A DNA stretch of 63,890 nt, filler included, from Stramenopiles sp. TOSAG23-2 (lineage: Eukaryota): assembly GCA_900128395.1 (NCBI GenBank). It is 3 parts of 3 records of this genome, joined end to end, with 100 filler letters (N's around TTAATTAATTAA, not from the genome) between each part and the next. Parts side by side here need not be neighbours in the genome. Positions count along the whole stretch, not along the records: positions 21,977 to 43,848 come from LT649526.1; 2 more parts are not named here. One strand, 5' to 3'. The notes beneath the pieces were generated by a model that had not been told where the DNA came from, ran no database searches, and worked only from the letters and a program-made list of their open reading frames with translations. The position numbers and the translations under genes were made by a program. Positions within the stretch are counted from its first letter, which is position 1. The number at the start of each line of letters is the position of its first letter. Below are positions 1-63,890 of this stretch, one piece after another.

Positions 1-3
1 ACC

Positions 4-2913
4 ATGGATAAGGAAAAAAATTCATTTGTACATAATGAAAAATACCAAGTCAGATACGACCAATCGTATGCGCAAATGACCGGCAATGTTGGAAAGTTAG
101 TTGCATTTGATATTACTAAATTAAGCAAAAAAAAGTACAAAAAGTTTAAAAAATTGTTAAAAGATTGTCCAGAACTCTCAAACGATGAAAATAACATAGT
201 AGATTACAATGCGGAAAGTAAACCCGTGCAACTACAAATTCAACATTCTTCATTTTTGGGTGGAAAAACGAAGAAATTTGTTAATTATCAAGGACGATTA
301 ATGATACATCTCCCTCAGCAAATAATAGGCGACACACTTGATCCAGCTCCATGTGTAGTTTTGCATTGCTCGCCAAATACAGAGAATGAGAAAGAAAAAA
401 ATAATTTAGACGATATTCATATTATTATGGATGAAGATTCAATTACAAATGAATTAGGTACCATAAAAAAAGAAGATTTTTGTTTCGAAATTAAACGCGA
501 TGATGAAGCAGTATCAATTGTTGATAAAAAACACAAAAGACCATTATTGATGGATGATCGATTAACGTCTGATAATAACGACAAAGAAGATGATGGGGAA
601 AAAAAGAAAAAGAAGAAAAAACACAGGAAAAAAAAGAAAATATATGTAGATGAAATGGTACTATCAGCAGATACTGCGGACGATCTTGAAGATTGGCTGT
701 CGGATATTAAAGAAACGACCAGAATATGTCGAAAAATTGTAAAGTATGTGGATGCTATCTATGAGAAAGAAGTAGAATCAAGAGAAGAAGAGGATAATAT
801 TAAATGGTTAGAAAATCAAACTGAGTTGCAATATAAAAATAATAATAATAGTAGTGATGATGATGATGCACCGGAAGTTGAAAGTAGTGATATACAAAGT
901 GAGCAGCATAAAAAATATGATATGAAAAAAGATCATGGAGGGAATGAATTTGAAGATGATGAGGATGACAATGATGTTAGTGATAGTATTGCTAAATCAC
1001 GCGAAAAAGCAAGAAAGAAACGCATGGAAAATATGCAAATAATTACTGGCAAAGGAACTATGACTGACGAAGAGGAAGAAGCATTTTGGGAGGCAAGGTC
1101 ATTGGATCCATATAAAGAACACCGGAAAAAAATGGAAAATATAAAAGAAGAGTTTTACGAAGCGGAAATTGCATCTACTAAACTGATTGACGAGATCGAA
1201 AAAGCAGAATCCCCAGAGCAAGAATTTACAGTGCATCATATTACAGTTCCTGCAAAAACATATAATTTACAAAATGAAATTTTAGTCACTGCAGAACGTG
1301 CACATGGCACAGCTGTATCATCAGAAGCCTTAAAATTTATATCCAAAACTGTACATGATGAATATGTAAAAAATAAAAAAAATAAAACAAAATACAAAAT
1401 GGGTAAAAGCAATGCTTCAACAAATAGTACAAATGGTACATTTTTAGAAAATAGTAGCAATGGAACAAATATCTCATTTACAGGAGGGTCTCAATTGTAT
1501 TCTACTGCATCAACCGCAACATCTTCAGATTTTAGGCCAAACATATTACGCTCAGAAAGTGAATGGGATACGAAAATTGAGTTTTTCCAAGCTCGTGTAA
1601 AAGGCTTGTGTGAAGAAGCAGATTTATTTGTTATTGATTCAAAATTACTGGGCGACTTGGATATGTACGGTGGATTTAGATTAGAGGACAAGTTTGAAGT
1701 CGAAAGGAAGCTGAAAACAGCTGGCAGACCATTGAAAATCAACTTCAAGTTAATCAAAAAAGAACTATATGCTGAATGTGATTATTGGTTTGAAGAATTA
1801 GGAAGGCCAACTCATCCAGTGCGCTTAGCTCGTCATGGTCAATTGTTATTGGACAGAAATTCATTATATGATGACTTGCTGGATTTGAATGATCGTTTAC
1901 GTGATGCAGAAAATAAAGCGTTACCATACATTGAAAAGCTTGAATCGTTTTTAGCTTCATATGAGAAACAAGTTAAAGATAATAAAAGGAATTATGGTTC
2001 CAACAATCACAACAATAATATCATTAAGGATTCAACGGAGGTTGTTGTTACTAGGATAATAGAGGGTGAAAATATTTTGCAAAAAAGACGTGTTCAAGAA
2101 TTAAAGAAAGTCTTATTTAAATTTGGTAAGGTTTGGCCACCAGATGAAAGGAAATTTCCAAATCATAAATTGCCAGCTGAAGGTGTCGCATTATATCATG
2201 CATTTATACACAGCGGTCCTGATTCTACACGTTATAATAATACTTTTGAGGTTGCAAAAGCTTTGGATGAAATTATTTCAAATGGAAGGATAGCTGGTAC
2301 GAATTCATTAATTGCAAATAATAAAACGAAGTCATTTGATAAAGTATTAGCTGCTACATTGTTAAAACATGGAATAAATCCAAAAGCATTTGAGGCATCT
2401 GTTGAATATAATAATTATGTTACTGGGCATACGAAAAATATAAATCATACGATCAAATGTATAAAAAAACTGTTAACACGAAAAGAAAATGCACGTACAA
2501 AGCAATTACGTAAATTATTTAATCAGTTTTATCCAAAAACTCATGAAGGCATTACTGCCAAATGCATTTTTAATCATTTATTTAAAAACAATCGAAGCGA
2601 ACATGAGAAAAAATTGTCAATAATTGATTCAAATACTATGGAAGGTAGCTTTCATAATTATTTGCCACAAGTGGTCATACCTTTATATAAGCCAGCAACA
2701 TATAAAAAATGTTTTGAAGAAATAGTCAAATTTCAAGGTACAGGTAAAGACGGTAAAACTTATTCCTCGCATATGAATATAGGTAAAGATGAAAATGATA
2801 ATAAATATGATGATAATAATGATAATGGTATGAGTTTTCGAAATAAAAAAGTTGGTTTCAAACAATTTAAAAATTGGGCTCTTAGTAAGTGGCAACCATG
2901 TTTACGCGTTTGA
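4..2913 (+). CDS. Hypothetical protein with a probable PH domain and acidic/coiled-coil regions
   Basis: 969-aa ORF. 'FCFEI...EMVLSADTADDLEDWLSDIKE' resembles the last strands and Trp-containing helix of a PH domain. The rest is unrecognised. Confidence 0.6.
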   Translation: MDKEKNSFVHNEKYQVRYDQSYAQMTGNVGKLVAFDITKLSKKKYKKFKKLLKDCPELSNDENNIVDYNAESKPVQLQIQHSSFLGGKTKKFVNYQGRLMIHLPQQIIGDTLDPAPCVVLHCSPNTENEKEKNNLDDIHIIMDEDSITNELGTIKKEDFCFEIKRDDEAVSIVDKKHKRPLLMDDRLTSDNNDKEDDGEKKKKKKKHRKKKKIYVDEMVLSADTADDLEDWLSDIKETTRICRKIVKYVDAIYEKEVESREEEDNIKWLENQTELQYKNNNNSSDDDDAPEVESSDIQSEQHKKYDMKKDHGGNEFEDDEDDNDVSDSIAKSREKARKKRMENMQIITGKGTMTDEEEEAFWEARSLDPYKEHRKKMENIKEEFYEAEIASTKLIDEIEKAESPEQEFTVHHITVPAKTYNLQNEILVTAERAHGTAVSSEALKFISKTVHDEYVKNKKNKTKYKMGKSNASTNSTNGTFLENSSNGTNISFTGGSQLYSTASTATSSDFRPNILRSESEWDTKIEFFQARVKGLCEEADLFVIDSKLLGDLDMYGGFRLEDKFEVERKLKTAGRPLKINFKLIKKELYAECDYWFEELGRPTHPVRLARHGQLLLDRNSLYDDLLDLNDRLRDAENKALPYIEKLESFLASYEKQVKDNKRNYGSNNHNNNIIKDSTEVVVTRIIEGENILQKRRVQELKKVLFKFGKVWPPDERKFPNHKLPAEGVALYHAFIHSGPDSTRYNNTFEVAKALDEIISNGRIAGTNSLIANNKTKSFDKVLAATLLKHGINPKAFEASVEYNNYVTGHTKNINHTIKCIKKLLTRKENARTKQLRKLFNQFYPKTHEGITAKCIFNHLFKNNRSEHEKKLSIIDSNTMEGSFHNYLPQVVIPLYKPATYKKCFEEIVKFQGTGKDGKTYSSHMNIGKDENDNKYDDNNDNGMSFRNKKVGFKQFKNWALSKWQPCLRV

Positions 2914-3121
2914 GACACTGTTATTTACACAATTATGTACGAACGTACGAACGTATCATACGAGTATGTATATATTAATATATACGTGATGTAGAGTAGG
3001 AATTATCATGATTAAATAAAAAAATAAGTTATGCATTAATTATTTAAATATGATACACTTAGTACGAATACACGAACCATATACGTATGATATACTCGTA
3101 CGAAACACATATTTTTCGTAT

Positions 3122-3667
3122 TCATGCTCCATCTTCAGCTCCTGCATCCACAGCTGCAGCTTCATTCTCTCTCTTAATATCATCCGGGCTTTTTATTGAA
3201 TATGTTAATGCTTGCCATTCTCCTTCTTTTTCGACTTTATATACAAGTTGTACCGTTTGTTTAGATACCAGGCCTGATTCTTTTGCGTATTGTTTGGGGT
3301 TACCAGACAAATTCAATACTGCATCTCCTTGAAAATCGACCATTAACCCTCTATTATTAAGTACAGTTAAATATGGCGTAATATTTTGTTTCATATAATC
3401 TTCCCATTGCTGTATACTACTTCTTATTTCCTTGATATCATCTGATTCGTCTTCTAAATTTTCAACTTCACCTTCAATTTTAATTTTACGTTCTAGATCC
3501 TGCCCAAGTTCACCTAAAGTGGAATTAGCTATGTTCTGTTTCTCATTAATTTGCTCTAACATTTGTTCTTTCGTATATGTCTTTACATAGTCCAATAAGA
3601 TATTATTTGTTACATTAATATTAAATAAATGTTCTAAATTATCGCCGTAGGTTAATTTAATAAACAT
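3122..3667 (-). CDS. Uncharacterised protein, CXorf65/C22orf15-like N-terminus
   Basis: 181-aa ORF. N-terminus 'MFIKLTYGDNLEHLFNINVTNNILLDYVK' resembles that family from memory, followed by a coiled-coil segment. Confidence 0.5.
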   Translation of the reverse strand: MFIKLTYGDNLEHLFNINVTNNILLDYVKTYTKEQMLEQINEKQNIANSTLGELGQDLERKIKIEGEVENLEDESDDIKEIRSSIQQWEDYMKQNITPYLTVLNNRGLMVDFQGDAVLNLSGNPKQYAKESGLVSKQTVQLVYKVEKEGEWQALTYSIKSPDDIKRENEAAAVDAGAEDGA

Positions 3668-4375
3668 CTTTATTTATAATTTTCTCTTCTTTTCAACGTT
3701 ATTATTTTACAATGTTACAATGTACGATAATTATTGTATTTGATATTGTTGGTCGTTTTCTTCTCCTCTCTTTCTTGTATATGTATAGTCGTACAGTCAT
3801 ACATTACTTTTACGATATGGCATAGGCAACATAGATAATATCTTTCATATCGTATTACACGATAGAAAACGGATTTGTTGTTTCATCATGGCACCATGAA
3901 TGAAACAGCAACAATGTAATAGGTATAGCAGCCTGAAAATGTAATATAGCACTACTCACCATTGAAAGGATTGCCTGGATATTTTGACCAAAAAAATAGA
4001 AGCAAAATTATAATGGTGTCTTAATTCACTTGTTAGAGTATAATAAAGGGAATACATCCTTATATAATATTAATAATTATGGATATTTTAAAAAAAGATG
4101 GGTTGAAACATTGAACAGAAATGTAATATCTGTAATTTAATATCGGGTGCTACTTAGAGAATTAACAAAAATTGAAGAAACAACATTATTTTTACAATTT
4201 TTTAAAAAAGTATAGTTCATTGGTTTGGTTGCCAGAAAATCATTTATATATACTGGGACGACTGACCTATACCACCACGCGCAGTGGTAAGAGTGGCACT
4301 AGATTACTATCAGTTATCAGTTATTACATAATCATTATTGTATATATTTAAAATATGTATATCTTATATATCTTT

Positions 4376-5044
4376 TTATGTTTTATTGGTAAAAATGTTT
4401 GTACTTGTAAATGCTTTTGTGTGCCGTCCAGTTGCAATAAGTGTACCATCTTTCCGTTTCAAATCAACTTGGGTGAATCCTAATTTTTTACCAGTTTTCA
4501 ATACAGTGCCATCAATATAAACATCTTCATTATGCATACCTGCGCGTATAAAATTAACATTAATGTCTACGCTAACTCCAGGTCTTGTCGGATCATTCCC
4601 TAACAATGCCAATGTGCCAACGACATCAACCAAAGTGCAAATTGCACCACCATGTAAATTTTTATTTGCATTATGTAAATGACTTTCTACAGGTATGACA
4701 CATTTTACTTTTCCATCACCAATTTCTAATATTTTTAAATTGGTTAAACATTTATCAAACCTATCTCCAGTATGTGTATATAACCCTAATAAAGCATTCG
4801 CACCCATTGTCCTGGCTTTTTCAATAAATGACAATTTCTCTGCCTTTACCTCTGTCGATTCACTATCATTAAGATTAATATTGCTAAAACATGATGATGT
4901 GGTACTAATGCTATTAAAGAAATATAATTTATTATAATTCTTATTATTATTTACATTATTTATGATGCTGGAAGAAGTTTTCATTTTTTGCTGTTGCTTT
5001 ATCTTGTAAAAGTTGCATATGCGATTCCATTTTATTTTCATCAT
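4376..5044 (-). CDS. ACOT13: Acyl-CoA thioesterase 13 / PaaI-type hotdog thioesterase
   Basis: 'LHNANKNLHGGAICTLVDVVGTLAL', 'PGVSVDINVNF' and 'IATGRHTK' match ACOT13/THEM2. The N-terminal extension may be a targeting peptide. Exact start uncertain. Confidence 0.85.
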   Translation of the reverse strand: MMKIKWNRICNFYKIKQQQKMKTSSSIINNVNNNKNYNKLYFFNSISTTSSCFSNINLNDSESTEVKAEKLSFIEKARTMGANALLGLYTHTGDRFDKCLTNLKILEIGDGKVKCVIPVESHLHNANKNLHGGAICTLVDVVGTLALLGNDPTRPGVSVDINVNFIRAGMHNEDVYIDGTVLKTGKKLGFTQVDLKRKDGTLIATGRHTKAFTSTNIFTNKT

Positions 5045-5412
5045 TTTTTTGATGATATTAACTGATAGTAATATTTCTGATATTTCTTATATTTCTTTTG
5101 ATGAAAGGAAAAGGATTCTATTTTGTTCTTGACATTTTGCTATTCTGTTAATTATATTATTTAACAGAGCAACGCAGTTATTATTACTTGGTATTTAAGT
5201 TGCCAACAAAAACAAAACTTATATATTTATTAAATATATTGTTTTTTTTTTTGTATGTATTATATTGTGGTGTGCTATTATAAAAATTAAAATAAATAAA
5301 ACAATAGATTTTATGTGAGAACGTATGAACCAACAACAATATCAAACATATCAACACACATGCCAATCATTTGATAATAATATAAATAACAATCTACCAA
5401 TACATCATAGCT

Positions 5413-6468
5413 ATGAATCGCATGCAAATGGCTACGAAAATATTGCGTGTATCAATTGTTGGATCACCAAATGCAGGAAAATCAACATTATTGAATTGTT
5501 TTTTTCCATCTCAACAACAAATTGCTGCTGTTTCACCAAAATATAACACGACTCGTGAACAGTATCGCGGTGTATTTACAGACATGGAACGACAGACACA
5601 AATAATATTTACAGATACACCTGGGATCGTGCAACAGGCGGAGAATAGGAAAAGATATTTCCGCACATTAGTAACAGAAGCAGTTGATAGTATTGATCAA
5701 GAAAGTATCGATATTGTATTATTAGTAGTAGATGCTGCGGCGAAGTTATCAAATCGAAGAAAAAATTCCATGTTGAAAGTTAGAGATTTATGTATTCAAC
5801 AAAATGTCGATTTGTTTTTAATTTTAAACAAAATAGATTATATAAAAAATAAGCGTGAATTACTACCATTAACTAATTCGATTAATGATATATTAAAATA
5901 TGAAGAAATTGATATAATATCAAAAAATGTAAACCAAAATAAAAAAATGGAAAAAAAGAAAGGTAAAAACAATAATAGTAATGAAAAAAAAATCAAACAA
6001 TCGAAAAAAACAAATAAAATATTATTCAATGGTCCAAGTGAAGTGCATTATATTTCAGCAAAAGAAAATGATGATGGTGTTGATATTTTAAAAGAGTCAT
6101 TGTTTAATCGTGCATATGAAGGTGAATGGCAATATGATGAAGATGAATTTACTGAATTGGATGATAATGATATAATAGCTGAAATTATACGTGAACAATT
6201 ATTTCAAACATATCAAAAAGAAATACCATATATTGTAGAACAAATGACAACAAATAAAGACCATATAACACCCGAACATTTATTACTTGAACAAACGTTC
6301 TATGTACCAAGAGAATCAATGCGTCGAGTTTTACATGGGAAAAACTTCAGCGTTATCAATAAAATAAGAAAAAAATGTGAAAAAAGATTGACAGAATTAT
6401 ATAATGAATTATATGGTTATGAAAAGGTAACATTGAGATTAGTTGTCAAATTAAAAAAGAGTCGTTAG
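5413..6468 (+). CDS. era: Era-family GTPase (probably mitochondrial, ERAL1-like)
   Basis: G1 GSPNAGKS, 'AAVSPKYNTTR', G3 DTPG, G4 NKID, G5 ISA, and a C-terminal KH-like region 'EIIREQLF...EIPY'. Confidence 0.9.
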   Translation: MNRMQMATKILRVSIVGSPNAGKSTLLNCFFPSQQQIAAVSPKYNTTREQYRGVFTDMERQTQIIFTDTPGIVQQAENRKRYFRTLVTEAVDSIDQESIDIVLLVVDAAAKLSNRRKNSMLKVRDLCIQQNVDLFLILNKIDYIKNKRELLPLTNSINDILKYEEIDIISKNVNQNKKMEKKKGKNNNSNEKKIKQSKKTNKILFNGPSEVHYISAKENDDGVDILKESLFNRAYEGEWQYDEDEFTELDDNDIIAEIIREQLFQTYQKEIPYIVEQMTTNKDHITPEHLLLEQTFYVPRESMRRVLHGKNFSVINKIRKKCEKRLTELYNELYGYEKVTLRLVVKLKKSR

Positions 6469-6723
6469 TAATATAGATCTTGATCTTAGACAGTCGTCTA
6501 TATTTTAGCTCAAACTCTATTTATAGATAAAATGCAATATCCATGTGTACGAATTCGTATGCATATCTGCTCGTTAACTTTAAGGGGAAAAAAATACCAC
6601 ACACTCTCTGTTGGAATAGTAGAAAATACGTTCGTAAAAAATACGCGTATAAAAAAATTTTACCGGGAATAAAATTTTATTTTGTGATACGGCCCATATT
6701 ATGATATTTTACCAAAACCCATT

Positions 6724-8179
6724 TTATAACTCATCCAACATACTTTCAATTGTATTTGTATGACTACTAATTTTTAATATTGAAATCAAAACAATAAACG
6801 CAACTCCCAATGTCAAAACAAATGCAAGCATAATACGACCACAAGTTTTTTTTGGTAAGTTATGAAATACAAAACAATTAACCATATCACCAATTTGTAT
6901 CTCTGTTGAATCAGCACCTTCGCCATCCCATCCGATATGTACACTAAATGTAGGACCTTGCCATTGTTCTTCCCATTCTTTATCAATTGCTTTCAAAGGG
7001 AACATTGATTTTAAAGTCTTTTGCGGCAGTCGTTTGTTTTTTGGATATAGCCAATCGCCTGTCTCTGGATTCCTAGCCGGTACTGTGCAACGTGGACAAC
7101 GTTTTAGATAACGAAATTTAGCATCATTTCCGATTTGAAAGTATTTCCATGTTTCTTCCTCAAATGCATTAGCACTACTATTATTTGCTATAGTATCATC
7201 GCCATTAGTAATTAGCACAACAATATTTGGTCTGAAACATGTAATAGGATGCTTTGATGGTAAATTAGGTTGAACTTCATTATAAATTCTTTTCTTATTA
7301 TTATTGATTGGACTTACTTTACTACTACCATTCATCATCTCATCATTCACTTCATACCTCATTTCATCACGTAATAAATTCAATGAGTTTAATGATGCTA
7401 TATTCAACGGGGAAAAATCACTATAATATACTCGATCTTGTGCTGATACTGGTACATCTCGCATACGAAATGGTGATCCTTTTCCTTCTTTTTGTAAATC
7501 TACATCATGGCTAAAAGGCATTTGTTTTGCTGCGTGTAATCAGATACGGTATTATACATAAAAGCGTGATGTGTTGTTAGAGAGACATTTCTCCTATCTA
7601 GGAGAGGAGATAAACAGAATGTTACTTACGCCCAGCATATGTACTTAAATGTCTTGCAGCGTCTTTGCTACATGCGCGTACTAATACATATGTTGCCAAT
7701 GGCTTTGAACGTCTACCTGTCGATTTTTCTGTATCGTTTAAATATACAGATAACCATCTGGTAACTTCATCGCCACAATTCCATCCAGGCAAAACTCCCA
7801 TAGACCATCCACCGTTCGACGTAGTAGAACGCCCAGCACACTCAACTAAGACTTGTGCATTTTTTTCATATTTCTTTTCATCCGTATAAACTTTTACTTT
7901 CTTTCCCATATTAGGTGCTGATAGTATTAAAACATCTTTTCTATTTTCGTTTTCAAACTCCACTGTAATACTAGCTAATGTTGGTAATTGCCGTTGGGAC
8001 AATGCTTGCTTTTCTGTATATCGATCGCCGTTGATATCAACAATACAAAATATACGATCTAGTTGAAAACCCATTGAATTTAATTTTGTTTTACGTAAAG
8101 AAATAGGTTGGCATGCTTTGATTGGGTATACATACAAGCCTACAACTTTCGCTACATTTGTAGAAGAGTTATTAGACAT
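6724..8179 (-). CDS. MOSC-domain (mARC-like) molybdenum cofactor protein, 2 exons (8179-7630, 7529-6724), C-terminal TM anchor
   Basis: MOSC_N 'LYVYPIKAC...DRIF...LSQRQLPTLA'. MOSC 'FRPNIVV', 'FEEETW', 'CPRCTVP'. Intron 7530-7629 (GTAAGT...CAG) joins in frame as YAG-P-KQMPF. Confidence 0.88.
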
Positions 8180-8930
8180 TTGTGGTGGTTGTTATTGTAT
8201 TGTTTATCTTCTTTCGTTACTTTTGTTTTTCGATCTGATCCTTATGTATAGGATTACTATAATTGTTTTTTTCAAACACACACCCTCTTCCTCTTCCAGT
8301 AATAATGTTATGGCGTAGTAGCCTTTTGTTCTTCAATATTCTATCTTATCCTTGATGTCATCTTTAATATATGTATCCACATGTTTTTTCTTTCTTTTGA
8401 TTCATTCGTAGAACGTAGAATGTAGAATATTGACGACGATGACCGTATCCAAAATCATTTCTTCAGCAGAGAATAGAAAAAGTAAGAGAGAGAAAGAAGT
8501 TGTTTATTAGTCGTCGTCTAGACGAAATAGGAGCTAATATCCCGCCTGTACTATTATATTATATCCTGTGCTGTACTATGCTGTGGTTGGTGCTGTGTGC
8601 TGTGTAATACTAAGTATTTATAGGTTTATTATAATGCTATTTCTATATTAATAGCTGCTAATGCTAACACCAGGGTGGTATTATGGTATAATCCATATGT
8701 ATTGGGAAACAAAATGAATGGCTAAAGCGGCTGATGTGTGATGGAGATTGTACAAACAATATGGATGATGGATGATTGCACCATTTATTCATTGTTCGTT
8801 ATGAATAATATATTATTAGATTGTGTGAAATATTGCAAATAGAAAACCTTCTTATATAGAAATAAGCAAACATAAACATAAGAGTAAGATATTATTAACA
8901 GCAATCACATTATACAAAGAACAAAGCAAC

Positions 8931-9644
8931 ATGGCTACATATTTCATGCAAAATGCAACACGTTTAGTGGCTAGGAACAATGCAATAAGACGTATGGCAA
9001 CAAACAACAAAAAAATGCAATTGAAGAAACAAACAGTATTATCTTTAAATTTTTCCAATAATAGTAGTAGTAGTAGTAGTAGTAGTAATAGTAGATGCAA
9101 TTATAGAATATTGCCTTCTTTCACCGTAACGACACAAACAACAACTTTCCAGCAACAACGTTATTTTCACAATACTAATTTTTCTATGGAAGAAAACACG
9201 GAAGAAATAAAAATTATTACACCAGATTCTCCGCCAGATCCAAAAGTCGAACAAATTTTGGAGGATATACTTAGTTTAAACTTATTGCAAGTTGCACAGT
9301 TAGCAGAAGGTATGAAGGATAAATTAGGTATACAAGATACGCCGATGCCGATGATGGGTGGTGGAATGCCAATGATGGCAGCAGGTGGTGCAGCTGCCCC
9401 TGCGGAGGATGCTGAACCAGCAGAGGAGAAAACAGCATTCGATGTAAAACTTACTTCGTTTGATGCATCTAGTAAAATTAAAGTTATTAAAGAAGTCAGA
9501 GCAATTACAGGTTTAGGTTTAAAAGAGGCAAAAGAATTTGTTGAAGGTGCACCAAAAGTGATTAAAGAAGGATTGAAAAAGGAAGAATGTGAAGAAATCC
9601 AAGAGAAATTGAAAGCGGTAGGGGGAGTTGTAGAAATTGAATAA
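8931..9644 (+). CDS. MRPL12: Mitochondrial ribosomal protein bL12 (L7/L12)
   Basis: '[10 protein letters not shown]', '[28 protein letters not shown]', and an Arg/Ser/Thr-rich presequence. Confidence 0.95.
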
Positions 9645-10043
9645 ATACATATACATGTATAATTATATATACATAATTACATGTATACGTGTAAAGAGAC
9701 GGTTACCTGGTATTTTAATATAACGTATCATATTCGTATATATTGACGAGAAGTGAATACGAAATATATATTCAGAGCAGATTTCTTGCATGTACGAGTA
9801 TTAACACACAATAAATCCGAGGTACAAAAACACACGTCGCATATAAATTTAAATAAAAAAATGCGAAAGCGTAAAATAGTTTTTTTTTTCTAAATATTTT
9901 TGTGGATATAATACACGAGTATATATACGAGCGCGTATATGAAAAATTTAAATATCATACGTCTCGTAAAAAAAATATACAATTAATTTAACCTTTTTTC
10001 GGTATGATAATATCTCTCTCTCTCTCTTCCTTTCGCTTTCTCA

Positions 10044-13000
10044 TTAATAAATTGGTTTTTGAGGCGCATTACACCAAGGGCATTTGCCTGTTGCAGCAAC
10101 TACTAAATTCCATGCAGCTTTGTTTGCAACATTATTACAATTGGTGCAGCTGACTCTATTGCTTTGAGAGGTAATTGGATAACCCGTGATAATGCATGCA
10201 TCACTTTGATTTTTACAACTTGGACATGTCAATGTTGCAGTGTAAATTTTATCGTTGCATTTAACGCAATTTCTATTTGTTACTGACTGATCTACTTGCT
10301 GGTTCATACTTATTTGCAATACCCAATCACGGATTTCCTCGCGTGCATCCTCGTCCAAATATTGCTGCTTTGGTAGCGCATAATCAAATGGAGCTGGGAT
10401 ATCCGTGCCCACGAAGTCGCTATTATCAATCATAGTTGCATCTGCCTCCTCAATGGCTTCTGATAAATCCAAATAATGGTTTAAAAACACAAAAGCCATG
10501 GACAAATCATTCGTGTCCCTGCATGCAATACCTGCCTCATAAAATGCTCTGTCAGCTGGAATAACACCACAAAAACGCAACAATGCGACAGCAATCTGTG
10601 CCGCTTCTTTACTATTTCCATTCTCTTCGAATTCCTTTTGCATTGTCATATAATGTGCTACTAATAATGCACGTTCGAAAAATTTCAACGCACCTTGGTT
10701 ACTACTACTATTAGAGGTTTTTCCTTCATATTTCGATCCACCACCAGAATCTCCACCTTTCAACGATTGGACCAAAGAATAGATTAACTTGCGCAAATCT
10801 TTTGTTAAAGATACAATGTCGTTTCCACCACCTTGCACTGACGTTTGCTTTAATGTTCGACCGAAAAATTCTTTGATCAAACCTTTATACAATATGAAAT
10901 TACTGTCATCTGGATCCCCACCAAATCTGCCCAAGACATTGATTGCCTCATTTTGTTTACCATCTTGCACAAGCTGAGATGCGTATTGAGTAGCGTAAAA
11001 GGCACCTTTTTCAGGTGCTTGTTGCTCGCAAATCTCAAATACTCGGTCCCAATCGCCTTTTTGTGCTAAAATATCCAAACCAGCAACTACGTTACCACTG
11101 TTCACGAGGCCGTGTGCGTCACCAGCATTTGCCATGTGACTTTCTTGCGCATTCTCCACCATCTGTCTGTATTGTGGCGCATCTTGCTCTACTAAATTCC
11201 TTGCTTTCTTGAAACATGCACCGGCAATGTATGCTGTCACAGATTCGCGGAACATATCTAAATCTCTGTATAGATCTCCAGCACCTTCGAATCGTTTCAA
11301 AGTGTTTAAGCGACCAGCAACTTCCATGGTTACATCGCGTAAGCGCCTGCGTTCGTGATGTCCGGCTAGTTTTACTGCCTTCTCCCAGATTTCCTCCAAC
11401 GCTGCTAAATTTTTCGCATGGGATTCACTGATGCTTAAATAGGTATCGATAGCACGACCCCAATCACCACTTTCCTCGAAGTTCCTTGCAGCTTGCAACA
11501 AGGCATCAAGATTAGCATCTTTGGATGCTGTTACATGATGCGAGCTGTGAGATTGTCCTTTGTTATTATTAGATGAACCGGATGATTTTTGACCACCTCC
11601 ACTGCCACCACCAGTTGTTGCGCGAGTATAATCTTCATTGATTTCACTTAATTTATGTGGCAAGTGACGTTTTGCAACGCGTATTGCATCTTGCCATCGA
11701 CTTGCTTCTTTGTAGGCTTTCAATGCAAGTTCCGGTTTCTTAGCTGAAATGAATAACGTCTCTGCTCTTGTGAAATCTTTGCGTTCAACTGCTATACGTG
11801 CCTGTGCAACAAATACATCTGGCATGGCACTAGGATCATATTGTTCGGCAACTCGGCCAGCTTGTGCCCAATCTTGCTGATGAATGTACATATCAATGGC
11901 TTCCCTAGGCTTGCCAGCTTTCATAAATTCGGTTTCAGCCTCTGCAAAGCGTTCCTCGTCTTCTAAAAACAATGCATGTTTTAAATGCACTTCTGGTAAT
12001 TTTGATTTTAAACTATTACGTGCTAAACCAAATGCATGTTCGAAGTCACCCGTTTCTACACTGTAATCAATAGCTTGCTCAATTAAGCCTAATTTAGTCA
12101 ATAATTTTGCGCCTTGTTCACCACTTAAATGCATTGCCCATGCGTATGCTACACGTTTCGAAGCTGATAGACCACCATGAACTTTAGCTACGCGGATTGC
12201 TTCGTCCCAATTATCATTTGCACGATACATATTAACCGCACTTTGCCACTCTTGAGCTTCGCAATAATGTTTCTCTGCATCTCGTAAATTGCCTTCCATC
12301 TCCAATTGTTGTGCCAAATGCAAGTGTGTTTCTTTCAACAGCTCCTTGCGGTATGTTTTTACTAAGCGTACCATTTGGTCGTATTTACGTGCTTTTTTAT
12401 ACATATTGATTGCCAAGTCTGGTTCGTTCACAGCTAAATACAAACGTTCTGCTTCTTTCAACTTATTAACACGTTCTAAATCTTGCGCTTGGTTGATATA
12501 TAAATGAGTCGCTTCATTTTCAGACATATAACGTGTTGCAATTTTATGTGCCAACTCCCATTTATTTGCGCGAGTGTACATATCGACAGCATCGCTAGCT
12601 TTTCCTGCTTTGATATAGTATTCCTCTGCTAAATCATATCGTTTCGCCTCGCGGTAATGCGATGCAATCCTGCTATAATATGGCTTGCATGCATCTCCAC
12701 GCATAGTGCTATCAATTAATTGCGCTGCTTTCGTCCATTGCTTCGAATCCAAGGAAGCACGAATTGCTTTCTCGTGTTCTCCAGCTTCGATGTAATGATT
12801 AATCGCAGCATCAACTTGTTTTTGAGAGACCAAGTAATCTCCCCAATCTGCTTCAAGCCTGACGACTTGAGCAGGGAACGAACGCCTTGCCAATTCCACG
12901 GCACGCCTATATGCATTTCCTTTAATATACAACTCCATGGCACGTTCCACATCATCCATACGCTCGTAAAAGTCTCCAGCCTTATCAAACATACCTGCAT

Positions 13001-15473
13001 TGATCATTGCACGGCCAATCTTTTCCAATAATTGCTGTCCACCACCGATATTACGTTGGGTATTTGCAATACGAGCAGCTTTTGCTGGGAAGCCACCTTT
13101 CAAATATAAATTGATTGCGGTGACATAGTCGCCTTCCTCTTCCTTCAATTTCGCGGCTGCTTCCTCTTGTCCACTCTTTTCTAAGTATTCAAAATAATGT
13201 AACTTCATTTGAGATGCATCGCCATTGCCCGTTTGTTCCGCAACTTTGATTGCATCTGTCCAACGATGCATGGTTTGGTACATTTCAATAGCTTCTTCCG
13301 CTTGACCTTGTTCCACATAGATACGCTCTGCACGTGCGAAGTCTCCATCTAGTAAGGCTAATGACGCCCTTACTTTGAAATGCTTCTTGCCATCCGTGCC
13401 TGTATTTTTGGATACGCCATCAACAATTTTATTTAAACGCCTTAAATATCTTGCTTTCGATACGTCCCCTAACGCAGCATAACACCTTTCTGCTGCATTT
13501 AATTGCCTTTCTTCCCATGCACGTTTTGCTAATTGGTTCCACATTGCTGCAGTTTCATTTGACAATTCCAAACCTTCCAAGATATCCATTGCCTTGTCAA
13601 AATCTAAATCATCCATTGCAGTTCCAAATGCAATCAATTGCTCATCTAGCTCGTACGATGCGGTGTTGATTCCTTCGTCAACAATAACCTCTGTTTTTCC
13701 ACCACTTCGTTCGATTTCTTCCACTTCCCCTTTGATTTGGTACATGGTTACTTTATCAGGTGCAGAGATGTTGTACCATACGCATAAATTATTTCGATTC
13801 TGTGCAACTACGACATCGGAGTTTGGTACCCATTGTGCATAGTTACAATAATTTAACAAAGTAGTACGATTTTGAGAAGCAATGTCATATAGATGCAATT
13901 GCCTACGTTTATCGCGGAATAAAAGTAAATTTGCACGTCCATTTAGCTCCATCCAGTCGATTCTAGCATCATGATTAATAGTTGCTAATCCAATGTTAGT
14001 GGCTAAGTCCATTATTCTGATGGTATGCACGTCTAATAAATATGCAATTTTCTTGTTGTCGTCACTATTTTCCACATCAACATCCATTGTTTTACCTTCG
14101 CTTCCACGGCTGTTTCGTAATGGAGGCCTTTCATTAATACGTACGGATAATACACTTGGTTTCATGTGTTCAGTTCTGCAACTTCCTAAAATTTCATTGT
14201 GTCCATATTCAATCAATGACAATTCACCCGCATTAAAAACCATGCAACATGCTGGATTATCAAAAATAAATTTTTCACTTCCACTTCCATTCCATGGAAC
14301 TTCACTTAATTTGCAACTGACTAAATCACCAGTTAAAATGGTTTCCGGTGTCAATGCAATTAAATAACGATCTTGAAAAACATTAATCTTCGTGATTTCA
14401 CAATTGAAATGCGATTTTAAAACAACACGTTGACCAGCAGATGGCCCTGTCATACGCTTTACGATGACTTGACTTAAGCTTACATATGTAAATTCAAACG
14501 CATTTTTATACGTCATACGTTTGACACATGCATCAAATGCATCCAACGCACCGCATAATGTACCAATATTTAAACGGCTACCATCCCATTTCCATCCTAA
14601 TGCAGTGACGGAGTACATATTTGGAATTTCCTTCCTTTCCCCTTCTCTCCATTCTTCTGCACGTGCATGAAAATTGTACGATATGAATTTGTCATAATTA
14701 CCAATAACAACTGTTTCACCCGATGGATTAAATGCAGCAACTGTAAACTCTTTCACAGAATCATCGTTTGAATAATCAAACGTACGCACTTCCATGCCAT
14801 TCATTGGATCGTAGAAAACAACTTTTGAATCGTTTCCAGCGGCAACGATGGATTCCCCCCAACTCAATGCGTATGGTGGGCATGTATGTGTAATGATCTG
14901 GCGATGCGATGGTGCACCACTATGTTCATCAAACGCGAAATGGTGTACGGAACCATCTAAATGTCCAGATAAAAAACCATGTCCATCCGGTGAGGTACAC
15001 ATGGAGACTGTGTATGATTCAGCATTATAACATGTAGCAAACTTATTGTTTTTCAACTGTCCTAATTTTACTTTGCCGTCTTCTAAACCGAAACATACTT
15101 TGTTTGGCTCTTTTGTCGGCCATGCTAAACTAGTTACTGAATGGTGTTGGCTAAATTTATTACAAATACTTTTCTTATCCCCCCATTCTACACCTAACTT
15201 GTATACAAAGACAATTTGATCACTTTGTGCAATTGCAAGTTTCGTACTATCTGGGGAAAATGCCATTCCACGCACTAAATAATTCTTTGGTCCCCTATCA
15301 GCAGGCTTCGTACTAAATTTATCACGTTTTTCTCCATTTTCATCATATAAGACAACAATCCTATCTACGGTAACACATGCCATACGTTTATTATTTGGTG
15401 ACCAACATATTGCAGTCACTTTATGCATATTATCCTTTGCATTAGATAACGTTTTCACATGTCGTAATTGCAT
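10044..15473 (-). CDS. IFT172: Intraflagellar transport protein 172
   Basis: 1809 aa. N-terminal WD40 with 'RDKFSTKP' and 'FSPDSTKLAIAQSD..VFVYKLG.EWGDKKSICNKF', TPR-like helical repeats, and C-terminal 'CIITGYP'. Intronless. Confidence 0.97.
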   Translation of the reverse strand: MQLRHVKTLSNAKDNMHKVTAICWSPNNKRMACVTVDRIVVLYDENGEKRDKFSTKPADRGPKNYLVRGMAFSPDSTKLAIAQSDQIVFVYKLGVEWGDKKSICNKFSQHHSVTSLAWPTKEPNKVCFGLEDGKVKLGQLKNNKFATCYNAESYTVSMCTSPDGHGFLSGHLDGSVHHFAFDEHSGAPSHRQIITHTCPPYALSWGESIVAAGNDSKVVFYDPMNGMEVRTFDYSNDDSVKEFTVAAFNPSGETVVIGNYDKFISYNFHARAEEWREGERKEIPNMYSVTALGWKWDGSRLNIGTLCGALDAFDACVKRMTYKNAFEFTYVSLSQVIVKRMTGPSAGQRVVLKSHFNCEITKINVFQDRYLIALTPETILTGDLVSCKLSEVPWNGSGSEKFIFDNPACCMVFNAGELSLIEYGHNEILGSCRTEHMKPSVLSVRINERPPLRNSRGSEGKTMDVDVENSDDNKKIAYLLDVHTIRIMDLATNIGLATINHDARIDWMELNGRANLLLFRDKRRQLHLYDIASQNRTTLLNYCNYAQWVPNSDVVVAQNRNNLCVWYNISAPDKVTMYQIKGEVEEIERSGGKTEVIVDEGINTASYELDEQLIAFGTAMDDLDFDKAMDILEGLELSNETAAMWNQLAKRAWEERQLNAAERCYAALGDVSKARYLRRLNKIVDGVSKNTGTDGKKHFKVRASLALLDGDFARAERIYVEQGQAEEAIEMYQTMHRWTDAIKVAEQTGNGDASQMKLHYFEYLEKSGQEEAAAKLKEEEGDYVTAINLYLKGGFPAKAARIANTQRNIGGGQQLLEKIGRAMINAGMFDKAGDFYERMDDVERAMELYIKGNAYRRAVELARRSFPAQVVRLEADWGDYLVSQKQVDAAINHYIEAGEHEKAIRASLDSKQWTKAAQLIDSTMRGDACKPYYSRIASHYREAKRYDLAEEYYIKAGKASDAVDMYTRANKWELAHKIATRYMSENEATHLYINQAQDLERVNKLKEAERLYLAVNEPDLAINMYKKARKYDQMVRLVKTYRKELLKETHLHLAQQLEMEGNLRDAEKHYCEAQEWQSAVNMYRANDNWDEAIRVAKVHGGLSASKRVAYAWAMHLSGEQGAKLLTKLGLIEQAIDYSVETGDFEHAFGLARNSLKSKLPEVHLKHALFLEDEERFAEAETEFMKAGKPREAIDMYIHQQDWAQAGRVAEQYDPSAMPDVFVAQARIAVERKDFTRAETLFISAKKPELALKAYKEASRWQDAIRVAKRHLPHKLSEINEDYTRATTGGGSGGGQKSSGSSNNNKGQSHSSHHVTASKDANLDALLQAARNFEESGDWGRAIDTYLSISESHAKNLAALEEIWEKAVKLAGHHERRRLRDVTMEVAGRLNTLKRFEGAGDLYRDLDMFRESVTAYIAGACFKKARNLVEQDAPQYRQMVENAQESHMANAGDAHGLVNSGNVVAGLDILAQKGDWDRVFEICEQQAPEKGAFYATQYASQLVQDGKQNEAINVLGRFGGDPDDSNFILYKGLIKEFFGRTLKQTSVQGGGNDIVSLTKDLRKLIYSLVQSLKGGDSGGGSKYEGKTSNSSSNQGALKFFERALLVAHYMTMQKEFEENGNSKEAAQIAVALLRFCGVIPADRAFYEAGIACRDTNDLSMAFVFLNHYLDLSEAIEEADATMIDNSDFVGTDIPAPFDYALPKQQYLDEDAREEIRDWVLQISMNQQVDQSVTNRNCVKCNDKIYTATLTCPSCKNQSDACIITGYPITSQSNRVSCTNCNNVANKAAWNLVVAATGKCPWCNAPQKPIY

Positions 15474-16313
15474 TTTTGGTTTGTTATTATTATAATATTC
15501 TGTTTAAAATATTTAATAGACGTATGTGTGTGTCTGAGAGACTGGTTCGCTGTATATATTATGTAATTATATTATATGTATTCAATATCTATGTTACTTA
15601 GTTGATTTGTTTCTAGTATATAAAAGATATATATATTTAATTTAAATATATATATTCGAATATCGTTAATGGCACAATGGTAATTTAATGCTAATAATCT
15701 TATTTGCTATTATCCGGAGAAATCAAAAAATTTGAAAATTAGTTTGTGCTTAGCCATGTGCAAATATTGAAAATAGAAGAATGTTGTATTTACAAGAATA
15801 TAGCTCAAGCTAAAAAACGAGCTAGCACCACGGCAGCACTAAAAATTGCTACCATATCCACACCATCAGCAATGCTACTATCAATATACACCGTACACAA
15901 CTAGCTTATCATCATGATATAGGAAATACATCGTAATTTGTAGTAATTAGTATATATACAGTACGTGCGTACCACCTGGTACTGTCTCAAGTGGCCCATT
16001 TCAACGAGCGTTTTGTTGCCGTTTTTCTCCTATTAATGCTGTGTGATGCTAGCTCGTTCGCATACAATAAAAGAAACAAAGATGGAAAAGACCGTTGTCT
16101 CGCTTTTAGCTGGTTAGCTACAAAGTATATGCAAAATAACAGTAAAATGTACATAAACTAGATCAAAACAGAAAAACAAGTAACAAGAAGAAAGAAAGAT
16201 TAAGATAAACAAATTATTTTTTGAATCAATCTATAAATATAATATAGCAGATTTATAATATATATAGTAATATACATACATAATATAAGGGTAATCGTAA
16301 TAAATATTTCATC

Positions 16314-17840
16314 ATGGCATCATCAGTATTATCAGTATTTGAAACATATCAAAAAGCACGTGTTGCGTTTGTACAATCCGTTGCTGACTTAGCAACAAGG
16401 GCACAAAACATTGAGATCATGCAAAATGCTGGCGTTATGCAATTGTTACGTCCATTATTATTAGATAATGTCCCATCAATCCAGCAAAGTAGTGCATTGG
16501 CATTGGGACGTTTGGCAAATTATAGTGATGATTTAGCAGAAGCTGTTGTTGGTAATGAAATTTTACCACAGTTAGTATATTCATTATCTGAACAAAATCG
16601 TTTTTATAAAAAAGCAGCTGCATTCGTTTTGAGAGCGGTTGCAAAACACTCCCCAGAATTGGCACAAGCTGTTGTTGATAGTGGTGCATTGGAATCATTG
16701 GTCGTGTGTTTGGAAGAGTTCGATCCATCTGTTAAAGAAGCAGCAGCATGGGCACTTGGTTACATTGCTGGACATACTGGTGAATTAGCACAAGCAGTTG
16801 TTGACGCAGGTGCAGTGCCTTTACTTGTTCTATGCGTACAAGAACCAGAAATTTCATTGAAACGTATTGCAGCCAGTGCATTGTCTGACATTGCAAAGCA
16901 TTCGCCGGAATTGGCACAAGCAGTTGTAGACGCAAGTGCAGTTACATATTTAGCAGCATTGATCACCCACTCCGATACAAAATTGAAACGTCAAGTATGT
17001 ATGGGTTTAGCACAAATTGCTAAACATAGTGTTGACTTGGCAGAAGTTGTGGTGGAAGCAGAAATCTTCCCAAAAATATTAACTTGTCTTAAAGATACAG
17101 ATGGTTACGTACAAAAGAATGCATCTACTTGCATTCGTGAAGTTGCTAAACATACACCAGAATTGGCTAAATTAATTGTAAACAGTGGTGGTGCAGCAGC
17201 ACTTGTTGAATATGTAAGTGAAACGAAAGGACATGCACGTTTACCAGGTATTATGGCATTAGGTTTTATCGCTGCATTCAGTGAAACATTGGCATTAGCA
17301 GTTGTTGTATCAAAAGGTGTTACACCATTAAAAGATGCATTGATCACGGAGCCAGAAGATCACATTAAAGCAGCAGCAGCATGGGCATTAGGGCAAGTAG
17401 GTCGTCATAGTCCAGACCACGCAAGAGCATTAGCAGAGAATGAAGTATTAAGAGTTTTATTAGCAAATTACATGCATGAGGCAAATAGTGCTGATTTACG
17501 TACTAAAGCAAAACGTGCATTGAAAGCTATCTTGAAGAAATGCACACATTTACCAGCATTGGAACCATTATTAAAAGAAGCACCAGTCGAAATACAAAAA
17601 TACATCCTCGAACAATTTGCAAAAACCTTGCCACACGATCAACAAGCACGTCGTACATTTGTACAAAGTGGTGGTTTACAATTGGTATGCCAATTGGCAG
17701 AAGATGCAGATGGTAAATTAGCAGAGCATATTAAAGGAATACAAGATTGTTATCCACCAGAAATTGTAGAATACTACAGTCCAAAATATGCAGATCAATT
17801 AATGAAAAAAATCGATGAGTTTACACCAAATGTCGGTTAA
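16314..17840 (+). CDS. SPAG6: Central-pair armadillo-repeat protein PF16/SPAG6
   Basis: 'VFETYQKARVAFVQSVADLA', 'LLRPLLLDNVPSIQQSSALALGRLANYS', 'YPPEIVEYYSP'. 508 aa. Confidence 0.97.
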   Translation: MASSVLSVFETYQKARVAFVQSVADLATRAQNIEIMQNAGVMQLLRPLLLDNVPSIQQSSALALGRLANYSDDLAEAVVGNEILPQLVYSLSEQNRFYKKAAAFVLRAVAKHSPELAQAVVDSGALESLVVCLEEFDPSVKEAAAWALGYIAGHTGELAQAVVDAGAVPLLVLCVQEPEISLKRIAASALSDIAKHSPELAQAVVDASAVTYLAALITHSDTKLKRQVCMGLAQIAKHSVDLAEVVVEAEIFPKILTCLKDTDGYVQKNASTCIREVAKHTPELAKLIVNSGGAAALVEYVSETKGHARLPGIMALGFIAAFSETLALAVVVSKGVTPLKDALITEPEDHIKAAAAWALGQVGRHSPDHARALAENEVLRVLLANYMHEANSADLRTKAKRALKAILKKCTHLPALEPLLKEAPVEIQKYILEQFAKTLPHDQQARRTFVQSGGLQLVCQLAEDADGKLAEHIKGIQDCYPPEIVEYYSPKYADQLMKKIDEFTPNVG

Positions 17841-18897
17841 ATTATATATTATTGTTATTATATTATAGTCAAGAAGGATATGAAAAAAATACATATATAC
17901 TGAATATTTTTTCAAAGTGATGATAGAAATAAGAAATATGAAAATATTTTAACAAAAAAAAATAAAGATGATAAAAAAGAAATACAACATGACTGTAATA
18001 AAATGTGAAAAATATTTATATAAAATAATGATTTTAAAAAAAAAGTAAAATAAAAAAAGGTATGATATGTACCAATATACAAAATAATGATATTGGAATA
18101 CAATATATATACGACGGGGGCAAGAAATAAAGTATAGGGAGTGCGATGTGTGTATAATGTAATATATGATATTTGATACGAACTATATACCTACTATTTT
18201 TTTTATTCCCCAAAATAAAGTATGATGCGCGCGTAATTTTAATTTTTAATATTTCTACTCGTAATAATTCCTGCTCTCAAGAGAGAATAATAGTGTTTGA
18301 GCCAAATATTAATACGAATTAGGATCGTATATTATCTTCCAGATGTCACACAAAATGTGTCAATAACTCCCATCCCATAACAGGAATTACCGATGAGGTA
18401 AGAATAGATGTTATTAACCTTGTGTTGAGATTGAACAATATGAAGAGGGTGGGGAATAAATTGTACCAGCAGGGTATATACTTCATTGTGTTCCTCGCCA
18501 AATGCACATTTTAATGCATTAATTATCATTAATATTCTTTTGAGAGTAGGACTTGTCATGGGTATGGAAATAAAAATTAAAATGTACACACTATAATATT
18601 TATATTGGGAGAGATACTGTTTTTTGTGTGTTTATTTTTAAAACATATCTCAAAAATGTATGTGTGCATATGCATCATTCACGCATCATTATTACATAAT
18701 ATATATATACTTCGTATATGATATGTGTATGTGGTGTTTTTATTTTTTCTCTTTTCCAACAAAATGGTATCATATCACACTAAAATGTATTTTATAAGCC
18801 AATTCACAACATTAATTCTCTCTATACTACAAAAAAAGTACGTAATCTCTCCCAACAAAAAATACAAAAATGTACGATATAAAACCTATTTCATTCT

Positions 18898-19848
18898 TTA
18901 GGAATCTTTATACAAAGGTCCAGAATTACTACTATCACGCATATATGGTGATACGCCCATCGTTGCACGTTCTCTTCTTTTCTTTTTTTTATCTGTAACA
19001 CTTCCACGATGACGACGTCTCAATGAATTCAAATCATTTGAATCATTATTATCAATATCTTCATCTAAATTAATTTCCATCATTGGTTGAAAATTTGTAT
19101 AAGGCTTTGCTTGTGGTGCAAGTGGTGGCTTCTCGCCATTATCTCCACTTGATCCACCTCCACCGCCGCTACTGCTACCATTTTTATTGGAATATTTGGA
19201 AGCGACAGACGATAAACGTTGTTGTGATAATTTAAAATCAGCTATACGACGTTTACGTTTTTCATCCATAACAATTTTACCTAACTTTTTCAATGATATT
19301 TCTAACTGATCAATATCTTTATTTGAAATATCACTTAAACTTTCACGAACAATGAAAGAATGTGCCCTTCGCGTAAACTCAATACAAGAGGACATAAATT
19401 TTATGTAAAATTTCATACAATATGGCAATATTAATACATCAAATCGTTTTAAACCTGGTTCAGCAAATGTTGTATAAAACCAAATAATTAAATCTTGACT
19501 TTTATTTTCTAATAATAAACATAATATCAATAAAATTTGTAAGTCTTCAAAACGTGATGAAAAAACGGTTGCAAGCATTCGTAATACACCACAAACAACC
19601 CAAAAACGTATCCATGTCTTGGTAGTAAATGCATCGCTACCTTTGCCTTTACCACTGCTATCTTCCTCCTCTTCATCAGGTGGTGGAGGAATACTTCCAC
19701 CACCATCTAAAAAATCACTAGCGTGAAATACACTTGAATCTTGCATAAGTTTCTCTTCATTTTCTGACTTTAATGCTTGAAAACTACGAAATCCTGCATA
19801 TGTAAATCCAAGGGATACAATCGTGGAATATAAAACAGTACCAATCAT
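18898..19848 (-). CDS. Membrane protein, divergent TB2/DP1/HVA22 (REEP)-like
   Basis: First ATG at 19848. 'YAGFRSFQALKS' and 'WIRFWVV' resemble the REEP YPAY.S.KA and WL.YWVV motifs. Hydrophobic segments present. Confidence 0.5.
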   Translation of the reverse strand: MIGTVLYSTIVSLGFTYAGFRSFQALKSENEEKLMQDSSVFHASDFLDGGGSIPPPPDEEEEDSSGKGKGSDAFTTKTWIRFWVVCGVLRMLATVFSSRFEDLQILLILCLLLENKSQDLIIWFYTTFAEPGLKRFDVLILPYCMKFYIKFMSSCIEFTRRAHSFIVRESLSDISNKDIDQLEISLKKLGKIVMDEKRKRRIADFKLSQQRLSSVASKYSNKNGSSSGGGGGSSGDNGEKPPLAPQAKPYTNFQPMMEINLDEDIDNNDSNDLNSLRRRHRGSVTDKKKKRRERATMGVSPYMRDSSNSGPLYKDS

Positions 19849-20327
19849 TGTGCTTTCGATTAATTTTTTGAAACGCAAGTTGATATAGTTACATTAATTT
19901 TGGTATTATATATCTACATCTCTTGTTTGTTAAAAATGTTGATCTAATTATTTTTTTGCAACGTTTAGTTAGTAGTGTTATTATTATTATTATTAATATA
20001 CACAGGTACATACAGGTACTGTAATTCAATTATTTTATACTGCTGATGTATTGCTATTCTGGTTGTGTGGGCTGGTAGGCCAGTAGACTAGGCGGCCAGT
20101 CGTCTATCGATATAACACTATATATTTTTTATTTTTATATGCATATACTGTATATATATATGAGTATGATATGATATACGAAGTATTTAAATAAATACGA
20201 ACCGTATTTAAAAAGACACATCATATCTATTATTTTACTCAAACATCATTTTATCTCATAGAAATACACACACAATAATAATATATTAAATTAATATATA
20301 TATATATGTGAATTTGTCAAAATACTT

Positions 20328-21623
20328 TCATGTATAACATAAACTTGAAATTGTTGATATGAAAATTGCTAGAAATACTATTTCAAATATCGCAAGATAC
20401 CTACTATTTTTTCCACTAGCATTCAGATCACCAAGTGATGTGACAACAACATCGTTCCTGCTACATATTACTTTACCACAACTACCATATTTTTTACATC
20501 CATATGTATCTAACTCATTAGATTTTTGATATGTACATGAAGAATTCAAATCAACACAACCCATTGTATACATGCAATTTGGATTCTCAGTGGCAATATT
20601 AGCAGTAGTATTAATATCACAATTGTATATATTGTTGTTGCCATTATTATTATTAATAGGGATTGCTATTATAGGTGAATTGTCATTATTTATACAACAT
20701 TCTGATGGGGTACAAGTTGTTGAATTACAATATGCTTCTGGGTAATCTTTCATTTTTGTTCCACTTGCACATGTAAATGAAATACAACTAGCAACTACAC
20801 CAACAATAGAATTTGTACAAGATGAAGTACTACTACTTGTGAGCCTTCTTCTTCTCCAACCATTTAATCCATAGACAACATTACCTTTATTCAAAATGAC
20901 ATTTGTCATGACAGTTACATTCCGATTTAATCCCCCTATCGCTTTTGGACCTTCGCTTACATCATATTTAAATGTTAACTCTTTTATATTGTTATATTTT
21001 GGATGATTAAGAATAATTGGCTCTTCCACACCACAACTATGCCAGTTAAATGAATTTGTCATAATATTATTAACTACTACATTTGGGTCGGTTAAATTTT
21101 TCGATATAGGTAATTTAATCAATAATTTCTTCTTAATGCAAACTCTGGACCCTGGGGTATGTCCATGGCCGATTTTATCCAACTTTTCATCATTTAAATC
21201 TATTGTATAAAATCCACAAATTTCGTGACCATTTGTATGTCGTTGGAAAAAAAAGCCTGTGCATATAGAACATTCAGAATTTGCATTGCCTAAACCAGAT
21301 AATTGATTAAATAACAAAGCAGAGTTGCATCTTGCTTTGCAATATTCACTTGCTGCATCCATATCATTTGTTGTTGCATATTCAGGCACATATCTAGGAT
21401 TTGCACTACATACATTGTTAGAGCATCCATCCGTTAATGATATTTGATGATATTGTACATTTAATATAAAATTTATTGATTCATCACATACATAGTCATC
21501 GTTTCCAGCAAGTTGTTCCGTTGCAGCATATATGTCTTGGATATAAGAACATAGTAAAATAATAAACGAAGTGATGGTTATTATCCTATGTATTTTGAGG
21601 AAGTAAGAGGTGGGGAACATCAT
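20328..21623 (-). CDS. Secreted or surface Cys-rich protein with signal peptide and C-terminal hydrophobic (TM/GPI) tail
   Basis: N-terminal hydrophobic stretch, many cysteines, PAN/apple-like 'C..RC...CTGFFF...ICGFY', an RRRRL motif, and a hydrophobic C-terminus. Confidence 0.7.
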   Translation of the reverse strand: MMFPTSYFLKIHRIITITSFIILLCSYIQDIYAATEQLAGNDDYVCDESINFILNVQYHQISLTDGCSNNVCSANPRYVPEYATTNDMDAASEYCKARCNSALLFNQLSGLGNANSECSICTGFFFQRHTNGHEICGFYTIDLNDEKLDKIGHGHTPGSRVCIKKKLLIKLPISKNLTDPNVVVNNIMTNSFNWHSCGVEEPIILNHPKYNNIKELTFKYDVSEGPKAIGGLNRNVTVMTNVILNKGNVVYGLNGWRRRRLTSSSTSSCTNSIVGVVASCISFTCASGTKMKDYPEAYCNSTTCTPSECCINNDNSPIIAIPINNNNGNNNIYNCDINTTANIATENPNCMYTMGCVDLNSSCTYQKSNELDTYGCKKYGSCGKVICSRNDVVVTSLGDLNASGKNSRYLAIFEIVFLAIFISTISSLCYT

Positions 21624-21876
21624 ATTTATTGTATATATATATTACTATACTTCTTCTTCTTCTTCATCTCTATGATTTCTCTTCTTGTTCTTTGGATGTG
21701 CACATGTATGAATCATCTCTTTATGATTTTTTCTCTTCTTGTTCTTCAATCAGGCACAGTATTTAAGGTTAAGGATTATTATGCACTTATTTATATTATC
21801 CATACTAATACCTGGTAGCTCAGTTTGATGCCGGTTTTCTCCCTAGATTAATGATTGGCGATTATTGGCACCATTT

Positions 21877-21976
21877 NNNNNNNNNNNNNNNNNNNNNNNN
21901 NNNNNNNNNNNNNNNNNNNNTTAATTAATTAANNNNNNNNNNNNNNNNNNNNNNNNNNNNNNNNNNNNNNNNNNNN
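21877..21976. other. Artificial contig linker
   Basis: 44 N + TTAATTAATTAA (stops in all six frames) + 44 N, exactly 100 nt and identical to the linker at 43849. Confidence 0.97.
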
Positions 21977-22208
21977 AAACTTGTGTTTTTCTGCCATGTT
22001 TTCTGTTTTTCATTTCCTATCATATTTATACTTAATGTCGTGCTTTTCATATACTCAGTAGCTTTGTAGTGTTTGATATATTTGATAGGCCATATTAGGT
22101 ATTTTTTGTACTTGAAAGTGGAATGTTTTCGTACAAATTATTTTCTCTGATCTATTTTTTTTTTTCGTTTTTTTTTTGTTGTTGTTGTGCTTTTTATACG
22201 TTTGCACG

Positions 22209-22387
22209 TTTCATGGTATATATAATTTCAATAATATAACAAAAGTACAAACATAAACAGTAATACATACACAGGATAGCATAAACCACGCGTTTCGCAA
22301 CTTTCTTTTCATGGTATATATAATTTCAATAATATATAACAAAAGTACAAACATAAACAGTAATACATACACAGGATAGCATAAACC
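22209..22387. repeat. ~80-bp direct repeat, two copies
   Basis: TTTCATGGTATATATAATTTCAATAAT...CAGGATAGCATAAACC at about 22209-22287 and 22307-22387, differing by one AT insertion. Confidence 0.9.
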
Positions 22388-22751
22388 GGAAGAACACAGA
22401 TGAAATGATCGAACAAATATAAATAACAACATGTCAATATGACGACGATAAGAAAGGTTTTACTTCTTCAATTGTACTATAATATGATAGTAATCTACAA
22501 TACTGTTTTTAAATATATATTGTGTATTTCGATTGTATCATATGTATATATATATGTATATATGATATATGGCTCATCATGCTATATTTATTATAATACA
22601 CATTTTATTATATCCGTATATCTTATAACTTATTCAACTACCACGGTACTTATGCATCACTGGTATGTAACAGTTAAAAACAATCATCTCACCTGTCGTC
22701 CATTGTGCCAACCAGAATGCTGCTGTGCTGTGCACCTGTACTGTATGTAAT

Positions 22752-22846
22752 TTCTGGCATTCTGGCATTCCTGGCATTCCTGGCATTCTGGCATTCTGGC
22801 ATTCCAGGCATTCCAGGCATTCTGGCATTCCAGGGCATTCCAGCAT
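22752..22846. repeat. Minisatellite of 8-9-bp units (CTGGCATT / CCWGGCATT), about 11 copies
   Basis: Directly visible: ttctggcattctggcattcctggcattcctggcatt...ccaggcattccaggcatt. Confidence 0.92.
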
Positions 22847-23034
22847 CATTTGCAGCACAATTTCACAGCTTGCAACCCTTCATAAGTATATATATAATGG
22901 CACAGGCACAATACCTGGTATGCAATAAAAAAAAAAAATAAAAAATAACAAAGATTTAATAAAAAATAACAAAGATAGTATTAGACAATATATACAGAGA
23001 GGTAGACATATAGTTATAATTGTATATCACAACG

Positions 23035-24819
23035 ATGTTAGCAAAAACATTTCGTAATTGTTTTCTACCAACTACTCCCTTTCGCGGTCGAATAAGTAAA
23101 AATAATCATAAACGAGTGACTCGTAATTTGTTTAAATATAGTACCATTTGTAATGAGAAAGACATTGAAAAGACTACTTTCGTTTCAACACCAATATTTT
23201 ATGTCAATGCAAAACCACATATAGGACATTTATATACAGCTTTGTTAACAGACGCTTATGCAAGATGGTGTAAAATTAAAGGCGAAAAGGTTTTATTTTC
23301 TACTGGAACAGATGAGCATGGTTTAAAGGTGCAAGAAGCAGCGGAAGCAAATGATGAAACACCATCGAATTTTTGTAACAATATTTCGTCGAAATTTTCA
23401 AAGACTTTCGACTTATTTAATGTAAAATATGATGATTACATACGAACATCTGAAGAAAGGCATGCGAAATGCGTACATAAGCTTTGGGATATCATATGGA
23501 ATAATGGATATATATATGTTGGTAAGCACGAAGGATGGTATTGTACTAGTGATGAAACATTTTTACCTGAATCCCAAGTTACAACAAAAATGGATGATGT
23601 GACAAATACGGAAATAAAAATATCAATGGAAAGTGGACATCCAGTTGTGTGGTTGAGCGAAGAAAATTATATGTTTCGTTTATCAGCTTTTGAAAAGTCT
23701 TTATTAGACTGGCTTGATAATAATCCGAATGCGATATATCCGAAGTCAAAGTACAATGAAGTGAAGTCTTTTATATTAAAAAATGGTTTAAGTGATATAT
23801 CGATATCTAGAAAGCAGAGTACAGTAAAATGGGCAATTCCAGTCCCAAATCAATATGATGAAGAAACATTGGAGAAACATTCGATATATGTATGGTTAGA
23901 TGCACTTACTAATTATTTAACTGTTACCGGGTTTGGAAACAACTGGAATATAAGCGATATAGATGGTCGCAAAGCAAAAGATAATGGTTGGCCTGCCGCA
24001 TGTCATGTTGTTGGTAAAGATATTTTAAAATTTCATGCAATATATTGGCCAGCATTTTTATTAGCAGCTGGTTTGCCATTGCCTGAAAAAATTCTTGCTC
24101 ATGGACATTGGACGGTTAATCGGGTAAAAATGAGCAAAAGTTTAGGCAATGTTATCGATCCAATTGATTTATTTGAAACATTTGGCGTAGATCCTGTACG
24201 ATATTTTCTACTACGTGATGGAAGTATTAATAATGATGGAGATTTTAGTTTAGAAAATTTAGAATTAAGACGTGATGTTGAATTAGCTGATACATTAGGA
24301 AATTTGTTGACTAGGGCGACTGGCAAAGCAATGTTACCAGAAGGATTAGTTTTGCCAGTACCATCACCTGCACACGAGCTTTTGGAAAATGATATTAAGT
24401 TAAGACAATCAGCTGAAAATTTATGTCGCGTTGTTCCTGAATATTATGATAATTTTGAATTTGGACATGCTATTTTAGAAATTATGAATGTTTTGCGGGA
24501 GACAAATCGTTATTTTCAAGAAATGGAACCTTGGACCATCCGTAAACGAATTAAAGAAGCAAAAAAAAACGGAGATGATATTTCACAATTAGATGTTCAA
24601 CGTGCTGATACAATTGTCTACAATGCGCTGGAAGTTGTCCGTCTTTGTACTATTTTATTGCAACCTATTGTACCTGAATTATCAAACAATGTATTAAATT
24701 ATTTAAACGAGGGCAATCGTGGAATATTAGTTGTTGATGAATATTTATGGAGAAATGGCAATATAAAATTTAATGGTGTGTATGGAAAAGCCTTTAAATT
24801 GATTGATAAAGAGAAGTAG
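23035..24819 (+). CDS. MARS2: Methionyl-tRNA synthetase, mitochondrial/bacterial type
   Basis: 'STPIFYVNAKPHIGH', 'TGTDEHGLK', 'YVWLDAL', 'GKDILKFHAIYWPAFL', KMSKS. First ATG at 23035, followed by a basic presequence. Confidence 0.95.
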   Translation: MLAKTFRNCFLPTTPFRGRISKNNHKRVTRNLFKYSTICNEKDIEKTTFVSTPIFYVNAKPHIGHLYTALLTDAYARWCKIKGEKVLFSTGTDEHGLKVQEAAEANDETPSNFCNNISSKFSKTFDLFNVKYDDYIRTSEERHAKCVHKLWDIIWNNGYIYVGKHEGWYCTSDETFLPESQVTTKMDDVTNTEIKISMESGHPVVWLSEENYMFRLSAFEKSLLDWLDNNPNAIYPKSKYNEVKSFILKNGLSDISISRKQSTVKWAIPVPNQYDEETLEKHSIYVWLDALTNYLTVTGFGNNWNISDIDGRKAKDNGWPAACHVVGKDILKFHAIYWPAFLLAAGLPLPEKILAHGHWTVNRVKMSKSLGNVIDPIDLFETFGVDPVRYFLLRDGSINNDGDFSLENLELRRDVELADTLGNLLTRATGKAMLPEGLVLPVPSPAHELLENDIKLRQSAENLCRVVPEYYDNFEFGHAILEIMNVLRETNRYFQEMEPWTIRKRIKEAKKNGDDISQLDVQRADTIVYNALEVVRLCTILLQPIVPELSNNVLNYLNEGNRGILVVDEYLWRNGNIKFNGVYGKAFKLIDKEK

Positions 24820-25345
24820 CTAAAATATATTACGAAGCGTAATATTTAAAATACACTTGCAGACGTGCATTAGAGCTTCACTATATAGTAGGGATAGAAT
24901 ATTGTTCTCTTGAGATAGAGTATTGAGCACATTCTTTACAAGAAGGAAGAAGTAAAATTATTATTAAAACTCTTTAGATTTTAACCCAATTACTCGTATA
25001 TTTTTAGTAAAATTATTATTAACTCTTATATATATATATAAAAAGATTTTAACCATCATTTTTTTTTTAAATGTACACACATAAAAAAATAAAGAGTTTA
25101 TAAATATCATATGATAATAATAATATGATACGACTCGTATCATATTATTATACGGCTCGTATATGATATATATGTGTTTTTCTCTTACTCATATATCATA
25201 TGATATATATGATATATCATATATATGTGCATTTTTATTTTATACGAACCGCTTCGTATTTTTTATCAAAAATTAAATTAAATATAATAATATACATGCC
25301 CGGCATGCGCGTTCGTAAAATATTATATTTTTTATAAAAATTTTT

Positions 25346-25714
25346 TTACTCTTTTCCATCGAAATCATCTGGTCTATCCCACACACTCATCTTCGTTTCT
25401 CTATTGTAGTAAAATACTTTGCCAGATCCATCCGTCTTCTTCTTCCATTTACTTTTCTTTTTCTTTCTTGCCAATACAATATCCTCATCGTCCTCTTCTT
25501 CCTCTGCCAACTCTTGTTCTTTTTTCTTTCTTTCCGCTTCTTCATCTGCAGTACTTTTAATACCATCAAAATTTTCTGCTAGTTTATTTTGGACTTTCTT
25601 TTTTGCCGCTTCTGCAGCAGGAGCAATCGGAAGTGCAAATGCTAGAAGCAAAGGTGAACAATTTAAAATCAGATTTAAGAAGAAGAACCCAAGAAAATCA
25701 AGCTTTTCAATCAT
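25346..25714 (-). CDS. C-terminal part of a WW-domain protein (5' end doubtful)
   Basis: 'WKKKTDGSGKVFYYNRETKMSVWDRP' is a WW domain. Sequence upstream of about 25620 looks like antisense of the neighbouring ORF. Confidence 0.6.
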   Translation of the reverse strand: MIEKLDFLGFFFLNLILNCSPLLLAFALPIAPAAEAAKKKVQNKLAENFDGIKSTADEEAERKKKEQELAEEEEDDEDIVLARKKKKSKWKKKTDGSGKVFYYNRETKMSVWDRPDDFDGKE

Positions 25715-25968
25715 GGGTTCATTCTCATTATTATGTTTTAGGTGGCTTTGGCAAAAAGTTATTTGGATCTACAGTCAGCGAAATGTATGATCAATCCATG
25801 GATGATGATTCCTTCGATTTGATAGAAAAACTCATTGGACATGGTGGGAATAAAAAGTATTATGAAAATGATCAAATGAGCCAAAAGCTACAAAATGAAT
25901 TATATGCTGAAATGGAGGCAAATGAAGTGAAACGGATTCGATCAAAAAAAAATAAACAGCAGTTTTAA
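25603..25968 (+). CDS. Short coiled-coil ORF, probably a gene 3' fragment
   Basis: Protein-like composition ('LLQQEQSEVQMLEAKVNNLKSDLRRR'). No AT-rich upstream region, and it overlaps the WW ORF head-to-head. Confidence 0.45.
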   Translation: MPLLQQEQSEVQMLEAKVNNLKSDLRRRTQENQAFQSWVHSHYYVLGGFGKKLFGSTVSEMYDQSMDDDSFDLIEKLIGHGGNKKYYENDQMSQKLQNELYAEMEANEVKRIRSKKNKQQF

Positions 25969-26140
25969 AAAAAAAAATATGATGACAACATACGAATAAG
26001 AAAATAAAATATCTTTTTTTCTTTTTACCTGGTATTATAATGGTTAAAATCTAAGTTATAATAACTTTACACTTCTCGACACTTTTTCTTTTTTATCGTA
26101 CACGAAGTATGATACTACGAGGACTATGATATCTTTTTTT

Positions 26141-27253
26141 TTAAAAACTATCACTTCTCCATGAAAAAAATTTCTTCTTCATCGTTTCATTCGTATTATT
26201 ATTGTTATCACCATCCTTAATATCATTACTAGTAGTATTAGAATCACGATTGAAAACATAATAGCGCCATCCCCAGTCTGTTAACGATTCATCTACTAAA
26301 ATATTACCCCAATTTAAAATCTCCTTCGTGGCCATATATGGAACTTGTATTTCACATAACTTTTGATTATTTATAATATCATTATCCAATAATAATACAT
26401 GTTCAATTATCTTTTGAATGTAGATTTGACTTTTCTTCTGTTCAAAAATTGCAGTAGCTACGGCAAATTCAACTAATTGATAATTGTTTTGATGGTTTTT
26501 GCACCAACAATATGCCACAACTTCATTGTTTTCAACATATACATAATAACCATCATGATTGATAATAGCCATCTTATTATTATTATTCTTATTATTCTTA
26601 CTATTACTTTCAGCATTTTTCATAATATACTCAAAATCAATTAAAGTTCGATCTTTAAGAAATAATAATTCTTGAAACGTTTTATATAAATTTTGTAACA
26701 CTAATAAATCATCGTTTGTTGCTTTTCGTATTAACATATCATCATTTTTATTACTATCATTACATGAATCTGTATTTATTTGCCATTGACCATATTTTAC
26801 AATACCAATTTGATTCCATCCTAATTTACTATAATAATTTTGTAATGCTGGTTTTGATGAATGTAATAATGTTATAGAAATGTTTTTTTCTTTTAAAAAT
26901 TGTTTTGTGTATAATAACAATAATTTTGCTAGTCCTTTTCTTTGATATTCAGGATGTGTACAAACACTACCAATTCCTCCACAAGTTATTTTTTTATTAT
27001 TATATGTTATATAAAATATACACAATGTCGATAATATAATTGTTTTTTTCTTTTTCTCATCACTTTCATTATTAATATTATTTGTTTTAGTAGTCAAAAT
27101 TAAAATTTCTTTTGAATTATGATGTGTCTGTAATTGTTTTTCAAAATATTTTCTAGGGGTACCTTTTTTTGCAAAGCATAATGCAACAAAATCTAACCAA
27201 TTTGATATAGAGGTGGGTGTTTGTTGTAAGACGTTAATTTCGTAATTCTCCAT
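26141..27253 (-). CDS. GNAT-family acetyltransferase (Eis-like, possibly tandem GNAT)
   Basis: Motif A 'GGIGSVCTHPEYQRKGLAKLLL' and 'NYYSKLGW'. First ATG at 27253. Confidence 0.85.
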   Translation of the reverse strand: MENYEINVLQQTPTSISNWLDFVALCFAKKGTPRKYFEKQLQTHHNSKEILILTTKTNNINNESDEKKKKTIILSTLCIFYITYNNKKITCGGIGSVCTHPEYQRKGLAKLLLLYTKQFLKEKNISITLLHSSKPALQNYYSKLGWNQIGIVKYGQWQINTDSCNDSNKNDDMLIRKATNDDLLVLQNLYKTFQELLFLKDRTLIDFEYIMKNAESNSKNNKNNNNKMAIINHDGYYVYVENNEVVAYCWCKNHQNNYQLVEFAVATAIFEQKKSQIYIQKIIEHVLLLDNDIINNQKLCEIQVPYMATKEILNWGNILVDESLTDWGWRYYVFNRDSNTTSNDIKDGDNNNNTNETMKKKFFSWRSDSF

Positions 27254-27949
27254 GGTAAAAAATGATACCAATGTTTGTTTCGTATGACGACTGTAATATA
27301 ACTAATACGGCAGATGTTTTGATTCTTATAATATAATTATTTCAACAATATAATAACCTGTAGATATATATATTATTTTTACAAACAACATCATTTTTAA
27401 TTTGTTGTTTTGTTGCTTGTTGTTGTTGTAAACGATCGTATATTGGATCGTAGGCAATGCTGTGTCCATGGTAAATATATGCTAGCATGGTACTACGCCT
27501 GAAATCAATAGCATAGACACAGGGGGTGTTATTTTCAATTTGGCATTTTGGAAATGTTACAAATTCACAAATTCACATCAAACAGGTTTGGTAGCAATAA
27601 AAGTTGGATTTATCTATTAATTGTTGTACTACTTTCATCCTCTCAGTGAGATTATAATATACCTTATACCAGATTACCTTGTGTGTCTTACGCACTTACC
27701 ATCATTTACACACATCAAATCAAATAATAATATACAAGCACACAATATACATCAGATGCTTGATACCACAACCGGTGATGGTATATAGTCGGTCTATAAT
27801 AAACATAAACATACTGTAATATCTAAAACCTACAACAAAATATATAACAATATAAATACTGTAATATATATAATACCTGAATACATACAATTTTACTAAT
27901 TGATATATAGTAGCAAGGATCATAATATAAGTTGAAAAAAAGTAAAAAC

Positions 27950-30235
27950 ATGAATAATGTTGTTGTTGCTGATGATTCTATAACTTATGACCATTTAGTT
28001 GAAATATCAACGCGCATTGCAGCAATATTAAAGTCACGAAAAGAAACAATAGCAATAACAGAGTCTGCATGTGGTGGCTTAATATCATCTGCATTGCTTT
28101 CAATCCCAGGCGCATCCTCATTTTATAAAGGTGCAAATGTCGCATATAGCCGTGATTCCCAACGTGCGTATTTTCCATCTGATCTCATGGATAAAGTCAA
28201 AAATGGTAAAGTTAAATATGGTGCTGAAGAATTTATGTTATTACGTGCTTCAGATGTTGCAAGAAAATTAAATGCAACATATGGATTATCAGAAACTGGT
28301 CAAACTGGCCCTGTGTTTCTACGTGTAAAGCCACGCGGTCCATTTGATAATGTTACTGGATCATCAGATGGAGAAGGTGGTATAAAGCGTATGAAGAATG
28401 GAAGAAAAGGTCAAGCCCGAGCAGTTGTTGCTTTTTCAACATCATCCTCTTCTTCGAATTATATGATAAAAGTTGCCAAACGTCTTACTACAACATTTTC
28501 AAATAGGCAAAAAAATATGATGTATTTTGCATATAATGCATTAGAAATGGTAGAAAAGCATTTATTGTTATTACAAAATAATCGAGCGGTACAAGGTAAT
28601 TATCATTTAAAAAGTGCCGTTGAAGTTGTTGAACTATTAAAACGTAATGAAGTAACACCATTAGAGTTAATTGATTTGGTTGAAAAACGAATTGATGAGA
28701 CGGAATATTTAATTCATGCAACACCTATAACTTGTTTTGAGCGTGCACGAGCTAATGCAAGAAAATTAAAGATACCGGAAAATCCTCCGCCAGGATATTT
28801 ATATGGACTTCCAGTTCTGATCAAAGATTTAAATGGTGTAGAAGGTGTACGTTTTACGCATGGTAGTTTAATTTTTAAAGATAGAATTGCAAAACGAACT
28901 GGTCCTGTTGCCATGCAAATCGAAGCAATGGGTGGTATTGTCTGTGGAAAGACAAATGTCCCAGAATTTGGTGCAGGATCGAATAGTTTTAATGAAATTT
29001 TTCCTACCACAAAATCACCATATGATACTCGTACAACAGCTGGTGGTAGTAGTGGTGGTGCAGCAGCAGCTGTTAGTGCATGTCAGGCATGGTTATGCAA
29101 TGGTAGTGATTTAGGTGGTTCTTTACGTACACCAGCATCATTTTGTGGCATTGTTGGTTTTCGTACATCACCTGGCACAGTAGTTACGAAAGGTCCAAGC
29201 GGAAAACGAGCAAATTTTTTACATTCAATACAAGGCCCGATGGCTAGAACTGTAAAAGATTTAAGTTTATTTCTAGATACAATGACAATGAATCCGACAA
29301 CCGGAACATTGCCAGATAAAACAATTGGATGGGAAACATATGCAGATTATCCTAAACGACCTGCCAAGTTTTATTCATGGCAACATCTAGTTGAAGAAAC
29401 GTTGTCAACTCCAACTTGGGGAAAACCCCTGAAAATAGCATATTCAACTTTAAATTGCAACATAGCAAAAGAATATAATGCAGTCTGTAAAGATGCAGCA
29501 AATCGATTTTTTCAAAGCATTCAAAATATTAATGGCAGTAAATTTAATCATGTAAAAGAGCCATTTGATTTAGAGATGGCGGAAGATCATTTTTATTTAT
29601 TACGTGCACATTTATTTGGTGGTAGTTTTGGTAAATTTCCAAAAGATTGGTATGATTTATTGAAACCAGAAATTAAATGGAATTCAAATTGTTATCAATT
29701 ATCAAGTTTTCCAACTAGTAAAAGTGGATTAACCAATGTATTTAACAGAAATGAAGAATTCCATATACAAGTGAATCAATTTTTCAATGAATACGATGTA
29801 TTGATAACACCAGCGTCATTAGATGGTCCATTCAATGCAGATGTAAGATATCCACTGAGAAAATATGGTGATGTAGACGAACATTTTGAGTTTTCAAATT
29901 ATTTAAGTTGGATGATGCCGGCATGTAAAATTTCAACAACTAGTTGCCCAGCCATTGTTGTTCCTGTTGGTAAATTAAAAGATGGACGCCCCGTCTGTGT
30001 ACAAATGGTTTGTAAATTGAATAATGATATGAAACTTTTACAAATGGCAGCTCATTTAGAGCGTGTTATTGGATTTGATGCAAGAATGCCAAATCCAGTG
30101 AAAGGTACTTATGATTTAATTGCAGAAGGACCTAAAACAACAGCGGAAGCTGCATTACATTGTGATATCGCATTAAACAATTTTTTGGAAAAATATGATA
30201 CTACTACTGAGGGTAGTAAAAGTGCAAGATTGTGA
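27950..30235 (+). CDS. CinA/PncC-like domain fused to an amidase-signature-family amidase, C-terminal PTS1-like ARL
   Basis: N-terminal 'IAITESACGGLISSALLSIPGASSFYKG...YS' and 'GLSETG.TGP'. Amidase 'GLPVLIKDL', 'GKTNVPEFG', 'GGSSGG', 'GSDLGGSLRTPASFCG'. Ends KSARL*. Confidence 0.9.
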   Translation: MNNVVVADDSITYDHLVEISTRIAAILKSRKETIAITESACGGLISSALLSIPGASSFYKGANVAYSRDSQRAYFPSDLMDKVKNGKVKYGAEEFMLLRASDVARKLNATYGLSETGQTGPVFLRVKPRGPFDNVTGSSDGEGGIKRMKNGRKGQARAVVAFSTSSSSSNYMIKVAKRLTTTFSNRQKNMMYFAYNALEMVEKHLLLLQNNRAVQGNYHLKSAVEVVELLKRNEVTPLELIDLVEKRIDETEYLIHATPITCFERARANARKLKIPENPPPGYLYGLPVLIKDLNGVEGVRFTHGSLIFKDRIAKRTGPVAMQIEAMGGIVCGKTNVPEFGAGSNSFNEIFPTTKSPYDTRTTAGGSSGGAAAAVSACQAWLCNGSDLGGSLRTPASFCGIVGFRTSPGTVVTKGPSGKRANFLHSIQGPMARTVKDLSLFLDTMTMNPTTGTLPDKTIGWETYADYPKRPAKFYSWQHLVEETLSTPTWGKPLKIAYSTLNCNIAKEYNAVCKDAANRFFQSIQNINGSKFNHVKEPFDLEMAEDHFYLLRAHLFGGSFGKFPKDWYDLLKPEIKWNSNCYQLSSFPTSKSGLTNVFNRNEEFHIQVNQFFNEYDVLITPASLDGPFNADVRYPLRKYGDVDEHFEFSNYLSWMMPACKISTTSCPAIVVPVGKLKDGRPVCVQMVCKLNNDMKLLQMAAHLERVIGFDARMPNPVKGTYDLIAEGPKTTAEAALHCDIALNNFLEKYDTTTEGSKSARL

Positions 30236-30460
30236 AAAATTTGTATTAATATTAATAGTAGTATTAGTATACCGGCCGTACTGTGTAAATAATAATATAG
30301 ATATTCCAATAGCAACAGCTTAGGAGGTAGTAAAATAATAGATATAATACGAGGCTCGTATAGATATAGATACATTAAACATATACAAAACACAGAATAA
30401 TAATAATACATACATACAAATACAATTGAATGCACTGATATTAATATCAAAACAACAAAC

Positions 30461-33040
30461 ATGACGTTGTATAAAACAATTAGTATCCTTCTAATTGTTA
30501 GTAGTATATTCCTAATATACACGACCAATGCAACTACACCCTCAATATGGTTACCAGAATCAAAACATGCATCATATGTTTTTCTTCGACCAAATATATC
30601 ATTAGCTTCTCACTTTAATTTAAATAAGGAGAAAAACAATGCGGTGATAAGTACATTGAATATCAAAGTATCAGCTTCACAAGATGTTGTTCCAAACGAT
30701 GGACAACAACGTTTATTAGCAGCATATCGACTATTTGTAAATTCAATCGAAGTTACACAAGGACCTGGGAGAGGCGAAGTGCCTACATTTGCAACTACAA
30801 CCAAAGGAAATGCTATTTATGATGTTGTAACAGTAACATCCAAAGATATCCTTGGCAACGGAGATACGTTAGGACTGGCATTACAATGTTTTCAAGGCGA
30901 TGGCGGAACAGATGCATGGGCACAACTGGAAGTAGAGGCATTCAATACCAATAAGGAATCTCTTGGTATTTATCAAACAAACGTGAATGATTGGGTTGGA
31001 TATAATGCAGATGAAATATTTGAAAAAGGTCTACCAGATAAGTGTGGTAGAATTAATGAAAACATAAGAGCTGATATTTTTTCAAAAAATGCAATGTGGA
31101 AAGAAAATACATTTGTGCCAACTCATTCAAAAGGATGGATGAAAGTAGAGGGTAGAACACCACCAATAGAACCAATTGCAAAAGCGACAAAACCATTAGT
31201 GGTAAAATCAGGAATCGAGCCAAAATATGTTCATCAAATTGATGGATTGACATATTTCTTTGATTTTGGATATGAACAAATGTCTGGGATTCAACTTATG
31301 GTTCCTGGAAAAGGTCAAAATTTAGAGGGATTTAAAGTCGAAATTCGTTTAAGCGAAGAAGTAAATGGTACAGATAAAATTTTGTTTCCTGATACAAGTG
31401 GGAATAAATATATATCTAATTGTACGTTGGCAAATAATGGAGAGGATAGTATTATTGAATATCATGAATACCCTGGATTATGGCGATATGGCACGTTCAA
31501 ATTTTTCCCAAAAGATAAATTTATTAAATTTAAAAATGATAATAATATTGAATTTACCGTTAAAAGATGGGCGGTACAATATCCATTTAATGATGATGAT
31601 AGTTCCTTCACTTCAAGTTCAGACATGTTAAACAAAGTGTGGACGTTAATGAAAGATAGCCTGCGCCTTACATCATTAGATACATTTACCGATTCAAATA
31701 CTCGAGAACGATTGCCATATGAAGCCGATGGATATATTACAGCACGATCTAGATGGGTGTTGCAAGAAGAATATGAATGGCCAAAACATTCAATCAAACA
31801 TGTATTGCATAATCCAACATGGCCAACTGAATGGAAACAATTTACAATATTATTAGCACATGAACATTATATGATGACTGGAGATAATTCAATAGTTGAA
31901 GAATATTTTCATTTATTAAAAAACAATACGATGCATCCATTTATTCACCCTGATACAAATTTAGTTGATTTTACTGGGAAAATTGTATCACATCGATTTA
32001 ATTCATTATGCCATTCAACTATTGATTATTTCCCACCAAATGTAACTGATGGGGGCACATCTTGCGATATTGTAGATTGGGAAGAATCTTATAGATGTGG
32101 ATATAATTTTACAACTAAAAATACCGTGGTGAATGCATTTGCTTACAAATCAATGAAAATGCTCTCTGAACTTGCCATGTTGGTACCAGCGCTTGTAAAC
32201 GAAGCGAAACTTTTAAAGACACAAGCAGTAAATACAAAACAAGCTATTTTAAAGTTAATGTACAATAAGAAAACAGGGTTTTTTTGCGATGGTTTATGCT
32301 CGGAGACTGCAAATCCAGGTACATTTCATGCCCAGCATTATCCATTATGGTTAGGTGTAACACCAGATGAAAATGTAGAGATCGTTCATAAATATTTATC
32401 AAGTCAAGGAATGCGTGGTTCTACATACAGTTCACACAGTTTATTATATGGCTTATATGAGCGTACAGCTTCAATTGACCATGGACAAATAGGCTTGGAC
32501 CTTATGGTACAATGTTCTAATCAGAGTTGGTGTAATATGATAGAATCTGGTGCAACAACGAGTTGGGAGATGTGGAACTTTTATCAAGGCACCCATTCCC
32601 ATCCTTGGAGTTCAACACCTGCCAGTGTAATTGTTTTTGGTTTATTTGGTCTCAGACCCACCGTACCAGGTTGGAGTCGATGGCGTGTCAAGATTGCAAG
32701 TGGAAATTTGAAATTTGGTAAAATTAAAACCCCTACACCCAACGGACCAATTGTACAAAATTTTACTAAAAATGATAATGGCACCTTTATATTTCATTTA
32801 ATACAAATACCAAAAGGTACTATAGCAGAAGAAATATGTTTGCCTAACTTTCATACATCATTGAAGAAAAAAAATATTTTGAACGTTCATAACAATATTG
32901 ATATGATACATAATGATGTCAATGATGTAGTTTACATGTATGTAAATGGTAAAAAAATAAAAGCTAGATATGAAAATTTAAAATATAAAACATATGTATG
33001 CATCGATAATATTAAAGAAAGTGGTGTGTTTGTGTTGTAA
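30461..33040 (+). CDS. Secreted alpha-L-rhamnosidase-like glycoside hydrolase (GH78)
   Basis: Signal peptide, 'FFDFG', 'FTSSSDMLNKVW', 'DSNTRERLPYEADG', 'IVDW', 'GATTSWEMW', 'HSHPWSSTP'. Confidence 0.88.
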   Translation: MTLYKTISILLIVSSIFLIYTTNATTPSIWLPESKHASYVFLRPNISLASHFNLNKEKNNAVISTLNIKVSASQDVVPNDGQQRLLAAYRLFVNSIEVTQGPGRGEVPTFATTTKGNAIYDVVTVTSKDILGNGDTLGLALQCFQGDGGTDAWAQLEVEAFNTNKESLGIYQTNVNDWVGYNADEIFEKGLPDKCGRINENIRADIFSKNAMWKENTFVPTHSKGWMKVEGRTPPIEPIAKATKPLVVKSGIEPKYVHQIDGLTYFFDFGYEQMSGIQLMVPGKGQNLEGFKVEIRLSEEVNGTDKILFPDTSGNKYISNCTLANNGEDSIIEYHEYPGLWRYGTFKFFPKDKFIKFKNDNNIEFTVKRWAVQYPFNDDDSSFTSSSDMLNKVWTLMKDSLRLTSLDTFTDSNTRERLPYEADGYITARSRWVLQEEYEWPKHSIKHVLHNPTWPTEWKQFTILLAHEHYMMTGDNSIVEEYFHLLKNNTMHPFIHPDTNLVDFTGKIVSHRFNSLCHSTIDYFPPNVTDGGTSCDIVDWEESYRCGYNFTTKNTVVNAFAYKSMKMLSELAMLVPALVNEAKLLKTQAVNTKQAILKLMYNKKTGFFCDGLCSETANPGTFHAQHYPLWLGVTPDENVEIVHKYLSSQGMRGSTYSSHSLLYGLYERTASIDHGQIGLDLMVQCSNQSWCNMIESGATTSWEMWNFYQGTHSHPWSSTPASVIVFGLFGLRPTVPGWSRWRVKIASGNLKFGKIKTPTPNGPIVQNFTKNDNGTFIFHLIQIPKGTIAEEICLPNFHTSLKKKNILNVHNNIDMIHNDVNDVVYMYVNGKKIKARYENLKYKTYVCIDNIKESGVFVL

Positions 33041-33260
33041 AATGCGCTTGGAATAAAATATATCGTATCATATCAGTGTGTACCATTTCAAAGAAATTGT
33101 GTACATACATGTGTAAGAAAAAGAAAAAAAGTGTGCGCAACACGTAAAAAATTACGAGTTTTCGTCAAAAAACTTCTAGATATTACACGAAAAATATTTA
33201 CACCCTCTCTCGCCTATGTACTAGTATTTCTTCCATCTTTATACGAGTTCGTATGATTTT

Positions 33261-33956
33261 TTAATTTTGTTTTGATCTACTATCATTTGTTAAAAAACGA
33301 CTACCAGTTAAAACTAATATTGCTACTGAAAATTGTATTAACAATACAGCCCACATACTAATACCCATAACATTTTTTGCAAATAATGGTATTCCAGCTT
33401 TTGAGTCGTTGCACAATAAATGTAATAACAATAATATATAAGCTACTGGCGAAGCAGGTTTTGAATGTTTTTTCGAATAAGAATAAGTTAATATCGACAC
33501 TATGCTAACAAAGCCAATACTGGCAACAATATGAATGTTTGCACCAAGACATATTTGTATGTTACTCCAGTTAAATTCATTTCCTCGAGCATAACTAAAT
33601 AAGGGCAAAAAACAACCAAATATTGATTCTGCACATGACCAGCCAATTGCTACTGCTAAATCACGTATTTTACGATTACCTTTTGTATTGTATAAAATAA
33701 AAGCTATAACTGCAACATCAATCAGTGATATGAATAAACGTTTAATTTCAGTGGTTGCGTGAAACGAATCGGAACTAGATATTGGTATAAACGTGGCTAT
33801 TAATATCATTTTAATTATTTGTGAAAATAAATACAAAAACCCAGTTCTTAAACATACCGGCCATTGTCTTTCCTCTGCTATTCCTAAACCATAATACGAT
33901 ACATATAATGGACCATATGCTAATAATGCACAATTTAAAAAGTGATAAAATGTCAT
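33261..33956 (-). CDS. TMEM147: Transmembrane protein 147 (BOS complex subunit)
   Basis: N-terminus 'MTFYHFLNCALLAYGP', 'YLFSQIIKMILIATFIP', 'IGWSCAESI', 'ARGNEFNW'. Confidence 0.9.
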   Translation of the reverse strand: MTFYHFLNCALLAYGPLYVSYYGLGIAEERQWPVCLRTGFLYLFSQIIKMILIATFIPISSSDSFHATTEIKRLFISLIDVAVIAFILYNTKGNRKIRDLAVAIGWSCAESIFGCFLPLFSYARGNEFNWSNIQICLGANIHIVASIGFVSIVSILTYSYSKKHSKPASPVAYILLLLHLLCNDSKAGIPLFAKNVMGISMWAVLLIQFSVAILVLTGSRFLTNDSRSKQN

Positions 33957-34630
33957 GATGTTGTTGATATACGATTATAATTTAGTATATGATTTACTTT
34001 TGCTCTCTCCACTAACAAGGCCGGCCATATATATATTATCTTCTACTTCTTTTATTCATTTCTTTTTTATGTGGATGCTCTCTTCCATCACATAATTAAT
34101 AAGTACTGTACAGTATTTACCAGGTAGGTAGTATTAGCACAGCTAGCATCAGAGCCCGGCCACAGCTGGACAGCTTGGGACAGCTGGACAGAGCCAGACG
34201 ACAGCACACAAACACCTCGCACACAGAGTAAAAACAACATACAGTAAACAGAACCCGTCCCATCCATCAGTGGCTAGAAAGCTGTACACCACTAGTAGCT
34301 AGTGGTATGGCTATGCTATCGCTTAGAAGCTTAATTCACACCACTGATGATGATTATGACAGAGAGGATAAATCTGGAAATCATCCATCTCTTATATATT
34401 ATACTCTCTGATTATGATGTGTGATGCATCATCTATCTTTGGAATTGAATAGATACACATCTCTCATTATGTCACTTATAGAGAGATAGTAATAGAATGA
34501 TATGATGTATAGAAGTAGAAAAAGAGAGATAAAATAATTAGAGAATAACATATATTCAACATATTACATAAATATATATATACACACACATACATACATA
34601 CATACATACAAAAATAAATTAAAATAAAAC

Positions 34631-36499
34631 ATGCCAACTGTAGCTGTAGATCGTGATTTATTATTTAAGAAACTTGGAAAAGTATATACAGAGGAAGAAT
34701 TTGATGAGTTTTGCTTTGAGTTTGGTATTGAATTAGATGAAGTTACTACGGAACGTCAAATGAAACGAAAAGAAACCTCTGATGATGCAGATGGTAGTGA
34801 TAATGTAATTTACAAACTGGATATCCCAGCCAATAGATACGATTTATTATGTATCGAAGGTTTAGCAAGAGGTATGTTAGTTTTTCAAGGAAAAATTAAA
34901 CCACCAACATATAAATTATCAACACCAGTTAAAATGGAACAAATGTATGTAAAAGCGGATACTGCAAAAATACGCCCATACGTTTGTTGTGCAACTATTC
35001 GTAATATTAAATTATCGCATGAGGCATACAACAGTTTTTTGGATTTGCAAGATAAATTACATCAAAACATATGTCGTCGCCGTACATTAGTATCTGTTGG
35101 TACACATGATTTGGATAGTATCAAAGGACCTTTTTCCTACGAGGCGCGTACGCCAGACAATATTAAATTCAAGCCACTATTTGAAGACAAAGTATTTGAT
35201 AATGCAAAAACATATTTGGACCATTTAAAAGTACACCCTGAACGTAAAAATACATTAGGTAAATACACTGGGATCATTTACGATAGCCCTGTATACCCGG
35301 TAATATACGATTCGCAAGGTATTGTATGTTCCATGCCACCAATTATCAATGGTGATCATTCCAAAATGAGTGTCGAGACAAAAAATATTTTTGTAGAATG
35401 TACAGCAACTGATAAAACAAAAGCAAATGTAGTTTTAAATCAAATCGTATGCATGATCAGTGAGCATTGTGTCGAGCCGTTCGTTATCGAACCAGTTGAA
35501 GTCATTTATGAAGCAGATGGACGCAAAGAAATCACACCTGATCTAAGTTCAACACCATTTAAAGCAACTTTAAAAGAATGCAAAACTATTTTAGGACTTG
35601 ATTTAGAACCAGCAAAGGCATGTAAATTGTTGGAAAAAATGTGTTTGGAAGCAAAATATGATGATGAGACGAAAACAATTGATGTTTTAGCACCTCCAAC
35701 ACGTGCAGATTTATTACATGAATGCGATGTAGTTGAAGACATTGCTATTGCATATGGATTTAATAACATCACAGAAGTGATTCCACATACAAACACAGTT
35801 GGTAAGGAATTGCCAGTAAATCAATTGACTGATTTATTACGTTTTGAATTAGCACAAGCTGGTTATACGGAAGCATTGACGCTTGGATTATGCTCAAACG
35901 AGGAAGCATTTACATTTTTAAGACGCGCAGACGATGGTGTCACAGCTGTTGAATTATCAAACCCAGCAACGATCGAATTTGAAATTGTCAGACCAACATT
36001 AATCCCAGGTTTATTGAAAACTTTGAGGGAAAATAGAAGTCAAAAGATGTCAGAAGGTTTAAAGTTATTTGAAATTTCTGGAATTGTGAAATTGGATACA
36101 TCAGATCCAGTTGGTGCTCGTAATCATCGTCATTTAGCTGCATTGTATACTGGAAAAACTGCAGGATTTGAAAAAATTCATGGTCTTGTTGATCGTATCT
36201 TTCAATTGTTAGATATTGCACCAACAGCTGCTGTTGCTGCTGCTAGTGTTACTAAAAGCAAAGCTACTTCTGGAAACGTAGGTAGTAGTAGTAACGATGG
36301 TCGACAATATATTATACGACCATTTAATTCTGAAACTTTTTTCCCTGGTCGTTCCGCTGAAATTTTATATGATGATGGTAAAGGCAATGGTCCAAAAGTT
36401 GTTGGTTGCATGGGAATTTTGCATCCAAAAGTATTGCAAAATTTTGAATTATCTTATCCATGTAGTATAGTTGAAATGAGTATTATGGATTTTGTATAA
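34631..36499 (+). CDS. FARSB: Cytosolic phenylalanyl-tRNA synthetase beta subunit
   Basis: 'MPTVAVDRD', 'CFEFGIELDEVT', 'DIPANRYDLLCIEG', 'LQDKLHQNICRRRTLV..GTHDLD', 'PPTRADLLHECDVVEDIAIAYGFNN'. Confidence 0.97.
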   Translation: MPTVAVDRDLLFKKLGKVYTEEEFDEFCFEFGIELDEVTTERQMKRKETSDDADGSDNVIYKLDIPANRYDLLCIEGLARGMLVFQGKIKPPTYKLSTPVKMEQMYVKADTAKIRPYVCCATIRNIKLSHEAYNSFLDLQDKLHQNICRRRTLVSVGTHDLDSIKGPFSYEARTPDNIKFKPLFEDKVFDNAKTYLDHLKVHPERKNTLGKYTGIIYDSPVYPVIYDSQGIVCSMPPIINGDHSKMSVETKNIFVECTATDKTKANVVLNQIVCMISEHCVEPFVIEPVEVIYEADGRKEITPDLSSTPFKATLKECKTILGLDLEPAKACKLLEKMCLEAKYDDETKTIDVLAPPTRADLLHECDVVEDIAIAYGFNNITEVIPHTNTVGKELPVNQLTDLLRFELAQAGYTEALTLGLCSNEEAFTFLRRADDGVTAVELSNPATIEFEIVRPTLIPGLLKTLRENRSQKMSEGLKLFEISGIVKLDTSDPVGARNHRHLAALYTGKTAGFEKIHGLVDRIFQLLDIAPTAAVAAASVTKSKATSGNVGSSSNDGRQYIIRPFNSETFFPGRSAEILYDDGKGNGPKVVGCMGILHPKVLQNFELSYPCSIVEMSIMDFV

Positions 36500-37772
36500 A
36501 AAAAATCAAAAAATATTATTTTTTTTAAAATAAAAAATACGACGGTTCGTATATTGTAACATATATACCGACGTAATTTAGCTTATTTAATATATAAATT
36601 GCGTTCATAAAAAAATATCATATGATATTAAATGTGTGCGTGCGTATGTGTGTGTGTACATGCTTCGTATTCGTAAATTTTTACCAAAATAAAAAATGAC
36701 ATGTGATGTGAAATATACGTATTATAATTTAATTTACGCAATTATAATTTATGACACATATATATCATAATGCATACGAGTATATTTATTAAAAAAAAAA
36801 ATGAAATAACACATAAAAAAAAAATATGAATATATTATAATACGATCGCGTGTAAAAATTATTTTTATATTCTCGATGCTCACTTTTCACATCAACACGA
36901 ACACTGTTGACACGTGATATTTTACTGACATGATTTTAAATCAACTTTTTTTAATTTTGAAAATCTTCTTTCAAAACTTTTTCTATGTATTCTTTGAAAT
37001 CAACATTTTCGATCAAATTGCCAATTCCAGCAGTTTTTCCAGCGATTAATGGCAACAAACTACCAACACCTGCGCCAAAAGCGGTCCCCGGAGTAAAATT
37101 TACCTGTAGATTGTGAAAAAAATATATACAGAGTATAGCTATATTAGTATTAACGTAGCATTGTTGGCCCTCTGGCCTCCAATCATCCACCTGGTCCAGC
37201 CTCACTTTTTAAAAATATAGTACAAAAGCTTAGAACCTTTCTGCACTGTTGCGCACTTGCTTCTACCTCGTTTCTAAAAGTAATTGTGCATATTACAAGG
37301 ACTGCCTCGAAACAAGCGAAAATAAATTTTAACGATGAAAAAATATTCACGAAAAGGCTCCAAAAAGTAAGAAAATTACAAAATTCTAAAAATGTATAAT
37401 TTTCCAAAATAATTTTATAAAACATGATTTCGATGATTTGCCTATCTATTTATCCTTATAATTATATACTATGATACTTATATATCATTAATGATCGAAT
37501 TAGGTTTCAATTACCGTAATAATATAGAAAATAAACTTTACAATGGATAATAATGGGAGGATATAGTTCCATATATAAAACTTTTTGTAATAAAATAGTC
37601 AAAAATGTCATTTATTTTGGACAGACCTGACAAATATTTAGAATTAAGGCGGCAAGGCGAAGAAGAAAATTTTCAATATAAATATACGTACACTTGAAAG
37701 TACCTGTAGTTATTTACTGAATTTACATGCAACTAATAGACAAAATAATTAAATATTGGAATTATACCGATG

Positions 37773-38501
37773 TTAATTTTTTTTCTTTTTATCATGTTTA
37801 TTACCCTGTCGTTGTTTTCTCCTAAAAAGTAAACTTTTAGCAACATGCAATGTCCATTGAGCATTCATAAAAAACCAAATGGCTCCACCAACATACCCCC
37901 AAAAAATCAATACATGCGGTAAAACTTTCTGTGCAACTTGCAAACTAATAATAATCATATAAGCTCCAATGCCACGAGTTATTATATCCGTAAAAACGCG
38001 CAAACAACGTGTATATGTATTATTATACATTGCCATGATATTATGCATAGTAGATCCACCTTCTGTTAACACGGTGAAAAACGTTGCATATCCAACACAA
38101 TGCATTGGATGCATGACACTAAGTGAACCAAAAAATGTGACAACGTGATGAATTATTAAAACAGGTGAGTTTAAATATATTTTTGGACTTAATAACATAC
38201 TTGCAATGCAATAACCCATATTTATTGTCTGCACCCATTGTTCAATTCCCACAACTGCAGTTGACGATGTCCAATTTACTGTTAGCCATTGTTGAAAAGT
38301 ATTGACATTCATATCTTGGACTATTAAATAAAAAATAGAAGGTAATAAAATCCCTGTATTAATCATAGCATGTATGTATGTATAATATGGCCATGATTTA
38401 ATATCTTGTTTATTTTTCAATATATATTTTATAAATGTACCAAATATAAAATGCCCTGTCGTAGTTATCAATGTATCTTTAGCTATTACTTGTATATTCA
38501 T
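37773..38501 (-). CDS. Multi-pass membrane protein, TLC (TRAM/LAG1/CLN8)-like
   Basis: About 6 hydrophobic helices, the 'IIHH' motif and a downstream 'TEGGST..N'. Basic C-terminal tail. Confidence 0.65.
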   Translation of the reverse strand: MNIQVIAKDTLITTTGHFIFGTFIKYILKNKQDIKSWPYYTYIHAMINTGILLPSIFYLIVQDMNVNTFQQWLTVNWTSSTAVVGIEQWVQTINMGYCIASMLLSPKIYLNSPVLIIHHVVTFFGSLSVMHPMHCVGYATFFTVLTEGGSTMHNIMAMYNNTYTRCLRVFTDIITRGIGAYMIIISLQVAQKVLPHVLIFWGYVGGAIWFFMNAQWTLHVAKSLLFRRKQRQGNKHDKKKKN

Positions 38502-39071
38502 ATTTATAATTTGTCATATATGTTCTTGTATGAAATATATTTCTTATACTCCTTTTGATGATCAAATGTTATTTTATTTTTATTTTATTTTATATATTTC
38601 TAATTTGTTATATATTTTCTTGATACGGTCAATCTAAATCTGGCAATCATCGCAATCCATCTCATCAATCCACACATGGCATCAGCAAACTCATTTTACG
38701 GCTATCGAATTATATTATTCTAGCAAGTACCCATTACCTGCCACCACAAAATATACGCTCGTGATTTCACCATCAATAAAATGAAAATTTAATTTTTGTT
38801 AACATGCAAATAGCAGGTATTAATAATGGATTGAAAATACAGCTTTTAGTCTATACGCACAAATAATTCTTATTATAGGTAAACACGTTGCGCTAAATAC
38901 CACTGGAATACCATTTACATTCTGTTGTAACCAGTAATGTAGAAAATGATATGTACATAGACGACTAGAGCATATACGGTATACATACAGAGATAGATTG
39001 ATAGATAGATAGATAGAAGAACAATTGAAAAAGTAATCAATCATAAGCAATCAAAGTCTAGTATACATCCC

Positions 39072-40274
39072 ATGTCGTCTGATCATCAACCCAATAGTAG
39101 AAATAGCAACAATAATAGTTGCAGTAATTCATTAAAAGAATATAGTCATAAAATAAATAATAATATTCCATTTTTATATGATGTAGTAAAAAAAAATACT
39201 AAAAGTGATAAATTATTAGGTAGTAATAATAGTAAAACCAATACAAATAGCAGTAGGAAAATAAAAAGAGCTCGCTATAGCTATAGTACGGAAAGTAGCA
39301 GCAGTAGTGAAATAGACCATGCGGAAGAGTACTCTTCATCTGATGAGGAAGCAGAAGTGACTGCTTCAGATACAGAATCACTTACAAGTTCTGATGATAT
39401 GAACGGCGAGTATAATATGATTCAATCTTGTGATAAAACAAAACGTGTTCTATTGACCTTGTTAGCAGCTGGAATTGTGCAAGATGAGTACAAACATTCG
39501 AGTAGCAACAGCAGATTTAAACGTAAAGGCAAACGTGGTCGTCCTAAGAAAGATCCATCAAGTTCAGAGGAAGAGAAACGAAATGATAGGAATACTTATG
39601 TTGCCACAAAGACGGAAGAAAGAAAACCTGGTAGAGGAAGATCAAAAAAACAAAAACAACGAAGAAATGTAAGAAAGCAGAATAGTGGTGGTGGTGGTGG
39701 AACAAAAAATAGTCGAATCCCAAAAGGTGCAAGTTTGAAAGAAGAAAAGAAAATTCGTGCGGAATATGCATCCATATTACGTGTAAAAAAAATGGATCCA
39801 TGGCATCGTTTAAAAGATTATTTTGATTTAACATATGTTGGACCAATGGAAAGAGCATTTCTTGATCGTGAAAAAATCAAAAAATTTGAATATTTGGACA
39901 TATTGGTTGTAAGTTCTTTTTATTACAAATATATATATATATAAATAAAAATCTCTCTTACATATTTTTGTTTCTTTTATACTAACAGAAAGTATTTATT
40001 GTATACCTATACACAGGCTTCTTTAGAAATGTTAAAAAACCCTGGAAAATGTGGCATGGAAATTTGCATGGAGATTGCTAAAGTACGTAATATTCGAAAA
40101 AGTGTAAGAGAAGAATGGCGAAATAATAAAAGTATGCAAACGGAAGCAAAATCTACAGTTGTTAGACGGCAATTAGAGAAGCCACGTGTTGTAGCTTTAC
40201 AAAGATGGTTTGATGTTAGTGCAACGCATAGAGCATTGCAAGCCGCAGCAAATTATTTTGAATCTTTACGTTAG
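39072..40274 (+). CDS. AT-hook-containing nuclear protein, 2 exons (39072-39908, 40017-40274)
   Basis: AT-hook 'KRGRPKK' and a degenerate 'RKPGRGRSKK'. Phase-0 intron 39909-40016 with GTAAGT, TACTAAC branch site and CAG joins ...DILV to ASLEM... Confidence 0.75.
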
Positions 40275-40747
40275 TCGACATATATATATATATATAACAT
40301 ATTATAAGGTGGAGATTGAGGTGTGTAATTCTATATGTGTGTATTTTTGTATTTTAAATAAATATGATACTTTTACTTTCATTTTTTTTTTTCTGTGGTG
40401 ATGTGCACATGTGCTGAATTATGATGGGTTTCCAGTTTTCGCTAGATCATCGAAATAATGCTGTGTGCCTTTTATATTGTTTTATTAATGCTATGTCCAT
40501 GTATAGCAAAATACACAGAGCCACATATTAACATATCTTTTGCATATTTGTGCATTTTAATTTGTGTTGTCATCATTCATGTTTTGTCATTGAGCTTGTT
40601 ATTGTGCCAAACTTTCTTCTTCTTCTTCTAATAAATACATATACAGAGTTGCATTTGTCATTGAGCTTGTGCCAAACTTTCTTCTTCTATGGAAATTGCA
40701 AATGCCAAATTGCCGCAAAACAAATTTTACACTATACGTATATCAAA

Positions 40748-43394
40748 ATGGTGAAAACAAAGTTTTACATACGCCAAACAAATATTATCTTTCGACATGG
40801 AGATCGTTCACCAATAACATCTTTAAAAGATACGCAGTTTTGGGAAAATCAAATTGCTGAGCAAAAAGATGTTATGCGTGGTTTTAATATTAGAAGAGAA
40901 GAAGGTGATGAGAAGCACACCATGGAAGGAAATCCGCCATTCGGTATGTTGACTAAAAAAGGTGTTGCTGGTATACAAGCAAAGGGCGAGCAATTTCGTA
41001 AAGACATTCTATCTAATGGTGGTACAATTGATTCATCTTATATTTCTTGTCGTTCATCTAATTTTAATAGAACAATTGGTTCTGCACAAAATTTTTTAAT
41101 TGGTCTTGGTATTGGAATCAATGATAAAAATATTGCCATTGATACGCGTTGTTGGAGAAATATGATACCAGATGGGGATTATCATGAATTTCATGAATTT
41201 TTAAGTCAATACCAAACAGAATTGCACGAGTATTCAAAAGACAATTTTGCAGACATACACCAAAACGTTGTTGATAAATTGTTAAAGTCTGGAATTTGTG
41301 GTTTTAAAATTGGACCAGATGGTAATTCAGTTCCAGGTGGAATAAATCTTGATCGGTTATGTGAAATACTAATATGTTTAAACACCTACAATCAACTTGG
41401 CAAAACTGGGATTACAATAGAAGAATATAAATCTATATTATCTATCAAAGAAAAATGGTGTTATGCTTTCAGTAAGATTCCAAAAATCATTCAATCTACT
41501 ATGGCACCATTTCTGTACAATATTATGAATCCAATACGTGAAATTGTTCAAAAAAATGAATATGTCGGTGGAAAAATGCAAATTAATATCTTCAGTGGAC
41601 ACGATTCGACGTTATATACGACATTGAATGCATTTAATTTAAGGCCAATTGGTTTAAGCGATAGGGAGAATAAAAATATGTCATGGTGTTCAAGTATGTG
41701 GCCAACGTACAGCGATACATTGCGTATTGATGTATTAGAAAAAATTGATGTGGAAAATAATCGTGCATCATCATCACATCAGCAGCAGCAGTTTTTCCCT
41801 ATTGTTGAATCAGATTCAGTGGATAATAATAAGAATGATCATAAAACTAAATTTTATGTACGTTTTATATACGGCAATGGCAATCATCCAGTTATAACAC
41901 CATTTGGGGAAAAATATCTAATAATACCGGCGAAGAAATTCAAATTTATTTGGGAAACTAATGATAGTATTGAAGAATTTTTTAATCAAACTTCCGTTCA
42001 TGCCAATGAAACTAATATGATATTTCAAGAATTTTCCATTTGTAAACGAAAAGGATTTTTAGGGTTACCAAGCGGGGATCCAATATTTAGTTTTCCAAAC
42101 AATGAATTTAAAATTTGGGATAAACTTGTAGATGAAATACCATCATTGTTAATGCAAAACTCTTCCTATTTCAGGAAAAAGATTTATGATATGAAAATAT
42201 TAAACCACACAGAATTAAAGACTAAAGCAGAGCTACGTCGAGGATATTTATTATTATCTGTGTTGGCAAACACATTTTTATTTGGTTTTGAAGAAGAAGA
42301 TCCACCATCTAAAATTCCAAAATCAATTGCTATACCATTATGTGGTATTGCAGAAAGATTAAAAATTGTCCCTGCATTGATACATGCATCTATTTGTTTA
42401 TACAATTATAAAAAAGTAAATCAAAATGATGGTTACAATGTTGATANNNNNNNNNNNNNNNNNCTTTATTGGTTCAAAAGATGAAAAATGGTTTTTTTTA
42501 GTAACTGCTGATATTGAGTTTCAAGGTAGTAAAATGTTAGCACCAGCAGTATATTTAACAAAAGCATTGCATGCAGCAACTGTTTTATTAGATGAGATTA
42601 ATAATAATAATGATAATAATAAAATTATTAATAAAGAATTTAATAATACTGAAAAGTTGTTAGAATTATGGATTCCATATGTAACATTTCAATTATATTT
42701 AATCGAAGATGCTATTAGAAAAATGATTCGATCATTTAAACGTATGAAAGAAGGATGCAATCCTAGTATCTTTTATAATTATATACGCCCTTTTTTAGCT
42801 GGAAGTAAGGGAAACCCATCAATGCCTGATGGTGTAATATATGATGGTGTCTTTGACAACAAACCTCAAATGTTTAGCGGCGGATCAGCAGCACAATCTA
42901 CGTTGTTTCCTGTATTAGATGCAATATTTAATATTAATCATGCAAAAATACCTGGTCCAAATTCATTTCTAAAAGAAATGCAACGTTTTTACATGCCACA
43001 TGAACATAATAATTTTGTTTTGTACTTATTGAAAAATCATAAGAATAACTCCATAACAGAATTTATTTCAAAAATCGATAGTTTAAATACAATGACAAAA
43101 AATTCCAATGGCTTCAAGCATACATATTCCATGTTAAAAACACGATATAATTTTTGTATTGCATCTTTGACAAATTTTCGTAGTACACATATTAATATTG
43201 TTGCAAGTTATATTATAAGTCAAGCAGCAAAAGTACGTAAATCAGAAAGTTCCTCGTCATCGTCTTCATCTTCAATGTCTTCTAATAAGAAAAGAAAACT
43301 TCATGAAGCAGCAGGTGGAAAAGGTACTGGTGGTTCGGATCTAATGGAATTTTTAAAACCAATACGAGATAATACAAAAGCGCATAATGTGTAA
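40748..43394 (+). CDS. Histidine acid phosphatase (clade 2) fused to indoleamine 2,3-dioxygenase; interrupted by a 17-N gap at 42447-42463
   Basis: Phosphatase: RHGDRSP, 'RSSNFNRTIGSA', 'FSGHDST'. IDO: 'DEKWFFLVT..IE', 'FYNYIRPFL', 'GGSAAQS', 'YMPHEH', 'FRSTH', 'KGTGGSDLMEFLK'. The apparent frameshift falls inside the N gap. Confidence 0.85.
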
Positions 43395-43682
43395 GCGGTA
43401 AAAGAAAGATGGAGATGCGATAGAGAAAACCTAGATAAAATTAACGAGAAAATGTTTTTATATATATTAATATTTAAGACCCGATGTATCTGAGAGAGAT
43501 AAGAAAAGAAAACTTCATGAAGCAGCAGGTGGAAAAGGTACTGGTGGTTCGGATCTAATGGAATTTTTAAAACCAATACGAGATAATACAAAAGCGCATA
43601 ATGTGTAAGCGCTAAAAGAAAGATGGAGATGCGATTAGAGAAAATCTCTAGATAAAATTACGAGAAAATGTTTTTATATATA
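43285..43682. repeat. Tandem duplication (~180 bp, period 214) of the IDO 3' end and downstream sequence
   Basis: ATAAGAAAAGAAAACTTCATGAAGCAGCAGG... at 43285 and 43499. The coding part is identical; a few SNPs and indels follow the stop codon. Confidence 0.92.
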
Positions 43683-43848
43683 AATATTTTAAAAAATGTA
43701 TTACTTAAGTTAAAACATGTGTGTATGATATGATATATTATATGTGTTTTTCTCTTACTCATATGTTATATAAAATTCTTTTACTCTCGTTTATTAACAT
43801 CTCAAATCAAAAATGATTTATAAATTTTAGTAAAAATTATTGAGCATA

Positions 43849-43948
43849 NNNNNNNNNNNNNNNNNNNNNNNNNNNNNNNNNNNNNNNNNNNNTTAATTAA
43901 TTAANNNNNNNNNNNNNNNNNNNNNNNNNNNNNNNNNNNNNNNNNNNN
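43849..43948. other. Artificial contig linker
   Basis: 44 N + TTAATTAATTAA + 44 N. Confidence 0.97.
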
Positions 43949-44051
43949 CTTCTACATCTGGTAAAACTTTTAAAGGTTTTAACGAGGTTATATTTACAGC
44001 TTGCCACACATCTTCATCGTTTCGGATCCAAACACCCGTTCCCACATCCAT
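43949..44051 (-). CDS. 5' fragment of a probable myosin (N-terminal SH3-like domain), cut by the contig edge
   Basis: My translation is MDVGTGVWIRNDEDVWQAVNITSLKPLKVLPDVE, which fits the 'G..VW..D.E..W' myosin N-terminus pattern. Not in the ORF track. Confidence 0.6.
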
Positions 44052-44852
44052 GTTTGTCAATTTTATTAATTATGTATTCTGATAGTTTGCCTATTGTATC
44101 ATATTAAATAATACTATGAAGTAGATCAGTTTGGCGTGTATATAGTCTATATGTTGATAATATCTAATAACTATAATGTACTATAACTGTATTATTTATT
44201 TATTATTATTATTAATTTATTATTTATACCAGGTACAGTAGTCCAGTAGTCGTCAAGTAGCTAGTATTATTATATCCAGCCTATTAATTTACAGTAAAAG
44301 TTCCGCAAAAGAACAGTGAGACAAGAGGCAAATACGCTGTCAACAACAGACTTTTTTTGCGTATTAAAATATTAAAATACTATGATATAATCTTTTGATA
44401 ATCGGGGGAAAAAAATGCTGGCCTTATTAATAGCTGGCTCGATGAAAGGTGCAAACCTGGCAAACCAGCAAACCAGGCAAAGGGAAAAGCGTTAATAAAA
44501 AAATGCTCGCTCATCGATATTCATCGATAATAATACCAGTATTTTTTTTACCTGCTTGTGGCCGCTGGTATTATTTATAGTCTACTGTATTACGAGTATA
44601 ATAAGCTCGACGCTTCGCTTGAGCGTAATGGTATTTACCATGTATTTTTTTGTATTATATATATCTACGCCTCGTATAATATATAGTATATATCGCAGAT
44701 TTTATGAAATATAAATGTATGTACTTATATATGCGTATGAATAATTCAATTCTTACATTTTAATAATCACACCCTAAATATCTTTCCTATCATATCAGAA
44801 TCTACCTGTAAAAAAATAATGTACATACTATACGAGGAAATAGAATTGTAAA

Positions 44853-47800
44853 ATGTTCTGGGGGAAATCAAGAGAAAGGCAATTTGCTGTTAACGACGAT
44901 GAAACAAAAGAAATTCGTCCAAAAACAGCACCACAACCTAAGACTTTAAAACAACGAAAGGTTATTGATGGTGACGCTCATACGAAGCAAAAATCCTTAA
45001 AGCTGTTCAAAAAACGACGAAAGAATGGCAACATCTCCATTTTTGCTGGAAGTGTAAATGTAAATAAAAAAACACGTCCAAAAACTGTTGCTTCCACTCG
45101 CAAAACTGATGTAATTGTACAAAAGAGACTAGACTCGCCATCTGTTAATGAAAGTTACAATCAGCAAAAGCTACAACTTCAAGATTACATCGAACAACAG
45201 AATATTTTACAATTAGATGAAGAAGTTTTTTTTGATAGAGGAAAGTTATATCCTACGAATTTAGCAATCTACTCATACAGGATATCAGAGGAAAATGACG
45301 AATACTTTGGATATGGAAAAGACCACATTATTGGACAGTCAGTGAAAAAGATAGATTTGACACATTGGGATGCAACAGATGCAACGATAAGACTTTTAAG
45401 CAGAATGGCCCCTAACCTTACTAACTTTGTCAGTCCTGGGTGTTATTCTTTAACAAATCATGGCTTTAATGATTTATTTACACTTAATAAATTTTTGAAT
45501 CATGTCGACATAAGTGGCTGCATTCTGGTAACGGATGACAGCATTTTCACATTAACGAAAAACAATGTAAATTTACAATATTTAGATTTTTCAAGCTGTT
45601 CAAAAATAACGGATGATTCGCTAAGAGCTATAGCTGAACATTTGCTACAAATAGAAACATTGTATGCCGCTTCATGCCCTTTGTTAACTAATCGTGGTAT
45701 AATAAATTTGTCTGAGGGGACATGTTGCAAAACGTTAAAAGATATGGATGTATCAAATTGTGTGTTGTTATCTGACTATGGGTTACGAGAATTAGTAAAT
45801 AAATCTCCTACTTTGAGTCAATTAAAATGTTATGGAAATGAGCTAATAGATGGAACAATGTTTTCAGTTCCAATACCTGGTCAAGTGATGGAGTGTAATC
45901 TTTTTATTTCATGCCAAGTCAATTCATTTGTCCTTCAAGGTTGTCACTTAATAGATGATGAGCGAATAACGTGGTTGGCTCAAAGCTGCATGCATTTAAA
46001 ATCTCTGGATATTTCTAATTGTCCAAAGGTTTCATCAGTTGGAATAAGTACTTTGTGTGAAAAATGTACCAATTTAGAAGCATTGAATGTGATTGGTTGC
46101 GGTGATATAATTGATTACGCCGTTAGTTCCATGACACAAAACTGCCGGGGAATGAGAGCAATTGACCTCGCAGGGCATTATCTCTTGACGGATGCTTCCA
46201 TCTCTTTTATTTTATCAAATTGTTTAAGCTTAAATTATTTGAATTTAAGTGGCTTAACACAATTGACTGATACCACCTTTGTCCCTGCAGCCGAAATTGA
46301 ACAAGAAATGGATTTAGTGAAAAATAGTCGTGCCGTAAAAAAATACGTCAGAGCTGAATTGACTAGCTTACACATGGCAGATATGAGTTACATATCTGAT
46401 GCATCACTAGGTGCTATTGGAATTTTATTTAACAAGTTAAAAGTTATCGATTTGTCTAATTGCAGCATGATAACTAATTTAGGAGTGGCGAAGCTTTGTA
46501 AATTTTGCAATCGATTGAAAAATGCAAATTTTAGTTTCTGTCAAAGATTAACGCACCGCGCTGTGTCCTATATAACTAAATATTGTAAATCTTTAGAAAC
46601 ATTGAAACTTTCGGCTAGAAAAAAAACTGCGAGTGCCATGAAAATGAGTGACAAAAGTCTGAATTTAATATTCAGTCGTTTAGAAAAGTTGAAAGTGCTG
46701 GAAGTGAAAAATAGGCAGAATGTGAGTGCAAATAAGGTTAAGAAAGTAAATGCGACGGATTTAAGAGCTGTCAATTTTTCTGGATGCATAAAATTGCGAG
46801 CAAAAGGCTTGGTCAAGATCATATTAACTTGTAAAAAGCTAGAAAATCTAGATGTAACAAATTGTAAAAATATAACCAAAAAATTTGTGATTGAAGTTTA
46901 TCGCTTGCGACAGCCATATTGCAAGATATCGAAAAATTATCGTGGTATTGAAAGTGTCCCTAGTGCCATTTTGATGAAACATCAATATGCCTATTCCAAA
47001 CGGAAGCGACTTGAAAATGATTCCGCTGCAATGTTACAAAAGCGTTGGCGTGGATGGTTACAAGGTGAATTTACATTAATGTATCTATTTAGATGGACAA
47101 AAAATTTAAAAAGAAAAGGCGAGGTAGATACACTAGCCACGCTTATACAAAAGATTTATAGAGGTAAATTAGGTAGACGTAGGGCATATACACAAATGCT
47201 CCATATGAAAGCAATTGTAATACAAAATTGGATTAGGCGAGTTATGGATAGAATTCACTCCACAATACGAAATATCAGAAATATTTCTGCAAGAATAATA
47301 CAAAGTGCATGGAAATTATATTTATACAAATCAGTGTCTCTAGTTGCTAGAGTTAAAGCCTTAGTGGCTGAAAATAAGCGAAGGGAAGAAATAAGAAGAA
47401 AGCGAATGGAAAAAATATATTACAGTGCACGTACACTTCAAATGGCTTATCGATGTTACGTTTCTAGAGTTATTCTATCTAGGCGAAAAGCACAACGGCA
47501 CCATGCTATATTTAGTACTGCTCTTATAACACCCGCACGTCAGCTTAATTTTATAGAAATGGATGCACCAGATAGGAGATTCTTTTTCCGCAGTTCCGAT
47601 GGCATGAAAAGATATCCAAGTAGATTTTGTTACAATTGCAATAATGCCCATGCAACTGTTATATGTTTTGGTTGTGGATTTGATTTATGCCCAAAATGTG
47701 ATCACAAATTACATGTTTTAAATCCTAAATTTAAACACCATCCAGAGAGGGTTGCATTACGTGTTAAATTGCCTGAAAATCCAAGTTTTGATCCACCCCT

Positions 47801-50800
47801 TCACAATTCATTTGAAATTAGAAAGGATTGGTACGATATTGTGTATTTGATAATACGCGTACAGAACAGACGTTATGCAGTCCTCGCTGAGTTGAAAATG
47901 GTTGTCTCTGCGATGCTAGAAAAAAGAAGATTGGTAGAATTGGAGAGAAAGAAAAAAGAAGATCAGAAACGCTTAGATTGTATCGTTACTTTCCAAGCTG
48001 CAGTTCGCAGATTCTTTGCAAAGCAAAATTTTCCAGATTTAATTGATCAGAAAAAGAAGGGGAAAAAACATAGATATGAAAAACTAAAAATGGACAGTGC
48101 CACGAAAATTCAAGCGTTATATAGAGGGTACTCTATACGAATATGGGCTGTTAACTTGCCAATGGAGGATCCGAGAAGAATGTGGCATGAAATTTTGAAG
48201 CGTAAATTAATATTTTTACCATCAAAAATAATTCAGATGCAAAAACAAGCGACGAATTTAAGATACTCTTTTGCAACAACCCTGAAACCTTCAAATGCAA
48301 AATATCGTTTAAAACAAAGACTTTGGGAAAACTTCAGAAGAAATGCAGGTCGTAAATGTGAGAAATATCGAACGGAAATGCATAAACATGTGCAACAGGT
48401 AAAAAAGTTTGAAAAATATAAAGATGTCCACGGTTCTGTATTGCGTAGGACATGGGAGCGTGCAAAAATAGCCTTGTTAAAAAGCGAAAATTTGTTGGAT
48501 GCTAAGACATCTCAAATAATGGTAACCAAGGTGAATGATCAGTTTTTAGAGAACCGCATTGGACGGGAACTACGACGTGATGCTATATCTACTGCGGAGG
48601 GATTAGCTATTCATAATGCAATGCAAGTTTTAGAAGTAGAAAAAAATAATCTATACATAGTGTTCGACAAAATTTTAGATTTGGAATCAATTGGAGATGA
48701 GGACGTTGAACATAGTGATACGGATGTTCATCATGATAGTAGTTCAGAGGAAGAAATCGATGACGAAGACTTGGGGGAACATGAAATACAAGCTATAAAA
48801 CAACAAATTGCGTTAAAGAAGAAAGAAAAGGTTGGTAGGAAAATAAAGGAGCAAATAGCACGAAGGAAACAAAGAGAACGGCGACATGAAAGATTAATCA
48901 AGTATCGGACACACTGGCTCACAAAACAAAAATATAAGGTAGGGAAAATGATTTTAGATGTAGAAGAAGAGCGTTACAAGTTGACTCTTCATGGGTTAAA
49001 CTCTGCAATGAAAGAACTGGAATTGTACAAAGCATACAATGACAATTTTGCCAAAATAATGACTAGTGTGCGCCTGCAAATACAACTTTTAGCTGAAGAT
49101 TCATGGTTGAAAATTGCTTCGAAATCAAGTGAATTAATGGAAGGCGAAGGTGCTAAGATACATTTTGAAGCATTGACAAAAAGCATGCGCGTACAAAAAC
49201 GGATCAGTGACGAGAAGGGATTTGTTATGGATTTGACTGGAGAAATTTCAGAACTATCTGCGGATCAAGTTTTAAGGAGAGAAAAATTTGTAGTTTGCGA
49301 TTGGATGGCTGCAAAGAAAAAATGGAAAGCAAATGTGCGGCAAGATCGTTTCTTTGAAAATAAGTTTGATGTAAAGGACTGGTTGGCATTATATGAAGAG
49401 GCACCATGGAGTGCAAGTTTAGGGTCAGACGCAATTGAGCCCAAAATATTAAAAGTGCAAAATAAAAGATTTGAAAAAGCTATTGACTTGGCTCGTAAGA
49501 AACAGGGCATACGCGATGAAGAAAATCGAATTGCAAAAGAAATCCAAGACAAAAAAGATGCTATAGCGCAAGCAAAATTAGATAAAAAGCAAAAGGAGCA
49601 AGCAGATATGGTCAATAACTATGGTGAAGTCTTAGCGGAGTTGCTTACGGAAATGTCTGAAGAACTTCGTAATAAAAAAGAGGCTGATAGACGTGCAAAT
49701 AAGACTAGATTTGAAAGACTGAAGGAAGATGTTAACATGTTTTTCAATGGAGCGCAAATACGCGAAGAACAGGAAATGAAGCGCATTAAAGCATCCATTC
49801 GTAACAAGCAAAGAGGAAATTTAGGTTACATAGAAGGGATTGAGCAGATACAAATACGATGGGGTAAGGAAAATAATAAAGAATTTCAAGAATTACAAGA
49901 TGAATTTGCGGAACAAGAATATCCATATTACAGGCGCGTTTCAAAAAAAATTGATCAACTTGTACTTTGGTATCTACCTACCATTGATAATGATATGATG
50001 ATAACGGATATAAGGATATCACATGCAAAAGATGGAAGTTTTTATAATCATACAGAAGAAAATATAAAAGTAGGGTACAACATGGTAAGAGATGAAGATG
50101 AAAAATGTGAGTTGGTATTTTGGTATAAACGCGTGAGGGAAGATCTACCAGTTAGTGATTTTGATGTTAGTTTTACCATACAAGAAGAAGAAGCATTAAG
50201 TGATAAAAACTTTACAAAATTAAAAATGGATTTAGGATATGCCCAATTGCCTTCTTCTTGTTACATATGGCAAAAGAAGTTCAAATCACGTATCAATCGT
50301 CCAGAAAAAGAAATCAGCGAAGACTTTGTTTTAAAGCAAATTAAAGGTTATAAAGAAATTGTGGATCAAGATGAAAATAATATAAAAGCAGCAAAGAAAT
50401 TGAAAAAATTGGAAAAACAATTACGAGAGGTAAGGGCAAAGAAATTGAAGAAAGATAAAAATAAATTGAAAAGTATGGTTGAGTTTTTGGCCATGGAAGA
50501 GCAAGATGTGTTGAGTTTAATGGCAATATTCAAAGAAATGGATGAAGATGACAGTGGAGAAGTGAGTCTTACAGAATTTTTCGATTACATTGACGTTGAT
50601 CGTTCTGTTTTTGGGGATAAGATGTTTCAGTTCCTTGATGAAGATAATGATGGTCAATTGGACTTTCCAGAGTTTGTCAATGCAGTTGGAACATACAATA
50701 TGTTTGGCGTCACAGAGTGGCTACAATTCGCATTTGGTATGTTTGATAAAGATGGCAATGGTTACATTATGGAACCTGAATTGAAAGAATTGCTTGTTAC

Positions 50801-51443
50801 TATTCATGGTGATGATCCACTTCATACTGGCGGTGTTGATCGTGTTATGGATGTCTTTGATCGTAATGGAGATGGTAAAGTTGAATGGGCTGAATTTGAA
50901 TCTGTCAACAAACGGTATGCTTCAATGTTCATGCCTATTTTCACTATCCAAAAAAGTATGCAAAGGTCTTTCCTTGGTGCAAGATACTGGAACAGGAAAA
51001 AACAATTATTTTTCCGTGTACGTGAAGATATGAAGAATGTGCGAGTAAGAAATGCAAAATTATTGAAGAATAGGCGTATTGCAGAAAAGATGAGAGCAGA
51101 ACGAGCAGCTGAACTTGCTAGAATTGCTGAAATGCAGGAAGATGCGGGTGTAGAAGTTACAGCAACAGCGGCTGGTGCAGCAAACTTAGGAGATGGTGTG
51201 CCATTTATTACAAGTGCCCAAAGGGCTAAAGCTGCATATAATCCTAAAAAGGTATTGAAAAAATTAGATGAAGCAAATGAAGAATTAAAGAAAGTAAAAG
51301 AAGCTGAGCGATTTAAAGAATCTAGAAAAGGATTCAATGAAAGAGCGAATAAACGAAAAGAGGAACGAATTCAAAAACGAAATGAAATGTTAAAGAAAAA
51401 AGGAAAACTGACAAGAAGAGTGAAACACACTGTTGATACATAA
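44853..51443 (+). CDS. 2196-aa multidomain protein: Cys-containing LRRs, IQ motifs, B-box, coiled coil, MABP-like region, 4 EF-hands
   Basis: LRRs 'LQYLDFSSCSKITDDSL'. IQ 'LIQKIYRGKLGRR' and 'KIQALYRGYSIR'. B-box 'CYNC...C..C...LC..CD..LH'. EF-hands DEDDSGEVSLTE, DEDNDGQLDFPE, DKDGNGYIMEPE, DRNGDGKVEWAE. Confidence 0.88.
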   Translation: MFWGKSRERQFAVNDDETKEIRPKTAPQPKTLKQRKVIDGDAHTKQKSLKLFKKRRKNGNISIFAGSVNVNKKTRPKTVASTRKTDVIVQKRLDSPSVNESYNQQKLQLQDYIEQQNILQLDEEVFFDRGKLYPTNLAIYSYRISEENDEYFGYGKDHIIGQSVKKIDLTHWDATDATIRLLSRMAPNLTNFVSPGCYSLTNHGFNDLFTLNKFLNHVDISGCILVTDDSIFTLTKNNVNLQYLDFSSCSKITDDSLRAIAEHLLQIETLYAASCPLLTNRGIINLSEGTCCKTLKDMDVSNCVLLSDYGLRELVNKSPTLSQLKCYGNELIDGTMFSVPIPGQVMECNLFISCQVNSFVLQGCHLIDDERITWLAQSCMHLKSLDISNCPKVSSVGISTLCEKCTNLEALNVIGCGDIIDYAVSSMTQNCRGMRAIDLAGHYLLTDASISFILSNCLSLNYLNLSGLTQLTDTTFVPAAEIEQEMDLVKNSRAVKKYVRAELTSLHMADMSYISDASLGAIGILFNKLKVIDLSNCSMITNLGVAKLCKFCNRLKNANFSFCQRLTHRAVSYITKYCKSLETLKLSARKKTASAMKMSDKSLNLIFSRLEKLKVLEVKNRQNVSANKVKKVNATDLRAVNFSGCIKLRAKGLVKIILTCKKLENLDVTNCKNITKKFVIEVYRLRQPYCKISKNYRGIESVPSAILMKHQYAYSKRKRLENDSAAMLQKRWRGWLQGEFTLMYLFRWTKNLKRKGEVDTLATLIQKIYRGKLGRRRAYTQMLHMKAIVIQNWIRRVMDRIHSTIRNIRNISARIIQSAWKLYLYKSVSLVARVKALVAENKRREEIRRKRMEKIYYSARTLQMAYRCYVSRVILSRRKAQRHHAIFSTALITPARQLNFIEMDAPDRRFFFRSSDGMKRYPSRFCYNCNNAHATVICFGCGFDLCPKCDHKLHVLNPKFKHHPERVALRVKLPENPSFDPPLHNSFEIRKDWYDIVYLIIRVQNRRYAVLAELKMVVSAMLEKRRLVELERKKKEDQKRLDCIVTFQAAVRRFFAKQNFPDLIDQKKKGKKHRYEKLKMDSATKIQALYRGYSIRIWAVNLPMEDPRRMWHEILKRKLIFLPSKIIQMQKQATNLRYSFATTLKPSNAKYRLKQRLWENFRRNAGRKCEKYRTEMHKHVQQVKKFEKYKDVHGSVLRRTWERAKIALLKSENLLDAKTSQIMVTKVNDQFLENRIGRELRRDAISTAEGLAIHNAMQVLEVEKNNLYIVFDKILDLESIGDEDVEHSDTDVHHDSSSEEEIDDEDLGEHEIQAIKQQIALKKKEKVGRKIKEQIARRKQRERRHERLIKYRTHWLTKQKYKVGKMILDVEEERYKLTLHGLNSAMKELELYKAYNDNFAKIMTSVRLQIQLLAEDSWLKIASKSSELMEGEGAKIHFEALTKSMRVQKRISDEKGFVMDLTGEISELSADQVLRREKFVVCDWMAAKKKWKANVRQDRFFENKFDVKDWLALYEEAPWSASLGSDAIEPKILKVQNKRFEKAIDLARKKQGIRDEENRIAKEIQDKKDAIAQAKLDKKQKEQADMVNNYGEVLAELLTEMSEELRNKKEADRRANKTRFERLKEDVNMFFNGAQIREEQEMKRIKASIRNKQRGNLGYIEGIEQIQIRWGKENNKEFQELQDEFAEQEYPYYRRVSKKIDQLVLWYLPTIDNDMMITDIRISHAKDGSFYNHTEENIKVGYNMVRDEDEKCELVFWYKRVREDLPVSDFDVSFTIQEEEALSDKNFTKLKMDLGYAQLPSSCYIWQKKFKSRINRPEKEISEDFVLKQIKGYKEIVDQDENNIKAAKKLKKLEKQLREVRAKKLKKDKNKLKSMVEFLAMEEQDVLSLMAIFKEMDEDDSGEVSLTEFFDYIDVDRSVFGDKMFQFLDEDNDGQLDFPEFVNAVGTYNMFGVTEWLQFAFGMFDKDGNGYIMEPELKELLVTIHGDDPLHTGGVDRVMDVFDRNGDGKVEWAEFESVNKRYASMFMPIFTIQKSMQRSFLGARYWNRKKQLFFRVREDMKNVRVRNAKLLKNRRIAEKMRAERAAELARIAEMQEDAGVEVTATAAGAANLGDGVPFITSAQRAKAAYNPKKVLKKLDEANEELKKVKEAERFKESRKGFNERANKRKEERIQKRNEMLKKKGKLTRRVKHTVDT

Positions 51444-51608
51444 AAAAACCAGTACGAACGGATTATACATACCGAAGTGTACTATATACGAGTATATTTT
51501 AATACGAAGTAATATTTTAATTACTTAAAGGTCTTAAAGTTATACTCTCGTACAAAGCTTCCGTATGATAAATACATACGAACACCCGTTCGGAATTGAA
51601 TCTAGAAT

Positions 51609-53187
51609 CTACTCATCGTTACTTTTATCAGAAAATACTTTGTGAGATAACACCCTATTTTTTTGCTTAAGCATGTTATTTTCCTTCAGCAATAAATCCA
51701 TTTCCTCACTCATTTCCATTTTTTCTCTTTGGGTTTCTATTAAGACCTGTTGCATATTTTTAAAGTTAATAAAGTTTTTCTCTGCTGAATTAAAATATGT
51801 AATAATACGTTTATTTCTATCTGTGTAGTCTTGTTCTTCACCCACATAAAATTTGGATATGGATGCACTCAAACTACTGTTTTGTTCAAGTTGAACAACC
51901 TTTTGTTGCAACCTAGCAACAGTTTTTTTTAATTTGGTAATTAGACGGTGAGTTGGGTCGACATTTATTACAGCGTAATTACGAATTCTACTAGCTAGAG
52001 AAGCATATCTCATCGTACTCATATTTTCCTGGATAAATGAATTGCCTGGAGATAAACATGCAATCATCAATGTAACACAATTTCCTCCAAATGAATGTTG
52101 CAAAATGGAAGTAAGCATGGAATCGCGGTATGGAATATGGCTTTGGCCATCATGTCCACTAGCTAGCGCAACAACTACTTTTCTAAGAACATGTAATGAT
52201 TTATTGATGCTGATAGATTCCTTCATAGATGTTTCAGAACTTTCTACTGTTACTCTTTCAGATCCAGCAAGATCTACAAATCGTAAACGACTCCTTGAAG
52301 CTACTACCATAACAGATTCATCTATTTTTCTTTTTTTTTCTAAAATGAGGGATAATATACAATGTGAACGACTACTGTTGAGATTGAGTTGGTTCGACGC
52401 AAAGACACGATTTTCAGTACCGCGTTTAAACAATCGATACCAATCATCGAATGATGATACAGTCACTTCAAACACATTTTCTAAGAAAAAGCCAATATCC
52501 GAACTCCACCTCAACTTTAATGCTTTCTCGCTTGTAAATTGGCTACTATTGCTATTGCGAAAATCAGTGGATAATAAATCGTATGCAGACTCGTTGTAAA
52601 TTTGAATATCTGCAAAAAAATAATTATTACAAGTTAGTTTTCTATAATTACTATACGTAATTTGTGGCGAAGATTTAGAAATTACTACACTACTTACATG
52701 TACATTTAACGACAGTTTGGTCTGGATTATTTTCGTCATCCTTTTCAAGAGCAGCAAAAATTGCTTCGGCAGCTCGAGAAATAATGCCATGATGATTACC
52801 ACTTGCATCTTCGTTTAAGGGCTTTTCCTTGCTTATGTCGCCAACGACGGTATGTGTTTTTCCAGACCCAGTATGTCCGTATGCAAAAATAGTTGCATTA
52901 TATCCTTCAAGAACTTGAGCAACCAAATTTTCCATTCCAGTTTCCTTATATACATCCAGCTGTGTTGAATTGGATTTAAAAACATAATCAAAACTAAAAA
53001 CTTTCTCCTCTCTATCAATTGCGACATTATTATTGTTATTGTTACGAGGGCGCTCTCTTGTTGGTAACGGCAAACGTAAACTATTTTTTCCAACCATTTG
53101 AAGCAGTTGTTCATCGGATACTTTATCATTATCTTGTGGTAAAAATGGTCTAATTCTTACAGCAACTTTAATATTTTTTTTCGACAT
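51609..53187 (-). CDS. Kinesin motor protein, KIF12/kinesin-16-like, 2 exons (53187-52698, 52609-51609)
   Basis: 'IKVAVRIRP', 'FAYGHTGSGKTHT', 'SSRSH', 'DLAGSE', 'HIPYRDS'. Intron 52610-52697 restores 'KCTYIQIYNE'. 'LRWSSDIGFFLEN' resembles KIF12. Confidence 0.9.
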
Positions 53188-53642
53188 ATTGTTTTTTCTT
53201 TAATTATTGTTGTGTGAAAACAAACAAAGAAAATCTAAACCCAATGCATACAAGTCGGTGAATGATAATGACGATGAAAGTAATGATTACTGACTGCGGA
53301 TGATTTTTGTATATGATACATGTGTAATAATTTTTCAAAAATCAAATATTTATTATTTTTGCACCATTTCAATTAACTTGGTTTTCTAATAGCATATACA
53401 CACCATCAGCTATACGAATTAGAATACTGGAATACCACCGCACTATAGGAAGAGAAATGAAATACTCTACTGAAGAATCGAATTTTTGACAATTCTAGAA
53501 CAATAAGAAGAAAGAATAATACAATAATACAAAAATATATTGAATAAGAACAAACACAAACATGACACATGTACTTATATCGATTATGATACATACTATA
53601 ACGCGCCATAATATAGCTTAATAAAATAAATAGAAAGGAATC

Positions 53643-53772
53643 ATGCCTTTCTTTATATCAACAACGCGTTCTTCGTATTACCAAAATAATAAGACATGTT
53701 TTCACAATTTATTCTTTTGTACTTTAATAATTATCAATATGTTACTTTTACACTCAACATATGCAATTGATC

Positions 53773-53805
<33 letters not shown>

Positions 53806-56408
53806 GAATCATCATACCTTTACAAAAACGATATGGGAGAAGGAATCTAAGGGCTAGGCGGTATTTAAAATCATATCCAATGATTGCAGAAAATGATGGA
53901 GTTTGGTATTCAAAAATTCATATCGGATCACCTGCACAAACTTTTACGGCTATTGTTGATACTGGTTCCGGTACTATTGCTGTCCCGTGCCTTGGTTGTT
54001 CATGTGGAAACCATCAACATTTTAACAAAGGTCAAAGTACGACTGTGACAAACACGCATCGATCATATAGTCAATGCTATGGTGAAGGTAGTTGTAACAA
54101 TGGGCAATTATTAAATGATGAAATTTGCTTAGGTGATACATGCTCTTCTGGAGAGTCTGTAAGGCATAATTTTGGTTGTTGTACAACATTTGCAAGTGCT
54201 TTTAAAGACCAAGAAGCGGATGGTATAATTGGAATAAGTGGTAGTTCTGGTACATTAATAGCAGATTTACGTAGTCATCATAAATTGACGGAAGATATTT
54301 TTGGTATTTGTTTAGGCATAAAACATAGTGGATTTATCAGCATAGGAACGGTGGAAAATGATAAAAACTTCGGAGCAGTTGCGTGGACTACTATGCATCG
54401 AAGTGGAAGTTTTTACAAAGCTGCTATTGATGGAATTTATGTAGGTGGCAATGATATTTTTCACGGATCGCACATTCCATCGGTAACTATTGATAGTGGA
54501 ACCTCCTTTACATACATACCAAGATCGACACATTCAAAAATGAAACAAAATTTCGAAAGTTATTGTAATAACAATGCTAATAATTGTAAAGGGACTCACA
54601 ATCCACATGGCGGAAGCCAACAAGATATTAGCGATTCTATTTATTGTGCTGGGCCACCTGCTGGTTCTAACATGCAATCAGTCTTGTCAACGTATCCATC
54701 TATTTCCTTCAAATTGGAAGGATTGGAAGGTGATGCTGTTGAGGTATGTGTTCCACCTGAACAATATTTTTTCTTAAGTACAAGTCATCCAACGATGTAT
54801 TGTGTTGGTTTTTTCAAAGATTCTGATTTTGTTTTTGGGGCAAACTTAATGTCAAATTTTAATGTCTTGTTTGATCATGGAAATAATCGCATGGGTTGGG
54901 TTAGAGCAGATTGTGAAAGCAAAGGTTCGAATGTTCCTTGTTGTGGTGGTCCATGTCACTCACAGATTCCAACTGTCAAGGCAACAACAACTACTTCAGC
55001 ACCACCAACAATAGTTGTAACAACTAAAACACCCTCGTCTTCGACAATAATAACGACAAGTTCCAGTGGTGGTAATGTTCCTGTCGTTGATTCAACTACA
55101 CCATCACCATCACCACAGCCAACAATAACAACAACAGCGGCAGCGGTACCAGAAAACAGTAAAGCTAAAAATCACGAAAATGAATTGAAAAAAGAATTCA
55201 ATGTTGTTCCAATTGCAAATAGTAATGGTTTCAGTTTGTTTATGAAACAAAAATCCGTATCAAATTTTGCATTATGGACCAATGATATATTATACGTTAA
55301 TTATCCTAGCGCAACAGCTGAAATTTGCTATGAATTGCCAAAACATCCAATGCACGGCGATGACGTGTCGACATGTCATTTCGCTGCCGGTAGTAAATTA
55401 CTGATTAAACAAAATATTCATGTTAATGTTGGTTCTATTACAATCTTTAATTTGGAACTAGAAGATAATAGTGTTTTAACAGTTAGAGAAAATGCAAAGT
55501 TTAAAATAGAAGGTGTTTTGAAATCCAGTGGTACTATACATATATCATCGAATGTTTCATTTACTGTTGCAGATTTTATTGCAACAGCAACATTATCGAA
55601 ACTAGTCTTTCATCATAATACGAAATTAATATGTTTGTCAAATGGTAAATTTAAATTGACAAACGGCGATATGGAAATCCGTGGGCATATGCAAAGTTGG
55701 TGTAATATGGAATTTGAGGAAAAATCAAGTGTAACAATAGTTTCAAGTGGTCTATTAGATATTAGCTCAGGTGTTTTCTCCTTTACACCTGAAGCTTCGA
55801 TCAATTTTTTATATGGGCCAACATTTAAAAGATTTGGTCTTGTTAGCGTAGCTGGAGATGCTACGTTGAATGGTAAGATTTATATCAAAGTTCAAAGTGA
55901 TCCAAATGATGCAAATGCTGAGAAATATCCTTTTGAACTTTATACACTAATCAAAGGAGTCAATATGATTGGTGATTTTGCATCTATAAATATAGATGAA
56001 ACATTTAAATGTTTGAATTCATCTGTCATGATTAACCTTGTTAGTGCCAGTATTGATTTTCAACAAAGTTGTTTTATGGAATGTTGGAAGGGTTCTGGTA
56101 AGATGACTGAAAAATGTATTGCTGAAGGAAACGCAAATGTTGATCCAAATGTGATAAATACAGACTCGGATGATTCAACGAATGATTATAAAAAAATGGA
56201 TGATGCACTTGCTGTATTTTTTTGGGCTTTGGGTGGATCTTTAATTTGCATGTGTTTGCTGTGTTGTATGATTCATTACTATTGTCCATGTTGTTATGCC
56301 TGCTGTGAATCTAAGTCTAAAAAATATACGCAATTGAATAGAAATTCAGGAAAAATGGATTCTAATAATGGTGATTTGGAACTTGTAAATATTGAGAATG
56401 ATATTTAG
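53643..56408 (+). CDS. Membrane-anchored A1 aspartic protease (plasmepsin V/ASP5-like) with Ser/Thr linker and extra beta-rich domain
   Basis: Catalytic DTGS and DSGT, 'AVPCLGCSCG.H' insert, 'ADGIIG', signal peptide, and a C-terminal TM followed by a Cys cluster. Confidence 0.88.
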
Positions 56409-56867
56409 CGCTTGCTGGGCTTGCTCAAAATGAAGGTTTGATTTGAAAAGATTATACCAGGTATTTTTATTATAAATAGGTGTGTGTATAGGTGTGTTGT
56501 GTATTAAAATACGATGCTGTAGACATAATATACTCGTAAAAAAGAAAAATTATTTTATATTTTATATAATATTTTCGTATAATATATAATATATATTATA
56601 CGCGTACAATTATATATATATTACTCGTAAAATATTTATATTATGCATCAGATTATTGTATATATCATATTCGTACGAACGTAGCATTTACATACTGCTG
56701 TCTATAAATATATTAATGCAACAACAAAAATGTTTCGTGTATAATAATATTTATGAGAGAGTATAGTATAAATATATATATTTAATTATTTACAAGCTTA
56801 TCTTACTTAACATCGGACACAATCTAGAGCTTTTGTTTCTCTGTTATATATATATTTCTTTTCTCCT

Positions 56868-56941
56868 TTACATTTCTTTTACAGTGTTGTCACTATTATT
56901 ATTAGTTGACATATTATTATCATTATTATTACTATTATGCA

Positions 56942-56974
<33 letters not shown>

Positions 56975-57335
56975 AGCATCCAACATAACATTTTTTCAAT
57001 AATTCATCTACTGAAATATAATTATGGTATTTATTAAATGCTTTTGTTCCATCTTTACCTAAATATGGTAATAAAATCTTCTCTCCACCTGGATGATATG
57101 CTATGTAGGGGGTAACATTAAATACTTTGTTATTAATAATCATCCAACCATCATATTTTTTATTATGTTTTTGAATTTGTTCAATATTATAACCTTCTTT
57201 TGGTTGTTCATCTTCACTATTAAATTTTGCTTTGGATTGTAACAGTTGCCAATCACTTAATGAAAATCCTTTTCTCTGCTTGATTTTTGTCGTACGTAAT
57301 GCACACATAATGGTTTCTAGAGGGGTTGTAGGCAC
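56868..57335 (-). CDS. Cytochrome b5-like heme-binding protein (CYB5R4 N-terminal/IRC21-like)
   Basis: 'GFSLSDW', 'KHNKKYDGW', 'VFNVTPYIAYHPGG', 'GKDGTKAFNKYH'. First ATG at 57308; start uncertain. Confidence 0.85.
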
Positions 57336-57965
57336 GCACGTGCATATATAAAGGTATTTTGTTAATACTGTAACATAATGTTTGTAGAGTATTAAATATG
57401 TAATAAGTACTTATTGTAATAATTTAAATTCACAATTTAAATTGTGCAATCCAGCAATTATTGCACCACTAATTCACAACAAATTAATTATTATTCTGCT
57501 GGAAGAATTCCAGGGAATTATTCACAACAATAGTTAGTTTTTAGTCCCTAGTATTCTGGTATTATCACATCGTCTAACTTGGAATATTAATACCTGGAAT
57601 ACCATAGTAATACCATAGTCCATGGTCCATTCTAGTAGTCGTTACGAGGAGTAGGCAGGCAGGAAGTTGCGGGAAGACTCTGCGCTTGCCCAGCTTGCCA
57701 GAGTATAGTTGCAGTACATAGAAATAAAAAAAAGAAAAAATTGATATAAAAAATTAGAAGTATTATAAAACGACAGAACTAAACAGAGACGTTTGGATAT
57801 ATTGTATATATATATTTGTATTATCATATCTTATTTAAAAAAAAATAGAGAGATAGATAGATAGATAAACAGATATATTATAAACAGCACGTCTATTGTG
57901 TGGGTACATATATAGATATAGATATAGATATATAGAATACGCTGTCGGAAAAAATAGTAAATAGA

Positions 57966-59288
57966 ATGTCAAATAATACGAATAATGTCACCGTTACTAT
58001 CAATACGCACCCTTTTTGTAACTTAACTACTAATACACCGCTAGAGCCTCGCATGGATGTGCAGTACACTTTTTACTATTATCTTCGAACAACTTGGTTG
58101 GTTTGTCGAATATTTCTTTTAACTATTTTTGCAATATTAGCGATATTGATATTAATTGAAATTATTTTGTATATAAGGTATCAACGTGCTAAAAAGAAAA
58201 CTTGGAAAGAACTGTTACATATTTATCATTTCCAACTATTGAAATTAATATTGCTTTTCATAGCTAGTGTAGCCAGAGTTACATGGTTTATTCAGCCATA
58301 TTTTGTAGAGATAGATAAATCAAGCCATATATTTTCAAAAAATATGAAGGATCACCATGTATTTTCGGCCTCGCTTCTAAGGCTTGGGCAATTATTGATG
58401 TTGATTGTTTTATTTTTACAGATTAAAAGTTGGAGACAAACTGTTCGGCACACTAGAAAATTAAAAAGTAAAAAAAAGAAAGCGCGAGGAAGTACGAGAG
58501 GATCGTCTATCTACTCTGCAAAGGACGTATTTGCCGTTAAGCTAGATACTTTTGTTGTTTGGTTGATGATTATTTTATTGATTATAGCGGCGATATTAAA
58601 CGTTTTGATTCCCGGGATAGAGTTTTTTTTATATACATCCACTGCAATATTGATCCCTTTAATACCATCTGCAACTTATTATGTATACGGGTTGCATAAA
58701 TTAATTGTTGCTATAGATGGAAATAATTCAAGAGTAAATACTAAAAAACAAAATGCAATTAATAAGATAAAACGTATCCGTAGATCTATGGTGGCCTTAT
58801 TGGTTTGTTCTATTTCATTATTTGCTGGAGCAGGATTTCGAGCATCTATAGACTTATGTGATAAAGATAACTACGTTGGGGAAAGTATTCGATATGTAAG
58901 TCTAATCTAATATGATACTTCTTTTCTGCAAACGTTTTTGTCCTTCATTACAACTAACACAATACCTGTTTCATAATATGTTTCACAAATGCAGTTAATT
59001 TTTGTATTGCTTGTTCATCTGGTTTCAGAATTCAACGCTACCGCCGCGTTATTTTATACGTTACATTCAAAAAAAGAACATGCAGTAAAAGCGGTACCTA
59101 AATCAAATAATTATGCAAGTTCCAGTTATGATGAGTCAGCTACAACTCAAGATAGCACGAATTTTCGTACAGAAAGTAATAAAAATATAATTGCTATAAA
59201 AAGTAATCCCAATAAAAGAAAATCATCAATCGAGCAAGTAAATCCTATGATGGAGCATAGAGTGAAGTTAGAAGAAGAGGGGTTTTAA
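57966..59288 (+). CDS. Seven-TM (GPCR-like) membrane protein, 2 exons (57966-58895, 58995-59288)
   Basis: Six hydrophobic helices in exon 1 and one in exon 2, with N-terminal N-glycosylation sequons. Phase-0 intron 58896-58994 (GTAAGT, ACTAAC, CAG). Confidence 0.72.
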
Positions 59289-59920
59289 AGGGTATATTAT
59301 AAATGTACGTAAATGTGGTGTGCGACAACGTGTATCATATGATGTGTGTGCGTGTGCGTGTGTATAAATTGTATGATATGATAAATTCATGTCGTGTTAA
59401 TATATATATTAATATATTATATAAAATATCTAGATATATATGATTATAGTGTAGGAGTAAATCCTTTTCTTAGATTGAGAAGATTAATGTATTATTCCTG
59501 AGATTGAGTATTGAGCGCGTAGTATTTTCCACGAGAAGTAAAATTATTACGCTCGTACACTCGGTATGCATGTATAACTTTTTAGATTTTAATCATAATA
59601 ATATTTTATATACGTTCGTATTTAACTTTGAGATAGATTTGTCTCAGTTATTGTATTCTTTCTGGAGAGTAGGAATTATCATGAGTAAATTAAAAAAATA
59701 AGTTATGCATTTAAATATAATTATAAATATTATATTATAATATATTTAACTTTATTAATGTACACACAAATGTATTATACTTCGTACGACTCCGTATGAA
59801 ATATTTTCTAGGTATTTTTTTTATTTTTAATATCTCTCTCTCTTTAGAAAATAAATTGTTTTTTTTTTATTCGGTTACGAAGTGTCGTATATTATACGAA
59901 TACGCGATTCAATTATCAAA

Positions 59921-61276
59921 TCAATAAACATATTTCACATTTACAACATTTCCATCTAATGTACGACCATGTGTACCAAGTAAAGCACATGCGGCATCAT
60001 ATAATGATGCAAATTCAACTCGTGCAACACCGTCGCTTTCATTTACATCAATAGTTGATACGGTACCAAAACGTTTACACTCCTCTTCAATACCAGCTTT
60101 TAATTCTTTTACACCTTTTAAATTTGAAAATTCTATAAATTTAGATGGTGGTCCAGCTGTTAAGCCAACTTTAACACCAGTTGGAACTTGTATCATATCC
60201 ACAAATGTATGATGTTTCATTTTCAATGTATTAGTGCTATGTGCAAATAATTTAGCTTTCTTTAAATCAAAATGGGTTTGTAATAATGTTTTCCATGTTG
60301 CAAATTTTTCATTTTGAGGTCCAACATATCCTTTTGGTCGGCCTAATGATAATTCTTTTCCCATGAAAGGAATACCGTTCATGTTCAATGCATTGCATGC
60401 CTCTTCAACTGTTCTAAAGGTTATAAATGCAAAATTTTTATTTGTTACATTACATTGTGTAATTGGATTTCCAGGTGCAGTAGTTAATTTAGCTTTTGTC
60501 ATAGCCTGTGAAAAAAATAATTGCAAACTGTCGTTTGGGATACCCTTTGGACAATTGCCTACATATAGTCTATAATTATCAGCTGGAGGCCTTCCAACAT
60601 AATTTCCTCCTCGATTATTGTTATTATAATTATTACTATTGTTGTTGTATTGCCCATTATTATTATAACTACTATTATTATTATTATTATTATGAACATA
60701 TCCTGGTGCATATGTCTTATTTGCTCGTTCCGCTGCAATAAATTGTTCATGCTCCTCATCGGTTGTTAAACCTACGACAGTATTTCTCAAATCGGGTTGA
60801 TCTCTCATTTTGTCAGTAATCCAATCATGCCATGAGACGGATTGATCTGTTGGGCCACGATATTTCTTTGGTCTTGAAACATTTAAGCAGTGACCTTTGA
60901 ACTTAATTCCATTTAAATTTAATCCAAGAGTACATTCATCTCGACTGGCAAATTCAGCAAATGCAAATCTATTACCAATGCGTACACTATTCACTGCTTC
61001 TCCAGGCAAGTGAGGAGCAATTTTTAGCCCACCTTGTCGTGCAGCAGCATTTAAAAATTCCCTCACTTCGCCACCTAAACATTGTGATGGAATATTGCCG
61101 ATAAAAAGTTGAACATTAATACGGTCTTGTTGGCTATTGTTATTATTATAACCACCTCTTCCATAATTATTATTATTATTATTACGTTGATTATTATTAT
61201 TGTAACGGTACGATCCTCCTCCACCACCATCACCACCACGATACTCTCTGCGATAATTGTTATTATTGTATGACAT
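59921..61276 (-). CDS. U2AF large-subunit-like RRM protein
   Basis: Two RRMs ('QLFIGNIP...FAFAEF', 'RLYVGN...FAFITFRTVEEA..AL..NGI.F.G..L...RP..Y') and a UHM-like 'IEEECKRFGTV'. First ATG at 61276. Confidence 0.8.
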   Translation of the reverse strand: MSYNNNNYRREYRGGDGGGGGSYRYNNNNQRNNNNNNYGRGGYNNNNSQQDRINVQLFIGNIPSQCLGGEVREFLNAAARQGGLKIAPHLPGEAVNSVRIGNRFAFAEFASRDECTLGLNLNGIKFKGHCLNVSRPKKYRGPTDQSVSWHDWITDKMRDQPDLRNTVVGLTTDEEHEQFIAAERANKTYAPGYVHNNNNNNSSYNNNGQYNNNSNNYNNNNRGGNYVGRPPADNYRLYVGNCPKGIPNDSLQLFFSQAMTKAKLTTAPGNPITQCNVTNKNFAFITFRTVEEACNALNMNGIPFMGKELSLGRPKGYVGPQNEKFATWKTLLQTHFDLKKAKLFAHSTNTLKMKHHTFVDMIQVPTGVKVGLTAGPPSKFIEFSNLKGVKELKAGIEEECKRFGTVSTIDVNESDGVARVEFASLYDAACALLGTHGRTLDGNVVNVKYVY

Positions 61277-61495
61277 TTTATATCTTATCTTTTTGTAAGC
61301 AAGACGTTTATACTTTGATGACAATATCTTCCCCTTGACTACATTAAAAGAAACAAATAAACAAACAAACTAATAACAAATAATATATATTACTTGTTGT
61401 ATATATAATATTGTTGAAAAACCTATAATATGATGATGTTGTGTGTGTATCGATCTTACAACGTGGCCTTATAGCTTACAATAGCTACTGGCTGG

Positions 61496-61875
61496 CCCAG
61501 TCTATTTTTTTCAGTGAACGATACTTTAGCATGGGAATAGCATTGAGACCAGAAAATCAGTATCGTTCATTATCGTTCACTCTAATTTTCCAATTTTTTG
61601 GCATACATGAAGATAATCTATAACAATATCCGAAAAAATAAAATATAATGTGTTAAAATATTATTTCTTTACACATACTATGATAAGATGATTTCCATAT
61701 TTTTATTTTCAGATTCCCAAAATTTAGAACAATTTTATTGAACGATAAATCTCATTTTTTCATCTTTTATCTAGCATGGACACAGCATCAGTGAACGATA
61801 ATGAACGATACTGATTTTCTGGTCTCAATGCTATTCCCATGCTAAAGTATCGTTCACTGAAAAAAATAGACTGGG
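61496..61875. mobile_element. MITE / non-autonomous DNA transposon, 380 bp
   Basis: Perfect 86-bp TIRs at 61496-61581 and 61790-61875 (CCCAGTCTATTTTTTTCAGTGAACG...). Flanking 8-bp direct repeat CTGGCTGG at 61488-61495 and 61876-61883. Non-coding 208-bp core. Confidence 0.88.
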
Positions 61876-62190
61876 CTGGCTGGGCTGGATATAGTACTGT
61901 ACTCTTGTATTATAAATAGAAAACTACGAGGAGGATAGTACCGGTAAATTGTTTTTTAATGGTGGTGTGTGTGGTGAACGTAATAACAACAATGCTATAT
62001 TCATGCTATTATTGATAAGTACTAATATTATATATATTAGATATATATGCAACATATGACTCCTCTCTCTACTCGCTCTCTCTCTTTCTGTGTGTGTCTG
62101 TGTATTTTTACTCTTATTCTTACGACACTTTCACGTTTTTTGAAGCATATATTTTGTTTCTGAACAGTATATTATATGACCCATAGAATT

Positions 62191-63531
62191 TTATTCATCG
62201 GTTTCAGCTCTTGCTTCCAATTCTTCCAATTGTTTTAACATATCTGCACGTACATTTGCACCACGCCAAACAGATTGCATTTTAATAGCTGCTAATTTTA
62301 ATTTATCATCTTCCACCACAAAGGCAGGTGCACCACTATCTTCATCCACATGCAATTGTTCTTCCAATTCTTCAATCATTTGATCAAATTTGCACCTTTC
62401 TTTATATCCACGCCATAAGCATTGGATTTGAATTGCATAATATTCCTCTTGCAAACGATCACGTTTTGCACCTGTTGCATGTGAAATTTCATCTTTCATA
62501 TGTTGCTTCACTTCCATTTCATGTGCTCTTGTAGCATTGCTAAATGCGGATACAACACTTTCTGCTTTTTTACTTTGTTGATTTGCTAAGCCAAGTTCAG
62601 TTAACAATGCATTTGCATAATCTGTCAACAATTCAGACATTCGATTTCCTTGCGTCGTGCCAAATTCAAAGATAGGGCCTTTCACATTTTGTCCACTACC
62701 TTTGATTTCAAAGTAAAAATTCGAGCCTGGTTTAAAACCCCAACGATATACTTCACTTAATTTGTATTTTTCCAAGACACTTCGATCATTTACATCAAGT
62801 AAATAAATACCATTGGTATTGATACCGAGCAATACTCTTGGTGGATGACCTTTTAAACATGTTTGCCTAACTTCGTAAAATAAACAACCGTTGCATTCCC
62901 ATGATTGACATATTTTTACATATTCCATCTTTGCATTTAAACCTGTACGATGTAATAGACTTTGATGTTCCCTGTAAATATATTCTTCCCAATCCAATTT
63001 TTCTTTTTTATCAAATACATGCGCAGGAATAAACTCATGCAAACGTTGTGTTAAAAAACCAACTTGATGCACACTCGGATCATGTGGTCCATATTTAGCT
63101 TGCACATCCAATGCTGCTAATTTCACCAATGTTGGAATTTCATTGGCGAAGTGTGTCCCTGTAACTACGCTATGAAGTCCTTGGATGTATTGTAAATGTA
63201 GCATAATTGGATCCGTTTCTACCATTTCCAAAGCACTTGGCATAAATAATTTCATCATATAAATAATTTTTGCACATCCATGTTGTACATTTAATACAAC
63301 TTCACTACGTCCAAGTGCACGTCTGGGGATGGCACCATCAACTGATTCAAACAATGCAAAATAACGCGATGAGTTCTCACCACCATCTGCGTAGTTCAAT
63401 CGCCCAGCAATCATTTCACAAACTTCACCTGCACTAATACCTGGGTCTACCATTAACATTTTAGACGAATTATCTAAAAAATATACTTTTAACACTGCAT
63501 CCCCTTCATGTCCAGTAGCAACAGCTGCCAT
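62191..63531 (-). CDS. FERM-domain protein with C-terminal IQ motifs
   Basis: FERM 'LKVYFLDNSSK', 'DPIMLHLQYIQ', 'LAALDVQ', 'VLLGINTNGI'. IQ 'IQIQCLWRGYKER' and 'IKMQSVWRGANVR'. Confidence 0.88.
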   Translation of the reverse strand: MAAVATGHEGDAVLKVYFLDNSSKMLMVDPGISAGEVCEMIAGRLNYADGGENSSRYFALFESVDGAIPRRALGRSEVVLNVQHGCAKIIYMMKLFMPSALEMVETDPIMLHLQYIQGLHSVVTGTHFANEIPTLVKLAALDVQAKYGPHDPSVHQVGFLTQRLHEFIPAHVFDKKEKLDWEEYIYREHQSLLHRTGLNAKMEYVKICQSWECNGCLFYEVRQTCLKGHPPRVLLGINTNGIYLLDVNDRSVLEKYKLSEVYRWGFKPGSNFYFEIKGSGQNVKGPIFEFGTTQGNRMSELLTDYANALLTELGLANQQSKKAESVVSAFSNATRAHEMEVKQHMKDEISHATGAKRDRLQEEYYAIQIQCLWRGYKERCKFDQMIEELEEQLHVDEDSGAPAFVVEDDKLKLAAIKMQSVWRGANVRADMLKQLEELEARAETDE

Positions 63532-63754
63532 ATTTTATTTTATAATATTGTTTACTATATTTTATTCGGAAGTATATATATGTGTGTGTGTACGTATATA
63601 TATATATATATATATTATATTTTTCTGTCACAGCCGTATCTGTATATTGTTTCTACTGTACCTATATCTATAATTCGACGAAGCACAAGAGTATGTATAG
63701 ACATTAGATCTACGTATTATATATATAAAACCTTTATAAGGTGTAGATTCCTGT

Positions 63755-63885
63755 CTAAAGAGGTGTAGGTATCTACACCTCTTTAGGATTTTATCGAGTT
63801 TTTGAAGAAAAACTAGGCTGACATACCATTAGGCTATTTTTGAAGAGTGATTTTGTCGCTAGAAGGTGTAGGTATCTACACCTTC
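63755..63885. repeat. Two copies of a hairpin-forming palindromic repeat (AGGTGTAGGTATCTACACCT)
   Basis: CTAAAGAGGTGTAG-GTAT-CTACACCTCTTTAG at 63755-63786 and GAAGGTGTAG-GTAT-CTACACCTTC at 63862-63885. Confidence 0.85.
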
Positions 63886-63890
63886 GAAGC

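Follow-up and report, generated by a model that had tools for sequence, protein, structure and literature searches.

A CinA-like domain fused to an amidase-signature domain and followed by a PTS1-type tripeptide in a marine protist

The window, that is, the whole 63,890-nt stretch of DNA that was analysed, contains a gene coding for a 761-aa protein in which a CinA-like domain is joined to an amidase-signature domain and which ends in Ala-Arg-Leu, a PTS1-type tripeptide. This domain combination is unique in the databases searched and probably represents a lineage-specific fusion. The explanation that we prefer, with a probability of about 0.6, is that the gene is real, nuclear, expressed and intron-free, and that through the fusion an amidase is imported into peroxisomes together with a CinA-like module placed in front of it, which would itself be peroxisomal. 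The features on which this reading is based are listed in Table 1.

Table 1. Coordinates of the features of the fusion gene and its 3′ flank in the window
Feature	Position	Strand	Basis or remark
Whole gene	27950..30235	+	761-aa ORF and TGA stop, without intron
CinA-like domain, aa 11-210	27980..28579	+	Pfam PF02464; subfamily HMM; AF2 model; Foldseek
Ser39, counterpart of PncC nucleophile Ser31 (AtCinA numbering)	28064..28066	+	TESACGG motif
Gln71 at the essential PncC Lys site (K63 AtCinA / K301 TtCinA)	28160..28162	+	alignments
Glu115-Thr116; Thr116, counterpart of T105/T340; Glu115, subfamily hallmark	28292..28297	+	alignments
Insertion of ~33 aa (aa 123-155), closest clade only, predicted disordered	28316..28414	+	alignment A1; low pLDDT
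Arg186, start of last helix, likely counterpart of phosphate-binding R145/R377	28505..28507	+	block order, not direct alignment to 2A9S
Short linker, aa 211-216	28580..28597	+	between HMM envelopes; alignment A3
Amidase-signature domain, aa 217-751	28598..30202	+	Pfam PF01425; HMM envelope
Lys292, catalytic triad	28823..28825	+	LIKDL; alignment
Ser367, cis-Ser of triad	29048..29050	+	GGSSGG, aa 365-370; alignment
Ser391, nucleophile	29120..29122	+	GGSLR; alignment
C-terminal Ala-Arg-Leu, PTS1-type tripeptide, Lys at -5	30224..30232	+	translated ORF
Variable segment past gene end, outside protein	30252..30335	.	84 nt replaced by 27 nt in L108

The frame, running from ATG to TGA, is the sole long one at the locus, and its ATG is preceded, at a distance of about 27 nt, by an in-frame TAA. 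The neighbouring genes are eukaryotic, coding for MetRS, PheRS-beta, an IFT172/IFT140-type protein and kinesin, and have GC3 values of 0.18-0.32, compared to 0.17 for the fusion gene, which therefore has a native codon composition and a setting of eukaryotic housekeeping genes. The host is probably an AT-rich marine protist with cilia or flagella, as indicated by the marine samples, a GC content of about 30% and the IFT-type gene.

The fusion of the two domains, proposed in the preliminary description, holds: both Pfam families are found in one uninterrupted frame, with only 6 aa between the HMM envelopes (aa 11-210 and 217-751). That description did not recognise the architecture, and a second example of it was not found in the databases searched, covering 5.8 billion clustered proteins, the best 150 of 1.84 billion representatives, and large Atlas clusters. 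Among the top 120 of 6651 matches, only the entry of the fusion itself, P0001, carries both Pfam families, and it is also the only fused protein among 1436 candidates of 418-1332 aa. Out of the best 150 representatives, 149 are no longer than 283 aa and the single longer one is of the MocF-CinA type. All 30 Atlas matches belong to amidase-only clusters, and in the ESM Atlas the clusters are either amidase-only or CinA-only, the scores for the N-terminal part (0.85 at most) being usable as leads only. A prediction of binding between the two domains (score 0.00, mark 0.32) was counted neither for nor against contact.

The CinA-type domain had been placed at about aa 10-205, in agreement with the envelope given by a subfamily HMM built from 158 CinA-like sequences (E 5.6e-50); the Pfam CinA profile covers aa 19-122 with 65.8 bits against a cut-off of 23.5. 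The N-terminal part is confidently predicted to adopt the CinA fold: its AF2 model (pLDDT 86.5, pTM 0.84) is matched by Foldseek to the CinA structures 5kvk, 5v01, 5vu3, 4ct8 and 2a9s with a probability of 1.00, and TM values (target) are 0.71-0.81 for the single-domain entries. In the insertion, pLDDT is 46-55 in 10-residue blocks over aa 121-150 and below 50 at aa 134-145. The last helix of the model, aa 186-215, covers most of the linker, and the linker is located at the site where, in alignment A3, the stand-alone relatives bear their C-terminal tail and PTS1.

As described previously from the sequence, the nucleophilic Ser of PncC is kept and its Lys position is occupied by Gln. The TESACGG motif is found at aa 37-43, and the Ser39 column contains Ser in 125 of the 158 relatives; S31A abolished the activity of AtCinA, as stated in the available part of PMC5384747. 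YSRDSQ is located at aa 66-71, with Y66..Q71 aligned to Y296..K301 of Thermus thermophilus CinA, and Gln71 is also opposite the Lys of the canonical sequence P0177 (AESCTGG/YSNEVK). The same column in the 158 relatives has Arg in 98, Gln in 12 and Lys in 11, and Arg occupies the Asn60 position of the YxNxxK block in the fusion protein. By alignment, Ser56 and Tyr66 are counterparts of the phosphate-binding Ser48 and Tyr58. Glu115 is conserved as Glu in 141 of the 158 relatives and is invariant in alignments A1 and A3; the canonical P0177 and P0281 carry Thr and Ile, respectively, at this site. Arg186, invariant in alignment A3, is likely to be the equivalent of R145.

The closest relatives of this domain are stand-alone proteins of about 200 aa which share both the Gln and the insertion with it. 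In the CinA-like tree, the fusion protein is grouped with P0121, P0122, P0123, P0124 and P0140 in a 6-row clade (SH-aLRT 99), and two fragments, P0149 and P0250, contain the motifs of this clade. P0121 shares 54% identity with the fusion protein, a value which falls to 32% in the full-length MAFFT alignment, where the CinA-like rows are misplaced. Gln is found at the Lys site in all members of the clade covering it and is therefore not a one-off change. The stand-alone relatives are probably of eukaryotic origin, since they have PTS1-type endings and P0122 contains an in-frame insert resembling an intron.

A reading with a minor though real chance of being correct is that the CinA-like domain is catalytically dead and acts as a ligand-sensing or dimerisation module, leaving the amidase as the sole enzyme. 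The general-base Lys is indeed lost, and inactive CinA lineages are on record, namely YdeJ, YfaY and the fungal lineage 2.2.3.4, in the available part of PMC3855486; according to the same part, CinA active sites are formed across the dimer interface, with G46 and S48 provided by the neighbouring subunit, so the CinA-like domain could simply dimerise the amidase. Despite that, the clade has retained Ser39, Glu38, Thr116, Tyr66, Ser56 and Arg186, and Glu115 shows very little variation among the 158 relatives, a pattern compatible with an active or binding site that is being maintained. The stand-alone relatives, moreover, exist without any amidase to regulate.

The amidase domain was described as having a complete Ser-cisSer-Lys triad, and this was borne out, K292, S367 and S391 all being intact. 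Pfam Amidase (PF01425) scores 217.4 bits against a cut-off of 27 over aa 240-697 and profile positions 2-445 of 445, and the HMM of the amidase relatives gives the wider envelope listed in Table 1. The triad residues are spaced by 75 and 24 residues, and their motifs align with VKD, GGSSGG and GGSIR of Aquifex GatA; in 74 amidases, the corresponding columns K76 and S151 are nearly invariant and S175 is invariant. The Lys-cisSer-Ser triad and GGSSGG are shared with the amidase-signature family as a whole (PF01425; GatA, PRK07486). The best NCBIfam model is PRK07486, with 245 bits against a cut-off of 465, and no substrate-defined equivalog (GatA, AtzE, allophanate hydrolase, IaaH and others) was reached, 25 of the 25 listed NCBIfam rows being below cut-off. 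The domain shows 38-50% identity to protist and alphaproteobacterial amidases. In the amidase tree it belongs to a 28-row clade (SH-aLRT 100) which includes all eight eukaryote-named sequences and none of the four bacteria-named ones. No backing for a peroxisomal function was found for this amidase clade. Compared with the amidase relatives (n=119), the fusion protein alone possesses a CinA-like N-terminal domain and a PTS1: HMM search detected the former in 0/119 relatives, and two of them, P0026 and P0029, bear a glyoxalase/VOC domain. The initial Met of the amidase-only relative P0002, the closest one, maps near aa 218 of the fusion protein. Fused members of the amidase-signature family include allophanate hydrolase within urea amidolyase.

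The C-terminal tail, SKSARL (aa 756-761), fits the pattern [SAC][KRH][LM], confirming the -ARL ending that had been read as a PTS1 match. In the closest CinA-like clade, the natural C-termini, defined as those of relatives ending naturally after the last helix (n=5), are AKL, AHL, SRL, ARL and PRL, so that five of five correspond to [SAP][KRH]L. Two clade members, P0123 and P0124, end without a PTS1, and we take their ends to be truncated or misread. The question, raised in the preliminary description, of whether homologues conserve a PTS1 has a divided answer: PTS1-type endings are found on the CinA-like side, while on the amidase side a strict PTS1 is found at the C-terminus of 0/119 relatives. 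The latter count, together with the fact that chance PTS1 tripeptides do occur, speaks for a fortuitous -ARL ending and a cytosolic protein. This is nevertheless unlikely, as the fusion protein is the only one with such an ending among the 36 window ORFs of at least 100 aa, the closest CinA-like clade has PTS1-type natural C-termini throughout, and the tail, with Lys at -5, continues for about 10 aa beyond the point where P0002 stops. The fusion protein would accordingly be peroxisomal by its tail and by its CinA-like kin; a link between CinA/PncC-type proteins and peroxisomes was not found in the literature searched.

In the preferred reading, the N-terminal domain would derive from a small CinA-fold clade whose members otherwise stand alone at about 200 aa with a PTS1 ending, and the amidase part from a clade of protist amidases without PTS1. 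In a read-through type of fusion, the CinA-like protein's own tail and PTS1 would have been replaced by the amidase, and the product would have stayed targeted to peroxisomes through an -ARL tail newly acquired behind the amidase, so that the amidase would now be co-imported with the CinA-like module. The amidase domain would hydrolyse an amide, and the CinA-like domain may bind a phosphorylated, nucleotide-like ligand, on which it could either perform a chemistry that does not depend on a Ser/Lys dyad or serve as a binding or dimerising module. The data show the gene, its domains and residues, the uniqueness of the fusion in the databases searched, the PTS1 pattern among relatives and the occurrence of the gene in RNA libraries; we infer the peroxisomal location, the order of these events and any substrate.

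PncC NMN deamidase (EC 3.5.1.42), represented by AtCinA from Agrobacterium (2A9S) and TtCinA from Thermus (4CT8), has the same fold (Foldseek E 3e-9 to 8e-9) and belongs to the same Pfam family, and the fusion protein keeps counterparts of its Ser31, Ser48, Tyr58, Thr105 and, presumably, Arg145. PncC, however, has Lys63/Lys301 and Asn60 where the fusion protein has Gln and Arg, and it stands alone or follows a COG1058/MocF domain, whereas the CinA-like domain is joined to an amidase; the fusion protein also differs in having Glu115 before the catalytic Thr, the insertion of about 33 aa and NCBIfam scores below cut-off. None of the NCBIfam PncC/CinA models reaches its cut-off on the CinA-like domain: TIGR00199 scores 37.9 (cut-off 68.9), PRK03661 34.8 (212), PRK00549 50.7 (379) and TIGR00200 31.3 (243).

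That the N-terminal part functions as an NMN deamidase (PncC), with the protein taking part in pyridine-nucleotide salvage as had been suggested, is quite improbable. The CinA fold is present, and Ser39, Thr116, Tyr66, Ser56 and Arg186 match the nucleophile and phosphate-binding residues given in the available parts of PMC5384747 and PMC4246079, but Gln71 replaces the Lys required by both mechanisms published there. In those parts, K63A of AtCinA is inactive (PMC5384747) and K301 of TtCinA is essential and described as absolutely conserved (PMC4246079), and the accessible portion of PMC9033802 gives K323A as an inactivating mutation of the M. tuberculosis CinA. The retention of Gln through the whole closest clade, the sub-threshold scores of all the PncC/CinA models and the Arg in place of Asn60 point in the same direction. 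Because of the missing Lys and the model scores, the domain is best described, judging by its sequence, as CinA-like rather than as a demonstrable NMN deamidase; NMN deamidation and pyridine-nucleotide salvage are less likely, and deamidation by the canonical mechanism is unlikely.

Two other CinA types are of interest for comparison. The two-domain bacterial CinA, consisting of a COG1058/MocF ADP-ribose pyrophosphatase and PncC, likewise combines a CinA-type domain with a second hydrolase in one polypeptide; compared to it, the order is reversed, the CinA-like domain being N-terminal in the fusion protein, the partner is an amidase-signature enzyme, and Pfam search found no MocF domain in the fusion protein. 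The likeness extends to the small nitrogen- or nucleotide-related metabolites handled by both parts, according to the available portions of PMC3680494 and PMC9033802. The fungal CinA lineage 2.2.3.4, as far as it is covered by the available part of Sanchez-Carron et al. 2013 (PMC3855486), is eukaryotic, has lost the catalytic Lys and shares the ACGG end of block P-I with the fusion protein; it has lost the Ser as well (SEAACGG) and carries Arg at the Lys site, whereas the fusion protein keeps the Ser. Its representatives P0252, P0254, P0263 and P0264 belong to a clade other than that of the fusion protein and do not have a PTS1 ending.

As both domains come from well-known families, the fusion does not constitute a novel type of system. 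The broader point is a probably eukaryotic CinA-fold clade in which the essential PncC lysine is consistently replaced and a predicted peroxisomal import signal is consistently carried. Peroxisomal NAD-related enzymes include the yeast nicotinamidase Pnc1 and the Nudix NADH pyrophosphatases Npy1 and NUDT12. These have unrelated folds and provide a precedent for peroxisomal breakdown and deamidation of pyridine nucleotides, a setting into which a PTS1-bearing CinA-like protein would fit well. Should the proteins of this clade be active, they would add a new reaction to the peroxisomal metabolism of abundant, uncultured marine protists, and the fusion would name a candidate partner enzyme. As a speculation with a small chance of being right, the stand-alone PTS1-bearing CinA-like proteins and the fusion might form an unrecognised eukaryotic family of peroxisomal enzymes with a Ser/Glu(/Gln) site acting on the amide of a phosphorylated pyridine or other ribotide, e.g. 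NMN or NMNH formed when peroxisomal NADH pyrophosphatases act, the fusion being a "Rosetta stone" which reveals that, in marine protists, this step is coupled to a further deamidation, carried out by the amidase, within a single peroxisomal pathway.

A bacterial derivation was considered possible in the preliminary description. A recent bacterial origin is not supported: the domain trees place the amidase in the clade holding eukaryotes and the CinA-like domain with the PTS1-bearing stand-alone proteins, and the GC3 value is near those of the neighbouring genes. The idea that bacterial homologues might be operon neighbours was not upheld either: no CinA-like gene was detected within 8 kb in the 12 best bacterial amidase loci, and in 19 evenly sampled CinA-like loci an amidase-like ORF, weak and partial, occurred within 1.5 kb only once. 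Among 80 CinA-like loci, 26 have an amidase-like ORF within 6 kb, 24 of these on the opposite strand, with none abutting and the nearest about 0.5 kb off. In four of five bacterial amidase loci an SDR gene is located within about 1 kb, abutting in two of them (L100 and L105), while the neighbours of bacterial CinA-like genes are heterogeneous (MBL-fold, Amidohydro_2, beta-lactamase family, SDR), the loci found with alignment A2 being a narrow, Bradyrhizobium-like sample only. Since in bacteria the relatives of the two domains are not encoded next to each other, nothing independent ties the two activities together. A CinA-like gene is present in 8 of 11 sampled amidase-bearing genomes and in 19 of 401 genomes overall, the sample consisting of large genomes all reached around one Bradyrhizobium centre. 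Co-occurrence as a functional link was dropped, as kinship may account for the overlap and the two genes are more than 1 Mb apart in the five genomes having both on one contig.

The same gene recurs outside the window. An independent metagenome contig, L108, codes for the same fused protein with 760 of 761 aa unchanged, and the 2286 bases of the ORF contain 2 nt differences; the BLAST piece of L108 contains 11 mismatches and 4 gaps, and all those beyond the two in the ORF fall in about 260 flanking bases. The 90% protein cluster of the fusion comprises 41 member sequences on 18 contigs, and a metagenome profile scan with alignment A3 returned this gene again (L108) and no diverged relatives. 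Among the matches listed, 17 of 20 runs are RNA, these 20 being from nine studies of marine or seawater samples. In four runs from four studies, 21 of 22 contigs lie inside 27875-30251 and 18 of 22 have at least 99% identity; not one of the 22 RNA contigs aligned to the locus contains a joint, which supports the earlier view of the gene as intronless. Bare stretches beyond 27875-30251 were given no weight as transcript ends. Transcription of the fusion gene is likely, although short of proof because RNA libraries may contain DNA. No RNA contig among these 22 has at least 31 letters on each side of the domain boundary, which is tiled by two contigs from different runs (X6 record 18, ending at 28589, and X5 record 14, starting at 28570) with a 20-nt overlap at 28570-28589; an internal start yielding the amidase alone may exist. 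That two genes were wrongly joined by an error of assembly or gene modelling, or that the sequence is bacterial contamination, is hardly credible, for although the junction is not spanned by 31 nt or more on each side in any RNA contig and the close amidase relatives are all single-domain, the frame is uninterrupted with a 6-aa gap between envelopes, the same fused frame is found in L108 and the 41-member cluster, RNA contigs tile the junction without stop or joint, and the flanking genes and codon composition are eukaryotic. Past the stop codon, RNA contigs from two studies depart at 30251 into a third sequence, absent from the window.

The fusion of two known protein families is genuine, so far unique and probably expressed. 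The ORF is preceded by an in-frame TAA about 27 nt upstream of the ATG, and Pfam assigns CinA (PF02464, 65.8 bits, profile positions 4-104 of 155) to aa 19-122 and Amidase (PF01425, 217.4 bits, profile positions 2-445 of 445) to aa 240-697. With custom HMMs built from relatives, the CinA-like domain extends over aa 11-210 and the amidase over aa 217-751, leaving a gap of 6 residues between them. The two-domain ORF and the motifs named in the preliminary description, all of which were located, are borne out, and its structural observations were judged right.

Gene and sequence motifs of the CinA-like/amidase fusion protein
Feature	Position	Strand	Remark
Whole gene, single 761-aa ORF	27950-30235	+	ORF reading
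TESACGG	aa 37-43		motif in CinA-like domain
YSRDSQ	aa 66-71		motif in CinA-like domain
SKSARL	aa 756-761		C-terminal tail

The preliminary description did not recognise the architecture, and domain-architecture searches gave no second example. Among the best 120 of 6651 matches, the window's own protein (P0001) was the only one combining both Pfam families, the only one with a CinA-like domain, and the only one ending in a strict C-terminal peroxisomal import tripeptide (PTS1, [SAC][KRH][LM]). It was also the only match to the N-terminal domain among 1436 candidates of 418-1332 aa. Out of the best 150 of 2506 N-domain representatives, 149 were at most 283 aa long, the lone longer one, P0177 (575 aa), being a MocF-CinA protein, and a feature search of the Atlas with the full protein returned amidase-only clusters in 30 of 30 matches. 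Such searches can miss fusions inside 50% clusters, in small clusters, or unrelated CinA and amidase fusions, so the architecture is described as not found rather than absent. Full-text literature searches gave nothing relevant on CinA/PncC with peroxisomes or PTS1, on CinA-amidase fusions, or on the amidase signature with PTS1; the 2013 CinA classification goes no further than calling CinA "occasionally fused with other domains" (PMC3855486).

The window is nuclear DNA of an organism building cilia or flagella. Its GC content is about 30%, and its other ORFs code for MetRS, PheRS-beta, a kinesin motor, an aspartyl protease, EF-hand/IQ proteins and a 1809-aa WD40/TPR protein matching IFT140/IFT172 TPR models. 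The fusion gene has a GC3 of 0.17, and six of its neighbours have 0.18-0.32. When metagenome contigs were scanned, a single locus, L108, came up; it is collinear with the window in two pieces (99.3% and 98.7% identity) and carries the same fused protein (760 of 761 residues identical). The ORFs differ at just 2 of 2286 bases; the other mismatches and gaps of the BLAST piece (11 and 4 in total) lie in about 260 flanking bases. The 90%-identity cluster of the fused protein holds 41 member sequences on 18 contigs. The 20 runs listed by a run search belong to 9 studies; 17 are RNA, and every run with an organism label is a marine or seawater metatranscriptome, in many cases polyA-selected.

RNA contigs were obtained from four runs of four studies; 21 of the 22 lie within 27875-30251 and 18 are at least 99% alike. 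Being assembled contigs, they indicate presence in RNA libraries rather than transcript ends. No joints were seen in any of the 22 over the gene and hence no sign of an intron, in agreement with the earlier statement that it is intronless. None has 31 letters on each side of the domain boundary, which is tiled by two contigs (record 18 of run X6, 28381-28589, and record 14 of run X5, 28570-28843), so the main evidence for continuity of the domains is the open frame shared by two independent assemblies. The segment directly after the gene is a structural-variation hotspot: 84 nt (30252-30335) are replaced by 27 nt in L108 (2737-2763), and from 30251 onwards RNA contigs of two studies (X1, X5) continue with yet another sequence, up to 243 nt long and absent from the window.

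The AlphaFold2 model of aa 1-217, based on a 116-row alignment, has a mean pLDDT of 86.5 and a pTM of 0.84, with pLDDT below 50 only at aa 134-145. Foldseek returned 21 PDB matches at E ≤0.001, and all those shown are CinA-superfamily structures (5kvk, 5v01, 5vu3, 4ct8, 6l19, 5kol, 2a9s, 6mr3), with a target-normalised TM of 0.71-0.81 for single-domain entries. Compared with PncC, the domain keeps Ser39 (S31), Ser56 (S48), Tyr66 (Y58), Thr116-Gly117 (T105-G106 / T340-G341) and, by position only, a probable R145 equivalent, Arg186, whereas Gln71 stands where PncC has an essential Lys (K63 of AtCinA, Lys301 of TtCinA). The substitution was found both with phmmer against PDB sequences (aa 29-132 on Thermus CinA 259-356, with Tyr66 on Tyr296 and Gln71 on Lys301) and in a 158-row MAFFT alignment, with Gln71 opposite the Lys of the canonical AESCTGG/YSNEVK sequence P0177. 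According to published work, K63A and S31A each abolish the activity of AtCinA with stability kept (PMC5384747), Lys301 of TtCinA is absolutely conserved and proposed as the general base (PMC4246079), K323A serves as the standard means of inactivating the PncC domain of M. tuberculosis (PMC9033802), and the catalytic Lys is required in both published PncC mechanisms (PMC5384747, PMC4246079). All four NCBIfam PncC/CinA models that match the domain score under their cut-offs. Measured against the features that define the family, the N-terminal domain, though CinA-like, does not qualify as a demonstrable PncC. The CinA-related equivalog NF002972, named "2-oxo-tetronate isomerase", reaches 36-50 bits, below cut-off, on bacterial subfamily members, and its name hints that CinA-fold proteins are annotated with chemistry beyond deamidation; no paper on this chemistry was found in the literature searched.

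Searching 1.84 billion representatives exhaustively with HMMER yielded 2506 matches at E ≤0.001, 125 at ≤1e-10 and 3 at ≤1e-30. The 158-row alignment comprises sequences of at least 100 aa from the best 150 of these representatives together with further search matches. Its Lys column contains Arg 98 times, Gln 12 times and Lys 11 times, block P-I reads mostly AESS[AT]GG, and the residue preceding the catalytic Thr is Glu in 141 of the 158, which places the domain within a large non-PncC branch of the CinA family. In the tree it belongs to a six-row clade (SH-aLRT 99) with the stand-alone relatives P0121 (55% identity), P0122, P0123, P0124 and P0140, and the fragments P0149, P0250, P0126 and P0127 carry the motifs of this clade (Y[ST]xxxQ and SETGQTGP-type). 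Members of the clade have the Gln in common and also, behind the GP motif, an insertion that bacteria lack.

All five relatives with a natural end past the last helix terminate in VAKL, SAHL, ASRL, HARL or SPRL. P0123 ends within the last helix, and P0124 runs into a Cys/Trp-rich stretch missing from its close relative P0250; both ends are assumed to be artefacts. P0122 has a 30-residue in-frame insert, with Val first and Gln last, which would fit an unspliced intron. The predicted peroxisomal signal is well supported on the CinA-like side, and the value of the fusion lies mainly in the PTS1-bearing, Lys-less, putatively eukaryotic CinA-like clade that it exposes. PTS1-type ends also occur outside the closest clade (P0183 SRL; P0210, P0258 and P0269 AKL) in CinA-family groups with the nucleophile Ser replaced (FEATTGG, MEATTGG, AETAAGG). 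Among eukaryotes, CinA-fold proteins may be sent to peroxisomes more widely, with several independent variants of the active site.

When the amidase domain is aligned with Aquifex GatA, K292, S367 and S391 fall on the GatA motifs VKD, GGSSGG and GGSIR, and the triad columns of a 74-row alignment are nearly invariant (K76, S151) or invariant (S175). No substrate-defined NCBIfam model was reached, the best being the PRK07486 subfamily (245 bits versus a cut-off of 465), and the nearest solved structures, GatA, urethanases, ClbL and NylA, match just the N-terminal half, at E 1e-37 to 1e-30. A quick ML tree of the 74 sequences puts the window amidase into a 28-row clade (SH-aLRT 100) opposite a bacterial side of 46 rows. 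The clade contains all eight eukaryote-named sequences (from Symbiodinium, Durusdinium, Prorocentrum, Chrysophaeum, and MMETSP and EukProt entries) and none of the four bacteria-named ones, pointing to an old protist gene with alphaproteobacteria-like sisters and not to a recent transfer; the possible bacterial origin proposed in the preliminary description is thus unsupported as a recent event. The pairing of the window amidase with its homologue P0022 reflects long branches meeting and is not to be trusted. The lineage seems prone to N-terminal fusions: P0026 and P0029 (about 40% identity to the amidase domain) carry a glyoxalase/VOC domain (PF00903), and in P0015 and P0017 the N-terminus is extended by 160-320 aa that match no family.

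Whether the two families are operon neighbours in bacteria had also been raised, and at the loci examined they are not. No CinA-like gene lies within 8 kb of the 12 best bacterial amidase loci (from 404 genomes), and only one of 19 CinA-like loci has an amidase-like ORF within 1.5 kb, a weak and partial one. At Bradyrhizobium-type CinA-like loci, some amidase is present within 6 kb in 26 of 80, none abutting and 24 of the 26 on the opposite strand. Eight of 11 genomes with the amidase also have the CinA-like gene, itself present in 19 of 401, but this co-occurrence was given no weight since the genomes are large and related and, on every contig that holds both genes, more than 1 Mb separates them. 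In some Bradyrhizobium/Tardiphaga-type genomes, a CinA-like gene (AESS[AT]GG, Arg at the Lys site) is located directly 3' of a gene of the metallo-beta-lactamase fold, with both genes on one strand. This was so at 2 of 3 and at 2 of 19 loci examined (L005 4897-6480, L072 4931-6486, L109, L114); the other loci have differing neighbours.

Stand-alone clade members have a short tail and a PTS1 right behind the last helix, where the window protein has a linker of a few residues and then the amidase start. The start Met of P0002, the closest amidase-only relative, maps near aa 218, and the fused protein extends about 10 residues past the end of P0002, closing in ...EGSKSARL. In the simplest history, a peroxisomal CinA-like gene would have lost its stop codon and PTS1 on becoming fused to an amidase gene downstream of it; the product would then have stayed peroxisomal through a PTS1 at its new C-terminus, by which the amidase would be recruited to the peroxisome. 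The amidase almost certainly acts on some amide. The CinA-like domain retains a predicted phosphate-binding pocket and the Ser/Thr pair without the Lys. Either Glu115 or another residue would replace the Lys as base, which would be new chemistry if true, or the domain only binds a ligand or dimerises. NMN salvage by the fused protein, proposed earlier, is unsupported rather than refuted.

The gene that follows the fusion downstream (30461-33040, + strand) has an 859-aa product, hydrophobic at its N-terminus, in which a bacterial alpha-L-rhamnosidase six-hairpin domain (PF17389) scores 98.8 bits; this glycosidase family bears a bacterial name and is found here in a protist. The upstream neighbour (26141-27253, - strand) encodes a 370-aa GNAT acetyltransferase of the Acetyltransf_9 type with Asn-rich low-complexity runs and, at a GC of 0.25, is the most AT-rich of the genes compared. 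A 578-aa ORF at 40748-42484 (+ strand) matches, at aa 8-120, the start of histidine phosphatase branch 2 and, at aa 427-561, the first third of indoleamine 2,3-dioxygenase. Either this fusion is an unusual one, or an intron or a frameshift has been read through and the ORF joins two genes or exons; a second ORF (42426-43394, + strand) follows and overlaps it.
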